Shown piece by piece: positions 1 to 64,000 of a DNA stretch of 64,000 nucleotides (positions are counted from its first letter, which is position 1; every line of letters begins with the position of its first letter). This DNA is from Syntrophomonadaceae bacterium. Its GTDB lineage: Bacteria > Bacillota > Syntrophomonadia > Syntrophomonadales > Syntrophomonadaceae. Both the position numbers and the translations under genes were made by a program. The notes beneath the pieces were generated by a model. That model saw only the letters and a program-made list of their open reading frames with translations, had not been told where the DNA came from and ran no database searches. The stretch spans positions 9,204-73,203 of the forward strand of contig JAQUXM010000002.1 of assembly GCA_028692415.1 (NCBI GenBank). The letters are read 5' to 3'.

Positions 1-941
1 AAAACCAGAATCGTCTCATCAGGTTTGGCAATTTCAATATACTCTTGAAGTTCCTGCATGTGTTCTTCTTTATAGGGACTGCGCCCTGCCGTATCAACGA
101 AAATAATATCCTTATCCTTGTACTGTTCTATTGCGCTCGCCAAATCCAGTGGACTAAACACCACACTAATAGGAATCTCGATGATTTCAGCAAAAGTTCT
201 AAGCTGTTGGGCAGCAGATACCCTATAGGTATCCAGTGTAATTAAGGCTACATCTTTACCATCCGAAAAAGCCATATTAGCCGCCAGTTTAGCAATAGTA
301 GTGGTTTTCCCAACGCCAGTTGGACCAATCATAAATACCAGATTCCCCTTTTTATTGCCCTGGGTATTAATTGGTTTCACGTCATTTATATATTCCTGCA
401 AGGTTTGCAGGCATAGATCCCTGGTCCAATCATTATCCGCAATATTTTCTTGAGACAATCTGGTTTCAACACTGTTAATGATTTTAAGAGCTATATCTTT
501 ATCTACCTGATTATTAACCAGCGTTTCATAAAAAAGCTGTACTTCTTCTGACATGCCTTTAATCAGCTCTACTTCATACATCTTGAGCTTAACATCAGAT
601 ATTATGCTTTTCATCTTTTGCATTTCCTGTAAAAGTTCTTTTTCTTGTTCTGATGGCAAAGCAAGCACTTCCGGTTCCGCCTCGGCAGGTGGCTGCTGCT
701 GAGGAGTGACAACTGCCGCCGGTGCAGGGGCAGGATCCGGCTTACGCTGCCGATCGCTGTTTACCCTCAAATTATCATCGATAGCTACGGTTATCTCAAC
801 TCGTGGCGTAAACAGAAAACTAAAAATACCACCTCTTTTAACCTTGCTGGTGTGTAAGATTATCGCATCCCGGCCCATTTCCTCCTTGGCCTGTTTTAAA
901 GCACTTTGAAAATCCTTGGCCACAAATTTTTTTATAATCAC
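1..941 (-). CDS. flhF: Flagellar biosynthesis SRP-type GTPase FlhF (N-terminal ~313 aa; 3' end runs off the window)
   Basis: Manual reverse-strand translation from a GTG at 941 (GTGA overlap with the flhA stop) gives VIIKKFVAKDFQSALKQAKEEMG... It contains the P-loop GPTGVGKTTT and a DTAGR motif. Position immediately after flhA. Confidence 0.85.
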   Translation of the reverse strand, partial: MIIKKFVAKDFQSALKQAKEEMGRDAIILHTSKVKRGGIFSFLFTPRVEITVAIDDNLRVNSDRQRKPDPAPAPAAVVTPQQQPPAEAEPEVLALPSEQEKELLQEMQKMKSIISDVKLKMYEVELIKGMSEEVQLFYETLVNNQVDKDIALKIINSVETRLSQENIADNDWTRDLCLQTLQEYINDVKPINTQGNKKGNLVFMIGPTGVGKTTTIAKLAANMAFSDGKDVALITLDTYRVSAAQQLRTFAEIIEIPISVVFSPLDLASAIEQYKDKDIIFVDTAGRSPYKEEHMQELQEYIEIAKPDETILV

Positions 942-3001
942 GGTGACACCATCCCTATTACTTCAACATTTACCCCGGAATCAATTTCGTTGTAGGAAAG
1001 AACCAGGAGATTGGGAATAAACCTGTCAACCAAGCGTTTGAAATACAGACGCAGAACTGGTGCGCATATTACTATGGGGGTAATACCCTTTTTACTTAAA
1101 TCGTCAAAATACAAGGACAGCTTATCCACCATCTTCTGAGCGATATCCGGATCCAAGGCCAAATAGGCCCCAAATTCACTCTGCTGTACCGAGTCCCGCA
1201 GTTTTTCCTCAAAACCCGGATCAAGGGTCAAGACATTCAATTTGCCATCTGCTCCCGCATATTGTTTACTAATCTGCCGGCGCAGTGATTGCCGAACATA
1301 TTCGGTCAGAACGTCAGTGTCTTTCGTCAGTTTGGCATAATCAGCAAGCGTTTCCAGAATCGTAAGCATATCGCGAATGGCTACCTGCTCCTTTAAAAGA
1401 TTGGCGAGAACCTTTTGCAGATCTCCCAAACTCAATAAATCAGGTATCAATTCCTCAACTACCGCTGGACTGCTTTCTTTAATAAAGTTTATAGTATTTT
1501 GAATTTCCTGTCTCCCCAATAATTCGTAAGCATGGGATTTGATAACAGAAGTAAGGTGGGTCGCCAGGACCGAGGGTGGATCGACAACCGTATACCCTTT
1601 CAATTCCGCCCTGTCTTTTTCAATGGTATCTATCCAGCGGGCGGGCAGGTTAAACGCTGGCTCTATAGTATCTATACCGGCCAATTCCATATCATATTCT
1701 ATTTCCGGACCAATCGCCAAATAGTTGTCCAGGATCAAATCCCCCGCCGCAATTTGATTGGCTTTTATCTTGATTACATAGCTGTTAGGTTTAAGCTGCA
1801 TATTGTCCCGAATCCGAATAGGAGGTACAATGAAACCCAATTCAACCGCACACTGTCTCCTGATCATAACGATTCTATCGAGCAGGTCTCCACCCTGTTC
1901 GGAATCTACCAACGGGATTAGTCCATATCCCAATTCCATTTCCATCTTTTCGACCTGCAATAATTCAACAACATTTTCTGCCTTTTTAATCTGCTCGGCC
2001 TCTTCAATATCTTCCAAATCGGGTTCCACTGCCACCTCGCCAGCGGATTTGCGAAAGGCAAAATATAATACTGCAAAGAATGCAGCCAGAGAATACATGG
2101 GGACTCGCGGCAGACCGATCGAACCCATAATCAGTAAAATTATCGCAGCCATTGCAAGTGCTTTAGGGTGCCCAAAAAGTTGGGTTCCCATCTCGCGCCC
2201 CAGGGGCAATTTGGAGGCGCTCCTGGTAACTACTATACCGGTAGCTGTTGATATAAGCAGGGCTGGAATCTGTGTAACTAAACCATCTCCGATGGTTAAC
2301 AGTGTATAGGTTTGCAGTGCTTCACTCCAGCCAAATCCCTTCTGCACCATCCCTATGATAAAGCCACCCACAATATTGATGATTATTATAATTATGCCAG
2401 CAATCGCATCACCCTTGACAAATTTACTGGCACCATCCATAGCTCCATAAAAATCGGCTTCGCGTTGAATTTTCTCCCGTCTTTGCCGAGCTGTATCTTC
2501 ATTTATAAGGCCAGCATTCAAGTCAGCATCAATGGCCATTTGCTTACCCGGCATAGCATCAAGCGTGAACCGGGCTGCTACTTCCGATACCCTTTCCGCA
2601 CCTTTGGTAATTACCACAAACTGAATAACTACCAGAATAAGGAATATGACCACCCCGACAATGGCATTTCCTCCAACTACAAATTGCCCAAATGCCTGTA
2701 TTACATCTCCGGCATAGGCATAGAGCAAAATCAAGCGGGTGGCGGAAACATTGAGAGCCAGACGAAGTAGAGTAGTAACCAGTAACAAGGATGGAAAAAT
2801 CGAAAAATCCAGCGGTTCTGAATTGAACATGGAAACCATCAAAATAATAAGGGCCAGACTTATATTGAATGTCAGCAAAATATCTTGAACGACTGGACTC
2901 ATAGGAATAATCAGCATCATAACAATGCCGATTACAATAATGGCTATTAATACGTCACTATAATCAAGCAGTTTATCTATCCAGCCTGATCTTGAATTCA
3001 A
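938..3001 (-). CDS. flhA: Flagellar export apparatus protein FlhA
   Basis: 687-aa ORF with an N-terminal polytopic membrane domain and a large cytoplasmic domain. Sits in the flhB-flhA-flhF order. TTG start preceded by GGAGG. Confidence 0.95.
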   Translation of the reverse strand: MNSRSGWIDKLLDYSDVLIAIIVIGIVMMLIIPMSPVVQDILLTFNISLALIILMVSMFNSEPLDFSIFPSLLLVTTLLRLALNVSATRLILLYAYAGDVIQAFGQFVVGGNAIVGVVIFLILVVIQFVVITKGAERVSEVAARFTLDAMPGKQMAIDADLNAGLINEDTARQRREKIQREADFYGAMDGASKFVKGDAIAGIIIIIINIVGGFIIGMVQKGFGWSEALQTYTLLTIGDGLVTQIPALLISTATGIVVTRSASKLPLGREMGTQLFGHPKALAMAAIILLIMGSIGLPRVPMYSLAAFFAVLYFAFRKSAGEVAVEPDLEDIEEAEQIKKAENVVELLQVEKMEMELGYGLIPLVDSEQGGDLLDRIVMIRRQCAVELGFIVPPIRIRDNMQLKPNSYVIKIKANQIAAGDLILDNYLAIGPEIEYDMELAGIDTIEPAFNLPARWIDTIEKDRAELKGYTVVDPPSVLATHLTSVIKSHAYELLGRQEIQNTINFIKESSPAVVEELIPDLLSLGDLQKVLANLLKEQVAIRDMLTILETLADYAKLTKDTDVLTEYVRQSLRRQISKQYAGADGKLNVLTLDPGFEEKLRDSVQQSEFGAYLALDPDIAQKMVDKLSLYFDDLSKKGITPIVICAPVLRLYFKRLVDRFIPNLLVLSYNEIDSGVNVEVIGMVSP

Positions 3002-3310
3002 AATAATTCCTCCAATGGGTTAAGTTTAAATAGTCTATACCTTATACTTAATGGCCACTTTTAAAATCAGTATGTTTCGCAGATCGAGCCCAAAGCACCT
3101 CTCTTCGGAGATACGAACGAATAAAGCCGCTCCGTAAACACTGCTATTTGCTTATTGGTCCGCTAAAACGCGTGTCCTCGGGGGGAACATCCGTGTGCCC
3201 TCAACATCCTTATTGGTGTCGAAGAACACATCGTTGTCCCCAAAGGGGAGGTTTTTTGGCTGGTCTCTGCCATAGGGACATTCCTCTGGAAGAGGTCTGA
3301 CCTCCCTTAC

Positions 3311-4534
3311 TTACAAGGCCACTTTTTTTTGTTTGTAGACAAACGCCAGAACCTCAGCTACTGCCTGATATAGTTCTTCAGGAACCGCATCGCCAATTTC
3401 CAGGCTGTAATATAGCGTTCTTGCCAGCAACGGGTTTTCCACAATGATTACCTTGTGCCGGCTGGCAACTTCTTTGATTTTTAAGGCCATGAAATCCTGG
3501 CCTTTGGCAACTAACACCGGCGCTTGCATTTCGGCTGCTTCGTATTTCAAGACTACCGCAAAATGTGTCGGGTTGGTTATAACTACATCCGCTTTAGGCA
3601 CTTCAGCCATCATTCGCTGCATCGCTACTTCACGTTGAATTCTTCTCTGCCGGGATTTAACCAGTGGATCACCTTCAACCTGCTTGTATTCCTGTTTAAT
3701 ATCATATTTACTCATCTTCAGGGATTTCTCGTATTCATACCATTGAAAAATATAATCAATTATACCGATGATAATGAACACGATGCCTACTTTTAGAGCC
3801 ATCTCAAGAACTATGCTGCTCATAATTTTTATGGTAGCAACAAGTTCCATATCTATAAAACGAGGGAAAATATAAAAATGCTTTCGCATTACCGAATATA
3901 CTATGTAACCGGTAACAATCACCTTTAGCAAAGACTTGATTAATTCCATCAATGCCCGTTTGGAAAAGATCCGCTTAAATCCCTCAATCGGATTTATCCG
4001 ACTCAATTGCGGAGTTAAAACTTCACCGCTAAAAATAAATCCCACCTGTAAATAACCGATCATGAGTGCTACGACAAAAGTAACCAAAAACACCGGGAAT
4101 AAAACCTTGGCTAAAACTATACATACCTCAATCAACATATAAATAATATAATCATTGGAAAAGTCCGTCAGGGTTCTATCCAGAATATACAGCGAAGTAA
4201 ACTCTTTGATGCTTTCCAGCATATTGGGAAAAGTAAAATATATGGCTAAAGAACCTGCTAAAACTATTACCGCTGAATTCAAATCCGTACTCTTAAAAAC
4301 ATTCCCTTTTTTCCTGGCTTCTTCCCGGCGCCGGGGAGTAGCCTTTTCGGTTTTTTCTCCGGTATCATCATCCGCAAATAATTGCAGATCAATATTTAGG
4401 GGGTTTGGGACTAGGGGCAAAAGGTATAAGCTCCCATTTCCTTCATTATTTTTGCAGATAACAACTTCTGTCCTTAAGGGTATGTCCTCCTGGTATGGAT
4501 GTTTGCTGTTGAAGCACAATCTATTATCTTCCAT
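3311..4534 (-). CDS. flhB: Flagellar export switch protein FlhB (start uncertain; an alternative TTG lies at 4420)
   Basis: Contains DLQLFA..EKTEKATPRRREEARKKG and the NPTH autocleavage motif (VVITNPTHFAVV). The ATG at 4534 lacks a Shine-Dalgarno (SD) sequence and adds ~38 aa before the usual FlhB N-terminus. Confidence 0.9.
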   Translation of the reverse strand: MEDNRLCFNSKHPYQEDIPLRTEVVICKNNEGNGSLYLLPLVPNPLNIDLQLFADDDTGEKTEKATPRRREEARKKGNVFKSTDLNSAVIVLAGSLAIYFTFPNMLESIKEFTSLYILDRTLTDFSNDYIIYMLIEVCIVLAKVLFPVFLVTFVVALMIGYLQVGFIFSGEVLTPQLSRINPIEGFKRIFSKRALMELIKSLLKVIVTGYIVYSVMRKHFYIFPRFIDMELVATIKIMSSIVLEMALKVGIVFIIIGIIDYIFQWYEYEKSLKMSKYDIKQEYKQVEGDPLVKSRQRRIQREVAMQRMMAEVPKADVVITNPTHFAVVLKYEAAEMQAPVLVAKGQDFMALKIKEVASRHKVIIVENPLLARTLYYSLEIGDAVPEELYQAVAEVLAFVYKQKKVAL

Positions 4535-4536
4535 AA

Positions 4537-5304
4537 TCAGCGCGACCCCATGACCAATAAAACCTGATCCACATAACCGAAGAATTGGTTAAAAAGACTG
4601 CCAAATACCCATAAATAAACCGGCAGCATTATAATGAGGGTAACCATGCCCAATAATATTTTCAGGGGCATACCGACAATAAACACATTCATTTGGGGAA
4701 CTGTCTTGGCTATAAAACCCATAGCTATATCACTAATTAACACCGAAACCAGTACCGGCGCAGAGATTTTAACGGCAATTACAAACATTTTTATACTCAT
4801 TTCCACCAATAAATCAAGAAAGTTATTATTTAAACTTAAACCCAAAACTGGTATTATCTGATAACTTTGCACCAAGGCTTGAATAAGATAATGATGACCA
4901 TTCATAATCAGGTAGATAAGCAAGGCAAGAATTTGGGTGAAATTACCCATAAGCGGGATTTGGGTTCCTGACTGCGGGTCAACGACATTAACGATGGCAA
5001 ATCCCATCTGCATATCCATAATTTGTCCAGCCAACTGGATCGTAGCCAGTACCAGATAGGCGATAAAACCTATGGTGTAGCCAATAATTATTTCCAATAC
5101 CAGCGCTGCCAAAAAATATGCCGGAGTAGTGAGGTTTTGCCCGTAATGAACCGGCACAAAATAAGCCATGGCGGCTGCCAGCAGAATAATAATGAGGCCT
5201 TTCACTCTGCCAGGTATCATCCGGCTGCTGAATATTGGTGCGCTAAGAAATAGCCCGGATATTCGGCCCAGTATTAGAAAAAAACTCTCCATCGCATAAG
5301 GCAT
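4537..5304 (-). CDS. fliR: Flagellar export gate protein FliR
   Basis: 255-aa polytopic membrane ORF in the fliP-fliQ-fliR-flhB order. Confidence 0.9.
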   Translation of the reverse strand: MPYAMESFFLILGRISGLFLSAPIFSSRMIPGRVKGLIIILLAAAMAYFVPVHYGQNLTTPAYFLAALVLEIIIGYTIGFIAYLVLATIQLAGQIMDMQMGFAIVNVVDPQSGTQIPLMGNFTQILALLIYLIMNGHHYLIQALVQSYQIIPVLGLSLNNNFLDLLVEMSIKMFVIAVKISAPVLVSVLISDIAMGFIAKTVPQMNVFIVGMPLKILLGMVTLIIMLPVYLWVFGSLFNQFFGYVDQVLLVMGSR

Positions 5305-5321
5305 AGTAAACTACCATCCTG

Positions 5322-5594
5322 TTAAATTGTTACCATGGTTGGAATGGATGCCAGTAAGTCATGCGTAAAACTGGTTACAATATTAAGCATCCAGGGTCCA
5401 CATACAATGATAACCAGAAAAACAATAATAATCTTAGGCACAAACACCAAAGTCATTTCCTGAAGCTGCGTGGTGGCCTGTAAAATGCTGATCAGCAATC
5501 CGGTTATCAGGGCCGCACCCAGAACCGGGGCAGATACTAATAGTATGGTATACATTGCCTCGTTGGCAATCCCCAAGACCATGTTTTCGTACAT
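5322..5594 (-). CDS. fliQ: Flagellar export gate protein FliQ
   Basis: 90-aa protein with two transmembrane (TM) helices, between fliP and fliR. Confidence 0.9.
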   Translation of the reverse strand: MYENMVLGIANEAMYTILLVSAPVLGAALITGLLISILQATTQLQEMTLVFVPKIIIVFLVIIVCGPWMLNIVTSFTHDLLASIPTMVTI

Positions 5595-5610
5595 GTCCTT
5601 TACTTCCTTC

Positions 5611-6393
5611 CTATTTAAAGCTCATCATCAATGACTGTATAACCAGATTCCATCCATCTACCAGCACAAAAAGCAATATCTTGAAGGGCAGGGAGATCAT
5701 CATCGGAGGCAGCATCATCATCCCCATGGACATTAAAGCACTGGCTACCACCATATCTATAACCAGAAAAGGTATAAAGATAATAAATCCAATCTGAAAA
5801 GCGGTCTTCAACTCGCTTATAACAAATGAAGGAATAAGCACATAATTCGGTATATCATTGAAATTTTTGGGGCGCGTTATTTTGGAGAGTTTTACAAATA
5901 GGGCCAGGTCCTTTTCCCGGGTCTGTTTAAACATAAAACTTCGTAATGGTTTCATACCTGTGTCAAAAGCGGCTTCTTGGGTAATTTGACCTTTTAAGTA
6001 GGGCTGCAAAGCCTGTGAGTTAACCTGTTGCAAAGTCGGGGCCATTACAAAAAAAGTCAAAAATAACGCCAGCCCGATTAAAACCTGGTTTGGAGGCATT
6101 TGCTGAGTAGCCAGTGAGCTTCTGATAAAACCTAAAACTACAATAATTCTAATAAAAGAAGTGAGCAAAATTATTATAGACGGTGCCAGGGTCAGAATGG
6201 TAATTAAGATAATTAATTGCAAAGCCGAAGATAAATCCTGTGGTTCGCCGGTACCACCGCCCAACTGCAGATTCATACTCGGTATTTGTAATGGTTCTGC
6301 TGAGACCGCAACCGATAGGACTAAAAGCAAAATTAAGGCCAGCAATATAATTATTGGCCAGCGCAAGCTACAAACTCTTTGTTTAAACATCAT
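5611..6393 (-). CDS. fliP: Flagellar export gate protein FliP (the track ORF extends to 6465; the likely start is MMFKQR at 6393)
   Basis: Signal-like N-terminus followed by conserved FliP membrane segments (FIRIIVVLGFIRSSLATQQMPPNQVLIGLALFLTFFVM). Confidence 0.9.
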   Translation of the reverse strand: MMFKQRVCSLRWPIIILLALILLLVLSVAVSAEPLQIPSMNLQLGGGTGEPQDLSSALQLIILITILTLAPSIIILLTSFIRIIVVLGFIRSSLATQQMPPNQVLIGLALFLTFFVMAPTLQQVNSQALQPYLKGQITQEAAFDTGMKPLRSFMFKQTREKDLALFVKLSKITRPKNFNDIPNYVLIPSFVISELKTAFQIGFIIFIPFLVIDMVVASALMSMGMMMLPPMMISLPFKILLFVLVDGWNLVIQSLMMSFK

Positions 6394-7006
6394 CACCACT
6401 TCTTTTTGCTCCAATATCCCCCATACTCTTATATGAAATATGATCCATTCTTTGGGCTTGCTCATTTATAAGCCGTTGAAATTGCTTGCTGGGCGGGTTG
6501 TTTCTTGAATTGCGGCTAATAAAGCTATCCAGCTTGTCTTTAATATCTTGAAAACCTCCCTGAGGTTCCTTCATCTGGTAAGTCCCCTGCCCTATTTCCT
6601 CGATCATTTTGTTGTTATTAACCTCAAAAAGGAAAGAAATATTGTGATCAGTTACTCCCAGCGCATAAAGCTTTTCACCAATTTCACATAAGACTATGCC
6701 TCGATTTTGTCCAAGTACTACCTCATCAACAACATGCAACCAGGTCCCTTCCATTTTACGGCTGACCTGTTTCCCGAAAAGCCTGATAAGGGACCATGCA
6801 ACTCCAATAATGAGAGCAAGTATAACGACAAGCTTAATAAAATCCCACCACAAACTATGCGTTTGTGTGCTAACTTCCTGTTGCTTTTCCAATTCCTGGT
6901 TCAGTTGCTGTATATCGTCTACGGCCAAAGCACTAAAGACCAGAATATGCAAGAGTACCAGGCATAATACAGCAATAATTGCATATCTTTTACGTATGGA
7001 GACCAT
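6383..7006 (-). CDS. fliO: FliO/FliZ-type flagellar biosynthesis protein
   Basis: 207 aa with a signal/TM segment, located between cheY and fliP as B. subtilis fliZ is. Confidence 0.7.
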   Translation of the reverse strand: MVSIRKRYAIIAVLCLVLLHILVFSALAVDDIQQLNQELEKQQEVSTQTHSLWWDFIKLVVILALIIGVAWSLIRLFGKQVSRKMEGTWLHVVDEVVLGQNRGIVLCEIGEKLYALGVTDHNISFLFEVNNNKMIEEIGQGTYQMKEPQGGFQDIKDKLDSFISRNSRNNPPSKQFQRLINEQAQRMDHISYKSMGDIGAKRSGDDV

Positions 7007-7028
7007 AGACTATCACATCCCGACCAAA

Positions 7029-7391
7029 TTAGGATAATGCCTTACTAACTGCTTCAATAACCCGTTCTGGTTGAAAGGGTTTAACAATAAAATCCTTGGC
7101 CCCGGCTTGAATAGCATCAATAACCATCGCCTGTTGTCCCATGGCACTGCACATGATAATTCGGGCTGCAGGATTAACAGCCTTAATTTCCTTTACCGCA
7201 GCTATTCCATCCATTTCAGGCATGGTAATATCCATGGTTACCAAATCAGGCTGGAGTTCCTTATACTTCTCTATAGCCACCTTCCCGTTTTCGGCCTCGC
7301 CCACTACTATAAAGCCATTCTTGTTAAGAATGTCTTTGATCATCATCCTCATAAATGCAGCATCATCTACTATCAGTACTCTTTTTTCCAT
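7029..7391 (-). CDS. cheY: Chemotaxis response regulator CheY
   Basis: 120-aa single receiver domain: DD pair (LIVDDAAFMR), phospho-Asp context DLVTMDITMPEMDG, and a conserved Lys (FIVKPF). Confidence 0.9.
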   Translation of the reverse strand: MEKRVLIVDDAAFMRMMIKDILNKNGFIVVGEAENGKVAIEKYKELQPDLVTMDITMPEMDGIAAVKEIKAVNPAARIIMCSAMGQQAMVIDAIQAGAKDFIVKPFQPERVIEAVSKALS

Positions 7392-7410
7392 TTTAACCCT
7401 CCTAGCCAGC

Positions 7411-8589
7411 TTATTGTAGTTTACTCATCCTATCCATAGGACTAATGATAGCGGTTATTCTAATACCATAGTTTTCATCAATGACTACTACTTCACCTTT
7501 TGCAATTAGCTTGCCATTTACCATTAAGTCAACCGGTTCACCAGCCAATTTGTCAAGCTGAATAATTGCCCCTTGATTAAGTTCAAGTATCTCCTTGATC
7601 GTTTTGCGGGTCTTGCCTAGTTCTACCGTAACATCCAAAGGAACATCCAAAATCAGCCCGATGTTTTGGGGATAGGTTTCAACCGGCGCTTCTCGAAGGG
7701 GCGCAAATTGAACTGGCTGCACAGCAAAGGTTTGATTGCTGCGAGGCTCGGGTACCGGATTATAAGTTGGCTGCGGAGCATAATGAACTTCCGGGGTCGG
7801 CGGCGGAGCAGCAGCCCATGCCTGCGGCGGAGGCGGGGGAGGCGCCTGCGGCTGTACTGGAGGCGGACTTTGAGGCTGAGGGGCCGGCTCCGGTTTGGTT
7901 TCTTCCTTGCTATCTCCCATGAGAATAGCCATAATACTTTCTACAGCATTCATCGGAATTATTTGCATTATTTCACTATTGATCAAATCTTCAATTTCCA
8001 TTTTGAATCTGATTTTAACCATATCTTTAAATTCATGGGATAACTGTAACTCTTCCTTGCCAAAATCCGCTAGCCTTAAATTCGGTGGGGAAATATCTAT
8101 ACGCCGGCTAAACATGGATGACAAGCTAGTGGTGGCTGAACCCATCATTTGATTCATGGCTTCCCCTACGGCACTTAACTCCAACTCGCCCAACGGTTTC
8201 GCCTCGATTAAACCTTCGCCTCCCATCATTAGATCAGCAATGATACAAGCATCTTCTTCTTTTATAACCATAACATTGGAACCGCTGATACCCTCCGTAT
8301 ATTTCACTTCTACCACTACATATGGCATGGGATACTGGTCCTTCAGTTCCTCAAGACTCGTTAGAGAGACACTTGGGGTAGTAATGGATACCTTTTTCCG
8401 CAACAAGGTAGAAAGTGTAGTTGCCGCAGTCCCCATACTTATGTTGCCTACTTCGCCCAAGGCATCCTTTTCAAAATCGCCCAATATGAAGCCGGTTTCG
8501 GAACTGGGTTCCTCGGCATCGGAATTATTTCCCCCGCTTAAAAGAGCATCAATTTCTTCCTGGGAAAGTATACCATCATTCATTATCAC
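7411..8589 (-). CDS. fliY: Flagellar C-ring protein FliY (CheC-like domain plus FliN/SpoA domain)
   Basis: N-terminal LSQEEIDALL peptide, a CheC-like middle region, a Pro-rich linker, and a C-terminal FliN-type domain (LDVPLDVTVELGKT...). Confidence 0.85.
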   Translation of the reverse strand: MIMNDGILSQEEIDALLSGGNNSDAEEPSSETGFILGDFEKDALGEVGNISMGTAATTLSTLLRKKVSITTPSVSLTSLEELKDQYPMPYVVVEVKYTEGISGSNVMVIKEEDACIIADLMMGGEGLIEAKPLGELELSAVGEAMNQMMGSATTSLSSMFSRRIDISPPNLRLADFGKEELQLSHEFKDMVKIRFKMEIEDLINSEIMQIIPMNAVESIMAILMGDSKEETKPEPAPQPQSPPPVQPQAPPPPPPQAWAAAPPPTPEVHYAPQPTYNPVPEPRSNQTFAVQPVQFAPLREAPVETYPQNIGLILDVPLDVTVELGKTRKTIKEILELNQGAIIQLDKLAGEPVDLMVNGKLIAKGEVVVIDENYGIRITAIISPMDRMSKLQ

Positions 8590-9568
8590 TTTCCTCCTCT
8601 ATTATCCGGGAAACCTGAATAGAAAATTTATTGCCAAAGATACCAGGTTTACCAACAAATTTGGTGCGGTTGCCTATAACAACCTCCAATTCCTCATTAA
8701 TATTCTTGTCCAGGGACATCGCATCACCCACGGAAAGAGCCAATAGGTCCTTTACGGTTATTACATTCTTCCCTAGAATTACTTTTACAGGTATTGATGT
8801 ATTTTCCAGCTTGCTTTTTATAGCTGCGATGTTTTCCGGTGATTTTTCCTGGGTTGATGTCGAATAATAATAGTGAACATTCAACTTATCCAGTATAGGT
8901 TCCAAGACCAAAAACGGAATACATATGTTTATCATCCCTACCACTTCAGACATCCGAGCTTCCAGAGAAACAATGATCATTATCTCAGTAGGTGAAACCA
9001 GTTGGGTAAACTGGGGATTGGTCTCCACCCGGTCCAGGGATGGCTCGATCTGAATGATACTCTCCCATGGCTCCTGTAGATAGTCCAGCATGCGCTGCGA
9101 TATTCTTTCCATAACCGTTTGCTCGATTTCAGTCAGAGCTCTGACTTTGGCCAGCGCATAACCCGGACCCCCCAACAAGCGGTCCAAAAAAGCGAAACCC
9201 AGGTTGGGGTTAATCTCCATAATGGCACTGCCCTGTAAAGGATAAAGCGAAAAAATATTCAATATAGTTGGATTAGGGATTGATCTTATAAATTCTTCAT
9301 AGGTTAGCTGTTCCACCGATAACAGTTCTACTTGCACAGGAATACGCAGTTGTCCTGCCAGATAGGTTCCCAGAGTCCGAGAATAATTCTCATAGATGAC
9401 CTGTAAAGTATGTATCTGGTCTTTGGAAAACTTGTTGGGCCGACGAAAATCATAGACTTTGACCTTGTTTTTAATCTCTTCTTCTTTCAGGACATTGGCA
9501 TCAATTGAACCATCGCTTAAGGCGGACAACAAGGCATCTATTTCATTCTGGGACAGAACCTCACTCAT
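8576..9568 (-). CDS. fliM: Flagellar motor switch protein FliM
   Basis: 330 aa with the N-terminal LSQNEIDALL CheY-binding peptide. Sits in the fliL-fliM-fliY order. Confidence 0.9.
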   Translation of the reverse strand: MSEVLSQNEIDALLSALSDGSIDANVLKEEEIKNKVKVYDFRRPNKFSKDQIHTLQVIYENYSRTLGTYLAGQLRIPVQVELLSVEQLTYEEFIRSIPNPTILNIFSLYPLQGSAIMEINPNLGFAFLDRLLGGPGYALAKVRALTEIEQTVMERISQRMLDYLQEPWESIIQIEPSLDRVETNPQFTQLVSPTEIMIIVSLEARMSEVVGMINICIPFLVLEPILDKLNVHYYYSTSTQEKSPENIAAIKSKLENTSIPVKVILGKNVITVKDLLALSVGDAMSLDKNINEELEVVIGNRTKFVGKPGIFGNKFSIQVSRIIEEESDNE

Positions 9569-9592
9569 TATAACCCTCCTTCCAGGTTATAA

Positions 9593-10072
9593 TCATTGCA
9601 TTATAAAATCGGTGAAATATATATTCCTTATGGTATCTCCACCTAATTTTTTATTCAAATCTTTTTTAATCTCGGCCTTCAGGTTGCTTCTATTTCTTAC
9701 ATCCAGGTCCGCAACCGTTTTGGCAGAAATTATTCCTAATATACCATCTTTGATTACCGGCAAAAACTCCGTAATTTTCTCCTTCTCCTTTTCCGATGAT
9801 ACTTCCACCGCTACTTTAACCTTTAAAAAGCGCTGCCCGTTAACATCATTAATATTCGTTGTGAATTCTCCTACTTCAACCAGATTGCCGGTTAGGGCTT
9901 CTGCATGCTCCTCTTCTTTGGGCATCAGGGGAGCCATCAGGCTTTTCATCAGGAAATAAGAGCCGCCCATCGCCACCAGAAATATCAGCAATCCGATAAG
10001 TATAAGTTTAACATCAACATTAATCTCCAGTTTTCGTTTTGGTTTCTCTTCCGAAGCTTTTTCGTCCGCCAA
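9593..10072 (-). CDS. fliL: Flagellar basal-body-associated protein FliL
   Basis: 159 aa with a single N-terminal TM helix, upstream of fliM. Confidence 0.85.
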   Translation of the reverse strand: MADEKASEEKPKRKLEINVDVKLILIGLLIFLVAMGGSYFLMKSLMAPLMPKEEEHAEALTGNLVEVGEFTTNINDVNGQRFLKVKVAVEVSSEKEKEKITEFLPVIKDGILGIISAKTVADLDVRNRSNLKAEIKKDLNKKLGGDTIRNIYFTDFIMQ

Positions 10073-10091
10073 TACTATCCCCCCCTGGAAA

Positions 10092-10286
10092 CTATTTTTT
10101 TAGCGTGGTATTAGATTTCTTGCGAAAGCTAATAATTTCCTCCCTTATCTGACGAGTTTTCTCCTTAACCACAAATTTTTTCCCCGTATTAAGGGTAACT
10201 ACCGTGTCCGGAGTCTCCTCCATCAACTCGATCATATCGATATTGACCATTATTTTATCACCATTTAGACGGGTAAGGTAAATCAT
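10092..10286 (-). CDS. flbD: Flagellar protein FlbD
   Basis: 64 aa, MIYLTRLNGDKIMVNIDMIELMEETPDTVVTL..., typical of FlbD. Located between flgE and fliL. Confidence 0.8.
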   Translation of the reverse strand: MIYLTRLNGDKIMVNIDMIELMEETPDTVVTLNTGKKFVVKEKTRQIREEIISFRKKSNTTLKK

Positions 10287-10305
10287 TTGTTCACCTCGAA
10301 TCTAT

Positions 10306-10336
10306 TTTCCCACCAGGGTATTACCCTGGTGGGAAA
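10306..10336 (-). other. 13-bp GC-rich hairpin in the flgE-flbD spacer (intra-operon RNA structure)
   Basis: tttcccaccaggg-tatta-ccctggtgggaaa. It starts 9 nt after the flgE stop codon and has no U-tract. Confidence 0.6.
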
Positions 10337-10344
10337 TCTTATTA

Positions 10345-11817
10345 TTAGCGTTTAAGGTTGACCAGTTCCTGAATCATCTCATCAGAGGTGGTTATTATTC
10401 TGGAGTTGGCCTGAAAACCACGCTGGGTTGTAATCATATCGGTAAACTCTTCCGACAAATCGACATTGGACATCTCCAGACTGTTGGGGATGATGTCGCC
10501 CTTGCCACTCTCTCCGGGAGGAGCTATGACCTCAACGCCGGAATTGGATGACTTCTGAAACAGTGTCCCTCCTACCTGATTCAAACCCCCAGGGTTTTCA
10601 AAAGTAGCCAGTGCCACCCTTGCCAAACTCTTGCTTTCTCCATTATCGTAAATGCCTTTGATGGTCCCGTCAGTACCCACATTGTAACTAATCAAACTGC
10701 CATCCTTATATCCGTTCTGGGTAGCAGTTCCGCTAGCATCGGAATCATACTGGGTGAATTCATTTAAATCAACGGTAAATTCAATGGTTTGCGCCATCGC
10801 CCCATCAACCGGTGTGGTATCATTCCTCTCGATGGTAAGTTTTACCTGTGACAACCAAGGAGAATTCTCGGGATCCTGTATTTTTCCGTCCTCATCAAAC
10901 TGTAGATTATAAATTCTAATCACATTTTGCCCTGATTCCAGACCCAGGTCACCGGTTGCAGGCGCATCCTCAGTAGCAGTAGTTAGATCTACCGCAGTAA
11001 AATCTGCAGCAGTATAGCCTGTTGCCTGGTCAAATGTTGAGTCCAGGGAAATATCACAAGCCCAGTTGGTCAGAGCTGGGGGGCCGGCATCCATACCGGT
11101 CTTAAAAAAGCGCATGTTAACGGTGACCGGCCTGCCTACCGAGTCATATACATCCCTGGAAACAATCAATGTATCATCACTTGAACTGGGATATTGCGAA
11201 TCATCGGTTGGGTCGATATTGGCTGCAGGCGTACCTACTTGCGGTATTTCCATACCGGCATATAGATTGCCCGTAACCGTCATCTCGGTAGTGGTTTTGG
11301 CATCACATTTTTTAAAACCACTTATATCAATATTTCGCATATTGGCATTGGTGTCTATTATCCAATCTCCGCTGTCGGGATCTTCCAACCCGGCAGTCAG
11401 CCAGCCCTGAACATTATACCCGTTGGCGACATTGGTCAGCATGCCTTCTTCATCAAAATCAAAATTGCCACAGCGGGTATAATAGTCCTGTTCACCAGTT
11501 TTCAACACAAAATATCCATTTCCGTCCACAGCCATATCAGTCATCCGATTGGTCACCGTAGTAGCTGCCGCGGTATGAATCTGGTCCACACTGCTTACGG
11601 CCATTCCCAAACCAATACCCATGGGGTTTGTCCCTCCCCGGCTGCCGGAAACAGCACCTGTAGCGCCTTTCATCGACTGGTAAAGGGTATCCTTGAATAC
11701 TACCCGGCTCTTCTTGTAACCCGCGGTATTGATATTAGCAATATTATTGCCTATTACATCCATCCTGACCTGGTGGTTCTTTAATCCCGAAACCCCAGAA
11801 TACATGGAACGCATCAT
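10345..11817 (-). CDS. flgE: Flagellar hook protein FlgE
   Basis: 490 aa. Has the rod/hook N-terminal motif (SGLKNHQVRMDVIGNNIANINTAGYK) and the conserved C-terminus (ITTQRGFQANSRIITTSDEMIQELVNLKR). Confidence 0.95.
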   Translation of the reverse strand: MMRSMYSGVSGLKNHQVRMDVIGNNIANINTAGYKKSRVVFKDTLYQSMKGATGAVSGSRGGTNPMGIGLGMAVSSVDQIHTAAATTVTNRMTDMAVDGNGYFVLKTGEQDYYTRCGNFDFDEEGMLTNVANGYNVQGWLTAGLEDPDSGDWIIDTNANMRNIDISGFKKCDAKTTTEMTVTGNLYAGMEIPQVGTPAANIDPTDDSQYPSSSDDTLIVSRDVYDSVGRPVTVNMRFFKTGMDAGPPALTNWACDISLDSTFDQATGYTAADFTAVDLTTATEDAPATGDLGLESGQNVIRIYNLQFDEDGKIQDPENSPWLSQVKLTIERNDTTPVDGAMAQTIEFTVDLNEFTQYDSDASGTATQNGYKDGSLISYNVGTDGTIKGIYDNGESKSLARVALATFENPGGLNQVGGTLFQKSSNSGVEVIAPPGESGKGDIIPNSLEMSNVDLSEEFTDMITTQRGFQANSRIITTSDEMIQELVNLKR

Positions 11818-11937
11818 AGTTCACACGACCTCCTCTATTTTAATCTTCTTAATCCACTGCATCCTGCAGTGTTTAACGCCATTTTGGAATGCTTCCTTCA
11901 TTCCGCATTCCCGGGCTTCCTTTTAAGAGGTCCAGCC

Positions 11938-12324
11938 CTAGATTATAACTGCACTATCGATGTTTGTAAAGATATTCTCTTTTAAATTCTGACCGTCTAC
12001 GGCGGTAACCACAGTATTGTTCTTGACGCTTACTACCAAGGCCAAATCCTGCATTAGGATTAAGGAATCGCGGGCACCCTTTTGTCGAGCTTTGATGACT
12101 GCATCCTGCAGTTTATCCAGTTCACCGGCACTCAATTCAATATTCCTGGATTTCAGCCTTTCCCTCGCATGCTGGGAAAACTTCAGTTCTCCCTGCAGCT
12201 TTTGATCCAGAACCTGCCCAAAATTGGTTCCGGTTTGTGATTTAACCGACTTGTCTTTTCGTGACGTGGATGGTTGAACTATTTGTTGCTGGGGAAAAGA
12301 AATCCGGTTATCCAAGCTACTCAT
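11938..12324 (-). CDS. Small flagellar-operon protein of unknown function, between flgD and flgE
   Basis: 128-aa ORF overlapping the flgD stop. Assigned by conserved position only. Confidence 0.55.
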   Translation of the reverse strand: MSSLDNRISFPQQQIVQPSTSRKDKSVKSQTGTNFGQVLDQKLQGELKFSQHARERLKSRNIELSAGELDKLQDAVIKARQKGARDSLILMQDLALVVSVKNNTVVTAVDGQNLKENIFTNIDSAVII

Positions 12325-12877
12325 CCTCCTCCAACAAAGAGGTACTCATTGCATCAATCCTTTCTAAAATCTCATATAGAAGCTGCTGGTCAACCGTAGT
12401 ACTCTGAATACCAATTTCTGATACACTGCTCATAGCTATTTCCTGGTCATCTATAACATAATATGATACGCCATTTTTGACGAGCACGGATTCAATGGTA
12501 CCCGTAAGTAAGCTTGTTGAATCATCTGGATCTACATAACTTACCTCCCGGCCAATCATGGTACTGGCCTGTTGCAACATTAGATTGGGAAGCAGGGTCC
12601 CGGTAATGGTATCTGATAATTTTGTGAAACTTGTGTTCAAATTACTCATCTGTTCCAGTGAGCTGAAATTGGCCATCTGCGACATAAATTCCTTGTCTTC
12701 AACCGGATTTGTAGGATCCTGGTATTGGAGTTCGACCAACAGAAGTTTGAGAAAAGCATCCTTGTCCAAGGTATTACTTGTACTGGTATTGCTGGTTGTT
12801 GATGTACTTTCCTCTGTCTTCAGCCAGGGAACGGTTTCATAGGTTACGCCATTGATTGTCGTCGACATATATTTCAC
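12317..12877 (-). CDS. flgD: Flagellar hook assembly/capping protein FlgD
   Basis: Contains DKDAFLKLLLVELQYQDPTNPVEDKEFMSQMANFSSLEQ, typical of FlgD. Confidence 0.9.
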   Translation of the reverse strand: MKYMSTTINGVTYETVPWLKTEESTSTTSNTSTSNTLDKDAFLKLLLVELQYQDPTNPVEDKEFMSQMANFSSLEQMSNLNTSFTKLSDTITGTLLPNLMLQQASTMIGREVSYVDPDDSTSLLTGTIESVLVKNGVSYYVIDDQEIAMSSVSEIGIQSTTVDQQLLYEILERIDAMSTSLLEEDE

Positions 12878-12880
12878 CTC

Positions 12881-15202
12881 CTAAACCAAAAAATTCATGG
12901 TTCCGTTACTGCCTATGCCATAATCCTGCTCGGATATGGCACTTGCTTCAATTTCATCAATATCAGCATTGCCAAGCCCGGTCTGGTATCCTTGATCCGT
13001 GAAACTAGGCTGGTATTGGCTGCTCATAAACTGCTGCCGCTGCCAGGATTCTTGGGAGTTTTGGCCGGAACCGTCAAACATCCCACCGTTGTTTAGTTGT
13101 ACATTGACTTCGGTCTTTTCCACTCTAATTCCCTGAGCCTCCAGCGTTTGTTTGAGCGTATTCAGGTTGCTGTCCAGCATCTGCTTTACTTGATGGCTGT
13201 CGGTAATAAACCGGGCAGTCACCAATCCTTCTTCGACTGATATCTTGATGGTCATCTTGCCCAAAAATTCAGGCTGCAATTGAATCTTCATCTCTGAAGA
13301 ATTCAGCTTTACCATCATTTCTGCTTTCTTAACAATTTGGTCCAGAACTTGCTCCGGCTCCGCAATCAGGCTGCTGGTTGTCGGTAAAGCTGTACTGCGT
13401 ATTAGCTGGGCTTTATCACTTTCTAAACCAGTTTTGCCTAGTAACAAAAGGCTTGTTTCTCCTTCTGCTTTTTCGCCTTTGACCACTGTTTCAGCTTTTG
13501 CTTGAATACCTTCACCGCTATCAGTCTTTAGCCGTTTGCTTTCGTATTCTATCAGCTTTTTAACATCAGTAGGCGTTTGCTTGTTTTGAGCTTTTTCAAG
13601 CTTCGTTTCCATTCCGGCAACGGCCTTGAATCGTATTTCACTCTGAGTTGGTTTGGATTCGCTTTTCATGCTTTCTGTACTCGCCTGATCGCTTTCGGCA
13701 GTCATATTTGCTTGTTCGGGCACTATGATTGAAGCTGCTTTTTTATCGCCTGAAGTTAGCTTGTTTACCAATACTCCCGCATCAATGACTGTTTCCGCAC
13801 CTAGCACCTTGGTTTTTCTTCCCGGATTATTGGCATCTGTTAGTTTTGCATTCTGCTGGCTGGCTATACCAAGCTGTGTTAGCACCGCCATATTTTGAAC
13901 TGTAGGAGATTCACTTACCGTTACTGCTTCCAGTTCAAGTTCACTGCCGGTTTCCATCTCTGCTTGTTTCTCCGGCTTATCCATACCAGGCTCCATGACC
14001 ACTTCTGTACTAATTGCCTCAGTTTCACTTGCAGGTACTGCTTCCAACCCAAGCGGTTCACTGCCGGCATTCGTCTCGGTTTTAATTTGTGCTTGCTTCT
14101 CCGGCTTATTTATACCAAGTTCCATAACCACTTCTGTACTAATTGCCCCAGCTTCACTTACAGGTACTGCTTCCGGAGCATGCTGTTCACTGCCCGCATT
14201 CGTCTCGGCTTTAATCTGTGCTTGCTTCTCCGGCTTATCCATACCAAGCTCCATGACCACTCCTGCACTAATTGCCCCAGCTTCACTTGCAGGTACTGCT
14301 TCCGGAGCATGCTGTTCACTGCCGGCATTCGTTTCGGCTTTAATCTGTGCTTGCTTCTCCAGCTTATCGACTGCCATTTCGGGTTGAGCCGGAATAATTT
14401 CACTAAGCAATGGCTTTAAATCAATAGCTGAATCTTGAATTGCCAGCGGCAGTTTGATTTCCGGAACTTGTTTTATGGGAGCAGCTTCACCCGTTATAGG
14501 TTCCATATGGTTTGCAGCTGTTTCATCGCTAATGGACCCGATTGTTATTGTTTCCATCACCGGAACCTGCTTTGACAAAACCACTTCCGACAAGCTTAGC
14601 TGTTGCAGTCCGCTTACTTGCTCCTTTGGCATTCCCCCATGGGGTAAAGGATTTTCCTGGAGAGGGATAACTTGAGCAGTATCTTGCGGAAGCTTAATAA
14701 GCAAATCAGCCCCATCAACCTCTAAACTTGCAGATTCACTAAGCTGTGCTGCAGTTTCCGCCGGCAACTCCGGAATTATTTCCTGAGCCATTAATACTGG
14801 AATATCACTTAAGTTCATATTGTTCGATACTTCCTGCGCAGTACTTTCCAGTTTTAATTCTTCGTCAACGGCAAGCTCTTCATCTATTGCTGTTAATTCC
14901 CTTGGCACTGCTTGCCCGGTTTGCTTCCGACTCACTGGAAAGGGTTTTTCAAAAGGATCACTTTCGATTATTTGCTTGGCAGGATAGGAACTAATACTAG
15001 TTTCTGGCCTTTCTACAACTGCTTCTTTGGTGCTGTACGGCAAATCTTTACTCTCGCTACTGTTGCGGGTGAGTTTTTGCAGTTGTTTATTGAAGCTGTT
15101 TAATCCTGCTTTGGCCTTTGGGGAAGACAATCCAGCTTTTTCAGACTTCCTTGACATGACTGGTACGGCTGCCTGCATCTCTACCATTTGCACTTGTGTC
15201 AA
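12881..15202 (-). CDS. fliK: Flagellar hook-length control protein FliK with an internal 43-aa tandem repeat (the track ORF extends to 15235)
   Basis: C-terminal Flg_hook-like domain (MKIQLQPEFLGKMTIKISVEEGLVTARFITDSHQVKQMLD). Located between the ylxF-like gene and flgD. GGAGGTG lies 5 nt before the TTG at 15202. Confidence 0.85.
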   Translation of the reverse strand: MTQVQMVEMQAAVPVMSRKSEKAGLSSPKAKAGLNSFNKQLQKLTRNSSESKDLPYSTKEAVVERPETSISSYPAKQIIESDPFEKPFPVSRKQTGQAVPRELTAIDEELAVDEELKLESTAQEVSNNMNLSDIPVLMAQEIIPELPAETAAQLSESASLEVDGADLLIKLPQDTAQVIPLQENPLPHGGMPKEQVSGLQQLSLSEVVLSKQVPVMETITIGSISDETAANHMEPITGEAAPIKQVPEIKLPLAIQDSAIDLKPLLSEIIPAQPEMAVDKLEKQAQIKAETNAGSEQHAPEAVPASEAGAISAGVVMELGMDKPEKQAQIKAETNAGSEQHAPEAVPVSEAGAISTEVVMELGINKPEKQAQIKTETNAGSEPLGLEAVPASETEAISTEVVMEPGMDKPEKQAEMETGSELELEAVTVSESPTVQNMAVLTQLGIASQQNAKLTDANNPGRKTKVLGAETVIDAGVLVNKLTSGDKKAASIIVPEQANMTAESDQASTESMKSESKPTQSEIRFKAVAGMETKLEKAQNKQTPTDVKKLIEYESKRLKTDSGEGIQAKAETVVKGEKAEGETSLLLLGKTGLESDKAQLIRSTALPTTSSLIAEPEQVLDQIVKKAEMMVKLNSSEMKIQLQPEFLGKMTIKISVEEGLVTARFITDSHQVKQMLDSNLNTLKQTLEAQGIRVEKTEVNVQLNNGGMFDGSGQNSQESWQRQQFMSSQYQPSFTDQGYQTGLGNADIDEIEASAISEQDYGIGSNGTMNFLV
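13915..14372 (-). repeat. 129-bp (43-aa) in-frame tandem repeat inside fliK: three full units plus partial flanking units
   Basis: The unit start ccggcttat recurs at 13972, 14101 and 14230, and as ccagcttat at 14359, exactly 129 bp apart. The protein repeat is ...PEKQAQIKAETNAGSEQHAPEAVPASEAGAIS..VVMELG.DK. Confidence 0.95.
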
Positions 15203-15242
15203 TCTTTCACCTCCTTTTCGATAAAATCCCCTCATCTAAGGG

Positions 15243-15286
15243 GTCAGGAATAAGGGGAGAATACCCCCTCATTCCTGACTCCTCAA
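15243..15286 (-). repeat. SD-like heptad motif plus hairpin, directly after the ylxF-like stop codon
   Basis: Sense strand reads UUGAGGAGUCAGGAAUGAGGGGG, i.e. GAG-N4-CAG-N4-GAG. A 15-bp hairpin spans 15243-15279; its single mismatch is a G.U only on the minus strand. Confidence 0.7.
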
Positions 15287-15895
15287 CTAAGGTACCGCCA
15301 CCAGCATCTTCTTACTGATATTAGCTGCTTTATCCCGATCCATATTTTCCATTAACTCGGCTACCAAATCACTTTCCATAGCGGTAAAGATACCAATAAT
15401 ATCTTCGTCACTTAAACGCGATAATATATCGGCAGCATTTTTGGCTTTCATTTCAGAAAAATAAACAGCCATATCTTTATAAGCGGACGCCTTGCTTTCC
15501 TCTTTAGCCTTCAAATCCAATATTTCTTTGTTTAGCCGGGCTATCTCTTCCTTCAGCATATCATCATCCTGCTCCGTAACCTTTAGATCTTTTTTGGCGT
15601 CAGCAATTGCTGCCTGAGCTTTCTCCATTTCAGCCCTTTTTTCTTCAAGTATTTTCTCCAGTCTTTCATTATCCCGGACATAGCGTTCTTTTTGCTTCAA
15701 TACCTGTTCATACTGAACTACCGATACTTTATCCATGCTTTGTGATATATAGCTGCCTAGAAAGGGTATGCTGTTAAGAAAGGCCGGGGTGGAAAAAACA
15801 TTTAGATACATAAGCAGGTAAGCTCCTCCCCCTAGAATAAAGAGCATTAGAAGCAGATAAAACATGATTTTGATTTTTCGCAAAATCTTGGCCAT
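15287..15895 (-). CDS. YlxF-like flagellar-operon protein (N-terminal TM helix, coiled coil, MgtE-N-like C-terminus)
   Basis: 202 aa, located between fliJ and fliK as ylxF is in B. subtilis. C-terminus reads ADILSRLSDEDIIGIF... Confidence 0.65.
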   Translation of the reverse strand: MAKILRKIKIMFYLLLMLFILGGGAYLLMYLNVFSTPAFLNSIPFLGSYISQSMDKVSVVQYEQVLKQKERYVRDNERLEKILEEKRAEMEKAQAAIADAKKDLKVTEQDDDMLKEEIARLNKEILDLKAKEESKASAYKDMAVYFSEMKAKNAADILSRLSDEDIIGIFTAMESDLVAELMENMDRDKAANISKKMLVAVP

Positions 15896-15990
15896 ATATT
15901 AAAAACTCTCCTGTATGTCAAAGTAAATACGTATTAATTAAGGACTAATTTGCTTGTATTCGCCATGCTCTGGATACCGCGTGAATTTAT

Positions 15991-16027
15991 GGCGGGGGAT
16001 CTACTCCTCACACCCCTACGCCTCACC
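15991..16027 (-). repeat. SD-like heptad motif, 3 nt after the fliJ stop codon
   Basis: Sense strand reads GGUGAGGCGUAGGGGUGUGAGGAGUAG, followed by the C-rich partner AUCCCCCGCC. Confidence 0.7.
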
Positions 16028-16030
16028 ATA

Positions 16031-16480
16031 CTACGATATATGCTTGCGATAGTGATTATTAATGGCAATCTCATCAACTATTTTCTGTTCTTCCAAACTG
16101 AGCTGGTGAAGGTATTCCTGCCAGTCCTTTTCTTTTAATTTCTCCATGGTATTGGTTTCTTTGATTCTTGCTATTAAGACTTGACGAGCCTTTTCCAAAA
16201 TCAACTCAGCCTTATATAATAATTCCTCGATATCTTTGATCTGGGTTTTGATTATTGGGAGATATTCTTTCTTGATTAAAAGTTCTTGAAAGCTATGTTC
16301 CTGCCAGGTAAATTCTCTAATTGCCTGCTCCAAGGATATTAGGCGTCTTACGGCCTGCTCCAATCGCTCCAGGATGCGATCCCGTTCATAAATACAGATT
16401 TGTAATTCATCGCGGGCTAGCTGCTCCTGCCTTATGGATATATCCAATTTAGTCTGTAATCTGAAGCGAAAAGCTTTCAT
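16031..16480 (-). CDS. fliJ: Flagellar export chaperone FliJ
   Basis: 149-aa coiled-coil protein immediately after fliI. Confidence 0.8.
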   Translation of the reverse strand: MKAFRFRLQTKLDISIRQEQLARDELQICIYERDRILERLEQAVRRLISLEQAIREFTWQEHSFQELLIKKEYLPIIKTQIKDIEELLYKAELILEKARQVLIARIKETNTMEKLKEKDWQEYLHQLSLEEQKIVDEIAINNHYRKHIS

Positions 16481-16489
16481 AAGATACTC

Positions 16490-17818
16490 CTAGCTTTGCA
16501 CAGCATATTCCAGTTTAGCAAGCGTATCTTCCAGGGAAGATTCATCATAAATATCTTGTTTTAGGAATTCACGACATTTATTTATGAGCTTAACTGCTTC
16601 ATCTATGCGAGGGTTTGAACCTTTTTTATAAGCTCCGATATCGATAAGATCTCTGGCTTCTTCATAGGTTGCCAGGAGACTTCGAAAACGGCTGGCATTC
16701 TTCATCTGGGTATCGGCGACAACATCAATCATTACGCGGCTTATGCTCTGTCCGACATCAATGGCCGGATAAAGATTCAAAGCGGCCATACTCCGGCTTA
16801 AGGCTATATGCCCATCCAATATACCTCTTGCAGCATCCGTTATCGGCTCGTTCATGTCATCGCCTTCAACCAGAACGGAATATAAACCAGTAATACTTCC
16901 ATCTTCAGAAGTCCCTGCCCTTTCCAGCAATTTGGGCAGTAACGCAAAAACCGAAGGGGTATAGCCTCTGGTTGCCGGCGGTTCACCTATGGCTAGACCA
17001 ACTTCACGTTGAGCCAGAGCAAAGCGGGTCACAGAGTCCATTAAAAGTAATACATCTTTACCCTGATCACGAAAATATTCAGCAATACTGGTGGCTACGA
17101 AAGCTCCTTTTAGCCTAACCAGAGCAGGCTGGTCAGAAGTTGCTACAACCACCACGGAGCGGGCTAGCCCTTCATCCCCCAGATCACGCTCGAGAAATTC
17201 CCGAACCTCGCGTCCTCTTTCGCCAATTAGCGCTATAACATTGATATCCGCATTAGTGTTCCTGGCAATCATACCAATAAGCGTACTCTTTCCTACCCCG
17301 CTGCCAGCCATAATACCCATGCGCTGACCCTTGCCAATCGTTATCAAGCCATCAATAGCCTTGACTCCCACCTGCAGGATTTCACTTATTCGCTTTCTTT
17401 TCAAAGGATTGGGGGGATGATTCATTACCGGGTAGCTGCTCTCGGATTTGATTCGGCCTTTATCATCAATGGGCTCACCCAGACCGTTCAAAACCCGGCC
17501 TTTAAGCTCCATACCTACTTTCACCCTGAGGGTAGTACCACTCGCCAGCAGTTCACTTCCGGGGCCAATACCTTCTATATTGCCCAGGGGCATCAAAAGA
17601 ATTTTATTATTCTTAAAACCGGCTACCTCAGCAGGTATTAATTGCCGGTCAGCATAGTTGGTTTTTATGTAACAGAGTTCCCCAAGCTTAACCCTCGGTC
17701 CGCTGGCTTCCAGGGTCAAGCCGATTGCCTGGGAAATCTTCCCCTTAAGTTGACAACTCGGTGCTTTTTCCAAGGCGTCCAAGTATTTTTCTATGTCCAG
17801 GGCTGACTGTCTATTCAT
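16490..17818 (-). CDS. fliI: Flagellum-specific ATPase FliI
   Basis: Walker A motif GSGVGKST, Walker B motif VLLLMDSVTR, and F1/T3SS ATPase-like sequence throughout. Confidence 0.95.
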   Translation of the reverse strand: MNRQSALDIEKYLDALEKAPSCQLKGKISQAIGLTLEASGPRVKLGELCYIKTNYADRQLIPAEVAGFKNNKILLMPLGNIEGIGPGSELLASGTTLRVKVGMELKGRVLNGLGEPIDDKGRIKSESSYPVMNHPPNPLKRKRISEILQVGVKAIDGLITIGKGQRMGIMAGSGVGKSTLIGMIARNTNADINVIALIGERGREVREFLERDLGDEGLARSVVVVATSDQPALVRLKGAFVATSIAEYFRDQGKDVLLLMDSVTRFALAQREVGLAIGEPPATRGYTPSVFALLPKLLERAGTSEDGSITGLYSVLVEGDDMNEPITDAARGILDGHIALSRSMAALNLYPAIDVGQSISRVMIDVVADTQMKNASRFRSLLATYEEARDLIDIGAYKKGSNPRIDEAVKLINKCREFLKQDIYDESSLEDTLAKLEYAVQS

Positions 17819-18680
17819 CAGTTGTCACTTCCTGAACTGCTTTTTCCATATTGGCAATTCTAGTCTCAAGTCTCGAATCTGCAGACCCGGCATCACTCTC
17901 CAGCATGCATCCTCCGGCTGTTATGCGATCATCGGCATAAATATTTATTTGCATATCGTTACTACCAATATCGGTAAAACTTTCGGTTTCCATTACTTTA
18001 AAAATTCTCTCTACATCCTGTGGGTTAACATATACGGTAACATTGCCGGGCTGATCTAAAAATCCCAAGGCTTCTCGAAGTACATTAACAATGATATTGG
18101 GGTTAGTTGTTAGTTCGCCACCAATGACCTTTTTAGCTACCGCCATCGCCAAACGGACCATATCTGATTCGCTGGCTTTCATCATATTCAGTTTGGTTTG
18201 CCGGGCTTCTTCCAGTAATTTCTGACTCTGCTCAATAGCCAGCATGCGATCGGCTTCTATTTCCTCTTGAGCATTTTTTAGACCGTGATCATACCCTTCC
18301 TTATGGCTAGTTTCGCGAATCTTTGCAGCTTCTTCATACACCTTTTCTCTAACTACCTCTGCTTCCTCATGGGCGTTGGAAATAATCGTTTTAGCTTCAT
18401 CCCTTACCTTTTGCAGCAGTTCCATAACCATATGCTCGGTTTCATTTAATATCTTTTCACTCTCTAATTTCAGGCGTTCCAATTCTTGTCTTTCTTTTTC
18501 AATTCTATCATCGACCTCTGCATCAAGCTCTCCCGTATTTTCCTCAACAGCTATATTTTCCAGCGATGCAAGGCTCTCCCTTTTTATCTTTTCCAACTCA
18601 TACATAGTCGACAGATCTATGATTTTGGGCTGGGAAATGAGCAACTCACTTCGTTTTATTATTTTAGACAATAACCTCAT
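17811..18680 (-). CDS. fliH: Flagellar assembly protein FliH
   Basis: 289 aa with a charged coiled-coil region and a FliH-type C-terminus. Overlaps both fliG and fliI. Confidence 0.75.
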   Translation of the reverse strand: MRLLSKIIKRSELLISQPKIIDLSTMYELEKIKRESLASLENIAVEENTGELDAEVDDRIEKERQELERLKLESEKILNETEHMVMELLQKVRDEAKTIISNAHEEAEVVREKVYEEAAKIRETSHKEGYDHGLKNAQEEIEADRMLAIEQSQKLLEEARQTKLNMMKASESDMVRLAMAVAKKVIGGELTTNPNIIVNVLREALGFLDQPGNVTVYVNPQDVERIFKVMETESFTDIGSNDMQINIYADDRITAGGCMLESDAGSADSRLETRIANMEKAVQEVTTDE

Positions 18681-19683
18681 CTCCTCCGCCTCTGGCCACT
18701 ACGATTTCACCTGCATCTTCGAGACGACGAATTATGTTAACGATGCGCTGCTGCGCCTCCTCAACATCGCGCAATCTGACCGGACCCATAAATTGAATAT
18801 CCTCACGCAACATATCGGATGCCCGGCTGGACATGTTATGGAATATCTTCTGCGACACCTCGTTACTAGCTCCTTTCAAAGCCAGAGCGAGATCCTGAGA
18901 TTCGACTTCACGCAACACGCGCTGGATGGAACGATCATCAATCATTACAACATCTTCAAATACGAACATCAGTTTCTTGATTTCCTCAGCCAGTTCAGGA
19001 TCCTGTACTTCCAAAGACTCCATAATGGTCTTTTCAGTGGTCCTGTCAACCCGGTTTATAATCTCAACTACCGCCTTAACACCACCGGCAGCGGTAAGCT
19101 CTTGAGGCGCAATCGAGGACAGTTTTCGTTCTAAAATTCTTTCTACTTCCTTTATGACTTCGGGAGAAGTGGTATCCATTATCGCAATTCGCTTGGCCAC
19201 CTCAGACTGCCTTTCCGGAGGCAGAGCCCCAAGAATTATCGAGGCTTTTTCCGGTTCCAAATAAGCCAGAATCAGCGCTATAGTCTGAGGATGTTCGGAT
19301 TGTATGAAGTTCAACAAATGTGAAGGCTCCGTCTTACGTATGAAGTCAAAAGGTCTAACCTGCAGCGAGGAAGAAATCCTGCCTATAATCTCATTGGTTT
19401 TTTCTACCCCATAGGCTTTTTCCAGAACCTCTTTGGCATAATCAATACCGCCCTGCCCGATAAACTGAGTGGCTATGCACATTTCATAAAACTCGTGGTA
19501 AATATCATCCATTTTTTCCGTAGGGACCTGGCGAACGTTGGCTATCTCCAGGGTTATTTGCTCTATCTCTTCTTCATTCATATGATGGAACAACTTGGCC
19601 GATTTTTCAGGACCTAAAAAAATTAATAAGTTGGCGGCTTTTTGTTTACCATTAAGCCCGCTTTTAATTGCCACTATGTTCAC
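18664..19683 (-). CDS. fliG: Flagellar motor switch protein FliG
   Basis: 339 aa with a conserved FliG C-terminal region (MFVFEDVVMIDDRSIQRVLREV...). Confidence 0.95.
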   Translation of the reverse strand: MNIVAIKSGLNGKQKAANLLIFLGPEKSAKLFHHMNEEEIEQITLEIANVRQVPTEKMDDIYHEFYEMCIATQFIGQGGIDYAKEVLEKAYGVEKTNEIIGRISSSLQVRPFDFIRKTEPSHLLNFIQSEHPQTIALILAYLEPEKASIILGALPPERQSEVAKRIAIMDTTSPEVIKEVERILERKLSSIAPQELTAAGGVKAVVEIINRVDRTTEKTIMESLEVQDPELAEEIKKLMFVFEDVVMIDDRSIQRVLREVESQDLALALKGASNEVSQKIFHNMSSRASDMLREDIQFMGPVRLRDVEEAQQRIVNIIRRLEDAGEIVVARGGGDEVIV

Positions 19684-19685
19684 CT

Positions 19686-21326
19686 CTATTCATCGCCTAA
19701 CCAGACTCTAAGTGCCTGGGCCGCAGTTTCGGGATGCTCATTAATGATTCGTTCAATTTCTTCTTTGATACGACGTTTTTCTTTCTCTTCGGCTGACAAT
19801 CCGGCATCAATCAAATCCTCAACCCTAATCTCTTCTTCAACAATGGATTCAAAGGCTGCCATTGCTTCCTCTTCGGCTTTCTGTTTAGCCAGCATAGCAG
19901 CCTGCCGGCGCTTCATTAAGAACCCGGCCAGCAATCCAATGAGTAGTGCTAAAAGTGCTATGATCCAAGGTGTTAATGGTGACTGCAATACCTTATCCAT
20001 GGTACCCTGGGCAGATGCCGGAACCGGTTCGGTTACAAAATCGACAAAAGCGACTGATATGTTATCCTCCAGGCGGACGCTTTCATTGTCGCGATTTTCT
20101 CTCAGGCCACAGGCAGTTGCCACAATATTCCGTATCTTTTCAACCTTTGCCTCTTCAGTCTCTCCTATATTGGCATTTTCTGTGCCTTTATTGTTAACCA
20201 AAACGGCTACGGTCAGATAGTCATATTTAACTTCTCCCTGGGCCATTTTGGTTGAAGTCTCAGTTTTGTTGAGTTCATAATTTCTTATTTTGCTGCTTTT
20301 ATCATAACTCGAATTTCCCGTTCCATTCGTATCGGCTTCCTGGTACTGCGGGATATTGGTATCGGTTCCGGGAACTGCCGCATTATTCGTAGTCGTATCG
20401 GTACCCGATTCCTTCTTGATTTCTTCGCTGCGGACGAAAGGCCCTTTATCATCATGAGTGTATTTCTCGTCGGTCTGTTCTTGATTATCGAAGTTTAAAT
20501 CGGCATTGACACGCACCACGGAGTTGTCTTTGCCCAAGCTTTTGTCCAGCATACTCTGGATGGCTTCCTGTTTCTCCTTTTCGAACTGCTTTTTCATATC
20601 CATCTGGATTCTCATAATAGCAGTGGCATCACCCTCAGGATCGGGCAAGTTATCAGATATTAAATTCCCCCCCTGGTCAACAATAACTACATTTTCCGCG
20701 GTGAGATTTTCAACACTATTGGCTACCAGGTTAATTATTCCCTGTATCTCTTTGGGCGAAAGCTTCTCGCCTTCTTTGGTATTAACCACTACCGATGCCT
20801 TGGGCAATTCCTCATTATCAGAATATAAAGTCGGCTCCGGAAGTGCCAAATTAACCTTGGCCGCCTTAACCTTGTCCAGACTCTGAATGCTCCGGGCAAG
20901 CTCTCCCTGAAGTGCCATCTGGTATTTTACCTTCTTATCGGTTTGGGTCTCGCCAAAATTACTTTCCTGGAAGAGTTCAAAGCCAGTTTCTCCCCGGGGC
21001 AGGTTTTCGCTGGCCAGTTGCAAGCGGGTCTTATCTTTGACTTCGGGGGAGACAAGAATGGTCGTACCGCTATCTCCGAGTTTATAGGCTATTTTTTCCT
21101 CGTCTAATTTAGCAATAATCGCAGATGCATCCTTTTTGTCCAGTTCGGTATATAAAACCTCATAAGCTGTTTTTGAACCGGTACTTAATGCCAGAATAAC
21201 AACAGCCGTAATTATTAATAAAGCTGCAGCTCCAAAAAGCACTTTTTGATTTAAACTGAGGTTTGTCCAGGCTTCCTTAATTCGCACACCCGTTTGCCTG
21301 ACGTTGTTTACAAAAGTCTCCATCAT
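19686..21326 (-). CDS. fliF: Flagellar MS-ring protein FliF
   Basis: 546 aa with TM helices near the N-terminus and about residue 450. Located between fliE and fliG. Confidence 0.9.
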   Translation of the reverse strand: MMETFVNNVRQTGVRIKEAWTNLSLNQKVLFGAAALLIITAVVILALSTGSKTAYEVLYTELDKKDASAIIAKLDEEKIAYKLGDSGTTILVSPEVKDKTRLQLASENLPRGETGFELFQESNFGETQTDKKVKYQMALQGELARSIQSLDKVKAAKVNLALPEPTLYSDNEELPKASVVVNTKEGEKLSPKEIQGIINLVANSVENLTAENVVIVDQGGNLISDNLPDPEGDATAIMRIQMDMKKQFEKEKQEAIQSMLDKSLGKDNSVVRVNADLNFDNQEQTDEKYTHDDKGPFVRSEEIKKESGTDTTTNNAAVPGTDTNIPQYQEADTNGTGNSSYDKSSKIRNYELNKTETSTKMAQGEVKYDYLTVAVLVNNKGTENANIGETEEAKVEKIRNIVATACGLRENRDNESVRLEDNISVAFVDFVTEPVPASAQGTMDKVLQSPLTPWIIALLALLIGLLAGFLMKRRQAAMLAKQKAEEEAMAAFESIVEEEIRVEDLIDAGLSAEEKEKRRIKEEIERIINEHPETAAQALRVWLGDE

Positions 21327-21346
21327 CTAACTCCCTAAAACAAATT

Positions 21347-21670
21347 CTACATTTGTATGCGCATTAAGTCCTGATAGGCTTCCACAATCTTATTCCTCAC
21401 CTCAACCGTTAGTTGCAGGGCCAGATTTGCCTTTTCATAGGCCAGCATCGTATTATGTAAATAAGTCTCATCACCCAGAGCAAGTTTTTCGGCACTTGCA
21501 GCGGCTTCGTTCTGCAAATCATTTACTTCTGACAAAGCGTTCTTGAGATAGCCAAAAAATCCACCCTCACTGGTATTCTGAGTTTCAGCGACATTGACTT
21601 GTGCATCTTTTTGCACAAGCCCTGCTGCTCCCGCCATATGCCTGATATCCGTTGCGCCCAATTTCATCAA
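21347..21670 (-). CDS. fliE: Flagellar hook-basal body protein FliE
   Basis: 107 aa with a typical FliE C-terminus (LALQLTVEVRNKIVEAYQDLMRIQM). Confidence 0.85.
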   Translation of the reverse strand: MMKLGATDIRHMAGAAGLVQKDAQVNVAETQNTSEGGFFGYLKNALSEVNDLQNEAAASAEKLALGDETYLHNTMLAYEKANLALQLTVEVRNKIVEAYQDLMRIQM

Positions 21671-21680
21671 ATATCCTCCC

Positions 21681-22145
21681 CTACCTTCCTATCTCTAAAG
21701 CTCTGGCCGCCATGCTCTTGCTGGCTTCGATTACCTTCGCATTAGCCTCATAGGCCCTTGTGGAGGATATCATATTAATCATCTCTTCGACAATATTAAC
21801 ATTGGGATAATTGACATAACCTTGTTCATCAGCCTCCGGGTGAGAGGGCTCATAGACCTTGCGAAAAGGTGCTTCATTCTCATTCAAAGCCCTGATTTCC
21901 TTAACCCGCACCCCGGTTCCCACCGTCTTCGCCTTGGCCTCTTCATCCAAAATGTCCTTGAATTTACGTGCCGAGGGCTGAACCCCGCGGGCTTCAAACA
22001 ATACTATCTGGCGGCGGTATGGCCCTTGACCGTTTGCTACTTGGGTTGTCTCAACATTAGCCATGTTGTTGGCTATGGTATCCATCCTGAGGCGCTGCGC
22101 CGTCAGCCCTGAAGCACTTATATCAATACTGTCCAAAAAACCCAA
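21681..22145 (-). CDS. flgC: Flagellar basal-body rod protein FlgC
   Basis: Contains SASGLTAQRLRMDTIANNMANVETT and a C-terminal YEANAKVIEASKSM. Confidence 0.9.
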   Translation of the reverse strand: MGFLDSIDISASGLTAQRLRMDTIANNMANVETTQVANGQGPYRRQIVLFEARGVQPSARKFKDILDEEAKAKTVGTGVRVKEIRALNENEAPFRKVYEPSHPEADEQGYVNYPNVNIVEEMINMISSTRAYEANAKVIEASKSMAARALEIGR

Positions 22146-22152
22146 AGTCCCT

Positions 22153-22599
22153 TTACCCCCTTCCAGTTATGGCCATTCTTAATAAACGAATCTCATTGCT
22201 CATACTCTGGCCAAGTGCGTCGTAGTTGATTTTGTTCTTGGTGTTTTTGGCCATTTCAATATCAATATCAACATTATTTTCATCATTTCTGAAACTGAGG
22301 TCTTCCAAAAGTCTGGTTTCAGGCTGAAAATCCTCCAGTCTCTTCCCATCATTCTCCCCCACTATCTGCATATGCTTGGAATGGGTTGTAGCCAGCTTGC
22401 CAGAATGCGGTTCATTGTCATTTTCCAACAATTTTTTTATATTTTCTTCAAAAACAACCTCGCTGCGCTTGAACTTGGGAGTACTCACATTAGCTATGTT
22501 ATTGGCTATAACATCATTTCTTAAGCTAGCTGCATCCATGGCTTTATTCAATAATACATTGGTTTTAGAGTCAAAAATTTTCTCCAGCAAGTGTATCAC
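22153..22599 (-). CDS. flgB: Flagellar basal-body rod protein FlgB (start uncertain; the TTG at 22590 has better SD spacing)
   Basis: Contains RNDVIANNIANVSTPKFKR. It is the first gene of the operon. Confidence 0.85.
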   Translation of the reverse strand: MIHLLEKIFDSKTNVLLNKAMDAASLRNDVIANNIANVSTPKFKRSEVVFEENIKKLLENDNEPHSGKLATTHSKHMQIVGENDGKRLEDFQPETRLLEDLSFRNDENNVDIDIEMAKNTKNKINYDALGQSMSNEIRLLRMAITGRG

Positions 22600-22817
22600 C
22601 CCTAATAAAATTTCAGACCTGATTTAATTTCTATTTTTTTCACATAATTCCTTCTTTAAAAAACTGTTGTTAATATTTGTTATTTTATTAGCCTATTTCG
22701 GAGAATTTGTTTCTTAATAGTTTTCCAGCAGGAATCTCTTTTAACAATATCCTCCCATTTTCTATAGTTCTACCTCAATTTCTAATATCCTTCTATATAC
22801 AATAAAATCATTTAAAC

Positions 22818-22848
22818 ATAAAAAAGACTGACCGTATAGTCAGTCTTT
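22818..22848 (-). terminator. Rho-independent terminator 277 nt downstream of the codY stop codon
   Basis: Minus strand reads AGACUGAC-UAUACG-GUCAGUCU followed by UUUUUU. Confidence 0.6.
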
Positions 22849-23124
22849 AGTCCTACAACTAATTGGTTTATTTGACACGTCAAGTATTATTAACCTGATT
22901 ATGGAAGGAATAGCCTTTTAGCCTGAACCTTTTAGCATATTAACCATCGATACCCATAGTATTTAGTTCGTAGCATACTCTATACCCAGCCTGCAGATAT
23001 AAGATCTGCCTCATGCATCAATAATCAGCAGCCGGGACAGGTAATCCGTAACGAAAAATTTAATACCTGAGGCATATGGTGCAACAGACTCCCTATCCCT
23101 AATGCGTCACTTCACACTTTCCAA

Positions 23125-23913
23125 TTAGGCATTATTTCTTAATTCTTCAAATAGAAAGTCATTCAAAACCTTGATATAAGTTCCTTTCATTCCCAGTGAT
23201 CTTGATTCAATAACCCCGGCGCTCTCAAATTTCCGCAGCGCACTAACGATAACTGAACGAGTAATACCAACCTTATCGGCAATGCGGCTGGCTACTAAAA
23301 GTCCTTCCTTACCATTAAGTTCGGCCATGATATGATCAATCGCTTCTTTCTCGGAATATGACAAAGTAGCCAGAGCGATTTGTACCGATGCTCTTTTTCT
23401 GGCTTCTTCTTCAATACGCTCGGTTCTGATACGCATTATTTCATTCGCCATAACAATGGCACCATATTCAATCAGTACAATATCCTCGTCACTAAAGCCC
23501 AGGTTCTCACGCATAAGTATCAAGGTTCCGATACGCCTGGCGCCTCCAAATACTGGAGTAATTGACCAGATGCGCGTTGAACAATTGCAGTTGATATTAT
23601 TGGTATTGAACAGACACTTGCGTCCATCCTTGAAAACTATATTGGTCTGGGTTTCATAAATATTCAATAATTCCTGGTTAAAACTTTCCGGAAAACGTTC
23701 CGCATGATTTTTTAATTCTTCAATCTGATCACATATTGCTCCTTCACTAAAGGCATAGCCTCCTATTTGCCCTCTCCTGCCCACAATAAAAACCGTACAT
23801 TCCAAATTCCTGGACAGTACTTCGGCTATTTCAAAAAAATCAACCGGATGCCCCGCAATCTTCTGTAGTATTTTGTTAATTGATCGAGATTTTTCTAATA
23901 AAGATCTTGGCAT
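23125..23913 (-). CDS. codY: GTP/BCAA-sensing global regulator CodY
   Basis: 262 aa with a GAF-like N-terminal region and a C-terminal winged HTH (ASRIADKVGITRSVIVSALRKFESAGVIESRSLGMKGT). Confidence 0.95.
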   Translation of the reverse strand: MPRSLLEKSRSINKILQKIAGHPVDFFEIAEVLSRNLECTVFIVGRRGQIGGYAFSEGAICDQIEELKNHAERFPESFNQELLNIYETQTNIVFKDGRKCLFNTNNINCNCSTRIWSITPVFGGARRIGTLILMRENLGFSDEDIVLIEYGAIVMANEIMRIRTERIEEEARKRASVQIALATLSYSEKEAIDHIMAELNGKEGLLVASRIADKVGITRSVIVSALRKFESAGVIESRSLGMKGTYIKVLNDFLFEELRNNA

Positions 23914-23924
23914 TCAATCACCTC

Positions 23925-25346
23925 CTATAAAATATATCTGCTAAGGTCATCGTTTTCAACGATGTCCTTCAACCTTTGGGAAACATAATTGACATCAATA
24001 CTAACCTCTTGTCCCGCCATAGATGGAGCTTCGAAAAGAAGATCTTCCAGCACCTTTTCCATGACTGTGTGTAAACGGCGGGCACCTATATTCTCGGTTC
24101 TGCTGTTTACTTCAAAAGCTATTTCAGCGATATAATCTACCGCTTCGGGGGTAAAACTAATTATCAGGTTCTCAGTGGACAGTAACGCCTTATATTGTTT
24201 AAGCAGGGAATTGTGGGGTTCACTAAGTATTCTCTGCAAATCATTGCGAGTAAGGCTTTCCAATTCCACCCTAATAGGGAACCTCCCTTGTAATTCAGGG
24301 ATTAAATCAGACGGTTTGCTTATGTGAAATGCTCCTGCAGCTATAAACAGAACATGATCTGTTTTAGCCGGGCCATGTTTGGTAACTACCGTGGAACCTT
24401 CTACAATAGGCAAAATATCTCGCTGCACACCTCCCCGGGAAACATCAGGACCATAGCTGTTGCCCTGACCTGCAATCTTATCTATCTCATCAAGAAAAAC
24501 AATCCCATCTTCTTCAACCCGTTTAATTGCTTCCCGGCGGATTTCATCCATATCCAGCAAAGCCTGGCTTTCCTCCTGGGTCAAAATTCTCCGGGCTTCC
24601 TCCAATCTTACTTTACGTTTCTTTTTGTTTTTGGGCAGAATATTACCCAGCATATCTTGAAGATTAATCCCCATTTCCTCAACCCCGGAACCTGAAATTA
24701 TTTCCATAAAAGAGGGGTTTTTTTCTTCCACATCTATCTCAATTATTTCGTCCTCCAACTCCAGGCGGGAGATTTTTTGTTTAATGATCTTTCTCTGTTC
24801 TTTTATTTCATGGGTGCGCCTGTCTTGCTCCTCATCCATGTCATTCGAATCCTGCCCTTGCCCTAATAAAAATTCGAAGGGATTTTTTACACTTTTATTT
24901 TTTTTCGCAGGCAAAGGAAGTACGTATTCAACCAGGCGCTCTTCCGCCAACTCGCGGCCCTTTGCCTCCACGCTTTCCATTTTCTCCTGTTTAACCATGC
25001 GGATGGAGGTTTCCACCAGATCCCGGATGATTGAATCAACATCACGACCTACATAACCTACTTCGGTAAACTTACTGGCTTCCACTTTTATAAACGGGGC
25101 TTTAACCAGCTTGGCCAAACGCCGCGCTATTTCTGTTTTTCCTACCCCAGTTGAGCCAATCATGATTATGTTTTTAGGATATATTTCTTCGCTAATTTCC
25201 GGAGGCAGTTGTTTTCTGCGGTATCTGTTCCTTAATGCAATGGATACCGCTTTTTTAGCATCCTTTTGCCCGACAATATACTTATCCAACTCTTCAATAA
25301 TCTCTTTTGGTGTTAAATTGTGCAAATTATGAATCTCCTTTGTCAT
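23925..25346 (-). CDS. hslU: ATP-dependent protease ATPase subunit HslU
   Basis: Walker A motif [15 protein letters not shown], Walker B motif [10 protein letters not shown], and the HslU I-domain insertion. Confidence 0.95.
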
Positions 25347-25348
25347 TT

Positions 25349-25882
25349 TTATTCAATAACTTCCACCGAAATATGCTCATTGGTATATATACAAATATCA
25401 GACGCTATTTTTAAGGACTCGACAGCTATTGCTGCTGCAGGCATTTCCGTGAACTTGCTTAAAGCGCGCGCGGCCGCGAGCGCATACGCTCCCCCTGAGC
25501 CAATGGCGGTTATGCCATCATCGGGTTCAATCAGTTCACCATTACCGGAAATAATAAACATCTTCTCACTATCAGCAACAATCAACAGGGCTTCCAGTTT
25601 CCGCAATACCCGATCCGATCTCCATTCCTTGGCTATCTCAACCGCTGCTTTGGTAAGATTCCCCCCGGCTTGCTTGAGTTTCTCTTCAAATTTGGCAAAA
25701 AGGGTAAAAGCATCAGCAACTGCACCGGCAAAACCTGCTACTACTCTTCCTTCATAGAGTCTTCTAATTTTTTTGGCTTTGTGCTTCATCACGATATTTT
25801 GCCCAAAGGTTACTTGCCCATCGCCGGCAATGGCAGTCTGACTTCCTTTTTTTACGGCTACTATGGTTGTAGCTTCAAACAT
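25349..25882 (-). CDS. hslV: ATP-dependent protease subunit HslV (the track ORF extends to 25912)
   Basis: [11 protein letters not shown]-terminus carrying the catalytic Thr. GGAGGT lies 6 nt upstream of the ATG at 25882. Confidence 0.9.
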
Positions 25883-25886
25883 AACT

Positions 25887-26795
25887 CTACCTCCGTGGGT
25901 GATTTTTATCAAAAACGTTCTTTATATTCTCCCGGGTAAGATGGGTATATATCTGGGTGGTTGACAGTTTCACATGCCCCAGCAATTCCTGCACTGAGCG
26001 CAGATCAGCTCCCCCGTTCAATAAATGGGTGGCAAAAGAATGCCTTAGGGTATGGGGGCTGATTTTTTGATTCAAAGCAATATCTTCCACATATTTATTT
26101 AAAATAGTTCTTACACTCCGTGCCGATAAGCGATTGCCAAAACGGTTCAAAAAAACCGCTCTGGTAGTACGCTCTGGTTTTCCCAGTAAAAGCCTGCCCT
26201 TATCAATATACATAGTCAAGGCATCTCTCGCCTTGCTCCCCAGCGGTACAATTCTTTCCTTTTGTCCTTTTCCCCTGACTTTTATAAAACCTTCTGCAAA
26301 ATCCAGATCCTTAATATCCAGACCTACCAGTTCGCTTACGCGCAAACCTGCTGCATATAGCGTTTCCAAAATGGCTTTATCTCTTTTCCCGGAAGCGGTT
26401 GACAAGTCGGGAGCAGCCATCAGCAGGTTAATCTCGGGGGAATAAAGAAATTTAGGCAGTTTTTTGTCCCGTTTAGGTGTTGAGACTGCAGCAATGGGAT
26501 TACCCGCCAAGATGTTCTCCCGGCACAAGAACCTCACAAAAGAACGCAAAGCGGCCAGCTTCCTGGCCATGGTAGAACGACTTAAACCCTTCTCCTGCAT
26601 ATAAGTAAGATATTCTCTGACCGAACGGTGATTCAGTAACTCGTTGTTGATCTCTTCTTTCGGAAGAGAATATTTGGAAGAAAGAAAATTAAAAAACTGA
26701 GCTAAATCAGTTTTGTAACCGAGCAATGTTAAGTTAGTGGCACTTTTTTCAACCCGCAAATGACTTAAGAAACCATCTATATGTTGAAAAAGCAC
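25887..26795 (-). CDS. xerC: Tyrosine recombinase XerC (CodV-like)
   Basis: Catalytic signature [12 protein letters not shown] ... [14 protein letters not shown]. Located upstream of hslVU as in Bacillus. Confidence 0.9.
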
Positions 26796-26852
26796 AGGAA
26801 TCCCCTCAACTTTCTATACTATAAAAAAAATGCTATCATAAGACTAGCCAGT

Positions 26853-28169
26853 TCACAAGTGTTCTTGCAACAATTCTGAAAATTCTTGCATTTCATTCAA
26901 CGCCCGGTTGCTATACTCAAGATAACGCTTCTGTTTATCTTTAATTCTCTTTGCCAAAGGAGGTAATAATCCAAAATTGGCGTTTATCGGTTGAAAGTGC
27001 TCACTGCTGGAAGTCGTTATAAAATGGAGTAAAGCCCCCAGCATGGTGGCTTGGTCTGGAACCAGCACTTGGCTGTTCCTGGCTGTTCGGGCGGCGTTGA
27101 TACCGGCAATAATTCCGGTAGCTGCTGACTCCATATACCCTTCAACTCCGGTAATTTGTCCCGCCAGGAATACTCGCGGCTCTTGACGCAGCTGCAAACC
27201 AGCCCCAAGTAATCTGGGACTGTTCACATAGGTATTACGGTGCATTACCCCATATCTTACAAACTCAGCATTCTCCAATCCGGGAATAAGCTGGAAAATC
27301 TGCTTTTGCTCACCCCAACGCAGGCGGGTTTGAAAACCTACCAGCCCATAGATAGTCCCGGCCAGATCTTCCTGCCGGAGTTGTACAACTGCATAGGGTC
27401 TGCCTCCTTGCCGGGGGTCGTCCAAACCGACCGGGCGCATCGGTCCATAGCGCAGCGTATCCTTACCGCGACTGGCTATTTCCTCCACCGGCATACAGGA
27501 ATCAAAATAATGCTTGCGATCAATATTGTGTGCTTCTTTAATATCTGCCTTGATCAGACTGTCATAAAATCGTTCATATTCTTCCTGGTTCAGCGGACAG
27601 TTTAGATAATCATCACTGCCTTTGCCATAGCGGGAAGCCCGGTAAATTTTATTCATATCCAAACTGTCAATCGTTACACTGGGTGCTACTGCATCATAAA
27701 AAAACAAGCTGTCCTCACCGGTAAACTTTGCCAGGCTGACACTCAAAGCTTCCGATGTGAGCGGTCCGGTAGCAACTACCCAGATCCCTTCGGCGGGTAT
27801 TTCACCGACTTCTTCACGAATAACTTCTATTCGCGGATGGCCTGAAATCCTTTCACTAACCAGGTTCGAAAACAACTCCCGGTCCACTGCCAGTGCCGAC
27901 CCGGCCGGCACGCGGGTTTCTTCGGCACAGGAAAGCAGCAATGAATCAAGTATTCTCATCTCGCGCTTCAAGAGCCCTTGAGAGGTCTGTTCCAACTCTG
28001 ATTTAAGTGAGTTGCTGCATACCAGTTCAGCCAGATTGGCAGTTCTGTGTACCGGGGTATTTTGACCGGGCCGCATCTCCCAGAGTTTTACCTTGATGCC
28101 TTCCTGGGCAATGCGATAGGCTGCTTCACAACCCGCTAACCCGCCCCCAATCACATTAATTGCTTGCAA
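26853..28169 (-). CDS. trmFO: Folate-dependent tRNA (m5U54) methyltransferase TrmFO (Gid)
   Basis: N-terminal FAD-binding motif VIGGGLAGCEAA, 438 aa. Located between topA and xerC. Confidence 0.9.
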   Translation of the reverse strand: MQAINVIGGGLAGCEAAYRIAQEGIKVKLWEMRPGQNTPVHRTANLAELVCSNSLKSELEQTSQGLLKREMRILDSLLLSCAEETRVPAGSALAVDRELFSNLVSERISGHPRIEVIREEVGEIPAEGIWVVATGPLTSEALSVSLAKFTGEDSLFFYDAVAPSVTIDSLDMNKIYRASRYGKGSDDYLNCPLNQEEYERFYDSLIKADIKEAHNIDRKHYFDSCMPVEEIASRGKDTLRYGPMRPVGLDDPRQGGRPYAVVQLRQEDLAGTIYGLVGFQTRLRWGEQKQIFQLIPGLENAEFVRYGVMHRNTYVNSPRLLGAGLQLRQEPRVFLAGQITGVEGYMESAATGIIAGINAARTARNSQVLVPDQATMLGALLHFITTSSSEHFQPINANFGLLPPLAKRIKDKQKRYLEYSNRALNEMQEFSELLQEHL

Positions 28170-28170
28170 T

Positions 28171-30258
28171 TTAGGCCCTCATTTCCAATTTGTATTTGCA
28201 TTCGGGATTTTGGCAGACTATCTCATCGGCCTTGGATTTACTTGATTTTTCAACCATCGCATCCCCGCAATGCGGACACTTATCTCCGGTAGGCTTGTTC
28301 CATGAGCGCATTTTACATTCCGGATAGTTGCTGCAACCGTAGAATCTGCGGCCTTTCTTGCTCCGCAGTGCCACAATGCTGCCCCCGCAGAATGGGCATT
28401 TTACTCCTACATCTTCATTGATCGATTCCGTATGGCGGCAATCCGGAAAACCTGAGCAGGCCATGAACTTGCCAAAACGTCCATGTTTAATCAACATTGG
28501 CTGCTTGCATTTAGGACAATCCTTACCCGCTTCTTCATCTTTTATTTCAATTTTCTCGATCATGGTCATGGCTTTTTCCAAATCGCTGGAAAAGGGCTGA
28601 TAAAAATCCCTGATAACTTTTTTCCATTCCCGCTCCCCTTCTTCCACCTGATCGAGTTCTTCTTCCATGCGCGCGGTAAACTCTACTTCCAAAATATCGG
28701 CAAAATTATCAGTTAGCAAGTCAATTACGATAAAACCCAATTCAGTTGGCACAAATTGCTTAGTCTGTCTCTCTACATAATTACGTTTGAGAATCGTATC
28801 TATGATTGGTGCATAAGTACTGGGACGGCCTATATTTTTTTCTTCCAGCAATTTTACCAAACTTGCCTCGGAAAACCGGGGTGGCGCCTGGGTAAAATGC
28901 TGCTCTGGCTTAATATCTTTAAAACTGATTTTTTCGCCTTTCTTCAGGTTGGGTATAGGATTTTTGATTTCTTCCTCTTCATTATCAGTGTATATTTTTT
29001 TATAACCGGGGAACTTCATCTTTGATGAATTAGCCCTAAAAATACCGTCACCCGCCGTAAACTCAGCAGTTATGGTATCATATACCGCTGGACTCATCTG
29101 GCTGGCCACAAACCTGGTCCAAATCAGTTGGTACAAACGATATTGGTCCCGGGTCAGAAATGCTTTAATGCTTTCCGGAGTTCGGTTTATTGAACTGGGA
29201 CGTATCGCTTCATGGGCATCTTGCGCACCCTTGCGGCTTTTATATTCATTAGGAATATCCGGAGCATATTGCTTTCCGTACTCCGCAGCAATAAAGCTCA
29301 AGGCCTCTAATTGAGCAATACTGGCTATTCGCGTTGAATCAGTACGAAGGTATGTAATAAGACCTACCGTGCCTTCTTTGCCTATTTCCAGACCTTCATA
29401 GAGTTCCTGCGCTACTTTCATCGTTCGTTTGGAAAAAAAATTCAATCTTTTGGCGGCTTCCTGCTGCATCGTGCTAGTTATAAAAGGCGGCGGCGCAAAT
29501 TTCCGCTTTTCTTTCTTTTCCACCTTGTTTACTACCAAGGGCAACTTTCGAAATGAATTGATTATCTCATCCTTTTGAGCTTCATTGCTTATTTCAATTT
29601 TTTGCTCATTCCAGCTAATTAACTTGGCCATAAATTCCTGTTTTTCTTTGTTTTGCAGCAATACATCAATGGTCCAGTATTCCTGCGGGATAAAATTCCT
29701 TATTTCGTTCTCCCGCTCACAGATGAGCCGGACCACTACCGACTGCACACGCCCGGCACTCAACCCTTTGCGCACTTTAGCCCATAGTAATGGGCTTAGC
29801 TTATAACCCACCAGGCGATCCAGGACACGCCGGGCTTGCTGGGCATTAACCCGGCTGATGTCAACGGCCCGCGACTTCTTTATCGCAGCGGTTACCGCCT
29901 CTTTGGTTATTTCATTAAATTCGATGCGGCATTTGGAGCCAGCCGGTATTTTTATAGCATTTTGCAAATGCCAGGCTATAGCCTCCCCTTCCCGATCCGG
30001 GTCAGTTGCTAAAAGCACCCGATCCGCTTTTTGCGACTCCTCCTTAATCTCCTTAAGGATATCCCCTTTGCCTCTAATGGTTATATACTGTGGTTCAAAA
30101 TCATTGTCCACATCAATTCCCAATTTGCTTTTAGGCAAATCTCTTACATGCCCAACCGAGGCTTTAATTTTATAACCCTTGCCCAGAAATTTTCCTAATG
30201 TTTTGGCTTTTGCTGCAGATTCTACAATAACCAGGGTATTTACTGCCAATAAAATCAC
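28171..30258 (-). CDS. topA: DNA topoisomerase I (the likely true start is the TTG at 30249)
   Basis: Toprim motif LVIVESAAKAKT, active-site Tyr context LITYLRTDS, and C-terminal Cys4 zinc ribbons. Confidence 0.95.
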   Translation of the reverse strand: MILLAVNTLVIVESAAKAKTLGKFLGKGYKIKASVGHVRDLPKSKLGIDVDNDFEPQYITIRGKGDILKEIKEESQKADRVLLATDPDREGEAIAWHLQNAIKIPAGSKCRIEFNEITKEAVTAAIKKSRAVDISRVNAQQARRVLDRLVGYKLSPLLWAKVRKGLSAGRVQSVVVRLICERENEIRNFIPQEYWTIDVLLQNKEKQEFMAKLISWNEQKIEISNEAQKDEIINSFRKLPLVVNKVEKKEKRKFAPPPFITSTMQQEAAKRLNFFSKRTMKVAQELYEGLEIGKEGTVGLITYLRTDSTRIASIAQLEALSFIAAEYGKQYAPDIPNEYKSRKGAQDAHEAIRPSSINRTPESIKAFLTRDQYRLYQLIWTRFVASQMSPAVYDTITAEFTAGDGIFRANSSKMKFPGYKKIYTDNEEEEIKNPIPNLKKGEKISFKDIKPEQHFTQAPPRFSEASLVKLLEEKNIGRPSTYAPIIDTILKRNYVERQTKQFVPTELGFIVIDLLTDNFADILEVEFTARMEEELDQVEEGEREWKKVIRDFYQPFSSDLEKAMTMIEKIEIKDEEAGKDCPKCKQPMLIKHGRFGKFMACSGFPDCRHTESINEDVGVKCPFCGGSIVALRSKKGRRFYGCSNYPECKMRSWNKPTGDKCPHCGDAMVEKSSKSKADEIVCQNPECKYKLEMRA

Positions 30259-30283
30259 CTCTTTAATAAAACTAAATTACATT

Positions 30284-31375
30284 TCAAATCTTTACATAGT
30301 AATTTCCCGGTAGTGATTTTACTATGCCTGAAAGTTCCATTTTTAACAAAAGCGTGCTAAGTAATCCGACATCTATGCCCAGGCCATTTAACAACTCGTC
30401 GAAGTGTAGGCTAGCATTCCCTAAGTGCTGAATAATCTTGTTTTCATTTTCATCAAAGAACAATAGCTGCTCCTGCTGCAACTCAACCGGAACTGTATCC
30501 CTAAAGCATGCATATTCCTCCAGAATATCCTCTATTCCGCTAATTAATTTGGCACCTTGTTTGATAAGGTTATTGGTTCCTTCACTGGTTGAACTATCAA
30601 CCGGTCCGGGAACCGCAAAAACATCGCGCCCTTGTTCCAGAGCAAAATCAGCAGTGATAAGTGCGCCACTTTTACTTTTGGCTTCCACAACCACCACCCC
30701 GCGGCTCAAGCCTGATATCAAGCGATTCCGCATCGGAAAATTCCCCGGTTCCGGTCGCGTGTGCAGAGGAAACTCGCTAAGCACCAGTCCATGGCTAATA
30801 ATCCGCTCATACAGTTTAACATTTTCCCGGGGATATATTTGGTCAAGCCCGCTTCCTAATACCGCAACAGTATATCCTCCTGCCTCCAGTGCCCCAAGAT
30901 GAGCCTCGGTATCTATCCCCCGGGCCATACCGCTTACTACTACCACCCCTTTACCTGCCAATCCCTGACTGAATCTATGCGCAACTTTTTTACCATAAAT
31001 ACTGGCCCTACGCGACCCAACCAGAGCGAGACAAAACTGCATGCTTAACTGGATAGTTCCTGCATAATAAAGAATAAATGGCGGGTTATGAATATTTCTA
31101 AGGAGTTGGGGATAATCATGCTCCTCGATGCAAACAGTTTGTATTCCTCTGCGCTCCAGGTCATCAAGACAAATAAGCGGATCCATGGTTTTTCGGCGCT
31201 CTAAAATCTCTGAGATAATCCCTTCATTTAAAGCTGATGAATATAATTCCCGGGAATCTGCAGTGATAAAAGAAGTGAAACTCCCAAATTGCTTTTGTAT
31301 GTTCCACAAACTCCTATTCCCCAGACCATTTATGCTGTGCAGGAAACACGCGCTAGCCTTTTCAAGCCTATCCAT
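30284..31375 (-). CDS. dprA: DNA-processing protein DprA (Smf) (the track ORF extends to 31381)
   Basis: Rossmann-like core with VVSGMARGIDTEAH. AGAGGAG lies 5 nt before the ATG at 31375. Confidence 0.9.
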   Translation of the reverse strand: MDRLEKASACFLHSINGLGNRSLWNIQKQFGSFTSFITADSRELYSSALNEGIISEILERRKTMDPLICLDDLERRGIQTVCIEEHDYPQLLRNIHNPPFILYYAGTIQLSMQFCLALVGSRRASIYGKKVAHRFSQGLAGKGVVVVSGMARGIDTEAHLGALEAGGYTVAVLGSGLDQIYPRENVKLYERIISHGLVLSEFPLHTRPEPGNFPMRNRLISGLSRGVVVVEAKSKSGALITADFALEQGRDVFAVPGPVDSSTSEGTNNLIKQGAKLISGIEDILEEYACFRDTVPVELQQEQLLFFDENENKIIQHLGNASLHFDELLNGLGIDVGLLSTLLLKMELSGIVKSLPGNYYVKI

Positions 31376-31629
31376 TTCCACTCCTCTTTACTGAAAATTT
31401 TAAATACCATATTGATGAAATTCTAAAGCAATTGTTAACATAAAAAATCTTGCTTGGCAAGAGTATTTGTTTATAATTCCATTTATGTATTGTTATTCCT
31501 TGCCTTTATTGGCATTTATTTTGTAAAGAATTAAACATTCATGGGAGCATTTACTTCTCTAAAAATTGTAGCGCAGGGGAAAAATATTAAAGCAATATTG
31601 ATTATATTCTATTGAAAAGAGGTGTTCTT

Positions 31630-31809
31630 ATGCTAACGGATTTTAAAGACAAAGACTCTTTTATAGACGATCTTATCCATCATGAAAAAGTTGACCCGGG
31701 CACCTTTAGTTTTCTGGAACCTGGTTGGTGGGCATTGCACGCTGCTACCATAGCGGGCGTCTATATGCTGGGGCAGAGCATTTCAAGATCTCGGCATGAA
31801 CGAGATTAA
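31630..31809 (+). CDS. Hypothetical 59-aa protein with one possible TM segment (WWALHAATIAGVYMLG)
   Basis: One of only two plus-strand coding candidates in the window. AAGAGGTG lies 5-7 nt before the ATG at 31630. No recognisable family. Confidence 0.4.
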   Translation: MLTDFKDKDSFIDDLIHHEKVDPGTFSFLEPGWWALHAATIAGVYMLGQSISRSRHERD

Positions 31810-31836
31810 GAGAGTGAGAGAATTGAGGAGAAAGCA

Positions 31837-31977
31837 ATGGGAAAACTAGAAACTACCTTGAACAAGGAAGATATCTGGGGAGAAAATGTTTACGAAAATA
31901 TGTGGCTTCCTATTGGGGATGAAAGAGAAAATGATATTCAAAGTCTCTTGCAGCAAAGAAGAATAGGTAAATTCTAG
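31837..31977 (+). CDS. Hypothetical 46-aa protein (MGKLETTLNKEDIWGENVYENMWLPIGDERENDIQSLLQQRRIGKF)
   Basis: Found by manual reading; it is below the track's size cutoff. GAGGAG lies 7 nt upstream of the ATG, 27 nt after the preceding ORF. Followed by a hairpin. Confidence 0.35.
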   Translation: MGKLETTLNKEDIWGENVYENMWLPIGDERENDIQSLLQQRRIGKF

Positions 31978-32019
31978 TGAGGCGTTAGGGGTGAGGTGTA
32001 GAAATTGCACCTTACCTCA
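31978..32019 (+). repeat. SD-like heptad motif plus hairpin, abutting the stop codon of the 46-aa plus-strand ORF
   Basis: Sense (plus) strand reads taGUGAGGCGUUAGGGGUGAGGUGUAGAAAUUGCACCUUACCUC. The hairpin is GUGAGGUG/CACCUUAC, with a T5 run 7 nt downstream. Confidence 0.7.
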
Positions 32020-32101
32020 ACATTTTTAGTTGTTCCATAAGCTATTAGAGGCAGTCATTAATCACCTTGAAAACTCCCATTTGGAACCATTAGACAATAA
32101 T

Positions 32102-33493
32102 CTATTCCGTTTTTAATTCCAGGACCTGCATAGTATTTTCCGCAAATACATCCCATACTTTAACTGCAACTCTATATATTGGGACCTTTGGCACCATAAG
32201 ATTTATATCTACAGCAATCTCTTGATCAAAACCGCTTTTCCTTAAAACCTGTAGATCTGAATTAAAGATAAAACCATTGTAATTAAGATCAATTTCCCAA
32301 AAGTCAATAAATAAGCAGAAATTAGCATTAGGTTTTAATTTGCCAGCATTTTCCGGTGAAGGTTGATAGGAATCAATAGATATGATTAAGTTGGACTCCT
32401 TTTCGTGATCGCCCTCGTTTCGCAATTTGCAAAAAAGCTTGGGCCTATTTATCTTGTGTTGTTCATTTCCATTAAGCTTAAATATTTTAAAGCCTGGGGT
32501 CCTTTTCTGTATTAATCGTTTTAAAGAGATTTGTAATGCCAAGTCACTGCTGTCACAAGCAATCCAATTTCTCTCCATATCTTCACAAACCTCGATGGTT
32601 GTGCCCGAACCAGCATAGAAATCAGCCACCAGACTACCTGGCTGGGAAGCAGTAGCTATTATTCTCCTCAACAGAGCTTCCGGCTTTTGGGTCGGGTATT
32701 TCAAATTCTCTTGAGCGGTAGGGCTAAGAATTTTGTTAATGTCGGCCCACCAATCCTGCATTAGTGCACCTTTCTCATGCAGGCTGTACCTATCTCCTTT
32801 GACTTTGGTTAAACCCCTTTGTATAGTTCCCGCGCTATAAGGCCGGTACTGGGGATTAAAAATATAATTATCACTTCTCGCATACCAGAATATAAGATCA
32901 TGCTTCCTGTGGAAATGCTTTTTGCTTCCGCTTCCACCCCCATAACACCATACTATTTCATTGATAAAATTCTCGCTGGAGAAGATTTCATCCAAGAGCA
33001 ATTTAACATAATGGCTTACATGCCAGTCAAGATGAACAAAAATACTGCCATTGGGGGAAAGAAGATCTTTCATAAGCAGCAAGCGGGGATATAATCCATC
33101 AAGATAGGAATCAAGACTATTTTCCCAGACATCGTCAAAGGCAGAACGGTCCAAGGCCTGTTTGTTTTCACCATTGCCGATGGCGATTCTAGAGATATAT
33201 TCATGATTACTCAAATAGGGTGGGTCTATATAAATAAGATCTATTTTTCCCCGGTAGCCTTGTTGCAATAAGCATTCTATTACAGCTAAATTATCTCCTT
33301 GGAAAAACGCATTTTCTGAGCTATCAGTTCTTGATAAGCTAATATCAATCTGCTCACTAAACAAAGGATTGTTCTGGTACAAGGGGTTAACATATACCCG
33401 TTCAACTTCTTGAAAAGAAGCGAACTTACCCTCTATTTCATTATTTTTACTATCCCAGACAAGTCTCGCACTGTTCCTTGCAATCATATCCAT
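32102..33493 (-). CDS. Orphan beta-class N6-adenine/N4-cytosine DNA methyltransferase with a ~130-aa C-terminal domain of unknown function (the track ORF extends to 33511)
   Basis: Motif IV (LIYIDPPY) precedes motif I (VADFYAGSGTT), and YPTQKPEALLRRII is present, i.e. the beta-class circular permutation (N6_N4_Mtase type). No endonuclease gene is adjacent. Confidence 0.85.
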   Translation of the reverse strand: MDMIARNSARLVWDSKNNEIEGKFASFQEVERVYVNPLYQNNPLFSEQIDISLSRTDSSENAFFQGDNLAVIECLLQQGYRGKIDLIYIDPPYLSNHEYISRIAIGNGENKQALDRSAFDDVWENSLDSYLDGLYPRLLLMKDLLSPNGSIFVHLDWHVSHYVKLLLDEIFSSENFINEIVWCYGGGSGSKKHFHRKHDLIFWYARSDNYIFNPQYRPYSAGTIQRGLTKVKGDRYSLHEKGALMQDWWADINKILSPTAQENLKYPTQKPEALLRRIIATASQPGSLVADFYAGSGTTIEVCEDMERNWIACDSSDLALQISLKRLIQKRTPGFKIFKLNGNEQHKINRPKLFCKLRNEGDHEKESNLIISIDSYQPSPENAGKLKPNANFCLFIDFWEIDLNYNGFIFNSDLQVLRKSGFDQEIAVDINLMVPKVPIYRVAVKVWDVFAENTMQVLELKTE

Positions 33494-33602
33494 CCTGCTC
33501 CTTTTTGCCAAAACCTAAAAGCAGAAAGTGACGTTTTAACATTAACCATATGGCTCTACGCCCATACGGCAAAAGCTACTTCTGTGAAAAACTGCGCCAG
33601 GC

Positions 33603-33645
33603 AGGTGAAAATTCGCACCTTACCCCTCAGTCCTCACTCCTCACC
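33603..33645 (-). repeat. SD-like heptad motif plus hairpin, 36 nt after the 45-aa ORF stop codon and upstream of the methyltransferase
   Basis: Sense strand reads GGUGAGGAGUGAGGACUGAGGGGUAAGGUGCGAAUUUUCACCU. By hand alignment, ~26 of 34 positions match the reverse complement of 31979-32020. Confidence 0.7.
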
Positions 33646-33681
33646 TTCTTATTAAAGATTTTAGCATAAAAAGATTAGAAC

Positions 33682-33819
33682 TTATCTGGAAACTAAGTCA
33701 ATTCTTATCAAGTTACCAGATGTAAAGGCCTGCTCGCTAACGCAATACTGACCGAGCACCGGAATAAGCAGGGCAAAAATTATCGCAACTAATAGAACCG
33801 CTAGAACATTGGATTTCAT
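33682..33819 (-). CDS. Hypothetical 45-aa signal-peptide/TM-like small protein (MKSNVLAVLLVAIIFALLIPVLGQYCVSEQAFTSGNLIRIDLVSR)
   Basis: Found by manual reading. GGAGG lies 8 nt before the ATG at 33819. The hydrophobic N-terminal 22 aa follow the signal pattern. It is in a different frame from track ORF 33737..33931. Confidence 0.45.
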   Translation of the reverse strand: MKSNVLAVLLVAIIFALLIPVLGQYCVSEQAFTSGNLIRIDLVSR

Positions 33820-33923
33820 TTTTTAGCCTCCTCAATCCATCATCATATTGAAAAATCTTGGAGTAAGTGATTTTGCAAAACAATTTGCTCTTATTCCCTA
33901 ACACTGAACTCCGCACTGTTTTC

Positions 33924-34700
33924 TCAAACATGTTTTCGTAATTGTTTTAATGCTGCCTTTTCCAAACGGGAAACCTGGGCCTGGGATATGCCTATTTCAT
34001 CTGCGACTTCCATCTGTGTCTTGCCTGCGAAGAAACGTAGCGAGACGATATGTTTTTCTCTTTCGTTTAGTTTCTTCATCGCTTCTTTAACCGATATTTC
34101 TTCCAGCCATAAATCATCACTGTTTTTATCGTCACTAATTTGATCCATTACCAGAATAGGATCTCCGCCATCGTTATATATGGGTTCAAAAAGTGACACC
34201 GGTTCTTGAATTGCATCAAGCGCAAATACCACTTCTTCGCGGCTAACCTCAAGGCATTCCGCTATTTGACTCACGGTAGGTTCCGCTGAATTGTCAGATA
34301 CTAGTTTCTCCCTGACTTGCAGTGCTTTATAAGCAATGTCTCTAAGTGAGCGGGATACCCGTAATGCGTTATTGTCACGAAGATAGCGTCTGATTTCACC
34401 AATTATCATAGGAACAGCATAAGTTGAGAAGCGCACATTTTGGCTTAAATCGAAATTGTCTATTGATTTTATCAAGCCAATACAGCCTACCTGGAAAAGA
34501 TCATCTACAAATTCTCCACGATTGTTGAATCTCTGAATCACACTCAATACTAAACGCAGATTTCCCTGAATCAGTTTCTCACGCGCCGTCGCATTGCCCG
34601 TCTGCATCTCCGCAAATAATCTTTTCATCTCTTCATTTTTTAATACGGGGAGTTTAGAGGTATTAACGCCGCATATTTCAACCTTATTAATAAAAGGCAC
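33924..34700 (-). CDS. sigG: Forespore late sporulation sigma factor SigG
   Basis: 258-aa sigma-70 family protein. N-terminus NKVEICGVNTSKLPVLKNEEMKRLF and its position after sigE are typical of SigG. Confidence 0.9.
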   Translation of the reverse strand: MPFINKVEICGVNTSKLPVLKNEEMKRLFAEMQTGNATAREKLIQGNLRLVLSVIQRFNNRGEFVDDLFQVGCIGLIKSIDNFDLSQNVRFSTYAVPMIIGEIRRYLRDNNALRVSRSLRDIAYKALQVREKLVSDNSAEPTVSQIAECLEVSREEVVFALDAIQEPVSLFEPIYNDGGDPILVMDQISDDKNSDDLWLEEISVKEAMKKLNEREKHIVSLRFFAGKTQMEVADEIGISQAQVSRLEKAALKQLRKHV

Positions 34701-35118
34701 CCCTTTCCCTAGCCGTTTTTATTCATTTTTAAATTATTTACTACTTGCTCCTTTATTATTCCCAATAAATAAACCCGCACTGTACCTCAACACTAATTCT
34801 GACAACAGCAACATTTAGGGCCAATTGAGAACAAGCGAACGCGAGTAGTACTGGTAGTAGTCGAAGGGTGTACATAAGAGGTAACCGGAGAAGGGAGAGC
34901 AGCAGAAAATCTTTACCGCCAGTAGTTGCATCATCCGTTCCATAAGGAGATATTAGCAACGTATGCCCGAAGCGACCTTATTGCTGTGTAAAGGACTTCT
35001 ACCCGCAGGGTGGGCGCAGATCATTTCGAAGCGGGTGTAAAGGTTGAGCATTATTTTTCATTTCATCAACCAAGTCATTTTCCTATCATACCCCAATATC
35101 TTCTTGGGTATGATTAAG

Positions 35119-35841
35119 TTATTCGATTTTACGAATCTCTCTTTGCAGTCTTTTTAATATTCGCTTCTCTAAACGGGAAATGTATGATTGCGAAATGCCC
35201 AGGATATCTGCAACCTCTTTTTGGGTTTTTTCATCCCCATTATTCAATCCGAAGCGAAGCTGGATAATGGTTTTTTCTCTGCTGTTTAATTTGTGCATGG
35301 CTCTCCAAAGCAGGCTTTTTTCAACTTCTCCTTCTATTTTTTTATAGATCATATCGTTTTCCGTACCCAGGACATCAGATAATAAAAGTTCATTGCCATC
35401 CCAATCCACGTTTAAAGGTTCATCTAAAGATACCTCCGACCGGTTCTTCAAATTTCTTCGCAAATACATCAGTATCTCATTCTCAATGCAACGCGAGGCA
35501 TAAGTTGCCAGCTTGATATTTTTCTTGGGTTCAAAGGTGTTTACCGCCTTAATCAAGCCAATCGTACCGATTGAAACCAGATCTTCAATGTTAATCCCCG
35601 TATTCTCGAATTTTTTGGCTATGTAAACCACCAGGCGAAGATTATGCTCTATCAGCGTGGCTTTTACGGCCATGTCCCCCATCCCTAATTTGGAGATCAG
35701 GTCCATCTCTTCCTGCTCCCTTAACGGTGCAGGCAAAACTTCAGTGGAGCCAATGTAATGAATAAACTGCGGATATTTCCTTTTTAAATACAATCTTAGC
35801 AACAACAATTTCCAGCCATTGATTATGCTTAAAATCCCCAT
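35119..35841 (-). CDS. sigE: Mother-cell sporulation sigma factor precursor pro-SigE
   Basis: 240 aa. Hydrophobic/basic N-terminal pro-sequence followed by [12 protein letters not shown]..., with sigma regions 2-4. Follows spoIIGA. Confidence 0.9.
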
Positions 35842-35852
35842 ATTTCTTCCTC

Positions 35853-36746
35853 CTAACCTTCTTGAAGCATTTGCGATGGAATCAAAAAATGATATTTATC
35901 TTCTGCACTCAATTTTTCATTGTAAATACCAACTACCGTATTGGCATAAAATAAATCCTCGGTGCCATTATTGATAATCACCTGATCTGCCCTTATGCCT
36001 AACATCATGCCATTTTTTCGGCCTATGGAGCTGAAAGGGATTATACGCAATCGCTTAGCCCAGCCCGTATCAATCAACGCATCCAGCATTTCCTTCTCAT
36101 TTTGCAGTTTATCCACCACAGATGTAAAATCTGCTGGCAAGCAAGTCTTTAGAAATTGGTACTCAGCGACGATTACGGGGCGATTAGTCAGGGGATCACG
36201 TAAATTGTTTCCAGTATCTAGAAATGCACATCCTTTGCAGCTATTATTATCGAAACGAAGTTCAATATCAAAATTTAGCATACTGGGTATAAGTTTATTC
36301 ACCAAATACGTTTTACCAAATCGCCCTATTGCCAGAGCACAAGCGATCCCCACCAACAGATACCAAATCGTAAAAGAATTATCCCAGGGATTGCGATTAA
36401 AAACATAGGAGGCAGCTATTGTGGCCCCAGCCACTAAGAAATTAATAAAATAGAAATAAATAAAAGCCTTCTTAAACTCCTTCCAATTTTGAGGCCATAT
36501 TGCAATCATAAGCATTAGACATGAAAAAAGAATCTTAAGCGGTAAACTATAATACTTTTCCAGACCGGGAAAAAGAAAGCCTACGGCATAGATTCCTCCT
36601 AATAATGATGCAAGAGCTATTCGCTTGTATCTTACGGTAATTCCGGCCAGACTAGCAGATGCCCAGAGTATAAGAAAGTCCATTAAAAAATTAATTAAAA
36701 AACTCAGGTCGGCATATACTTCAGGCCCAGACATATTATCACCCAA
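35853..36746 (-). CDS. spoIIGA: Pro-sigma-E processing aspartic protease SpoIIGA (start uncertain; an ATG lies at 36734)
   Basis: Five N-terminal TM segments and a C-terminal domain with a DTG motif ([12 protein letters not shown]). Confidence 0.85.
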
Positions 36747-36799
36747 TCCAAGTTACTAGAACACACGAATACTAAGGGAATATTTTGAATTTTAAGCAG

Positions 36800-36909
36800 C
36801 GGAAGAAACTGCGGAGCAGTTTTAACAACCGCTACAAAGCGGCCGGGGATTAGAACCCGCCGCCTGATTGGTTCGACCACTAGCGGGGGACATCTTTTCG
36901 CCTCGTTAT
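36800..36909 (-). repeat. Structured intergenic repeat 'R', copy A (spoIIGA 5' region)
   Basis: Aligns with 58430-58537 and 58662-58780. Shared blocks are cggaagaaactgcgg, ggggattagaacccgccgcc, ctagcgggg and ttttcgcctcgttat. Confidence 0.8.
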
Positions 36910-36975
36910 TGAGCCAAATTAAGCTGATTAATTCATATGCATATAGAGTTAAGTAATGTATTCCAAATTATAGCA

Positions 36976-37005
36976 ATTATATTTTGTATTATTTGTTGAA
37001 ATCAA
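36976..37005 (-). promoter_or_regulatory. Sigma-A-like promoter candidate for spoIIGA-sigE (TTGATT-N18-TATAAT)
   Basis: Minus strand reads TTGATTtcaacaaataatacaaaaTATAAT, with a second TATAAT 3 nt downstream. It would place R copy A in a ~220-nt 5' UTR. Confidence 0.3.
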
Positions 37006-37040
37006 AAATCCTTAATGATTTTAATAATCCTAAAAGAGAC

Positions 37041-37072
37041 AAAAAACCGGAAATCATGAGATTCCCGGTTTG
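37041..37072 (-). terminator. Rho-independent terminator after ftsZ and the long hairpin
   Basis: Minus strand reads CCGGGAAUC-UCAU-GAUUUCCGG followed by UUUUUU. Confidence 0.65.
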
Positions 37073-37192
37073 AGGGCGATGAGCAGAGCAAATCTCTGCG
37101 TTTTTAGAAAAATCCGTTCAATCAGCGTAGCATTGTACGCCTCAATCACGGATTTTTCTCAATGCCTTGATCTTTTCTCTGCTCATCACCCT
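37073..37192 (-). ncRNA. Candidate structured RNA: 120-nt extended hairpin with a symmetric 17x17 bubble (6S-like design) in the ftsZ 3' region
   Basis: 16-bp outer stem (37073-37088/37177-37192), with one C.A that becomes G.U on the minus strand. Then a 17x17 nt bubble, a perfect 12-bp stem (37106-37117/37148-37159), a 7x7 loop, and a 5-bp stem capped by a 6-nt loop. A terminator follows. Confidence 0.3.
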
Positions 37193-37224
37193 GGTAATAT
37201 GTCAACTATATAGTTTACTATTGT

Positions 37225-38286
37225 TTATTTTCGCCGAAGAAAAGGTGGGATTTCCAAATCATTTTTATCAAGAAACGTTGGAGGTGCTTCAATACCTTTT
37301 ATTTTAGCGGCTTCCGCAACTTGGCTTTTAGGTGTGTTAAAACCAGTAGCAATTACGGTTACTCTTACCTCATCCTGCAGACTCTCATCAATATTGGCAC
37401 CAAATATAATATTGGCTTCTTCATCGGCTGCCTGGTGAATGATCTCGGCTGCCTCATTGATTTCAAACAAGGTAAGATCACTGCCTCCGGCAATATTGAA
37501 CAATACTCCTTTAGCACCCTCAATTGAGGTTTCCAAAAGTGGACTGGATATTGCCAGCCGCGCAGCTTCAGCGGCACGTTTTTCCCCGCTGGCTTTGCCT
37601 ATCCCCATTAATGCGGAACCAGTATTCTGCATAACCGTCTGGACATCTGCAAAGTCACAATTGATAACTCCGGGTACCGCAATTAAATCAGAAATCCCCT
37701 GCACCCCCTGGCGAAGGATATCATCAGCTATTCTGAAGGCATCGTTGAAAGCAGTATGTTTATCAACAACTTGCAGCAAACGGTCATTGGGGATGGTAAT
37801 TAGACTATCCACCGCTTCTCGCAAAGCCTGCGTTCCTCGTTCCGCCTGCATATTCCGCTTTCGGCCCTCAAAAGTAAAGGGTTTGGTTACCACCCCCACC
37901 GTAAGTGCGCCTAGATCTTTAGCTATTTTAGCAATAACCGGAGCTCCGCCGGTACCGGTTCCGCCTCCCATACCTGCGGTTACAAACACCATATCTGAAC
38001 CTTGGAGGGCCTTTTTGACCTCATCAGCATTCTCCTCGGTTGCTCTCATTCCTACTTCCGGATCTGCACCGGCTCCCAAACCTTTAGTCAATTTTTCCCC
38101 TACTTGTATCTTCTTTTCCGCCTTGGAAAGATATAATGCCTGGGCATCTGTATTGACAGAAATAAACTCAACACCTTTAAGCCCAGCTTCAATCATCCGG
38201 TTTATGGCGTTATTGCCCCCGCCCCCGACACCAATTACCTTAATATTAGCAAACTGCTGCTCGTCCACATCAAAATCCAACGGCAT
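37225..38286 (-). CDS. ftsZ: Cell division GTPase FtsZ
   Basis: Tubulin signature [15 protein letters not shown]. 353 aa. Confidence 0.98.
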
Positions 38287-38304
38287 TTACAAACCTCCTC
38301 CACC

Positions 38305-39573
38305 TTATCTGAATAAATCCTTCCACCAGTAAGCAAGCTTATCGAATAAACCTGAAAAACCTCGTCTTTTACCACTGCTTATGTTTAAATAATTTGCGGC
38401 ATAAATCAAACCTCCCAGAATGGCAGCGTTCTGGGGTTTGTTATAATCAAGTTGGATTCCTCTAAGATTTTCCGGTATACCTATACGCACCGGGATGTTC
38501 ATATAATCCTCCATAACCCGCGCTATACCGGTTAGTTCTGCTTCACCGCCACTAAGTACTATTCCCCCTGGTATTCTTTCCTGACAGGCAAAGTTCTTGA
38601 GTTCAGTATATATCATCTCTATTATCTCGGCTACCCTTGCTGAAATAATATCGGCTACCACCTGTTGTGAAACTTTTTTGCTATCTTTACCCTGAATATT
38701 CTTAACATCTATAAAAACATCATGGCTGGCCATATCCGGACTGGCAACTCCATGCTTCTCCTTAATCCGGGCTGCTTCTTCCACCGAAGTCCGTAAAACA
38801 ATGGCCAGATCCTTGGTGATATATTCTCCTCCCACCGGCAAGACGGAAGTAAAAAGAAGACTTCCAGCTTCGAAACAGCTGATTTCAATAGTACCTCCAC
38901 CTATATCAACCAGTACGACCCCCATTTCTTTTTCCGTGGTAAGAAGAACGGATTCAGCAACTAATAACGGATTATAAACAATCTTATTAATCTGCAGGTT
39001 AATACGCTGGGTACTTCTTTGCATATTCTGAATGGCCGCGGTTGCTGCAACAATCAGTGCAACTTCTAACTCCAACCTGCTTCCTACCATGCCTACCGGG
39101 TCCTTGACCCCATCATAGCCATCGACGATATATTGTCGTTCAACGGCCTGTACTATAGTTTTATCGGGAGGCAAGGCAACATTGCAGGCAGACTGAAGTA
39201 CTCTTTCCTTATCTTCCTGGGTTATTTCATAATTTGAGTTTCCAACTGCAACGACTGCATGATTGTTTATAGCATAAACACTACCCCCGGAAAAACCTAC
39301 CAGAGCACTGCTTACTTCAACCCCGGTTAATCTTTCCAAGTCGTTAAGACAATTTTCTATAGAACGGGAGGTGCTTTCAATATCTACTATGTTTCCTTTA
39401 CGCAATCCCCGAGAAGGTGCCCCGGTTATCCCAAGAATATTTATATCGCGACTGTAGCCAATCTCCGCCATAGCAGCTTTAACCCGGTTAGTACCCACAT
39501 CTAATGCTACTACAATGTTTCTTTTGTTAATCGCAACGCACCCCTTAGAAGAACTCATACATTTAAATACCAC
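38305..39573 (-). CDS. ftsA: Cell division protein FtsA (start uncertain)
   Basis: Actin-like ATPase motifs (VVALDVGTNRVKA, VDIGGGTIEIS). Immediately upstream of ftsZ. Confidence 0.93.
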   Translation of the reverse strand: MVFKCMSSSKGCVAINKRNIVVALDVGTNRVKAAMAEIGYSRDINILGITGAPSRGLRKGNIVDIESTSRSIENCLNDLERLTGVEVSSALVGFSGGSVYAINNHAVVAVGNSNYEITQEDKERVLQSACNVALPPDKTIVQAVERQYIVDGYDGVKDPVGMVGSRLELEVALIVAATAAIQNMQRSTQRINLQINKIVYNPLLVAESVLLTTEKEMGVVLVDIGGGTIEISCFEAGSLLFTSVLPVGGEYITKDLAIVLRTSVEEAARIKEKHGVASPDMASHDVFIDVKNIQGKDSKKVSQQVVADIISARVAEIIEMIYTELKNFACQERIPGGIVLSGGEAELTGIARVMEDYMNIPVRIGIPENLRGIQLDYNKPQNAAILGGLIYAANYLNISSGKRRGFSGLFDKLAYWWKDLFR

Positions 39574-39611
39574 AAAGATACTTATTTTCCTTTTTATTTA
39601 ACAGGTTTTGT

Positions 39612-39947
39612 TTAGTATTTTTTCAGGAGATATCGACGTATAATTCCTAAATTTTGGAAAATACGAACTCCAAAAACCACCACCGCCGCCAAATAGAGTT
39701 GAATTCCCAGCCTGTCCCCTAGATAGGCCAGGGCTGCGGCCAAAATTGTATTGACTATAAACCCACTAATAAAGATAGTGGTATCAAAGTTATCTTCCAT
39801 ATAAGCTCGAATACCGCCAAATACCGCATCCAAAGCAGCAATTACGGCAATCGACATATACTTGGCATATACCAGAGTTAAAAAAACTGGCATCTGCATC
39901 CCTATAAAAAGTCCAATCAATAAACAGAAGAGAACCAGTATCCACAT
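39612..39947 (-). CDS. sbp: Small basic membrane protein Sbp (DUF1290-like)
   Basis: 111-aa protein with 3-4 TM helices and a basic tail (RRYLLKKY), located between the DUF881 gene and ftsA as in B. subtilis. Confidence 0.7.
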   Translation of the reverse strand: MWILVLFCLLIGLFIGMQMPVFLTLVYAKYMSIAVIAALDAVFGGIRAYMEDNFDTTIFISGFIVNTILAAALAYLGDRLGIQLYLAAVVVFGVRIFQNLGIIRRYLLKKY

Positions 39948-39951
39948 AGAT

Positions 39952-40686
39952 TTATTCCGCCTTTTCCTTGTATTTCATAGGAACCGCATAAGTAAAGTTC
40001 ATCGCTCCGCTGTAGGCTGGGATATCCAATTTTTCTGCTTTCTCAATGCTCGCTTGAATTCCATAGACCTGGAGTGTCCCCATATATCCACCCTTGATTA
40101 GCATGCCGCTTTCCAAAGTATCAGGATTTCCGATCGCCTGTATTACAAAAGGAGGCCCAATTTTGTTCCAATTAACCAGGATCAGAGTACCGGCACATCT
40201 TATCTCGGAACGGGCGGTAATACGTTCCCCATTAACGGAAATGACTTCCGCACCGGAAGCTTTAAGTTCATTCACCAGCGTTAAAAGATCATAATCATGA
40301 ACAATGGATGTATTAGGATTTTCCCCGTTTTGCAGTTCCCCGGCACTGTCAGTTAAAGTGATAATTACTCCCGGGCCCTGAACCGGTACCAATCCCGCAC
40401 TCAAATTAGCCTTTTGGATATCCGCCTCTAAATCGGCCATCGCCGGATCATTCTGACGGGCATTTTTCAGTTTTTCGCGCAAAGACAATACTTCTTCAAC
40501 CAATGCATCTCGTTCTTGACTTACGATGCTTAGCTCTTGGGTCAGATCTTCGACTCGGGCGGGAACCAGATTGGCCTGGTAACTTTCCGTAGTCTTGAAT
40601 TGAACCGCCAGCATTATTCCTAAAATAAGGCATACCGCCGCTATTGCAAACTGGGCTCCTTTACTGCGCAAAGCATCCACCTTCAA
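39952..40686 (-). CDS. DUF881 (YlxW/YlxX-like) division-associated membrane protein
   Basis: 244 aa with an N-terminal TM helix and a coiled coil. Conserved position between divIB and sbp. Confidence 0.65.
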   Translation of the reverse strand: MKVDALRSKGAQFAIAAVCLILGIMLAVQFKTTESYQANLVPARVEDLTQELSIVSQERDALVEEVLSLREKLKNARQNDPAMADLEADIQKANLSAGLVPVQGPGVIITLTDSAGELQNGENPNTSIVHDYDLLTLVNELKASGAEVISVNGERITARSEIRCAGTLILVNWNKIGPPFVIQAIGNPDTLESGMLIKGGYMGTLQVYGIQASIEKAEKLDIPAYSGAMNFTYAVPMKYKEKAE

Positions 40687-40692
40687 TTCTTA

Positions 40693-41433
40693 TTATGATC
40701 GGGTCTTAACCACCGGTTGCCCTTTGAATCGCAAATCAACATATTCCAGTTCTTCAACCCCGGCTTTCTGCAGGTCATCTTCCATTATGAATATTTGATT
40801 AAAAAATTCGGCCTTTTCAGCTAATCTTTCCATTTTACCAAATTTCACCTGGGTTCCCCGTGCTGTATAAATAACTATTTCTTTATTATTGCTAATATAA
40901 TGAAAGTCGGATATTTTTTTCCGATTTTCCGGGGATAAGGCCTCCCATACCTGTCTGATCTTTCCAATACCCTCGGCATGGACTGCCTGTCCAATATTAA
41001 CCCGTTCCGGCAGAGTATCTAAAGTTATTATTAGATAGCTGGCAAATGAAAAACTATTGATCTTATCAATACAGATTCCTTCATTATCAATACACAAAAA
41101 CATATCCTGGTATGGCACCAGTGCCCATATCTTTCTTTCCTCCACCTGCATTTCAACCGTTCGGGGCAGATGTCTGATCACCTTGGCACTTTTTATCAAA
41201 GGATGAATTTCCACCGTCCGGCACATAAATTGCTCATCTATTCTAAAAATATTCACTCCCGTTTTAAGTTCGGAAAGCTTTAATACTTCCTCCTTAGTTA
41301 GTTTTTCCAGGCCAGTAATAGTGATTTTATCAATTTCAAAAAATGCGCTGTGCATAAACAAGAAAACCGAGATAAAAAAAATGAGAATTAATATGGCAAA
41401 TTGAAAAATCTTAGATCGTAGTTTCTTACTCAC
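40693..41433 (-). CDS. divIB: Cell division protein DivIB/FtsQ
   Basis: 246 aa with a single TM helix and a POTRA-like domain (IDKITITGLEKLTKEEVL). GTG start with an SD sequence. Confidence 0.8.
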   Translation of the reverse strand: MSKKLRSKIFQFAILILIFFISVFLFMHSAFFEIDKITITGLEKLTKEEVLKLSELKTGVNIFRIDEQFMCRTVEIHPLIKSAKVIRHLPRTVEMQVEERKIWALVPYQDMFLCIDNEGICIDKINSFSFASYLIITLDTLPERVNIGQAVHAEGIGKIRQVWEALSPENRKKISDFHYISNNKEIVIYTARGTQVKFGKMERLAEKAEFFNQIFIMEDDLQKAGVEELEYVDLRFKGQPVVKTRS

Positions 41434-41466
41434 TTTATTTCTCCAATCCCCATAATTACTGTGAAG

Positions 41467-41475
41467 ATTATAACA
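41467..41475 (-). promoter_or_regulatory. Extended -10 promoter element (TGTTATAAT) upstream of divIB
   Basis: Minus strand TGtTATAAT lies ~35 nt upstream of the divIB GTG, downstream of the murA hairpin. The -35 is weak. Confidence 0.35.
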
Positions 41476-41515
41476 AATATTTTACACAAAATCATTATCA
41501 TCTCATGTATATAAA

Positions 41516-41549
41516 GAACTAACGGAAGCTTATCATCCTCCGTTAGTTC
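41516..41549 (-). terminator. Terminator-like hairpin after murA
   Basis: Perfect 11-bp stem gaactaacgga/tccgttagttc with a 12-nt loop. Followed on the minus strand only by UUUAUAUA, a weak U-tract. Confidence 0.4.
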
Positions 41550-41713
41550 CATATGTCCGACTTCATATCCAGATAAAGGAAGCATGCATAAGGAATATTG
41601 AATAAGAAAACCTGCTCCCTCCTGCCATTTCTCCAAGTTGCAATAGTCCCATAATACACATTGCTTCTGATCCTCAAAGCTACCTCTAACTTTTCACATT
41701 AAATTATATTAAA

Positions 41714-42976
41714 CTAAGTTTGCCAGGTATGATCCAAGTAAATATCTGCTCCTAATCCCCTTAATTTGTGATGGATTTTTTCATATCCCCGGTTGATATG
41801 CTCTGTTCTACTGATTCTGGTTTCTCCTTCGGCAAACAAAGCCGCTAGAATTAGAGCAGCTCCTGCCCGCAAGTCAGTAGCTTCTACACTGGTACCCTCC
41901 AGGCTGCTTCTGCCTTTGATAATCGCAATCTTACCTTCGGTTTTAATATCGGCTCCCATGCGCCTGAGTTCCTGGACATGCATGAAGCGGTTTTCAAATA
42001 TGGTTTCGACAATTATGCTGGTACCTTGTACCGTAGATAATAAGGCCATCATTTGTGCCTGCATGTCAGTAGGAAAACCCGGATAAGGCATGGTTTTTAT
42101 ATCAGTGGAACGATATTGGTGGTTGCCGATAACTCGAATTCCGGTACTGCAGGGTAATATTTCCAAACCAATTTCTTTAAGTTTAGCAATCAAGGGTTGG
42201 ATATGCTCCATTACAACATTCTCAATATAAACATCACCACGGCTGATAGCTGCTGCCGCCATGAAGGTTCCGGCCTCAATACGATCCGGTATTACCCCGT
42301 GTTCAACCCCTCCTAGGCATTCCACCCCTTCTATACATATGGTATCCAGACCGGCACCCCGTATTTTAGCACCCATACGATTCAAAAAATTCTGTAAATC
42401 TACAATTTCCGGTTCACGGGCGGCATTTCGAATAATTGTAACTCCCGGAGTCAGGGCAGCGGCCATTATAATATTCTCAGTTGCACCTACACTAGGGAAA
42501 TCGAGTAGTATCTCTTTACCGTTTATTGAATGACCGTTACCTTCCATGAATCCATATTCTTCAACTAGTTCATACCCTAAATTACGAAAACCTTTCAAAT
42601 GGAGATCCATCGGTCTAATTCCGATTGCACATCCTCCCGGATAGGCTACCCGGGCATGTTTAAAGCGGCCTAACAAAGCTCCCATTACCAGGTTGGATGC
42701 GCGCATCTTACGCGAAATATGCTCGGGTAGCTCATACGCTCCAACATTCCTTGAATCAATAATTAAAGTATCAGCTTCTCTTTTCACTCTGGCCCCAAGA
42801 ATTCGCAAGGCATCCGACATTACATTAATATCTTCCAACTCAGGAACGCCAGACAAAACAACCTCTCCCGATGACATCAGGCTAGCTGCCATGATTGGAA
42901 GAGCAGCATTTTTTGAACCACTTATTTTGACCTGCCCTTTTAGTGGTCTTCCGCCCTTAAGCGTTAGGCTGTTCAA
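41714..42976 (-). CDS. murA: UDP-N-acetylglucosamine 1-carboxyvinyltransferase MurA
   Basis: 420 aa. N-terminus KISGSKNAALPIMAASL and active-site Cys context YPGGCAIGIRPMDLHLKG. Confidence 0.93.
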   Translation of the reverse strand: MNSLTLKGGRPLKGQVKISGSKNAALPIMAASLMSSGEVVLSGVPELEDINVMSDALRILGARVKREADTLIIDSRNVGAYELPEHISRKMRASNLVMGALLGRFKHARVAYPGGCAIGIRPMDLHLKGFRNLGYELVEEYGFMEGNGHSINGKEILLDFPSVGATENIIMAAALTPGVTIIRNAAREPEIVDLQNFLNRMGAKIRGAGLDTICIEGVECLGGVEHGVIPDRIEAGTFMAAAAISRGDVYIENVVMEHIQPLIAKLKEIGLEILPCSTGIRVIGNHQYRSTDIKTMPYPGFPTDMQAQMMALLSTVQGTSIIVETIFENRFMHVQELRRMGADIKTEGKIAIIKGRSSLEGTSVEATDLRAGAALILAALFAEGETRISRTEHINRGYEKIHHKLRGLGADIYLDHTWQT

Positions 42977-42994
42977 ATAAACACCTCCACCTAG

Positions 42995-44383
42995 TTATAA
43001 GTTCAGGACAGATTCGTCGATATTATTTAACAAGTTAACACCCAGCTTCCATATATCTCCGGCTCCCATGGTTATAATCAAATCTTCTTGCTGGCAATTT
43101 TTTAGTAAATAGCCCTCTATTGCTTCCCAGGAAGGCATATACATAGCCCTACAGCCTGCAGCGCAAGCAGCTTCATATACGGTTTCACCACTTATTCCAG
43201 GAATAATCTGCTCACCTGCTGAATATACATCAGTAAAAATAACTTTATCAACTTTAACAAAAGCCTCACCCAGTTGTTTGCCCAGAATACTGGTACGTGA
43301 ATAGCGGTGGGGTTGAAAAACCACGATTACCCGGCCTTTATGAAAGGCTCGGGCAGCTTCGATGGTCGCTTGTATTTCAGTAGGATGGTGCGCATAATCA
43401 TCCACTACGGTAATATTTGCTTTGCTGCCAATAACCTGAAAACGCCGCCGGGCACCAGAAAACTTTTTTAAAGCGCTTTTTATATCGTCTATGCCTATAC
43501 CGGCCTCAACTGCAATAATAATTGACGCCAAAGCATTTAAAGCATTATGTTTACCCGGCACTGATAACTCGATATCACCCAAATATTCTCTTTGACGATA
43601 AACTTTAAAGTGCGAGCCCATACCATCAGGTGTCCAGTCTTGCAGGAAATAGTCAAAGGATTGGTCTTCGCCATATAGAATCGATTGGCGAGGAATCTTC
43701 TGCTTTAACCGGAGGTTGCATTTATCACCTCCATAAAGCACAGCAAAACCCTGGGAATCCACTTGTTTAAGAAATTGCTCAAAAGCATTTTTTATATTAT
43801 CAAACGACTTATAAAAATCCAGGTGATCATCCTCAATGTTGGTTACTACGGCAATGTAGGGCTTAATTTCCAAGAATGATGCGTCGCTCTCATCAGCCTC
43901 AGCAATAAAAAACTCACCTGAGCCCGATTTGGCATTAAGATCACTGCCCTGCAATTCCCCACCAACTATAAAGCTGGGATCCAGCCCACAATCAGCCAGG
44001 ATCGTGTAAATCATGGATGTAGTGGTTGTTTTTCCATGGGCACCGGCAATTGCTATCCCCTTCTTGGTGTTAACCAGATTAGCCAGCATCTGTCCTCTTT
44101 TCAATACCGGAATATTCCTTTCCTTGGCCAGCTTTACCTCAACATTATCTTGAGGAATTGCCGAGGAAATGACTAGCAGATCAACCCCTTCCCCAAGGTT
44201 GGATGAAGAATGCCCCTGATATACTTTTATTCCTAAGTCTTTGAACTTTGCAGCAATACTATTGGCCTGGAGGTCTGAGCCCGTAATCTTTAATCCTTGT
44301 TCAGCAAGAACCTTGGCTAAACCGCTCATTCCCGCTCCAGCTATTCCCACCATATGAATCCACTGTTCTGATTTGGAGGACAT
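42995..44383 (-). CDS. murC: UDP-N-acetylmuramate--L-alanine ligase MurC (the track ORF extends to 44434)
   Basis: Contains IHMVGIAGAGMSGLA and the Mur-ligase P-loop GAHGKTTTTSM. An SD sequence precedes the ATG at 44383. Confidence 0.93.
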   Translation of the reverse strand: MSSKSEQWIHMVGIAGAGMSGLAKVLAEQGLKITGSDLQANSIAAKFKDLGIKVYQGHSSSNLGEGVDLLVISSAIPQDNVEVKLAKERNIPVLKRGQMLANLVNTKKGIAIAGAHGKTTTTSMIYTILADCGLDPSFIVGGELQGSDLNAKSGSGEFFIAEADESDASFLEIKPYIAVVTNIEDDHLDFYKSFDNIKNAFEQFLKQVDSQGFAVLYGGDKCNLRLKQKIPRQSILYGEDQSFDYFLQDWTPDGMGSHFKVYRQREYLGDIELSVPGKHNALNALASIIIAVEAGIGIDDIKSALKKFSGARRRFQVIGSKANITVVDDYAHHPTEIQATIEAARAFHKGRVIVVFQPHRYSRTSILGKQLGEAFVKVDKVIFTDVYSAGEQIIPGISGETVYEAACAAGCRAMYMPSWEAIEGYLLKNCQQEDLIITMGAGDIWKLGVNLLNNIDESVLNL

Positions 44384-44503
44384 TTCCTCATCTCCTTCTC
44401 CTATCTCTAAGCGATTACATTGTATAGTATGCATAATTAATAAAAGTGGTTACATTGTAAATCCTCTTGAAATATTGCTTTTCTAAATAGAGTGGCTGCA
44501 ATC

Positions 44504-45598
44504 TCATCCATCCAGTATTAGATCCAGAATATCCTTGAGGGCATTAGGGCGGGCTTCTTTCTGTATATTCTTGCTCATATCAGCCAGATGCTGCTGGTTG
44601 GTTCGAAATTGTTCAATCCTCTTATACAAAGTATCCCCATCCAGGAACTCATCAATAATAATATCAGCACTATTTTTTCCCACCAAAGCCCGGGCATTTT
44701 TCTCCTGGTGGTTTTCCGCTGCATAAGGATACGGGATCAAAATAGCTGGCAAGCCCATAATGGCAAGCTCGCACAGCGTACTGGCGCCGGCCCGGCACAC
44801 GGCAAGATCGGCAACTGCCAAAGCATTTTGCATTTCATTCAGGTATGGATATAAAGAAAGGCCTATTTTGTTGCCGGGTTTAAGGCTCTTTTCGATTTCC
44901 TTTTTACAATCCTCATAATTGGCTTCTCCAGTGATCCAGATTACCTGTATATCATCATCCTGATATCTCTCTACTACTTCCAGCATTGCCCGGTTAATGC
45001 TCAAAGCTCCCCGGCTTCCCCCAAAAGCCAGCAAAGTAAACTTGCCCGCCCTTAGATTCAATTTGCGTAAGGAATCCTGCCGGTTAACGACCATGAACTC
45101 CTGACGAACCGGCAAGCCGGTAAGCTTAATATTATTAATATTCATCCCTTGAGCGGCTTCTTCAAAGGTTAAAAGCGTATAATTTACTCGTTTGGCGAGA
45201 TTTCGATTTGCCAACCCCAATACGGCGTTTTGTTCATGGATAATTGTTTTACAAGCAAAAAAAGTACCCGCTAAAACCACGGGAAAAGAGGCATACCCTC
45301 CTGTTCCCACAATAATATCGGGCTGAAAATTCTTAATAATATCCCAGGCTTGAAAAAAACTACGCGGGAATTTCACCAGGGATTGGGAAGCTTTTAACAT
45401 TGAAGAACGATCTATGCCACTCACATTAACGGGTTTATAGTTCAGTCCTGCTCTGGGGACAATAGCACTTTCCATACCTGATTCACTGCCGACATATAGA
45501 ATTTCTATCCCGGGGAGCCGTTGTTCTAAGCCCTGTGCAATAGCTAACGCAGGGTAAATGTGCCCTCCAGTTCCCCCGCCGCTAATAATTACTTTCAA
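44504..45598 (-). CDS. murG: Lipid II glycosyltransferase MurG (the track ORF extends to 45673 across a repeat)
   Basis: Contains [20 protein letters not shown] lies 9 nt before the TTG at 45598. Confidence 0.92.
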
Positions 45599-45619
45599 TA
45601 CTGATTGCCTCCTTTTTGT

Positions 45620-45680
45620 AAGGAGTAAGGGGTGAAGGGTAAGAAGTTCTACCCCTTGCTCCTCACCCCTCACGCCTCAC
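45620..45680 (-). repeat. SD-like heptad motif plus complementary C-rich arm, 8 nt after the ftsW stop codon
   Basis: Sense strand reads GUGAGGCGUGAGGGGUGAGGAG, then CAAGGGGUAGAACUUCUUACCCUUCACCCCUUACUCC. Two alternative 10-12-bp pairings are possible. Confidence 0.7.
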
Positions 45681-45688
45681 AATTCTGA

Positions 45689-46780
45689 TCAATTACTATA
45701 TCTCGATATATTCAATAATAAGCCGACTCCAGCCAGGGTAAACAAGAGAGAAGTACCCCCATAACTGATAAACGGAAGCGTTATGCCGGTAACCGGGAGG
45801 GCTCCGGCTACAACTGCTATGTTAATGGCAGCCTGAAAAGTAATCATGACGGTAATCCCGGCGGCCAGGAGACTCCCAAAAGTATCGGGAGCTTTAATGG
45901 CAATTCTAAAGCCACGCCAGGCAAACAACAAGAATAATGCCAGGACTACAAATACCCCAATAAAACCAAGTTCTTCTCCCAAAATAGCAAAGATAAAATC
46001 GGTATGCTGTTCAGGCAGATAAAAGAATTTTTGACGGCTCATGCCCAGGCCCATTCCAAATAAACCCCCGGAACCCAGGGCATAGAGCGATTGGATCGTC
46101 TGAAAGCCATCTGTCTGGGCATATTTCCATGGATCCAGAAAAGCTATAAATCTTATCATTCGATAGGGTGCTATCGCGATAGCCACTGCTACCGCAGCTA
46201 TTCCTGAAAACGCAATAACCGTAAGATGAGACCAGCGGGCTCCGGCTACCAGCAACATAAAGAAAATTGTCCCCGCCACCACAAACGAAGTACCTAGATC
46301 CGGCTGCAGCATAATCAACCCGCAAATCAATACCAGTAGTCCCAGAAAAGGCAGGATCCCTTTTGCAAACGACTTGATATTATCCAGGTTGATTTCCATC
46401 GTTTTGGCCAGGAATAAAACCATCGCCAGTTTAGCAAGTTCAGAGGGTGAAAAGCGAATCGAACCTACCCCCAGCGAGCGTACTGCCCCTTTTGCTTCGG
46501 TACCTAAAGGTATTACCAGTATAAGGCATATTACTACCAATACAATTAACGGAATGGCCAGGTCTTTGATTCTCAGGTAATTAAGCTTCATGAGCACAAT
46601 TAACGCCAATATACCCAAAATTGCCCACATTAACTGTTTTTTAAAATAATAATAATCATCACCATATTGAACATAGGTAGTGTAGAAACTAGAGCTAAAA
46701 ACCATAACCAAGCCGATACCTAGCAAAGCCATAACTGTTATGAATAATATGAAATCTGGTGGGCCTTTTTTGAGCCGCAC
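45689..46780 (-). CDS. ftsW: SEDS-family peptidoglycan polymerase FtsW/SpoVE
   Basis: 363-aa protein with 10 TM helices, located between murD and murG. Confidence 0.9.
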   Translation of the reverse strand: MRLKKGPPDFILFITVMALLGIGLVMVFSSSFYTTYVQYGDDYYYFKKQLMWAILGILALIVLMKLNYLRIKDLAIPLIVLVVICLILVIPLGTEAKGAVRSLGVGSIRFSPSELAKLAMVLFLAKTMEINLDNIKSFAKGILPFLGLLVLICGLIMLQPDLGTSFVVAGTIFFMLLVAGARWSHLTVIAFSGIAAVAVAIAIAPYRMIRFIAFLDPWKYAQTDGFQTIQSLYALGSGGLFGMGLGMSRQKFFYLPEQHTDFIFAILGEELGFIGVFVVLALFLLFAWRGFRIAIKAPDTFGSLLAAGITVMITFQAAINIAVVAGALPVTGITLPFISYGGTSLLFTLAGVGLLLNISRYSN

Positions 46781-46813
46781 GCCAAATCCCCCTTAAATTA
46801 GAAAGTTAAGATC

Positions 46814-48178
46814 CTATTCCTTGATTATTGAACGTACCGCTTCGCAGAAAAGATCCCCTCGTTGTTCATAGTTGGCAAACATATCCCAACTGGCACAGGC
46901 TGGAGAAAGCATTACCACATCACCCTTTTGTGCGAGTTCATAAGACTTTAATACCGCAGCCTCCAAGTCCTCTACCTCATGTATATTCTTAAAACCAGCA
47001 TCAATGACTGCTGTCCTTATTTCTTGTTTGGCTTCTCCCAGCAGAATAAGCTCCTTAACCTTTTCTTTAATGCCTTTAGCCAAAATATTAAAATGGGAGC
47101 CTTTATTTCTCCCACCCGCAATGAGAATTATGGGCACGTTGAATGATTCCAAAGCGCGCATAACAGATTCCGGATTGGTAGCTTTCGAGTCATTGATATA
47201 AATGACCTCATTATCTACAGCCACTTCTTCCATGCGGTGCCTAACCCCTTTAAAAGTAATTAGGGCTGAGCGAATGACCTCCGGCTGTACTCCCGCTATA
47301 TGCGCCATAAGAACTGCACACAATACGTTTTCCAGGTTGTGCCGGCCACGCAATAACAGTTCCCCAACTGGACAAATAGGCTGCCTTTCATTATTGAACC
47401 TGACGGTGATTATCCCATCCTCCACAAAAGCTCCTGCTTCCAGCATGCGTTCGCTGGAAAAGAAGACTGCTTGGGCAGGGCAGAACTCAGCCATTTTTCT
47501 AAGACTTTCATCCTCATAGTTAAATATGGCATAGTCAGCAGAATCCTGCCTCGCAAATATTTTTGCCTTGGATGCAATATATGATTCCATACTGCCATGC
47601 CGGTCCAAATGGTCAGGTGTAATATTTAACAAACCACAGATATGGGGATGGAAATCGATGCTGGTATCCAGTTGAAAACTGGACATTTCAACGGCTATAA
47701 CGCCTTCCTCAAGGGAGTCCAGCAATGAAGTAAGCGGGATGCCTATGTTGCCGCCCGAATATGCTTTTCTCCCGGCAGTTTCCAATATAAACTGAAGCAA
47801 GGATGTAGTAGTGGTTTTACCGTTGGTTCCCGTAATGGCATATATTTCTACTCCCTCGGCTTTAATCAGATAGGCTAATTCCACCTCTCCAATCACTGGA
47901 ATGCCAGCTTTATAAGCTTGTTTTACCGGTGCAATTTGCAGAGGAACGCCCGGGCTGACCACCAACAAGTCATAATCATCTTTTTCTATTACCGGGTAGC
48001 TCCCAGTGTAGAGCTTTACACCCAGGTCTTTTAACGCTAAATACCTTTCTCCCATTTCCTCAGCACTCTTGCTATCACAAGCACTCAGAACCGCAGCTCG
48101 TTTGGACAATACATTTATTGCCGACCAGCCGCTTCTGGCTAAACCAACCACTAAAATTCTTTTACCGTGAAAATCCAT
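46814..48178 (-). CDS. murD: UDP-N-acetylmuramoylalanine--D-glutamate ligase MurD
   Basis: P-loop ITGTNGKTTTTSL. Position in the dcw cluster. Confidence 0.93.
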   Translation of the reverse strand: MDFHGKRILVVGLARSGWSAINVLSKRAAVLSACDSKSAEEMGERYLALKDLGVKLYTGSYPVIEKDDYDLLVVSPGVPLQIAPVKQAYKAGIPVIGEVELAYLIKAEGVEIYAITGTNGKTTTTSLLQFILETAGRKAYSGGNIGIPLTSLLDSLEEGVIAVEMSSFQLDTSIDFHPHICGLLNITPDHLDRHGSMESYIASKAKIFARQDSADYAIFNYEDESLRKMAEFCPAQAVFFSSERMLEAGAFVEDGIITVRFNNERQPICPVGELLLRGRHNLENVLCAVLMAHIAGVQPEVIRSALITFKGVRHRMEEVAVDNEVIYINDSKATNPESVMRALESFNVPIILIAGGRNKGSHFNILAKGIKEKVKELILLGEAKQEIRTAVIDAGFKNIHEVEDLEAAVLKSYELAQKGDVVMLSPACASWDMFANYEQRGDLFCEAVRSIIKE

Positions 48179-48229
48179 CTATTAACACTCCTGTCAACAA
48201 GCCCAAATCAAACCTTAATTTAATATTTC

Positions 48230-49207
48230 TTAACTTCCTATTCCACTAAAACTAAAAATTCCTAATAAGACAAAAAACAGTGAAGCCACCCAGAAACCTC
48301 TTACAACTCTGGTTTCAGTCCAGCCTATCAATTCAAAATGATGATGCAGGGGAGCCATGCGAAATATTCTGCGGCCGGTAGTTTGATATGATATTACCTG
48401 TAATATAACGCTTAAGGTTTCAATAACATAAACCCCGCCGATAATAATCAAGGCCAATTCCGACCTGGTAATAGCTGCTGCAGCTGCTATCGCCCCTCCG
48501 AGTGCCATGGAGCCCGTATCACCCATAAAAACCCGGGCTGGATGCCGGTTAAAAACCAAAAAGCCCAGACAGGAACCGGTTAATGCCCCGCAGAATATCG
48601 CCAGATTATAATGACCGGTCATAAGCGAAACAATAACGAAAATAGCTGCCACAAAGAAAGTAACCCCGGCAGCCAGACCATCTAGTCCATCGGTAAGATT
48701 AACACCGTTGGCAGTGCTCAGGACTACAATTATGAGAAACGGAATATAAAAAGTGCCCAGATCAATTAGCTGTCCGGTAAAGGGAACAACCACCGCAGTC
48801 CCCCGGTCAAAATAGAATAGCAGCAAGAGCCCAAATAACAGTCCGATTAGAAGCTGCAGTCCTAATTTTTCCCGTGCTCTTAGCCCTAATGAACGCTTTA
48901 GAACTACCTTGATATAATCATCCCAAAAACCAACCGCCCCAAAAGCGAGCATTACCAACACCGCGCTCAATGCTTCAGCACTGGCCCCGGCCATAAGGAA
49001 ACTCGCTACCATTACCGCCGTAATTATAATTATGCCTCCCATGGTAGGTGTACCGGCTTTAGCATAATGACGACTGGGTCCCTCTTCTCTTATATTCTGT
49101 CCAACTTTCAACTGCTTCAGAAACGGTATCATAAATGGACCCATCGCAATCGAAATCAATATGGATATACCTGCGGCCGCCAGTGTATTAACAACATATC
49201 CCTGCAT
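48230..49207 (-). CDS. mraY: Phospho-N-acetylmuramoyl-pentapeptide transferase MraY
   Basis: 325-aa polytopic membrane protein containing NGVNLTDGLDGLA and VFMGDTGSMALGG. Confidence 0.95.
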   Translation of the reverse strand: MQGYVVNTLAAAGISILISIAMGPFMIPFLKQLKVGQNIREEGPSRHYAKAGTPTMGGIIIITAVMVASFLMAGASAEALSAVLVMLAFGAVGFWDDYIKVVLKRSLGLRAREKLGLQLLIGLLFGLLLLFYFDRGTAVVVPFTGQLIDLGTFYIPFLIIVVLSTANGVNLTDGLDGLAAGVTFFVAAIFVIVSLMTGHYNLAIFCGALTGSCLGFLVFNRHPARVFMGDTGSMALGGAIAAAAAITRSELALIIIGGVYVIETLSVILQVISYQTTGRRIFRMAPLHHHFELIGWTETRVVRGFWVASLFFVLLGIFSFSGIGS

Positions 49208-49228
49208 TGTATACCCCCCTCATCCAAT

Positions 49229-50620
49229 TCATTTATTAAATGCCTTGAGCAAATCATCTACCATGCTTTCCAGACCCATCCCGCGGGAAGCTTTAAACAG
49301 CACCGTATCACGCTGATCTATATTATGCATAAGAAACTCCACCCCTTGCTCTTTCGTTGCAAAATGGTGTATCTGTTCCCTGCTCATACCAGCCGCCTCA
49401 GCTCCTTGAGCAATGAATTCGGCTCGTTTGCCGATCGCCAGGAGCATTTCAACTCCATTCTCAGCAGCTGTCCTGCCAACCTCCTGGTGCCCGGCAACTT
49501 CATAATCTCCCAGTTCAAACATATCTCCCAGAACAGCTACCCACTGCCCATCCCCCCTCAATTCACGACCGGTTTCCAGAGCTGCGGCCATCGATAAAGG
49601 ATTGGCGTTATAGCTGTCATTTATAATCATGCCCCCGGCATCCAGCGGGATTATCTGCAAGCGATGACCGCTGGGCAAATATTGCGCCAAACCAGCCTTA
49701 ATGGCTTTCAGTTCTACCCCCAATAAAACTGCAACAGCTACGGCAGCAGCCACATTCCCCGCCAGTCTTTGTGCAGGCAAGGGGAACCAGAGTAACTCAT
49801 CCCTTTCCAGGAGGCGCATCTCAATGCTTATTCCTTGCCTTTCAATTTTTACCTTCTTAATATGAAAATCGCAAAGCGGGCTATAACCAAAGCTATATTT
49901 TTTACAGGTATAAAACGAGGCAGCTTTCAATAATTCCTCATTATCACCATTTAGCACCGCAAAACCTGAGGAATCAAGTGCTGCCAAAACTTCACACTTG
50001 GCTTTGGCTATTTCTTCGATACTGCCCATAGTCTCCAGGTGCACTGCAGCTACATTGGTAATCAATGCGCAATTAGGCCGGGCAATATCCGCTAATCGGG
50101 CAATTTCACCCGGGGCCCGCATGGCTAATTCCAGTACCGCTGCCTGATGTTCACTTGCCAATTCCATAATAGTCAGGGGCACGCCAATATCATTATTATA
50201 ATTACCTTGGGTTTTATGTGTCTTAAACCGCTGTTTGAGACAGCAATCTAAAATATCCTTGGTCGTAGTCTTGCCCACACTCCCGGTTACCGCAATCACC
50301 GGAATGGCAAATTGGCTTCGATAGGCGCGAGCTAAATCTTGCAGGGCCCTTAGTGTATCACTAACCATAATCAAAGCCTGGTCTTCGAGATATAATAGCT
50401 GATCAGACGATTTCGAAACAACTGCCGCCGCCGCACCTTTACTAAAAACTTCATTAAGAAAACTATGCCCGTCAAAGTTCTCACCTTGCAGTGCGAAAAA
50501 AAGCTGACCCGCCTTCATATGGCGGGAATCGGTTGATACTCCGTTGATCGAAGATTTGGAATTACCACCCAGCAATATGCCTTTAACACAATCACAAACA
50601 AAATCCAGTTTCAAATCCAT
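49229..50620 (-). CDS. murF: UDP-MurNAc-tripeptide--D-Ala-D-Ala ligase MurF
   Basis: P-loop VTGSVGKTTTKD. Located between murE and mraY. Confidence 0.92.
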   Translation of the reverse strand: MDLKLDFVCDCVKGILLGGNSKSSINGVSTDSRHMKAGQLFFALQGENFDGHSFLNEVFSKGAAAAVVSKSSDQLLYLEDQALIMVSDTLRALQDLARAYRSQFAIPVIAVTGSVGKTTTKDILDCCLKQRFKTHKTQGNYNNDIGVPLTIMELASEHQAAVLELAMRAPGEIARLADIARPNCALITNVAAVHLETMGSIEEIAKAKCEVLAALDSSGFAVLNGDNEELLKAASFYTCKKYSFGYSPLCDFHIKKVKIERQGISIEMRLLERDELLWFPLPAQRLAGNVAAAVAVAVLLGVELKAIKAGLAQYLPSGHRLQIIPLDAGGMIINDSYNANPLSMAAALETGRELRGDGQWVAVLGDMFELGDYEVAGHQEVGRTAAENGVEMLLAIGKRAEFIAQGAEAAGMSREQIHHFATKEQGVEFLMHNIDQRDTVLFKASRGMGLESMVDDLLKAFNK

Positions 50621-50622
50621 TA

Positions 50623-52089
50623 TTACTCTTTCCTTTGCAAATACTCGGCCGCAATCTTGCGATCATCGAATTCCAGAACCTGATCCTTTACCAGTTGATA
50701 AGTCTCATGACCCTTGCCGGCAATAATCAGCAAGTCGCCAGCTTTGGCCAGGTGGATGGCATGGTGGATGGCTTCCCGGCGATCCGTAATGATAGCATAA
50801 CGAGAGCCTTCCACTCTGTCCAGACCCGGTATAATATCAGCAATTATGTCTTCCGGTTCCTCACTCCGTGGATTATCGGAGGTAACAATGCAAAAATCAC
50901 TGTAACGGGCCGCAATCTCACCCATTAAGGGTCTTTTACCCCGGTCCCGGTCTCCGCCACAGCCAAAAACGCTTATGAGGCGATGCTTGGCTATTTGCTT
51001 GGCAGTCAGCAATATATTCTCCAATCCATCCGGGGTATGAGCATAATCGACTATCACGGTAAAATCTTGCCCACAATCCACTTTTTCAAATCGACCTGGG
51101 ACTCCTTCCACCTTTTCCAGGGCAGATTTAATAGTTGCCAGACTTACCCCTTCGCCAAGCGCACAAGCAACCGCTGCCAGCACATTGTAAACACTAAATA
51201 ATCCTACCAACTTAATGTTTATGTTTACTGATTGAGTTTGGTGATGAATGGTAAATTGACTGCCCCTAAGATCGATGTTTAAATCAGCAGCACGAACATC
51301 AGCATCGTTGTTCAATCCATAGGTATAATAGCGTGAAGCTGCAAGATTTTTAAAATATTCACCATAGGGATCATCAGTATTTAGCACGCAAAAGTTATTC
51401 TTGTCCTCAGCAATCATGGCAAAAAGTTTAGCCTTGGTATTTCGATAATTTTCCATGTTATGGTGATAATCAAGATGATCTTGAGTCAAATTGGTGAAAA
51501 CCGCCGTATTAAACGAGATTAAATCAACGCGGTGGAGGTCAAGCGCATGCGATGATACTTCCATTACTACATATTCAGCGTTTTGTTTAACACAGTAACT
51601 GATAAAATCTTCAATTTCCAAAGCCTCCGGTGTGGTATGACCAAGTTCCTTTGAATAATCCCCCATACGTGCATAAAGTGTCCCCAGGATACCGGTCGTT
51701 TTCCCTGCTTCTTCAAGAATGGCCTGAATCAGGTGGGTGGTAGTAGTCTTCCCATTGGTGCCAGTTACCCCAATTACCTTTAAAGCTCGGGAAGGCTGCT
51801 GGTAAAAGTTCGATGCCAATCTCGCCATAGCCTGGCGAGTATCAGGGGTTATGAGCAGTGCTGCCTGCTGGGTAATATCAAGTTTCCTTGCGGCCAGAAC
51901 AGCTACGGCACCATTCTTAATCGCCTGCTCAGCAAACGCATGGCCATCGCTCCTAAATCCGCTTATACAAACAAATAAATCCCCATCGCTTACTCGACGG
52001 GAATCATAAGCAATCCCAGTAATTTCTGTATCCATTTGACCCTTTAGGAGCTCATATTCCAAACCCTCTAATAAATCTCTCAAGCGCAA
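50623..52089 (-). CDS. murE: UDP-MurNAc-L-Ala-D-Glu--2,6-diaminopimelate (or Lys) ligase MurE
   Basis: P-loop GVTGTNGKTTTTHL and a C-terminal DNPR motif (VTSDNPRSE). Confidence 0.92.
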   Translation of the reverse strand: MRLRDLLEGLEYELLKGQMDTEITGIAYDSRRVSDGDLFVCISGFRSDGHAFAEQAIKNGAVAVLAARKLDITQQAALLITPDTRQAMARLASNFYQQPSRALKVIGVTGTNGKTTTTHLIQAILEEAGKTTGILGTLYARMGDYSKELGHTTPEALEIEDFISYCVKQNAEYVVMEVSSHALDLHRVDLISFNTAVFTNLTQDHLDYHHNMENYRNTKAKLFAMIAEDKNNFCVLNTDDPYGEYFKNLAASRYYTYGLNNDADVRAADLNIDLRGSQFTIHHQTQSVNINIKLVGLFSVYNVLAAVACALGEGVSLATIKSALEKVEGVPGRFEKVDCGQDFTVIVDYAHTPDGLENILLTAKQIAKHRLISVFGCGGDRDRGKRPLMGEIAARYSDFCIVTSDNPRSEEPEDIIADIIPGLDRVEGSRYAIITDRREAIHHAIHLAKAGDLLIIAGKGHETYQLVKDQVLEFDDRKIAAEYLQRKE

Positions 52090-52116
52090 ACCTCTGCCTC
52101 CTTTCTGCAGGTTAAT

Positions 52117-54231
52117 CTATTCTCCTACTGGTTGAAACTTAACCTTGATAACTGATCCGTTGCTAACTATTTTACCGGCCACCGGTGATTGTTCATAAGC
52201 CAGACCATAACCATCGGGAACCAGATGTAATCCCAAATCTGCTAAAATTTTGGCTACTTCTTTAATTGATTTACCCTGTAAATCGGGAATGGTAATTTCC
52301 CCACCTTTTTTGGGTTCAAGCGGAGACATATCAATGATTACCTGAGCCCCCCGGTCTATTTTACTGCTGGCTTTGGGAGTCTGTTGCCAAACAATGTTGC
52401 CACTGCCATTTATTTTCGCCTTTAAACCCCGACTGTTTATTAAGGATAAAGCTTCAGACAAGGGCAGGTTTACCAGGTCCGGTACCAGGATTTTATCTAC
52501 CTTTTCTTTTGTTTCCTCTATTTCAGCAGAATTATACATGGGTATTTCCCAGTAATGGAAGACATCTTTAACTATTTCCTTAAATGCCGGGGCTGCTATC
52601 CAACCACCGAAGATGAGACTGCCCTTGGGGGCATCAACAACAACAATAGCTACCAGATGCGGGTTGTTAGAGGGAGCAAAGCCAATAAAAGAAACGACAT
52701 TTTCGTTGCTCATATATTTCCCATCGGGTCCAACCTTTTGCGCAGTGCCAGTTTTTCCCGCTATCCGGTAGCCTTCCAGATAGGCTTGCCGCCCAGTTCC
52801 ATTGGTCACTTCACCTTCGAGCATAACGCATAGTTCCTTGGCTACATCTGGTGAAATTACCTGTTTTACCAACTGGGGTTCAATCTTTTTAATAACTTTG
52901 CCATTGTTATCAACGACCTGTTTTACCATGTGCGGTTTCATCATCTTGCCCTCATTCGCCACCGCCGATACGGCAGTAATGAGCTGAATTGCAGTAACCG
53001 CATTAGATTGGCCCATAGCCATGGTGGCCAGGTCAATCTGTTGGGCACGTTCTTTAGGAACCGTGATTCCAGCCGCTTCGCCGGGCAGGTCTATTCCGGT
53101 AATTTTACCAAATCCGAAAGCGTTCAGGTACTTATAGTAATTTTCCATGCCTATTTTTTGACCAATCTGTACAAACGCCACATTGCACGATTTTTCAATG
53201 GCCTCTGCAAAAGTCATGCTGCCATGGGGCTTCTTGTCCGGGCAGCCAATAGTCTCGACGCCAACCTTTATATAACCGGGACAGAAAAAACGGCTTTCGG
53301 CATTTACCACCTTTTCTTCCAATGCCATGGCTGCCGTAGTAATCTTCATCGTTGAACCCGGTTCATATACATCATTGATGGCAAAATTCCTCCGGTTGCT
53401 CACCGGATAATCCGAAAAGCTGTTGGGGTTATAGGTGGGCCGGGAAGATAAAGCCAGGATTTCTCCGGTAGCCGGGTCCATAACTATGGCCGCTGCAGAT
53501 TTAGCCTTGCGTTCCTTAAAAACCCTGTCGAGTTCGCGCTCCGTAATATATTGAATGGTTTCATCGATGGTCAATATCAGATTGGCGCCGTCCACCGGCG
53601 GGATGAATTTGTGAGTAGCTTCCGGTATGGGCCGGTTAACCGCATCATGCTCGATTATTATCCGTCCCTTGGTACCTCCCACCAGATCGTTATAGTAATA
53701 ATCGATTCCTTCCAGTCCTGTGTTGTCTATTCCGGATATGCCCAGGACATGGCTGGCCAGTGTTCCCTTTGGATAATAGCGGCGGCTCTCCTCAGTCAAG
53801 CCGATACCAGACAACTCCATGTTTCTAATCAACTTGGATTTTTCGGGTTCTATCTGCCGTTTAATCCACTCAAAAGAACTGACGCGAGTTAGACGCTGAT
53901 AGAGTTGATCTTCATCCATATCCAGGATCTGGGCCAGTTTTTTGGCTGTTTCTCGTTCCTTGCCGCTGCGGCATACTTCGGCGGGAATAGCATAGACGGA
54001 ATCAGCACTTACTGATATGGCCAGTTCACGCCCATTCCGGTCATAAATGATGCCCCTTTTCGATTCCACCGGTACGTCCCGCATTCGGTTTTGCAGGGCT
54101 TTTTCGGAAAGTTCCGCACCGCGGACAAACTGAACCCAAAAAACTCTGCTGCCTAATAAAATAAAACCCAGTGTAAACAAGAAAAAAAGCGTAGCTATAC
54201 GCTTTCTTACCGTTAACCCGGTGGTTTGCAT
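52117..54231 (-). CDS. Class B penicillin-binding protein (FtsI/PBP2B/SpoVD type) with two C-terminal PASTA domains
   Basis: SxxK motif (GSTMK), KTGT motif (GKTGTAQK), an N-terminal TM helix, and two PASTA-like repeats at the C-terminus. Confidence 0.92.
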   Translation of the reverse strand: MQTTGLTVRKRIATLFFLFTLGFILLGSRVFWVQFVRGAELSEKALQNRMRDVPVESKRGIIYDRNGRELAISVSADSVYAIPAEVCRSGKERETAKKLAQILDMDEDQLYQRLTRVSSFEWIKRQIEPEKSKLIRNMELSGIGLTEESRRYYPKGTLASHVLGISGIDNTGLEGIDYYYNDLVGGTKGRIIIEHDAVNRPIPEATHKFIPPVDGANLILTIDETIQYITERELDRVFKERKAKSAAAIVMDPATGEILALSSRPTYNPNSFSDYPVSNRRNFAINDVYEPGSTMKITTAAMALEEKVVNAESRFFCPGYIKVGVETIGCPDKKPHGSMTFAEAIEKSCNVAFVQIGQKIGMENYYKYLNAFGFGKITGIDLPGEAAGITVPKERAQQIDLATMAMGQSNAVTAIQLITAVSAVANEGKMMKPHMVKQVVDNNGKVIKKIEPQLVKQVISPDVAKELCVMLEGEVTNGTGRQAYLEGYRIAGKTGTAQKVGPDGKYMSNENVVSFIGFAPSNNPHLVAIVVVDAPKGSLIFGGWIAAPAFKEIVKDVFHYWEIPMYNSAEIEETKEKVDKILVPDLVNLPLSEALSLINSRGLKAKINGSGNIVWQQTPKASSKIDRGAQVIIDMSPLEPKKGGEITIPDLQGKSIKEVAKILADLGLHLVPDGYGLAYEQSPVAGKIVSNGSVIKVKFQPVGE

Positions 54232-54251
54232 AAGGCCACCTCATCCTCTTA

Positions 54252-54731
54252 TTAATTATTATTGGATGCCAGACGCGTCAAACTGGCATATATTCTTTCC
54301 AGGGATTTTCCTTCCCCAATACTGTTTGCTTGTTTCGCTAGTTTTACCGGTTGCTTATTCGCCTCAACCATTACCGTGAAAGAAGTATCTTTTTCTGGTT
54401 TGCACATGCCCAACTCGTTGGTCGCTACAGTCTCAATTCGATCCAGGGAGCTTTTTTCAGCAATTTGGTACCCCATCTGCTGTTTGGCAGTCTCCATTTT
54501 ACCGATTTCGTTTTCCAGACTAACTATCTGGTATCCCAGAGTTGAGGATTTTATACATAGATAAACAATACTCAGCGCAATTAAAAATGCAGCTATACTA
54601 CATTTAATAGCCAGGCTTTTCCTGGTATCGACCCTTTTTACCGTCCTTCTGATCTTTTTAACCCGGTTGAACTGTTCATAAGCTGGTTCCCTATCCAAGA
54701 CCCTGGCATAACCGTACTGCGCCTGTAACAT
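54252..54731 (-). CDS. ftsL: Cell division protein FtsL-like
   Basis: 159 aa with a single TM helix followed by a coiled coil. Located between rsmH and the PBP gene. Confidence 0.75.
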   Translation of the reverse strand: MLQAQYGYARVLDREPAYEQFNRVKKIRRTVKRVDTRKSLAIKCSIAAFLIALSIVYLCIKSSTLGYQIVSLENEIGKMETAKQQMGYQIAEKSSLDRIETVATNELGMCKPEKDTSFTVMVEANKQPVKLAKQANSIGEGKSLERIYASLTRLASNNN

Positions 54732-54770
54732 ATTCTTATTCCGCCCTCCTTAAATATATACCTTAAATGT

Positions 54771-54829
54771 CGGAAGAAACTGCGGCCCAGTTTCTTCTGC
54801 ACCGTTGCAACGAGGCGATACCTCGTTAT
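54771..54829 (-). repeat. Structured intergenic repeat 'R', copy B (short form; rsmH-ftsL spacer)
   Basis: Sequence cggaagaaactgcggcccagtttcttctgcaccgttgcaacgagg-cgata-cctcgttat. Both termini and the first hairpin are present; the ~70-nt core is absent. Confidence 0.75.
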
Positions 54830-55752
54830 AATTTGCTGGCAACCCTCAGTTTTGCACTGCGAGCGCGAGGATTGGCTAAACATTCATTTTCGCCGGGGAC
54901 TATTGGCCGTCGGCTTATAATTTTCAGCTCCGGTTTTTGGCCACATATACACAAAGGCATGCCGGGTGGGCAAGTACAGCCTTTGGCTTTTTCCTGGAGA
55001 AACCTCTTGACCATCCGGTCCTCCAAGGAATGGAAGGTTATGATGCACAATCTGCCGCCTGGCTTCAATGCTTCCAAGGCCTGGGGCAGAACCCCTTGCA
55101 GGGCATCCAGTTCGCTGTTCACCGCTATCCTTAACGCTTGAAAGGTTCGGCGGGCTGGATGCTTATCCCTGCGGTAGGCCGCCGGTACCGCAGCTTTTAT
55201 AATATCCACCAATTCCAAGGTGGTTTTGATATCTTGCTCACGTCTATAACTTGCTATAGCCCTAACTATTCTCCGAGCGTATCTTTCTTCGCCATATTCA
55301 AACAAAATTTTCACCAGTTCCTGCTCCGGGTAGTTGTTAACCATATCCCGAGCAGTCAATTCCTGCTCCCGGTTCATTCTCATATCCAGGCTGGCATCTT
55401 CATGAAAACTAAATCCGCGTTCGGCATCATCCAGTTGAAATGATGAAACCCCAAGGTCAATCATGATGCCATCAAGCTGATGGATATCAACTTGATTTAA
55501 AATCGCTCCAAGATGGCGAAAATCACCGTGAATAAACCTTATCCCTGCTCTGGGGATTTCTTTGCTGCACTGCTCAAGTATTTGCTTATCCTTGTCAATG
55601 GCCAGCACCTGAGCATCATCTTCCAGAAGGCTCAGCATTCGCCGCAGGTGTCCCCCGCCTCCCATGGTACAGTCACAATATATGCCATGTGGATTGAGCA
55701 CCAGGGATGAAACAGTCTCTTCCAACAAAACGGGCTTGTGCATAAATTCCAC
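54826..55752 (-). CDS. rsmH: 16S rRNA m4C1402 methyltransferase RsmH (MraW)
   Basis: Starts HKPVLLEETV and contains the SAM-binding site CDCTMGGGGH. Follows mraZ. Confidence 0.95.
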   Translation of the reverse strand: MEFMHKPVLLEETVSSLVLNPHGIYCDCTMGGGGHLRRMLSLLEDDAQVLAIDKDKQILEQCSKEIPRAGIRFIHGDFRHLGAILNQVDIHQLDGIMIDLGVSSFQLDDAERGFSFHEDASLDMRMNREQELTARDMVNNYPEQELVKILFEYGEERYARRIVRAIASYRREQDIKTTLELVDIIKAAVPAAYRRDKHPARRTFQALRIAVNSELDALQGVLPQALEALKPGGRLCIITFHSLEDRMVKRFLQEKAKGCTCPPGMPLCICGQKPELKIISRRPIVPGENECLANPRARSAKLRVASKL

Positions 55753-55754
55753 TC

Positions 55755-56186
55755 CTAAATACCCAGGTCGACCAAACTTTCAGCGATTTCCTCAAATGAA
55801 GACCCGGCTTTATCTGTATATTCTGCCCATTTATCGACTGACCAAATCTCAATCCGGTTACCCACTCCGATTACCACCACATCCCGGTCAATACCCGCAT
55901 AATCCCTTAAATTAACTGACAGTACAGTTCTGCCTTGCTTGTCGAATTCCAACTCAGCGGCACCCGAGAAAAAAAAGCGCACAAAGGATCGCACATCCGC
56001 TCTGGTTACGGGGAGTGAACGTAGTTTCTCTTCTATCGCTTGCCATTCATTCATGGGATAGAGGAAAATACAGTTATCCAATCCCTTGGTTGCTACAAAT
56101 TTCTCGCCCAACTGCTCACGGAAACGGGCGGGAATGGTAATTCTCGCCTTGGTATCCAGTGAATGCTGATATTCGCCCAAGAACAT
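55755..56186 (-). CDS. mraZ: Transcriptional regulator MraZ
   Basis: 143 aa, MFLGEYQHSLDTKARITIPARFRE, with duplicated SpoVT/AbrB-like halves. Confidence 0.95.
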   Translation of the reverse strand: MFLGEYQHSLDTKARITIPARFREQLGEKFVATKGLDNCIFLYPMNEWQAIEEKLRSLPVTRADVRSFVRFFFSGAAELEFDKQGRTVLSVNLRDYAGIDRDVVVIGVGNRIEIWSVDKWAEYTDKAGSSFEEIAESLVDLGI

Positions 56187-56217
56187 TTGTTCTTCCCCTT
56201 CTGCAAAAATTTCTGGG

Positions 56218-56249
56218 ATTATACTCCACTTTTCTCCACTTCACTCCAC
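56218..56249 (-). promoter_or_regulatory. Putative Pmra -10 box abutting three GTGGAG direct repeats at exact 10-bp spacing (candidate MraZ operator)
   Basis: Minus strand reads GGTGGAGTGAAGTGGAGAAAAGTGGAGTATAAT. The boxes are at 56224-29, 56234-39 and 56244-49; the TATAAT is at 56218-23. The site lies 32-63 nt upstream of the mraZ ATG. Confidence 0.55.
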
Positions 56250-56446
56250 CTTATTCTACTTGTTAAAATCTATTTCCTTCTTTGTGAAATAAATAACTAA
56301 TCCATAATATGGCTTGGCAAATAAATCTCCACTGCATAACCCTTGTTATTACGGCCTTTCAAGCATAATATATAAAAATTTTTAAATTAAAATCACTACT
56401 TATTTCCCATAAACCAAGGACCCTGGGCCTGGAACTGAAATTCAGG

Positions 56447-56487
56447 TAAAAAAAGAAATCGAGGGTGGAGAACTCTCCACCCTCGAT
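56447..56487 (-). terminator. Rho-independent terminator of the paaK-ACT unit
   Basis: 13-bp stem AUCGAGGGUGGAG/CUCCACCCUCGAU with a 4-nt loop, followed by a U-rich tract (UUUCUUUUUUU) on the minus strand. Confidence 0.75.
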
Positions 56488-56604
56488 TAAGATAATCGCT
56501 AATCCCCCTGCCTGAACGGGGGCACAATTACTTGCCAAAGTCTAGTATAGTGTATAACGCAAGGAATGAAGGCGGTTAGCAAGCGTACCTGACTCTAGTC
56601 TAAA

Positions 56605-56637
56605 CACCCATTCCTCACTTATCACCTTATCTTCACT
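56605..56637 (-). repeat. Degenerate purine-triplet heptad tract directly after the ACT-gene stop codon
   Basis: Sense strand reads AGUGAAGAUAAGGUGAUAAGUGAGGAAUGGGUG. It keeps the 7-nt RRG periodicity but matches the family consensus weakly. Confidence 0.35.
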
Positions 56638-57066
56638 CTATAACTGGTACAATGTTTTCTCATCCAGGAATTTAATGCCTTTTTCAGCAAAAATATTGCG
56701 CGCTCTATCAATATCTTCCACTTTAAATATCACCAGCGCATCATCCTCAGTAGTCCCAAGAAAAGCATATAGATATTCAATATTGAGGTTCTCAGCTGTC
56801 ATCTGTTCCAGAACGGTAGCCAACCCCCCTGGTGAATCAGGAACCTGAACCGCTATCACCTCGGTTTCACTCACTGTGAAACCGGACTCGCGCAATACAG
56901 TATAAGCTCTATTCGGATCATTAACAATCACGCGCAGAATTCCAAAGTCAGAAGTATCAGCGATAGATAAAGCCCTGATATTAATCCCCGCCTCGCCCAA
57001 TACTCTGGTTACATGAGATAGTCTACCTGTTTTGTTTTCCAAAAAAACCGATATTTGTCTAGCCAT
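56638..57066 (-). CDS. Tandem ACT-domain protein
   Basis: 142 aa made of two ACT-like halves (ISVFLENKTGRLSHVTRVLGEAGINIRALSIA...). Immediately downstream of paaK. Confidence 0.75.
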   Translation of the reverse strand: MARQISVFLENKTGRLSHVTRVLGEAGINIRALSIADTSDFGILRVIVNDPNRAYTVLRESGFTVSETEVIAVQVPDSPGGLATVLEQMTAENLNIEYLYAFLGTTEDDALVIFKVEDIDRARNIFAEKGIKFLDEKTLYQL

Positions 57067-57078
57067 GCTTTCCCTCCT

Positions 57079-58386
57079 CTAAAATTTTCTTTTATCTATT
57101 ACTCTTTTGGCCTTTCCTTCGCTTCTTTCAATAGATCTGGGTTCAACCAACCTTACCTTTACGGCAATTCCCAGCGCACTTTCCAGTTCTTTCCTGATTA
57201 AAGCTCCCAGTCCTTCAAGTTTTTTAACCTCGTCACTAAAGAGCCTTTCTGATACTTCCACTTGAACTTCCAACTCATCAAGCGTGCCTCTGCGATCAAC
57301 GATCAGAAGATAATGCGGCTCTACTCCGGGGATATTTAGCAGAACACTTTCCACCATGGAAGGAAAAACGTTAACTCCGCGAATTATTATCATATCATCA
57401 GAACGGCCCAGTACTTTTTGCATCCGCATATGAGTGCGTCCACATTCGCATCTGTCTTTTTCCAGAGTGGTAAGGTCACGAGTCCTATACCTAATCAAGG
57501 GCATCGCTTCCTTGGTTATGGTTGTAATGACCAACTCCCCCTGATTCCCCGGTTCCAGTACCTCCAGGCTCAGCGGGTCAATGGTTTCGGCAATGAAATG
57601 ATCCTCAGCCAGATGCATACCGTTTTTACATGCACATTCTATAGCTACCCCGGGTCCAATAATCTCGGTTAAACCATAGATATCAAAAGCATCAATTTTC
57701 CATTTATTCTCAATATCCCTTCGCATATTTTCTGAACAAGGTTCAGCCCCAAAAATACCAGCTCGCAATTTGAGATCAGAAGGCTTTATCCCCATTTCTT
57801 GAGCAACTTCGTACATGAACAAGGAATACGATGGGGTGCAGGCCAAATGTGTGCTACCATAATCCTGCATCAACATAATCTGTCGTTTGGTGTTTCCCCC
57901 TGATGCAGGAATAACTGAGGCTCCTATTTTTTCTGCTCCATAATGTGCGCCCAGTCCTCCGGTAAATAGCCCATATCCATAGGATACATGAACTACCGAG
58001 TTCCGGCTGGCACCGGCACAAACCAGGGAACGGGCCATAACCTCAGCCCAGACCTCATTAATATCTCTTTTGGTATATCCCCCAACGGTAGGCTTGCCGG
58101 TCGTTCCTGAAGATGATTGAATTCTTACCACCTCGCTCATGGGAACCGCAAACAAGTTGAACGGATAATTATCCCGCAGGTCCTGCTTGGTAGTGAAGGG
58201 TAAATATTTAATATCTTCCAGGCAGTTAATATCGTGCGGTTTTACCCCAGCCTGGTCCATCTTATGTTTGTAAGCTGGAACGAATGCATATACCCGGAAT
58301 ACGGTCTCTTTCAAGCGTCTTAACTGCAGTTTTTCCAACTCTTCCCGAGGCATACATTCCTTTTCTTTATCCCAATAAATCATCAT
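57079..58386 (-). CDS. paaK: Phenylacetate--CoA ligase family adenylating enzyme (the track ORF extends to 58416)
   Basis: AMP-binding motif [10 protein letters not shown] and PaaK-like length. GGAGG lies 4-5 nt before ATGATG at 58386. Confidence 0.85.
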
Positions 58387-58429
58387 TCTACCTCCTCTAT
58401 TCTTTTTCCTGCACAATTCTTTTAAACAT

Positions 58430-58537
58430 CGGAAGACAGTTTCAACACCGTTGCAACGAGGCAGGATTAGAACCCGCCACCGGTTTGGTTAATAGCAACC
58501 TTATCGCTTAGCGGGGGGCACCTTTTCGCCTCGTTAT
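58430..58537 (-). repeat. Structured intergenic repeat 'R', copy C (44 nt upstream of the paaK start)
   Basis: Core and 3' terminus are nearly identical to copy D. The terminal ggaagaaac hairpin is degenerate. Confidence 0.8.
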
Positions 58538-58661
58538 ATATTTACAGCGATTAGCACAGCAACAGACAGTACTGCATTTAAAACAGATAGCAAAAGACTT
58601 AAAGCTAAGTTATAAGTTTAATTTAGTAATGGGATTTGATATGCAGGCAGGTTTTAAGCAT

Positions 58662-58780
58662 CGGAAGAAACTGCGGAGCTGTTTCTTCCGCACCGCTGCA
58701 ACAAGGCGGGGGATTAGAACCCGCCGCCGGTTTGGTTGATAGCAACCTCACGCCTAGCGGGAGATCTTTCGCCTCGTTAT
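58662..58780 (-). repeat. Structured intergenic repeat 'R', copy D (tandem with copy C)
   Basis: Most complete copy. Has a 10-bp hairpin (ggaagaaac/gtttcttcc), the closing helix aacaagg/cctcgtt, and two internal hairpins. Confidence 0.8.
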
Positions 58781-58822
58781 AAGCTGGCTCTTATCAGAAA
58801 GAAGCTGATTGTCAGAAATTGC

Positions 58823-58875
58823 AAAAAACCCCACCGAGCCGTGATGCCGTAGTTTCAACCTGCAAAGCAGGTGGG
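58823..58875 (-). terminator. Possible terminator downstream of aspS
   Basis: Minus strand has CCCACC...GGUGGG followed by G and UUUUUU. The stem encloses ~34 nt, including an inner hairpin ACCUGC-UUU-GCAGGU, so this is atypical. Confidence 0.35.
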
Positions 58876-59084
58876 TACCCTCCCACATATTTTGATGTGT
58901 CCCAAATACCGGGCATGCACGCTATATGTGGAGATAAGTTCCCTAAATTTTTGTGTTGGCAAAAACTTAACAGCCATTCACGTACACAGCAGGGATTTCC
59001 TTTTCTCAGGTAAAATACTACCATATAATAGTCATTTCTTCAAGCTAAACAAGGTGCCATTATAGACCATTTTCTCCAATATTT

Positions 59085-60845
59085 CTATTTTTCTTTGATC
59101 TTTATATATAACTCCCTTAATTGTTTAAGAGCCACTTCTGAAGGCGCTTCGGTCATGGGGCAAGCTGCACTCTGGGTCTTGGGAAACGCTATAACATCAC
59201 GAATACTGTGCCTCCCGGCAATAATCATGAGCAGGCGATCAATTCCAAAAGCGATACCCCCATGGGGTGGTGTGCCATACTCAAATGCCTCCAGCATATA
59301 TCCGAATTTACCGTTAGCTTCCTCATTGCTCATGCCAACCAGCGCAAACATTTTCTCCTGCAGCTCGCGTTGGTGAATACGAATGCTTCCCCCGCCAATT
59401 TCAGTGCCGTTTAATACGAGATCATAAGCTCTCGCTTTAACCAGGGCCGGATCGCTGTCCAGAAGTCCGATATCTTCGGTTCGCGGCGCGGTAAACATAT
59501 GATGCATGGCTACAAAACGCTTTTCTTCATCATCATATTCCAAAAGCGGAAAATCAACTACCCAGACAAAACTAAGCGCGTTTTCATCGATAAGCTGCAG
59601 TCTGCGCCCCAGCTCCAATCGCAGGTTGCCCAGTACCCGGGCGGCAATCGCCGCCTGATCAGCAGCGAACAGCAAGAGATCACCAGGTTCTGCCTGCAGG
59701 GCCTGTAAAATACCATTTACCTGTTCTTCACTTAAAAACTTGGTTATGGGAGAGCGCAGTTCATTTTCCCCAACCACTATCCAGGCCATGCCCTTGGCCC
59801 CGTTCTCCACCGCCAGGGCTCCCAGGGCATCTATTTCCTTGCGGGTAAAACTGCCGCAGCCCTTGGCGTTCAAGGCTCTAACCACCCCACCGCTTTGAAC
59901 GGCAGATGCAAAGACCTTAAACTCTGTATCTTTAAGTAGACCTGTCAGTTCAACAATCTCCAGGCCAAAGCGCAAATCCGGTTTGTCATTACCATACTTC
60001 TGCATGGCCTCATCATAAGGCAAGCGGGCAAAAGGAAGGGTTAGCTCCTGGCCTTTCGCCTCTGCAAATACGTCCCGGATCATTGCTTCGACCAGAGCCA
60101 TAATATCCCCTTCATCAATGAAAGACATCTCCATATCCAGTTGGGTAAATTCCGGCTGCCGGTCTGCACGCAAATCTTCATCTCTAAAGCAACGGGCGAT
60201 TTGGAAATATTTTTCCATACCGGCCACCATAAGGATCTGCTTGAATATCTGCGGTGATTGTGGCAAAGCAAAAAACTTGCCCGGATGGACCCGGCTTGGG
60301 ACCAGGTAATCTCTGGCTCCTTCGGGGGTGCTTTTCATTAAAATAGGGGTTTCAATTTCCACAAAAGCCCGACTATCCAAGAAGTCGCGCATGGTTTTTA
60401 CCACCCGATGCCTCAGCATAAGATTGCTGCGCATCTCCGGCCGGCGCAGGTCCAGATAGCGGTATTTTAATCTGAGGTTTTCATCGACATCTATATTATC
60501 CTCAATATAAAATGGAGGAGTCTTGGCCGTGTTCAGGACTTGCATTTTCTCAACATATATCTCGATTTTACCGGTTTTGAGATTGGGATTCTCAGTGGCT
60601 TCCGGGCGCAGCGATACTTTTCCCCGGCTGGCTACTACATACTCGCTGCGAACGCTTTCCGCCAGGTGAAAGGCTTCTATGGCCACCTCGGGGCTGAAAA
60701 CCAGTTGGATAATCCCCGAACGGTCCCGCAAATCAATAAAAATAAGCCCACCATGATCCCGTCGGCTGTCTACCCAGCCATTAAGCACTACCTCCTGACC
60801 AACGCTATATGTATCCAAATCAGTAGCATTACAAGTCCTTTTCAT
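59085..60845 (-). CDS. aspS: Aspartyl-tRNA synthetase
   Basis: 586 aa with class II motif 2, FQIARCFRDEDLRADRQPEFTQLD. Confidence 0.97.
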   Translation of the reverse strand: MKRTCNATDLDTYSVGQEVVLNGWVDSRRDHGGLIFIDLRDRSGIIQLVFSPEVAIEAFHLAESVRSEYVVASRGKVSLRPEATENPNLKTGKIEIYVEKMQVLNTAKTPPFYIEDNIDVDENLRLKYRYLDLRRPEMRSNLMLRHRVVKTMRDFLDSRAFVEIETPILMKSTPEGARDYLVPSRVHPGKFFALPQSPQIFKQILMVAGMEKYFQIARCFRDEDLRADRQPEFTQLDMEMSFIDEGDIMALVEAMIRDVFAEAKGQELTLPFARLPYDEAMQKYGNDKPDLRFGLEIVELTGLLKDTEFKVFASAVQSGGVVRALNAKGCGSFTRKEIDALGALAVENGAKGMAWIVVGENELRSPITKFLSEEQVNGILQALQAEPGDLLLFAADQAAIAARVLGNLRLELGRRLQLIDENALSFVWVVDFPLLEYDDEEKRFVAMHHMFTAPRTEDIGLLDSDPALVKARAYDLVLNGTEIGGGSIRIHQRELQEKMFALVGMSNEEANGKFGYMLEAFEYGTPPHGGIAFGIDRLLMIIAGRHSIRDVIAFPKTQSAACPMTEAPSEVALKQLRELYIKIKEK

Positions 60846-60859
60846 TAAATGTTCTCCTC

Positions 60860-62128
60860 CTAATCCGTTGCCATAATCTGTTTAATAGTCTTTATAAGCT
60901 GCTCATCTGTAACCCTTAGCTGTTCTTTATTCTGCATATTTCTAAGGGTTAAAAATCCTTGCGCCATTTCTTCATCGCCTATCAGAATCACCAGTTTGGC
61001 TCCCACGCGATCGGCATATTTCATCTGGGCTTTGCCGCTTCTTCCGGTGTAGTCTTTGTCAGCCCGGATTCCCGCCCTTCTTATCTGATTCAATATTTTC
61101 AAGGCCGGTGATTCGTATTGATCATTCATCACCGCAATAAAAACATCTATAGCGGACTGCGTTGACCCTATAATTCCTAGTGTATCCAGTGCCAAAAGCA
61201 GCCGCTCCATACCTAAAGCAAAGCCGATACCGGGTAAATTCGGGCCACCCAATTCCTGCACCAGGCCATTATATCTTCCACCCCCGCCTACTGCACTCTG
61301 TGCTCCTATACCGGGAATATGTATCTCAAAAGCGGTATTGGTATAGTAATCCAGCCCTCTTACCAATTGGTCATCATGAAGGTATTTTACCCCATTGTCC
61401 TCCAGGGCGGTTCTTACTCTGGCATAATGTTCCTGGCAATCCGGACAAAGGCTGTCATAAATGACCGGATAGCCAGCAATCGCTTCATGACAGGATACCA
61501 CCTTGCAGTCGAGTACCCGCAACGGATTCTGCAAGTATCTTATCTGGCAATCCGGACAAAGTTTATCCTTGACCGGATCAATATGCTCAATTAATCTCTG
61601 GCGGTAGCTCTGCCGGCAAAGGGGACAACCTACAGAATTGAGATGCAATTCATAAGCTTGTAAACCCAGCGCAGACAATATCTCTACCATCAGGATAATT
61701 ATTTCTGCATCCAGATAAGGACTGTTGCTGCCAAAAGCTTCCACTCCCACCTGGTGAAACTGCCGGTATCTTCCAGCCTGGGGCCGGTCATAACGAAACA
61801 TTGCCCCGGTGTAGTACCACTTTACCGGTAATACCCCACCGTAAACACTATGTTCAATAATCGCCCTAACGCAGGACGCGGTTCCCTCTGGCCGCAGGGT
61901 CAAACTGCGCTCTGAACGGTCATTGAAGGTATACATTTCTTTGCTGACAATGTCCGTCCCCTGCCCCACTCCATGCAGAAACAATTCGGTATGTTCAAAT
62001 ATCGGGGTTCTGACTTCCTGGTATCCAAAAAATTCAATCTGTTCTTTGATTACTCGCTCAATATGCTGCCACTTTCTGGTGTTAACCGGCAGGATATCGG
62101 CGGTGCCTCTGGGGGCCTTTACCTGCAT
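60860..62128 (-). CDS. hisS: Histidyl-tRNA synthetase
   Basis: 422 aa with class II motifs (LRPEGTA, MFRYDRPQAGRYRQFHQ). Confidence 0.97.
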   Translation of the reverse strand: MQVKAPRGTADILPVNTRKWQHIERVIKEQIEFFGYQEVRTPIFEHTELFLHGVGQGTDIVSKEMYTFNDRSERSLTLRPEGTASCVRAIIEHSVYGGVLPVKWYYTGAMFRYDRPQAGRYRQFHQVGVEAFGSNSPYLDAEIIILMVEILSALGLQAYELHLNSVGCPLCRQSYRQRLIEHIDPVKDKLCPDCQIRYLQNPLRVLDCKVVSCHEAIAGYPVIYDSLCPDCQEHYARVRTALEDNGVKYLHDDQLVRGLDYYTNTAFEIHIPGIGAQSAVGGGGRYNGLVQELGGPNLPGIGFALGMERLLLALDTLGIIGSTQSAIDVFIAVMNDQYESPALKILNQIRRAGIRADKDYTGRSGKAQMKYADRVGAKLVILIGDEEMAQGFLTLRNMQNKEQLRVTDEQLIKTIKQIMATD

Positions 62129-62165
62129 AAATTCCCCTCCGAACTAATTTATTCCTTGGATAATT

Positions 62166-63647
62166 CTAATTTAAGGCCCGAAGCTTGTCAACTTTGCCTT
62201 TAATCAGCCTTTCTATGGATTGGCAATAGCTCTGTGGATTTTTAGGATTATGAAATGAACTTAAACTACCGTTGGAAACATTGACAAATTTGCTGGATGC
62301 TCCACCTCCCATACCGATAATACTCTGCCGCTCCTCCATCATTTGAATATTGTACAGGCAAAAACTGTCTGGCCTGGCATAAGCCGTGTTTTCCATACTG
62401 GCTTTCATATATTTCTGGCGATAAAGATAATAAGGAATATAAGCCTGTTCTCTAAACATAGCTGATAGTTGGTTCAGTGCTTCTTCAACCTCCTGAATTC
62501 GACTGTGCACATTACTTTTTCCCTCCAACTCGGCCATCACCGAGCCTCTTTTTACAGCCAGGGTATGAACCGTAATGTTCTCGGGATTGATTTTTAAAAT
62601 TTCTTCTGCTGTGTACGTGACTTCCCGGATACTCTCACCAGGAAGCCCTACGATAAGATCCATATTAATTTGTTTGATACCTGCTTCTCTTGCCCATCCT
62701 ACCGATTGCATCACTCCTTTGCTATCATGATTACGCCCTATCCTTTTCAGGGTAGCATCATTCATACTTTGAGGGTTGATACAGACCCGGCTGACACCCG
62801 CGTCCCGCAGCAATTTCAACTTCTGCAAAGACAAGGTATCAGGTCTGCCCGCCTCTACACTAATCTCTTCACAAGCAGCAGATATATAATAATGATGTAA
62901 AAGTTCAAAAACCCGCTGCAAATCACCGGCAGAGAGTACTGTAGGGGTGCCTCCACCTAAATAAATGGATTGGACTGCCAATCCATTACTTTTGGCAAAT
63001 TCGCCCAATTCTTTCATTTCCCTAAACAAGGCGGTTAGAAAGGGGCCTGCTTCCCGCTCATAATCTTTCATTACCGCTCCGGGGAAAGAACAGTAGTAAC
63101 AACGACTCGGGCAATAAGGAATACCAATATAAACACTTATCATTTTTTTAGCAGCAGCCGGTTCCAATAAAAATGGCCGGTTGTTTTGGGCTACCTCAAG
63201 TAATAAGCGGGCTTTTCCTGGATTCATTAAATATTCGTTCTCCAGCTTGATCTGAATTGCTTCCCGGGTATAATCCTGATCCAGAAAACCATGAACCAGC
63301 TTAACGGGCCGCACCCCGGTAAGAATGCCGTAGGCATTAAAATCTCGCTCCAGATGGGTAGCAAGCAGCCGATAGGTAAACCTTTGCAGAAACCTTCTTG
63401 TATTCCCCTGCTCAAAGCCAAGGCTTTCCTCGCTGCGAGTTTGGCTGAGCAGGCTGGTCTTGTATCCCGAAGCAATACTACCCTCCAATAAATACTGCCC
63501 AGCATGCTCGGCAAGTCTAAGCTTAATTTCAATCTCGCATTCATTATTATATTCCCGGTATATATCAGCATCAGGATAAGCCATGCGTATCAGTTCATGG
63601 ATGCTGGCATATATCCGGGGCGGCTCCAAATTGCATGAAATTATCAT
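62166..63647 (-). CDS. hemZ: Radical-SAM coproporphyrinogen-dehydrogenase-like protein (HemZ type)
   Basis: 493 aa with the CxxxCxxC cluster motif (CPSRCYYCSF) and HemN-like core sequence. Confidence 0.65.
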   Translation of the reverse strand: MIISCNLEPPRIYASIHELIRMAYPDADIYREYNNECEIEIKLRLAEHAGQYLLEGSIASGYKTSLLSQTRSEESLGFEQGNTRRFLQRFTYRLLATHLERDFNAYGILTGVRPVKLVHGFLDQDYTREAIQIKLENEYLMNPGKARLLLEVAQNNRPFLLEPAAAKKMISVYIGIPYCPSRCYYCSFPGAVMKDYEREAGPFLTALFREMKELGEFAKSNGLAVQSIYLGGGTPTVLSAGDLQRVFELLHHYYISAACEEISVEAGRPDTLSLQKLKLLRDAGVSRVCINPQSMNDATLKRIGRNHDSKGVMQSVGWAREAGIKQINMDLIVGLPGESIREVTYTAEEILKINPENITVHTLAVKRGSVMAELEGKSNVHSRIQEVEEALNQLSAMFREQAYIPYYLYRQKYMKASMENTAYARPDSFCLYNIQMMEERQSIIGMGGGASSKFVNVSNGSLSSFHNPKNPQSYCQSIERLIKGKVDKLRALN

Positions 63648-63658
63648 TTTATCCTCCG

Positions 63659-64000
63659 TTAGCTTACCTGCCTGGAATTATATGAACCCAGGTATTTTAC
63701 ATGTTTACAGACTTTCCGCAAATCTCTGAATACCTGCTCCAATAAAAGATCATTGCCCAAAGTATCGACTTCAACATAGAAAGAAAAACTTCTATTTCTA
63801 TCCCGAGCAGGCCGGGATTCGATCTTGCTCAAGTTTAGATGGTGGCCCGCGAATATGCCCAAGGTTTTATACAGTGCTCCCGGTTGATCGGGCAATGTAA
63901 AAATAATACTGCATTTCTCCCCTTTACCCGGTACTGCCTCACCTGCAGTTATATGAATAAAACGGGTAAGGTTATCTGCATCCTGAATATTGCTCTTTAT
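63659..64000 (-). CDS. pheA: Prephenate dehydratase, C-terminal ACT region (5' end off window)
   Basis: The reading frame is open to the window edge. Contains NLTRFIHI...SIIFTLPDQPGALYKTLGIFAGHHLNLSKIESRP. Confidence 0.8.
   Translation of the reverse strand: MKSNIQDADNLTRFIHITAGEAVPGKGEKCSIIFTLPDQPGALYKTLGIFAGHHLNLSKIESRPARDRNRSFSFYVEVDTLGNDLLLEQVFRDLRKVCKHVKYLGSYNSRQVS

Follow-up and report, generated by a model that had tools for sequence, protein, structure and literature searches.

Heptamer repeats are among the commonest unexplained features of bacterial intergenic DNA. In the part of the account by Rehm et al. (2015; PMC4692102) on which this comparison draws, Xanthomonas (GGGAATC/GGGANTN) and Nostoc (GGGGA[C/T]T) carry heterogeneous heptads with a preference for four units. 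These repeats were 89 to 93% intergenic, with the 5' neighboring open reading frame (ORF) about 28 nt off whatever its orientation; 70 to 75 convergent pairs per genome and few copies between divergent genes were reported, and function was left open. TAACTGA direct repeats, which form arrays of 2 to 6 units at gene boundaries in marine Beggiatoaceae, cyanobacteria, and Bacteroidetes, have a patchy cross-phylum spread with no evident transfer mechanism, and a translational role has been proposed and is unproven (the portion of MacGregor 2015 used here; PMC4679880).

The arrays described here come from a 3.0-Mb draft genome (G000; 92% complete) of a spore-forming member of the Bacillota and are a local form of the widespread bacterial "intergenic heptamer repeats." The case extends a known puzzle rather than revealing a new system, and it adds a Bacillota member whose unit, GTDAGGN, is found in many other phyla, including cyanobacteria, Nitrospira, and Acidobacteriota. 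As far as the same part of the published account describes them (PMC4692102), the Xanthomonas and Nostoc repeats and the G000 arrays share tandem heptads in which some positions are fixed and others free, about 100 to 190 arrays per genome, an intergenic fraction of about 90%, four units as the commonest class, a G-strand 5' end near an ORF, many convergent inverted pairs, and sites that are common to related species while unit number and sequence vary. Against the same source, the G000 unit differs in having GG rather than GGG tracts, with a quadruplex not predicted, and in carrying a stop codon on the G strand in almost every copy; the host is a spore-forming Bacillota, and the stop-side sense bias is roughly 2:1 to 4:1, compared with about 1:1 in Xanthomonas. 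The first-pass annotation of this DNA did not make the link to published heptamer repeats.

The arrays also resemble the STRR (short tandemly repeated repetitive) heptamers of heterocystous cyanobacteria, which are likewise dispersed intergenic tandem heptamers. Classical STRR units are sequences other than GTDAGGN, and GTDAGGN itself was found in arrays of at least four units in Nostoc, Calothrix, and Rivularia records. The TAACTGA repeats are similar in forming heptamer arrays at gene boundaries with a patchy distribution across phyla; unlike the G000 arrays, they are mostly sense-strand copies just ahead of start codons, and only one inverted pair is reported in the portion of that source used here (PMC4679880).

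The GTDAGGN family and its copies in the window

The window, a 64,000-nt stretch of a G000 contig, had been annotated with six Shine-Dalgarno (SD)-like purine heptad stretches, each placed shortly after a stop codon. All six read as quoted, and their distances from the stop codon (8, 3, 0, 0, 36, and 0 nt) were correct. The proposed motif family was borne out as nonrandom. Eight matches to the annotation's search pattern, allowing up to 3 mismatches, were present in the window, compared with 0.36 expected; they fell at four loci (15267, 31979, 33618/33625, and 45620-45685), and none of 100 shuffles reached eight. A whole-genome search recovered 110 strict arrays of (GT[G/A/T]AGGN)3-4 with at least three units. 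Runs of 2, 3, 4, 5, 6, and 7 strict units numbered 58, 36, 36, 5, 1, and 1, respectively, whereas the reversed unit gave five runs of two units and none of three or more. The search pattern had 132 overlapping matches in G000 and 52 to 315 in five other array-rich relatives, against 0 to 3 per genome when read backwards. These sites belong to an evolutionarily labile family of heptanucleotide arrays, short and heterogeneous, whose members are dispersed over many contigs. One array, on contig C99, is a perfect (GTAAGGC)n repeat.

Within the unit, positions G1, T2, A4, G5, and G6 were nearly invariant, and positions 3 and 7 varied. C was nearly absent from position 3 (16/418 units), G occupied position 7 in 187/418, and arrays were closed by a variant unit, G[T/A]AGAA. 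The occurrence of the unit in many phyla, the drop after four units (36 to 5), and the rarity of C at position 3 look like signs of constraint. TGA, TAA, or TAG occurred on the G strand in 96% of units. A three-frame stop cassette was rejected as an explanation, with all frames covered in 48/110 arrays compared with a mean of 58 when position-3 letters were shuffled; 998 of 1,000 such shuffles equaled or exceeded the observed number. A search of the window at Rfam gathering scores placed no family at the array sites, its sole match being a 6S RNA (58824-58998).

Four-unit arrays were the commonest class (65/110 by lenient count), and this preference, with the sharp fall beyond four, parallels that published for the GGGAATC and GGGGAYT repeats, for which regulatory G-quadruplexes have been proposed. 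About 45% of GTDAGGN units also create GGGG runs. Most tracts are only GG, with loops of 5 nt, and under a G4-aware ViennaRNA model, which gives a prediction only, a quadruplex entered the minimum free energy (MFE) structure of 2/110 arrays versus 34% of shuffles. Quadruplex-forming regulatory repeats are, on this balance, a highly improbable account of the family.

Table 1. Positions and composition of heptad arrays, hairpins, and a related spacer in the window
Feature	Position	Strand	Details
ftsW-murG hairpin	45618..45682	-	MFE -41 kcal/mol, z -6.2
ftsW-murG hairpin, G arm	45680-45653	-	4 units: GTGAGGC GTGAGGG GTGAGGA GCAAGGG
ftsW-murG hairpin, C arm	about 45645-45618	-	Follows GTAGAA unit and small loop
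Degenerate heptad hairpin after FlbB-like (ylxF-like) gene	15232..15290	-	MFE -35.6 kcal/mol, z -5.2
Decayed post-stop array after fliJ	16001..16027	-	GTGAGGC GTAGGG GTGTGAGGA GTAG
Whole fliJ-flbB spacer	15896..16030	-	135 nt: array plus ~100 nt of unique DNA
Post-stop array after small conserved ORF (31837-31977)	31977..32026	+	GTGAGGC GTTAGGG GTGAGGT GTAGAA
Array after hypothetical 45-aa ORF	33603..33644	-	GTGAGGA GTGAGGA CTGAGGG GTAAGGT
Purine-rich stretch after ACT-domain gene	56605..56637	-	Out of heptad register

Of the six sites, the one with the lowest z score was the hairpin between genes named FtsW/SpoVE and MurG (Table 1), which begins 8 nt past the ftsW stop codon (45691-45689) and ends 7 nt ahead of the murG SD; the sequence 3' of it is AAAAAGGAGG, which lacks the U run of an intrinsic terminator. 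The hairpin after the FlbB-like gene lies directly 3' of the stop codon and just ahead of the next gene's SD. It is common to three congeners, occupying the same place in G001 and G002 as in G000, and has a 1-nt indel at 15258 in three of four runs. The array after the small conserved ORF overlaps that ORF's TAG by 1 nt and folds into a short hairpin (z = -4.7); its orthologue in G002 is degenerate, and changes in the ORF are mostly synonymous.

The other stretches did not fold significantly. The fliJ array (z = +0.4) begins 3 nt past the fliJ stop codon, and its orthologue in G002 is a regular three-unit array. The array at 33611-33645, 36 nt past the 45-aa ORF, is accompanied by a small AGGTG/CACCT hairpin (z = -1.3); two units are present in G002, and G000 has two more units together with about 85 nt on the distal side. 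The stretch after the ACT-domain gene (z = -0.5) was recovered by neither the pattern nor the strict-array search, and since it is also out of register, its membership was counted doubtful. The six-member list thus held for three regular arrays (ftsW, 31978, and 33611-33645), a decayed one (fliJ), and a degenerate one (ylxF-like). The further claim that each member is followed by a segment able to sequester it applied to the three sites with z scores of -6.2, -5.2, and -4.7 and failed for the three with +0.4, -1.3, and -0.5.

The arrays at 31978 and 33645 bracket an adenine methyltransferase gene, and a reading of this gene as cargo of the pair was rejected, since G002, G005, and G014 have it in synteny, between sigG and dprA. 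Contigs of three of the four runs (two studies) ran unbroken across both the 31978 and the 33611 array, and the array at 16001 was spanned by contigs of two runs from one study. Unit number did not vary at these three arrays among four runs from three studies, as seen in contigs, which drop rare variants; the arrays are stable within the species.

Position, strand polarity, and folding of arrays

Gene positions were taken from our own crude ORF caller, by which 103/110 arrays were intergenic. Seventy of the 103 follow a gene on the same strand, and 55 of these begin within 18 nt of its stop codon. A further 31 arrays are antisense beside a gene start (21 within 40 nt of it). About two thirds of arrays are thus on the sense strand, usually 2 to 11 nt after a stop codon, and the rest are antisense just upstream of the next SD. 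A coding sequence (CDS) boundary lay at the 5' side of the G strand in 74/105 arrays versus 8/104 on the mirrored side (P = 4e-22); in other phyla the corresponding numbers were 67/125 and 20/125. Array-bearing spacers were divergent in 4/86 cases, against a background of 18.6% by bases (P = 3e-4) or 8.8% by count (P = 0.25). Terminator-like sites were found downstream of 5/57 post-stop arrays versus 262/925 control gene ends (P = 6e-4), and the arrays are mostly inside operons.

Among co-directional spacers, the array was only post-stop in 41 and only pre-start in 9 (P = 6e-6). The annotation's rule that the G-rich strand always matches the sense strand of the upstream gene fails genome-wide, given the 31 antisense pre-start copies; the stop-proximal, sense-strand bias itself is real. 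An excess of this kind is unexpected from a strand-symmetric DNA process and hints at a constraint or function linked to transcription or translation. The antisense pre-start copies and the geometry of inverted pairs were absent from the first-pass annotation.

Where both edges of a spacer are occupied, the arrays form a convergent inverted pair, and with nothing between them they form a hairpin. Twenty convergent pairs had gaps below 3 kb, 17 of them with gaps of 100 to 530 nt, and only one divergent pair was closer than 1 kb. Of the long co-directional spacers that have a post-stop array (41 in all), 11 hold a C array at the far edge as well, with predicted duplexes of -26 to -41 kcal/mol. 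The remaining 30/41 spacers are partnerless, and a search of them for a hidden C-rich partner of the solitary post-stop array found none (median rank, 0.64). Local complements scoring at least 14 accompanied 28/106 arrays, compared with 2 upstream flanks and 6 random windows. Single arrays were nearly structure-free (mean MFE, -1.9 kcal/mol), and solitary arrays outnumber pairs. Selection in the RNA sense, as judged from G:U pairs, was also rejected: sense and antisense folds stood at 12:11, the G strand beat its complement almost everywhere, and this fold asymmetry follows from how the arrays were ascertained.

In being extragenic, often just past a stop codon, and in having inverted pairs that fold in mRNA and a GTAG-like motif (the closing GTAGAA), the arrays recall REP/BIME elements. 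They are unlike these in that no single array is palindromic, homology between copies is not full length, and no Y1/RAYT gene was found in G000. In Escherichia coli, translation is reported to be affected by REP hairpins that lie about 15 nt or less from a stop codon. Paired or hairpin copies may possibly serve as intercistronic 3'-end or processing stabilizers, as had been suggested for the whole set; most copies (30/41) have no partner.

The first-pass annotation had also treated the GAGG units as complementary to the anti-SD. Measured with a short anti-SD motif (the 16S rRNA 3' end was sought in the G000 assembly and not found), median pairing energies were -9.5 kcal/mol for arrays, -8.3 for true SD regions, and -10.9 for mononucleotide-shuffled arrays, and 75% of shuffled arrays reached the array median. 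The arrays can pair as proposed; because shuffles pair at least as well, the likeness to an SD comes from purine-rich composition and not from heptad order. The unit also occurs in phyla that use SD sequences little.

These data bear on an RNA-level element at cistron junctions, in which the post-stop purine array would hold or reroute terminating ribosomes (as a multi-SD, standby, or reinitiation site), or in which the stem with a C array would join the stop codon to the next SD or block exonucleases. Such a role would agree with the 41:9 bias, the placement within operons, anti-SD pairing as good as that of true SD regions, the stems in 11/41 spacers, the three of six window sites that fold far better than shuffles, and the reported effect of REP hairpins. 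It is set back by the equal or better pairing of shuffles, the 30/41 partnerless spacers, the parity of sense and antisense folds, and the start-side antisense copies that in other phyla are as common as stop-side ones. Furthermore, 23/31 relatives have the same operons without arrays, and tight junctions work without them. We regard this role as rather unlikely.

An oligomeric RNA-binding protein of the HutP type had been raised on the strength of the NAG-N4 spacing. HutP recognizes NAG-N4 repeats, and the arrays resemble the HutP site of the Bacillus subtilis hut leader in the 7-nt spacing of their NAG triplets, of which there are three to a cluster. In its fullest form this explanation makes the arrays binding sites for an order-wide HutP-family hexamer that reads NAG-N4-NAG-N4-NAG on one face and governs a posttranscriptional regulon at junctions. 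The spacing fits: D-A-G recurs in each unit at the 7-nt period, and arrays generally have three to four units, numbers falling sharply beyond that. G000 carries a HutP-family gene (160 bits), whose neighbor is AroH-like and not a hut gene. This gene occurs in 31/31 relatives versus arrays in 8/31, and arrays occur in phyla without an expected HutP role; among 14 control genomes, the family was matched only in B. subtilis. Unlike the hut leader, the arrays have no terminator/antiterminator leader to act on (5/57) and no paired second cluster on the same strand, one third of copies are antisense, and their spread does not follow HutP. Binding by HutP is accordingly very improbable.

Junction evolution and the origin of arrays

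Junctions were compared at about 13 sites, only two of which were polarized by an outgroup. The ftsW-murG junction is tight in G014 and G005, and holds a short hairpin in G001 and the hairpin described above in G000; in G002 the same arrays are accompanied by about 240 nt. Between fliJ and flbB there are 14 nt in G001 and at most 17 nt in the outgroup G005, compared with an array and about 100 nt in G000 and G002. Two more junctions measured 13 and 7 nt in G002 versus 241 and 203 nt, with arrays, in G000. Tight stop-SD-start junctions in congeners and outgroups at several sites indicate that the arrays are derived insertions. These filled and empty junctions within one genus show that arrays enter operons in the gap between stop codon and SD, accompanied by new spacer DNA. 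No target-site duplication was evident at the aligned junctions, where alignments around insertions are ambiguous.

The DNA between or distal to arrays is unique and not an element body: no non-self match was found for 14/17 pair interiors or for 83/108 downstream (distal) flanks. In one spacer, arrays stand at both edges around a terminator common to G000 and G002.

Arrays were present in 8/31 relatives, and no candidate protein partner tracked them. The Y1 transposase (PF01797) had no match in G000 at its 92% completeness and occurred in 22/31 relatives, many of them without arrays. MutS, HutP, and Ku had no link to arrays among the 31 relatives, and no Ku was found in G005, the relative richest in arrays. 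Beside arrays in other phyla, no recurrent protein family was found, the largest cluster comprising 4/202 proteins.

The arrays might be ends of a nonautonomous mobile element (MITE- or MIC-like), that is, multisite terminal inverted repeats for a putative transposase, with solitary arrays as one-ended remnants. Terminal inverted repeats around a short noncoding stretch, filled and empty sites among congeners, and long hairpins once transcribed are shared with MITEs of the Correia/NEMIS type. The convergent pairs lie flush with flanking genes, and the patchiness among relatives and presence of GTDAGGN in many phyla would be consistent with horizontal spread. Unlike MITEs, the arrays have no conserved body, no target duplication was seen at the junctions read, no partner transposase was found (no Y1 match in G000, no recurrent neighbor family), and most copies are solitary; arrays were moreover added separately at the two edges of a preexisting spacer. 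We consider this origin quite unlikely, and the motif is not the end of any known mobile element.

The reading that we favor, as probable though with some reserve, is that of a labile GTDAGGN heptad family at spacer edges, made up of derived insertions and acting as a DNA-level repeat rather than a ribosome-binding device. An array sits at the extreme edge of a spacer with the 5' end of its G strand against the CDS and, at several junctions, is a derived insertion into the short stop-SD gap of cotranscribed genes, with unrelated unique DNA on its distal side. The repeat may be selfish, or polar insertion or growth may generate it as a mutational by-product; purifying selection acting on the stop codon and SD would set where it finally lies. 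On a polycistronic mRNA, a solitary copy would appear as a nearly structure-free purine tract just past the stop codon, and a paired copy would form a 25- to 33-bp intercistronic stem that could hinder decay or be a site of processing, in the manner of REP.

A bolder and decidedly unlikely extension of this favored reading would make the arrays the footprint of a DNA-level process operating across phyla, not passive microsatellites. Polar arrays would be planted at CDS edges with new DNA accreting distally, so that spacers would be born in tight operon junctions; the repeats would thereby enlarge spacers and loosen operons. Each G strand of a pair points inward, reading 5' to 3' from its own edge of the spacer, which would represent two capped ends set head to head. 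Should a real mechanism lie behind the polarity rule, the rule would matter for the origin of intergenic regions and the evolution of operon junctions. Several easy explanations are excluded, namely optimized SD sites, quadruplexes (by prediction), REP/RAYT, loss of mismatch repair, and co-occurrence with Ku or HutP.

Both G000 and G002 keep the conserved unit positions (G1, T2, A4, G5, and G6), with variation at positions 3 and 7. One 66-nt hairpin was about 92% identical between these two genomes, compared with 79 to 83% for its flanking genes. The conserved unit positions and a hairpin identity above that of the flanks suggest constraint or homogenization.

Heptad arrays and their position relative to genes

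The motif occurred far more often than expected by chance; the search pattern proposed in the first-pass annotation matched eight times in the window, compared with 0.36 matches expected, and none of 100 shuffles reached eight. Across the assembly of the genome under study (G000; 2.997 Mb in 245 contigs), an unbiased regular expression produced 129 matches, of which 110 were clear tandem arrays of the heptad GT[G/A/T]AGGN, with three (35 arrays), four (65), five (8), six (1), or seven (1) units. Runs of the strict unit numbered 58, 36, 36, 5, 1, and 1 for two to seven units, respectively, and the reversed-unit control gave 5 runs of two units and none longer. A variant unit, G[T/A]A[G/A]AA, came right after the last full unit, and the 5' flanks were A/T-rich without a fixed motif. 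Assemblies broke at heptad arrays, and contigs from public runs also stopped beside the hairpin that follows the ylxF-like gene.

With gene positions assigned by a crude in-house method based on ORFs and codon usage (2640 calls), 103 of the 110 arrays were intergenic. Seventy followed a gene on the same strand as their G-rich strand (post-stop arrays), 55 of them starting ≤18 nt from the stop codon, mostly at 2 to 11 nt, and 31 adjoined the start of an opposite-strand gene (pre-start arrays), at ≤40 nt in 21 cases. It is the 5' end, not the 3' end, of the G-rich strand that adjoins a coding sequence boundary; by an ORF-only method, a boundary lay on the 5' side in 74 of 105 cases, compared with 8 of 104 on the mirrored side (P = 4e-22). 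The earlier statement that the G-rich strand is the sense strand of the upstream gene is therefore partly automatic from edge geometry and leaves aside the 31 arrays beside opposite-strand starts, but a true gene-direction bias persisted, with co-directional spacers carrying a post-stop array only (41), a pre-start array only (9; P = 6e-6 for 41 versus 9), both (10), or an array at neither edge (11). Edge arrays in divergent spacers numbered 0 of 4. Terminator-like sites lay downstream of 5 of 57 post-stop arrays, compared with 262 of 925 control gene ends (P = 6e-4), and post-stop arrays are therefore mostly within operons.

Most arrays were solitary. A local complement scoring ≥14 was found for 28 of 106 arrays, compared with 2 for upstream flanks and 6 for random windows. 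Among 41 long spacers carrying a post-stop array, 11 had a complementary C array at the far edge, and no hidden partner was found in the remaining 30. Convergent pairs (plus then minus) within 3 kb numbered 20, with gaps of 100 to 530 nt in 17, and spanned entire spacers in the order stop codon, G array, interior, C array, Shine-Dalgarno (SD) sequence, start codon. G000 (contigs C88, C214, C11, C133, C50, C52, C154, and others) and its congener G001 also contained other dispersed repeats, belonging to at least three families: one with >100 BLAST matches in G000 and dozens in G001, one with about 160 to 180 BLAST matches, and one long palindrome of the GGGACA type. Spacers bounded by arrays often contained these families.

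Array sites in the window

The six stretches and their gaps after stop codons read as first quoted, and NCBIfam searches backed four of the gene names (FtsW/SpoVE, MurG, FliJ, and ACT-domain protein), the latter two with scores under curated cut-offs. The gene called ylxF-like matched FlbB, also below cut-off, and genes for SigG, DprA, and MraZ were close by. Sequestering segments had been described after every site; three of the six sites folded better than shuffles, and the other three did not. The ftsW-murG hairpin was a convergent array pair without an interior, and orthologue comparison revealed a decayed array at the fliJ site and a degenerate hairpin at the ylxF-like site. The ACT site is out of heptad register, and its membership in the array family is doubtful.

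The small ORF at 31837 is probably a real gene because its differences from the orthologue in the congener G002 are mostly synonymous. The methyltransferase gene that lies between the arrays at 31978 and 33611 was rejected as cargo, being syntenic between sigG and dprA in G002, the outgroup G005, and G014. The host is a flagellated, spore-forming member of the Bacillota, and runs containing DNA of this genome were of metagenomic DNA only.

Features in the window and on other contigs of G000 (positions without a contig name are those of the window)
Feature	Position	Strand	Remarks
ORF, ~780 aa	12881-15235	-	Just downstream of flagellar genes; no match in NCBIfam search
129-bp tandem repeat	13956-14368		Inside the ~780-aa ORF; 3.2 copies, 89% matches
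Small ORF, probable gene	31837-31977	+	Antisense relative to neighbours; no match in family search
Adenine-specific DNA methyltransferase	32102-33511	-	No restriction partner in view
6S (SsrS) RNA gene	58824-58998	-	Rfam RF00013, 90.9 bits; sole Rfam match in window
Broken heptad arrays	C91:5803-6057 and C99:5938-6118		Broken by runs of N; one is a perfect (GTAAGGC)n array
HutP-family gene	C113:42517-42900 (L249 1462-1896)		Conserved in 31/31 genomes of the order
Four-unit array	C119:1246-1270		~260 nt upstream of TRAP homologue
TRAP (TrpBP) homologue	C119:1530-1727		137 bits

Arrays among relatives and within the species

The three-unit pattern was present in 8 of 31 relatives, with 132 overlapping matches in G000, 103 in G002, 315 in G005, 57 in G009, 65 in G014, 52 in G027, 3 in G003, and 1 in G030; the pattern read backwards gave 0 to 3 matches. 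G001 (84% complete) had zero strict matches and carried degenerate arrays at three orthologous sites.

Comparison of orthologous junctions provided clear evidence that arrays were inserted, together with the DNA behind them, into operon junctions that had been tight. The ftsW-murG junction is tight (~10 nt) in G014 and G005, holds a 2.5-unit hairpin in G001 and a 4-unit hairpin in G000, and in G002 contains these arrays with ~240 nt between them. The fliJ-flbB junction is short in G001 (14 nt) and in G005 (≤17 nt) and contains an array plus ~100 nt in G000 and G002. Two more junctions, of 13 and 7 nt in G002, hold arrays in G000, where they span 241 and 203 nt. At site 33611, two units lie flush against conserved flanks in G002, and G000 has two additional units and ~85 nt distally. 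One spacer had both edge arrays in common between G000 and G002 with unrelated interiors, and in another, where arrays were added around DNA already present, the G000 arrays at both edges flanked a terminator common to G002. Of 17 pair interiors, 14 had no non-self match in the genome, and the same held for 83 of 108 distal flanks; the remainder contained other dispersed repeats. The pair interiors do not constitute an element body.

Arrays were stable within the species. Those at 31978 and 33611 were bridged gap-free by contigs from three of four runs (two studies), and that at 16001 was bridged by contigs from two runs (one study). The ylxF hairpin varied by a 1-nt indel among public-run contigs.

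Candidate mechanisms and known heptamer repeats

Median pairing energies with an anti-SD motif were -9.5 kcal/mol for arrays, -8.3 for true SD regions, -3.6 for random 28-mers, and -10.9 for shuffled arrays, and the SD-likeness first attributed to the motif is thus compositional. Quadruplexes were predicted for 2 of 110 arrays, compared with 34% of shuffles, and single arrays were almost without predicted structure. Selection on RNA-sense folding was rejected, with no bias seen, as was a three-frame stop cassette, for which the arrays were not optimised. The proposal of a HutP-type site fared no better, as a HutP-family gene occurred in 31 of 31 relatives and arrays in 8 of 31; no Rfam family matched at array sites. 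The HutP-family gene of G000 is an orphan HutP; the ORF directly after it, judged from a reading of its sequence, encodes an AroH-like chorismate mutase, and hut genes do not follow. Other rejected candidates were REP/RAYT elements (a Y1 gene search of G000 found none), loss of mismatch repair (MutS in 31 of 31 relatives, above the family cut-off in 29), and nonhomologous end joining (Ku searches negative in array-rich G005 and G009).

The arrays of G000 belong to a known, so far unexplained class of heptamer repeats. Rehm et al. 2015 (PMC4692102) describe the repeats of Xanthomonas (GGGAATC/GGGANTN) and Nostoc (GGGGA(C/T)T) as heterogeneous heptads, preferably of four units, that are 89 to 93% intergenic, lie ~28 nt from a 5' neighbour ORF of either orientation, and form 70 to 75 convergent pairs, with few between divergent genes; the authors leave function open. 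The anatomy is the same, whereas the arrays here differ from known heptamer repeats in unit sequence, in that a quadruplex is not predicted, in their marked stop-side, sense-strand bias, and in the clear evidence of insertion, with DNA behind, into tight operon junctions. Most likely they are a polar repeat at the DNA level, with selection for the stop codon and SD trimming its position; RNA-structure effects of paired copies would be incidental or secondary. Insertion or growth steps, and any function, are what we infer. MacGregor 2015 (PMC4679880) reports TAACTGA repeats with a patchy cross-phylum spread similar to that of the present arrays, and a preprint on Nostoc raises, speculatively, a regulatory role for other heptamers.

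Four-unit arrays were also sought across species genomes, which gave at least 123 stretches, and those listed included Nostoc, Calothrix, Rivularia, Nitrospira, Acidobacteriota, Pirellulales, Bacteroidales, Betaproteobacteria, Desulfobacterota, and Syntrophomonadaceae. No protein family was found to recur beside the arrays listed from other phyla. Among these listed arrays, a long same-strand ORF ended at -12 to +40 nt in 67 of 125, compared with 20 of 125 in the mirrored control, and stop-side and start-side copies were about equal in number.

Follow-up and report, generated by a model that had tools for sequence, protein, structure and literature searches.

The four intergenic sequences analyzed here, all on the minus strand of a 64,000-nt stretch of Syntrophomonadaceae DNA (referred to as the window), are probably copies of a non-coding, hairpin-rich and non-autonomous mobile repeat that resembles the PATEs of the IS200/IS605 type and is passively co-transcribed with its neighboring genes. 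The family appears to be undescribed, but of a known kind; our literature search found no description of such a repeat in Syntrophomonas.

The places given for these copies in the first-pass annotation were borne out, with three of them representing full elements and one a miniature form (nhmmer E-values in the window of 1.9e-33 for copy D, 1.2e-29 for copy A, 1.6e-26 for copy C and 6e-08 for copy B). No fifth copy was detected anywhere in the 64,000 nt by nhmmer and the covariance model. Using boundaries refined from family alignments, tandem junctions and unoccupied sites, copy D (58654..58777, (-), covariance model score of 109 bits) is a full element reading ACGAGG...GCTTAA that is directly preceded on its 5' side by TATA (58781-58778) and lies 46 nt downstream of a 6S RNA gene. 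Copy C (58422..58534, (-), 81.5 bits), a full element that has lost most of its 3' hairpin, also follows directly upon a TATA and ends ~35 nt before the start codon of the paaK-like gene, and the gap between copies D and C amounts to 119 nt with the refined boundaries. Copy A (36792..36906, (-), 90 bits), a full element of the short-P2 subfamily, is located between ftsZ and spoIIGA, ~45 nt upstream of spoIIGA, with AATA on its 5' side. The miniature copy B (54763..54826, (-), 48 bits) is found between rsmH and ftsL and consists of the closing hairpin AACGAGG-UAUC-GCCUCGUU and the 3' hairpin, with a 4-nt loop in place of the core; its first A finishes the rsmH stop codon TAA (54828-54826). Every copy in the window is preceded by (T/A)ATA, and the genes downstream are spoIIGA, ftsL and paaK.

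The 6S RNA gene (58824..58998, (-); RF00013, 90.9 bits, E = 9.7e-17) lies outside the element between aspS and copy D, which places copies D and C between 6S and paaK. The aspS terminator-like site annotated earlier is probably the terminator of this gene. Among the Rfam 15 models, 6S RNA was the only one to reach its gathering score in the window. The best match over the repeat was CRISPR-DR5 (E = 8.2), and the earlier impression that the repeat belongs to no known RNA class held, as Rfam 15 gave no family for it at gathering and at E <= 10. A promoter and terminator scan of the region returned nothing convincing; one weak hybrid promoter-like site uses TTGAAA of copy C.

Rather than the four copies initially described, the family numbers 72-83 copies in the 384 kb that were sampled from Syntrophomonas (83 matches with nhmmer, 72 with the covariance model). 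A DNA pattern search returned 42 loci, nearly all of them from Syntrophomonas, the depth of metagenome contigs over the repeat was ~200-400x that of the flanks, and no copy was present in viral contigs, plasmids or phages. Judged from these searches, the family does not extend beyond a Syntrophomonas clade. The main form measures 115-137 nt, the miniature form ~65-70 nt (64 nt for copy B) and a long form ~190 nt. In each of 12 cases (12/12) the long form has the identical 55-nt module at a single internal position. The ends of the element are more conserved than its core, and core-deleted as well as core-replaced forms recur. As the first reading had it, this is a real and structured repeat family that is mostly co-oriented with genes. 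The same orientation as the genes applies to most copies, but not to an antisense minority: in co-directional gene contexts 31 copies were co-oriented and 6 opposite (6/37), and some copies point away from the nearest gene. Since four sampled loci contain copies in opposite orientation within 8 kb, the orientation is biased, not fixed. Replication and transcription as causes of this bias were not separable in the sampled loci, and GC skew over 8 kb was confounded with gene strand and permitted no strand inference.

ATA directly precedes ACGAGG in 61 of the 61 listed single-copy left flanks, with mostly T or A at position -4, while the second copies of tandems in the flank list (n=2) have TTAA before ACGAGG. 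The right end of the family is GCTTAA, and head-to-tail tandem junctions read exactly TTAA|ACGAGG. At the rsmH-ftsL site the sequence ...AAATTATAG|GTATATAT of relatives corresponds to ...AAATTATA[ACGAGG...TTAA]GGTATATAT in the window, which fits a precise insertion of copy B inside the rsmH TAG stop codon (TA|G) without duplication. A second pair of filled and empty sites (L011 vs L033) is compatible with the same outcome, but is A-rich and ambiguous. One clean comparison at ~75-80% identity, the tandem junctions and this ambiguous site together point to insertion without target duplication, and no target-site duplications were found in filled/empty sites or tandem junctions.

Comparison with relatives revealed further unoccupied positions. 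A contig of ~89% identity appears to lack ~120 nt at copy A, and a covariance model search of 80 mraZ loci of relatives from metagenomes detected no copy at the positions of B, C and D, with two matches in all 616 kb of these loci. The absence at the same positions in relatives identifies the copies as lineage-specific insertions.

The elements (64-190 nt) are too short for a transposase, and their only ORF comprises 19 codons and exhibits no coding constraint. We propose that the folded top strand is the substrate of a transposase provided in trans. The enzyme would probably be of the IS200/IS605 type and work by single-strand 'peel and paste', which would make the repeat PATE-like, and it would insert ACGAGG...GCTTAA directly 3' of (T/A)ATA or TTAA, leaving neither terminal inverted repeats nor a duplication. 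Owing to its resemblance to the target, the right end TTAA could receive a new copy directly behind the old one, which would give rise to head-to-tail tandems. Insertions survive mainly in AT-rich intergenic DNA, often exactly at stop codons and mostly gene-oriented, and the pair upstream of paaK was formed by two separate insertion events in the 6S-paaK interval. The copies are then probably transcribed passively within neighboring mRNAs. Transcriptome contigs (unstranded Logan assemblies of RNA runs) do join copies to flanking genes.

No autonomous element or transposase sharing the ends was found in the sampled loci. A tblastn search with an approximate IS608 TnpA query returned only noise in ~1 Mb of loci. 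Pairing left and right ends over distances of up to several kb produced nothing but a chance match inside a gene, and no pair enclosed an ORF. The 61 neighboring ORFs (330-520 aa) showed no recurrent theme and no transposase family among the 25 most frequent of their 118 Pfam families. The repeat may serve as a handle for finding its transposase. It constitutes a compact and abundant family whose insertion at TATA-like sites, in some cases exactly at stop codons, apparently involves no duplication, and it could mark strain history in the syntrophic fatty-acid degraders of digesters and landfills.

PATEs (palindrome-associated transposable elements), defined in Haloquadratum walsbyi, are non-autonomous derivatives of IS200/IS605-type elements (PMC3119063). 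The Syntrophomonas repeat resembles them in having no room to encode a transposase, many copies, no apparent inverted repeats or target duplication and a short conserved targeting sequence 5' of the element. Its near-terminal hairpins show the asymmetry of those in PATEs, with a larger distance to the 5' end than to the 3' end (P2 ~20 nt from the left end, P5 13 nt from the right end), and both kinds of element include terminal-only versions produced by core deletion as well as versions with other short sequences inside, near the 3' hairpin. Unlike in PATEs, the sample yielded neither a related IS200/IS605 element nor a TnpA/TnpB gene with these ends, the two near-terminal hairpins are dissimilar (P2 and P5 differ in sequence, and P2 is missing from miniature copies), the ends pair together to close a four-helix core, and the host is a Clostridia-group bacterium, not a haloarchaeon. 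IS200/IS605 elements insert 3' to a specific tetra- or pentanucleotide with an orientation bias related to the lagging-strand template (PMC5027513). As in IS608 and ISDra2 (PMC5027513, PMC3201880), the left end of the Syntrophomonas repeat lies 3' to such a specific tetra-/pentanucleotide without apparent duplication, the subterminal hairpins are located on one strand and the genomic orientation is biased. In contrast to the Syntrophomonas repeat, IS608 and ISDra2 are autonomous, with tnpA and with or without tnpB, and their targets are TTAC or TTGAT instead of (T/A)ATA or TTAA; for the Syntrophomonas repeat, we only infer the mechanism. Its left and right hairpins are unalike, whereas those of IS608 are alike, and the end-to-end pairing (P1) is not a described IS200/IS605 feature.

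Integron attC sites share with the repeat paired ends (AAC...GTT) around a variable center, co-oriented copies and a folded single strand as plausible substrate. This identity was rejected: of the core sites RYYYAAC/GTTRRRY only AAC...GTT matched, the boundaries are TATA|ACGAGG and TTAA| as opposed to G|TT of the attC core, the repeat has a conserved tail of 50 nt downstream of the GTT, and its copies are dispersed between housekeeping genes, where no cassette array was seen. Similar structured intergenic repeats are ERIC/IRU of the enterobacteria, BOX of Streptococcus pneumoniae and bcr1 of the Bacillus cereus group, which are likewise 100-200 nt long, co-transcribed and predicted to fold stably, and are modular with variable inserts, truncated forms and tens to hundreds of copies. 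In families of the ERIC/BOX/bcr1 type the ends are inverted repeats and/or the target is duplicated (TA for ERIC, TTTAT for bcr1), whereas the Syntrophomonas repeat appears to be devoid of both. We know of no sequence relationship between it and ERIC/IRU, BOX or bcr1.

The helices initially seen by eye, i.e. the closing helix AACGAGG/CCUYGUU, the GC hairpin with the loop UUCUAAU and the 3' hairpin, are present. In copy D the 5' strand of the closing helix P1 (AACGAGG, 58772..58778, (-)) pairs with its 3' strand (CCUUGUU, 58700..58706, (-)), which is directly abutted by the GC-rich hairpin P4 (58707..58726, (-)) with its T-loop-like loop UUCUAAU at 58713-58719. The 3' hairpin P5 (CGGAAGAAAC...GUUUCUUCCG; 58662..58690, (-)) is separated by 7 nt (AUGCUUA) from the last element base 58654, and in the family consensus its helix is shorter and ends 13 nt from the right end. 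The short hairpin GGUUGCUAUCAACC exists as described, but is specific to the subfamily of the source organism and not family-wide. The suggested pseudoknot or alternative pairing CCGCU/AGCGG was rejected, as fewer than half of the copies kept it intact (24/55) and 16 C.C combinations were uncompensated. RNAalifold on a MAFFT alignment produced a weak and partly conflicting consensus (-7.85 kcal/mol), and the structure was therefore imposed by hand and then tested. Across 72 family members the helices were maintained, with 88.6% of cells paired, changes on both sides in 25 of 36 pairs and 57 cells changed on both sides compared to 17.9 +/- 3.5 in shuffles. Covariation is thus present in the family. 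Features hinting at RNA structure on the sense strand are this covariation, the T-loop-like loop and the UNCG-type tetraloops of the long subfamily.

A rather unlikely alternative to the mobile repeat is that the family represents a dispersed structured RNA, spread maybe by transposition, but kept for a cloverleaf-like sense transcript (P1-P4, T-loop, 3' hairpin) that acts post-transcriptionally, for example as an mRNA stabiliser, a tRNA-shape RNase processing signal or a scaffold or guide RNA for a transposon nuclease. The maintenance of helices through changes on both sides is in line with such a role, as are the position of P4 against the 7-bp P1, reminiscent of a T-arm on an acceptor stem, the agreement of UUCUAAU with the T-loop pattern, the two UNCG-type loops that the long subfamily carries on its sense strand, the sense orientation of 31/37 copies in co-directional contexts and the presence of copies in transcriptome contigs. 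Paired columns were also slightly less diverged than unpaired columns (10.7% vs 14.9%). Against it stands that many copies do without the core, T-loop hairpin included, and that conservation is highest at the ends, that six copies in co-directional contexts are antisense and some point away from the nearest gene, and that neither ARAGORN nor Rfam reported a tRNA-like or known RNA; the RNA data consist of unstranded assembled contigs only. ARAGORN predicted no tRNA in the window and RF00005 had no match at E <= 10 over copies C and D. A tRNA-like identity was rejected, the resemblance to tRNA being limited to a T-loop-like hairpin abutting a 7-bp closing stem.

The strand signal does not favor a selected transcript either. 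Selection on sense-strand RNA had been deduced from substitutions that give G.U wobbles on the minus strand and A.C mismatches on the plus strand, and of the five positions cited, the three in the closing helices (one in copy D, two in copy A, where ACGAGGCG pairs with CGCUUUGU) were seen again by eye. Over 72 copies G.U and A.C were nearly balanced (117:89 at paired positions, leaving out one P3 pair with an A.C consensus), and this deduction did not stand. The ratio of C>T to G>A was 1.23 in paired and 1.42 in unpaired columns; as it is no higher in paired columns, the small G.U excess reflects background mutation bias, and there is no preference for G.U over A.C beyond it. Folding energies showed no asymmetry between the two strands, whether these were folded as RNA or as DNA.

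That the element is a mobile RNA module and not inert DNA seems improbable to us. A transposon-borne T-loop cloverleaf would then be read as RNA once it resides in an operon, where it might signal tRNA-like processing or stability; alternatively, it might be a stand-alone scaffold or guide RNA that makes use of a TnpB-type nuclease provided in trans. If the RNA-level reading were true, the repeat would be a mobile structured RNA module whose spread would change how many Syntrophomonas genes are controlled after transcription, but this is not what the evidence favors.

We have similarly little confidence in a classical MITE, meaning a shortened DDE transposon that bears terminal inverted repeats and duplicates a TA or TAA target. 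Size, copy number, intergenic location, subfamily structure and the TA-rich sequence on both flanks would suit a MITE, but no convincing terminal inverted repeat was apparent when the consensus 5' end was compared by eye with the reverse complement of the 3' end. Single copies have ATA|ACGAGG, but the TAA|ACGAGG of tandem junctions contains one A more than TA or TAA duplication models would give, and the sequence at the empty rsmH-ftsL site agrees with an insertion that duplicated nothing.

The location of two stably structured copies between the 6S terminator and paaK, the second ending ~35 nt before the start codon, had led to their placement in the paaK leader and to the suggestion of testing them with aromatic-acid or CoA ligands. 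A tandem cis-regulatory leader or riboswitch of paaK is contradicted by the present data and very improbable. The element also precedes spoIIGA, ftsL and, elsewhere, dozens of unrelated genes, and the relatives' mraZ loci without copies at B, C and D include 21 of 80 with both 6S and paaK. In ten relatives with direct adjacency of the two genes the 6S-paaK spacer measures 121-270 nt, compared to 437 nt in the window, and no copy was detected in these spacers. Conservation of the ends over the core is the opposite of what is expected of a ligand-binding RNA and counts against a paaK leader, the core is deletable, copy C is devoid of most of its 3' hairpin and Rfam contained no match. For annotation, the copies are to be masked as repeats and not listed as riboswitch or small-RNA candidates for paaK, spoIIGA or ftsL.

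A tiny protein gene, with GAGGTG, a spacer and ATG in the consensus followed by a 19-codon ORF (MSPASLSGRVPINKTGGGF) that stops at the TAA of the T-loop, is hardly credible given that substitutions are evenly distributed over the codon positions (11.5%, 11.0% and 12.0%), that synonymous to non-synonymous codon changes stand at 32:85 and that about half of the copies, including all of those in the window, have no start codon or are frameshifted, even though start codon and same stop are kept in 21 of 72 copies and the length difference of the short-P2 subfamily is a multiple of 3 nt.

The minus strand of the window carries three full copies of the repeat and one miniature. Copies D (58654-58777; E = 1.9e-33 with an nhmmer-type family profile, 109 bits with the covariance model), A (36792-36906; E = 1.2e-29, 90 bits) and C (58422-58534; E = 1.6e-26, 81.5 bits) are accompanied by the miniature copy B (54763-54826; E = 6e-08, 48 bits), all with refined limits, and a wider-family profile detected no fifth copy in the 64 kb. 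According to Pfam and Rfam checks, the gene order is hisS, aspS, 6S RNA, D, C, paaK-like ligase and ACT protein, continuing with mraZ, rsmH, B, an ftsL-like gene, ftsI ... ftsA, ftsZ, A, spoIIGA, sigE and sigG. The 6S RNA gene (58824-58998, minus strand; RF00013, 90.9 bits), located between aspS and copy D, had been missed by the first-pass annotation. A promoter-like TAGAAA-17-TATAAT at 59087-59059 belongs with this gene, and related 6S sequences were found in several metatranscriptomes. The minus strand carries 54 of the window's 56 called ORFs, so co-orientation of the copies within the window is uninformative. The repeat observed by that annotation was confirmed, while its interpretation was supported only in part.

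We consider the repeat very likely to be mobile and not a gene-specific RNA. In a species-representative genome collection, 42 stretches matched an exact pattern of the 5' end plus the T-loop-like motif, and all but one came from Syntrophomonas or Syntrophomonadaceae. The sole outside copy (L041 3334-3417), from a Tepidanaerobacteraceae MAG, is truncated, a 5' fragment that ends past the T-loop-like motif and adjoins an ORF. The 8-kb loci around the pattern matches together with the window yielded 83 matches with nhmmer and 72 with R1, the covariance model of the family, many of them outside the pattern's own selection. In metagenome contigs containing the window organism, summed depth on the repeat was ~200-400x that of the flanks, a figure to which other strains add, and extrapolation from four copies per 64 kb gives roughly 200 per genome. 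No family copy was found in viral contigs, plasmids or phages. Almost all copies are intergenic and adjoin functionally unrelated genes; in co-directional gene contexts 31 were co-oriented and six opposite, and four loci contain both orientations.

Comparison with relatives provided evidence on insertion. Among 80 metagenome loci around mraZ (MraZ 60-80% identical, 616 kb) only two model matches were obtained, neither of them at positions B, C or D. Both 6S RNA and paaK are present in 21 of the 80, and where the two are directly adjacent (ten loci) their spacer is 121-270 nt versus 437 nt in the window. A contig ~89% identical seemingly lacks ~120 nt at copy A. On the left, each of the 61 listed flanks of single copies terminates in ATA, with mostly T or A at position -4; on the right, similarity ends with GCTTAA followed by A-rich variable sequence, and loose ends in metagenome contigs are consistent with these boundaries. 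Unoccupied rsmH-ftsL spacers of relatives read AAA TTA TAG / GTATATAT..., while the window reads AAA TTA TA(A CGAGG ... TTAA)G GTATATAT, copy B in parentheses; copy B thus lies within the former TAG stop and gives the A of a new TAA, with no duplicated base. At no fewer than eight further loci, the ORF upstream likewise terminates at this TAA. Another filled/empty comparison, L011 with L033, also agrees with no duplication, but the site is in an A run. Head-to-tail tandem junctions read ...GATGYTTAA/ACGAGG... (L004, L015, L017, L018); with a TA or TAA target duplication, these junctions would be one A shorter than those seen.

The repeat is, more likely than not, non-autonomous and mobilised in trans by a transposase of the single-strand (HUH/Y1) type, because the observed feature set equals the published description of PATEs (palindrome-associated transposable elements) and their IS200/IS605 parents (PMC3119063; PMC5027513). 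The repeat has no coding capacity, lacks inverted terminal repeats and does not duplicate its target. Its left end is preceded by a fixed short sequence, its near-terminal hairpins are set farther in on the left side than on the right, derivatives without the core exist, and its orientation is biased. A new copy would insert right behind an existing one, and the resemblance of the element's own TTAA end to a TATA-like target would explain the tandems. Unlike in these elements, the two near-terminal hairpins are dissimilar to each other, and the ends pair together, which is closer to attC sites than to IS608, although attC differs in its core sites and in where it is cleaved. Neither a parent element nor a transposase was found in ~1 Mb of fetched loci. 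The literature searched held no description of the repeat, apparently an undescribed element of a known kind.

Conservation, judged from copies outside the pattern's selection, is highest in the first 10 nt at the 5' end and the last 55 nt at the 3' end. Miniature forms without the core, like copy B, are recurrent, and the same ends enclose an unrelated core (...GCCTTGAGTGAAGYGAAMGGAATGG...) at L017 5487-5762 and L036 5918-6051, where tandems also occur, the L017 relatives forming a head-to-tail array.

The helices of the repeat (family consensus TATA/ACGAGGYGAAAWATGTCCCCCGCTTCTTTAAGCGGTCGGGTTCCTATTAACAAAACAGGCGGCGGGTTCTAATCCCCCGCCTCGTTGCAGCGGTGTGTTGAAACTGCTCCGCAGTTTCTTCCGATGCTTAA/) are real and maintained. 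With closing helix P1, internal hairpins P2-P4 and 3' hairpin P5 imposed on a 72-member alignment, which was fitted to this structure so that the numbers are somewhat flattered, 88.6% of cells were paired, 25 of 36 pairs had both-sided changes and 57 cells were changed on both sides, versus 17.9 +/- 3.5 in shuffles; in slid controls the paired share dropped to 35-50%. The previously suggested CCGCU/AGCGG pairing is not maintained across the family and was rejected. A long subfamily of ~190 nt (L004, L007, L008, L013-L016, L027, L028, L034 and L042; for example L013 1276-1465) carries an extra 55-nt module in which two small hairpins are capped by loops of the UNCG type (CUACGG/CUGCGG and CUUCGG). 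Bordered by a GTGTTG direct repeat, the module occupies one fixed internal site, GTGTTG/AAAC, and was never found outside its host element (12/12 cases).

The repeat may have a secondary RNA role, as a nuclease scaffold or in stability or processing. The best hints are the T-loop-like hairpin, which stacks on a closing stem of 7 bp, and the long subfamily's UNCG-type loops, while the dispensable core and the balance of G.U and A.C counts argue against it. Copies, one of which (B) lies inside the mraZ-rsmH-ftsL-ftsI cluster, are joined to flanking genes in assembled contigs from one culture transcriptome and several metatranscriptomes, which give presence, not strand, ends or abundance; transcription of the copies, if only as passengers, follows from this.

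Selection on gene-sense RNA, proposed from G.U positions, was not borne out. Three of these, in the closing helices of D and A, are present, but the pattern is not general across the family: paired positions hold 117 G.U versus 89 A.C (one P3 pair, A.C in 43 copies, left out). This small surplus reflects background mutation bias, since C>T exceeds G>A in unpaired columns (11.2% and 7.9% versus consensus) as well as in paired ones (8.6% and 7.0%). Mean folding energy was -41.4 kcal/mol for sense and -41.7 for antisense (32 copies), and z-scores of the window copies were similar on both strands with RNA or DNA parameters. Counts, substitution rates and folding of both strands thus gave no evidence for such selection.

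Nor did the idea of a tandem paaK-leader unit hold. Copies D and C are 88% identical to each other, roughly the similarity that either shows to the cross-species consensus. Upstream of them the flanking sequences are unrelated, and the 3' hairpin is gone from C. The pair thus seems to stem from independent insertions into the 6S-paaK spacer and not from duplication of a regulatory unit. A faint promoter-like match from copy C's TTGAAA and flanking sequence was given no weight. Also in the consensus, a 19-codon ORF (MSPASLSGRVPINKTGGGF; e.g. L026 953-1086) begins at an ATG behind a Shine-Dalgarno-like GAGGTG and stops at the T-loop-like motif's TAA; retained in 21 of 72 copies with no codon-position bias, it was rejected as a gene as it lacks coding constraint.

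Several other repeats were noticed. Between ftsZ and copy A, a long inverted repeat (37075-37190, minus strand) is followed by a terminator-like hairpin at ~37035-37066; in metagenome contigs its centre (37114-37161) is covered ~4x as deeply as the flanks, and it probably represents another small repeat family for that reason. A high-copy sequence in S. wolfei-like DNA (L021 6758-6900; summed depth ~11,000 versus ~40 in the flanks in a culture transcriptome) is unrelated to the repeat studied here. Within ORF 12884-15235, which encodes a FliK-like flagellar hook-length protein, a 129-nt unit is repeated three to four times in tandem at 13907-14367 (minus strand), with 76-88% identity between units. 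Positions 11734, 22056, 22489 and 33468 share a direct repeat of 30-35 nt (ATTAGCAATATTATTGCCTATTACATCCATCCTGA-like, 70-80% identical), perhaps a motif conserved among paralogous genes.
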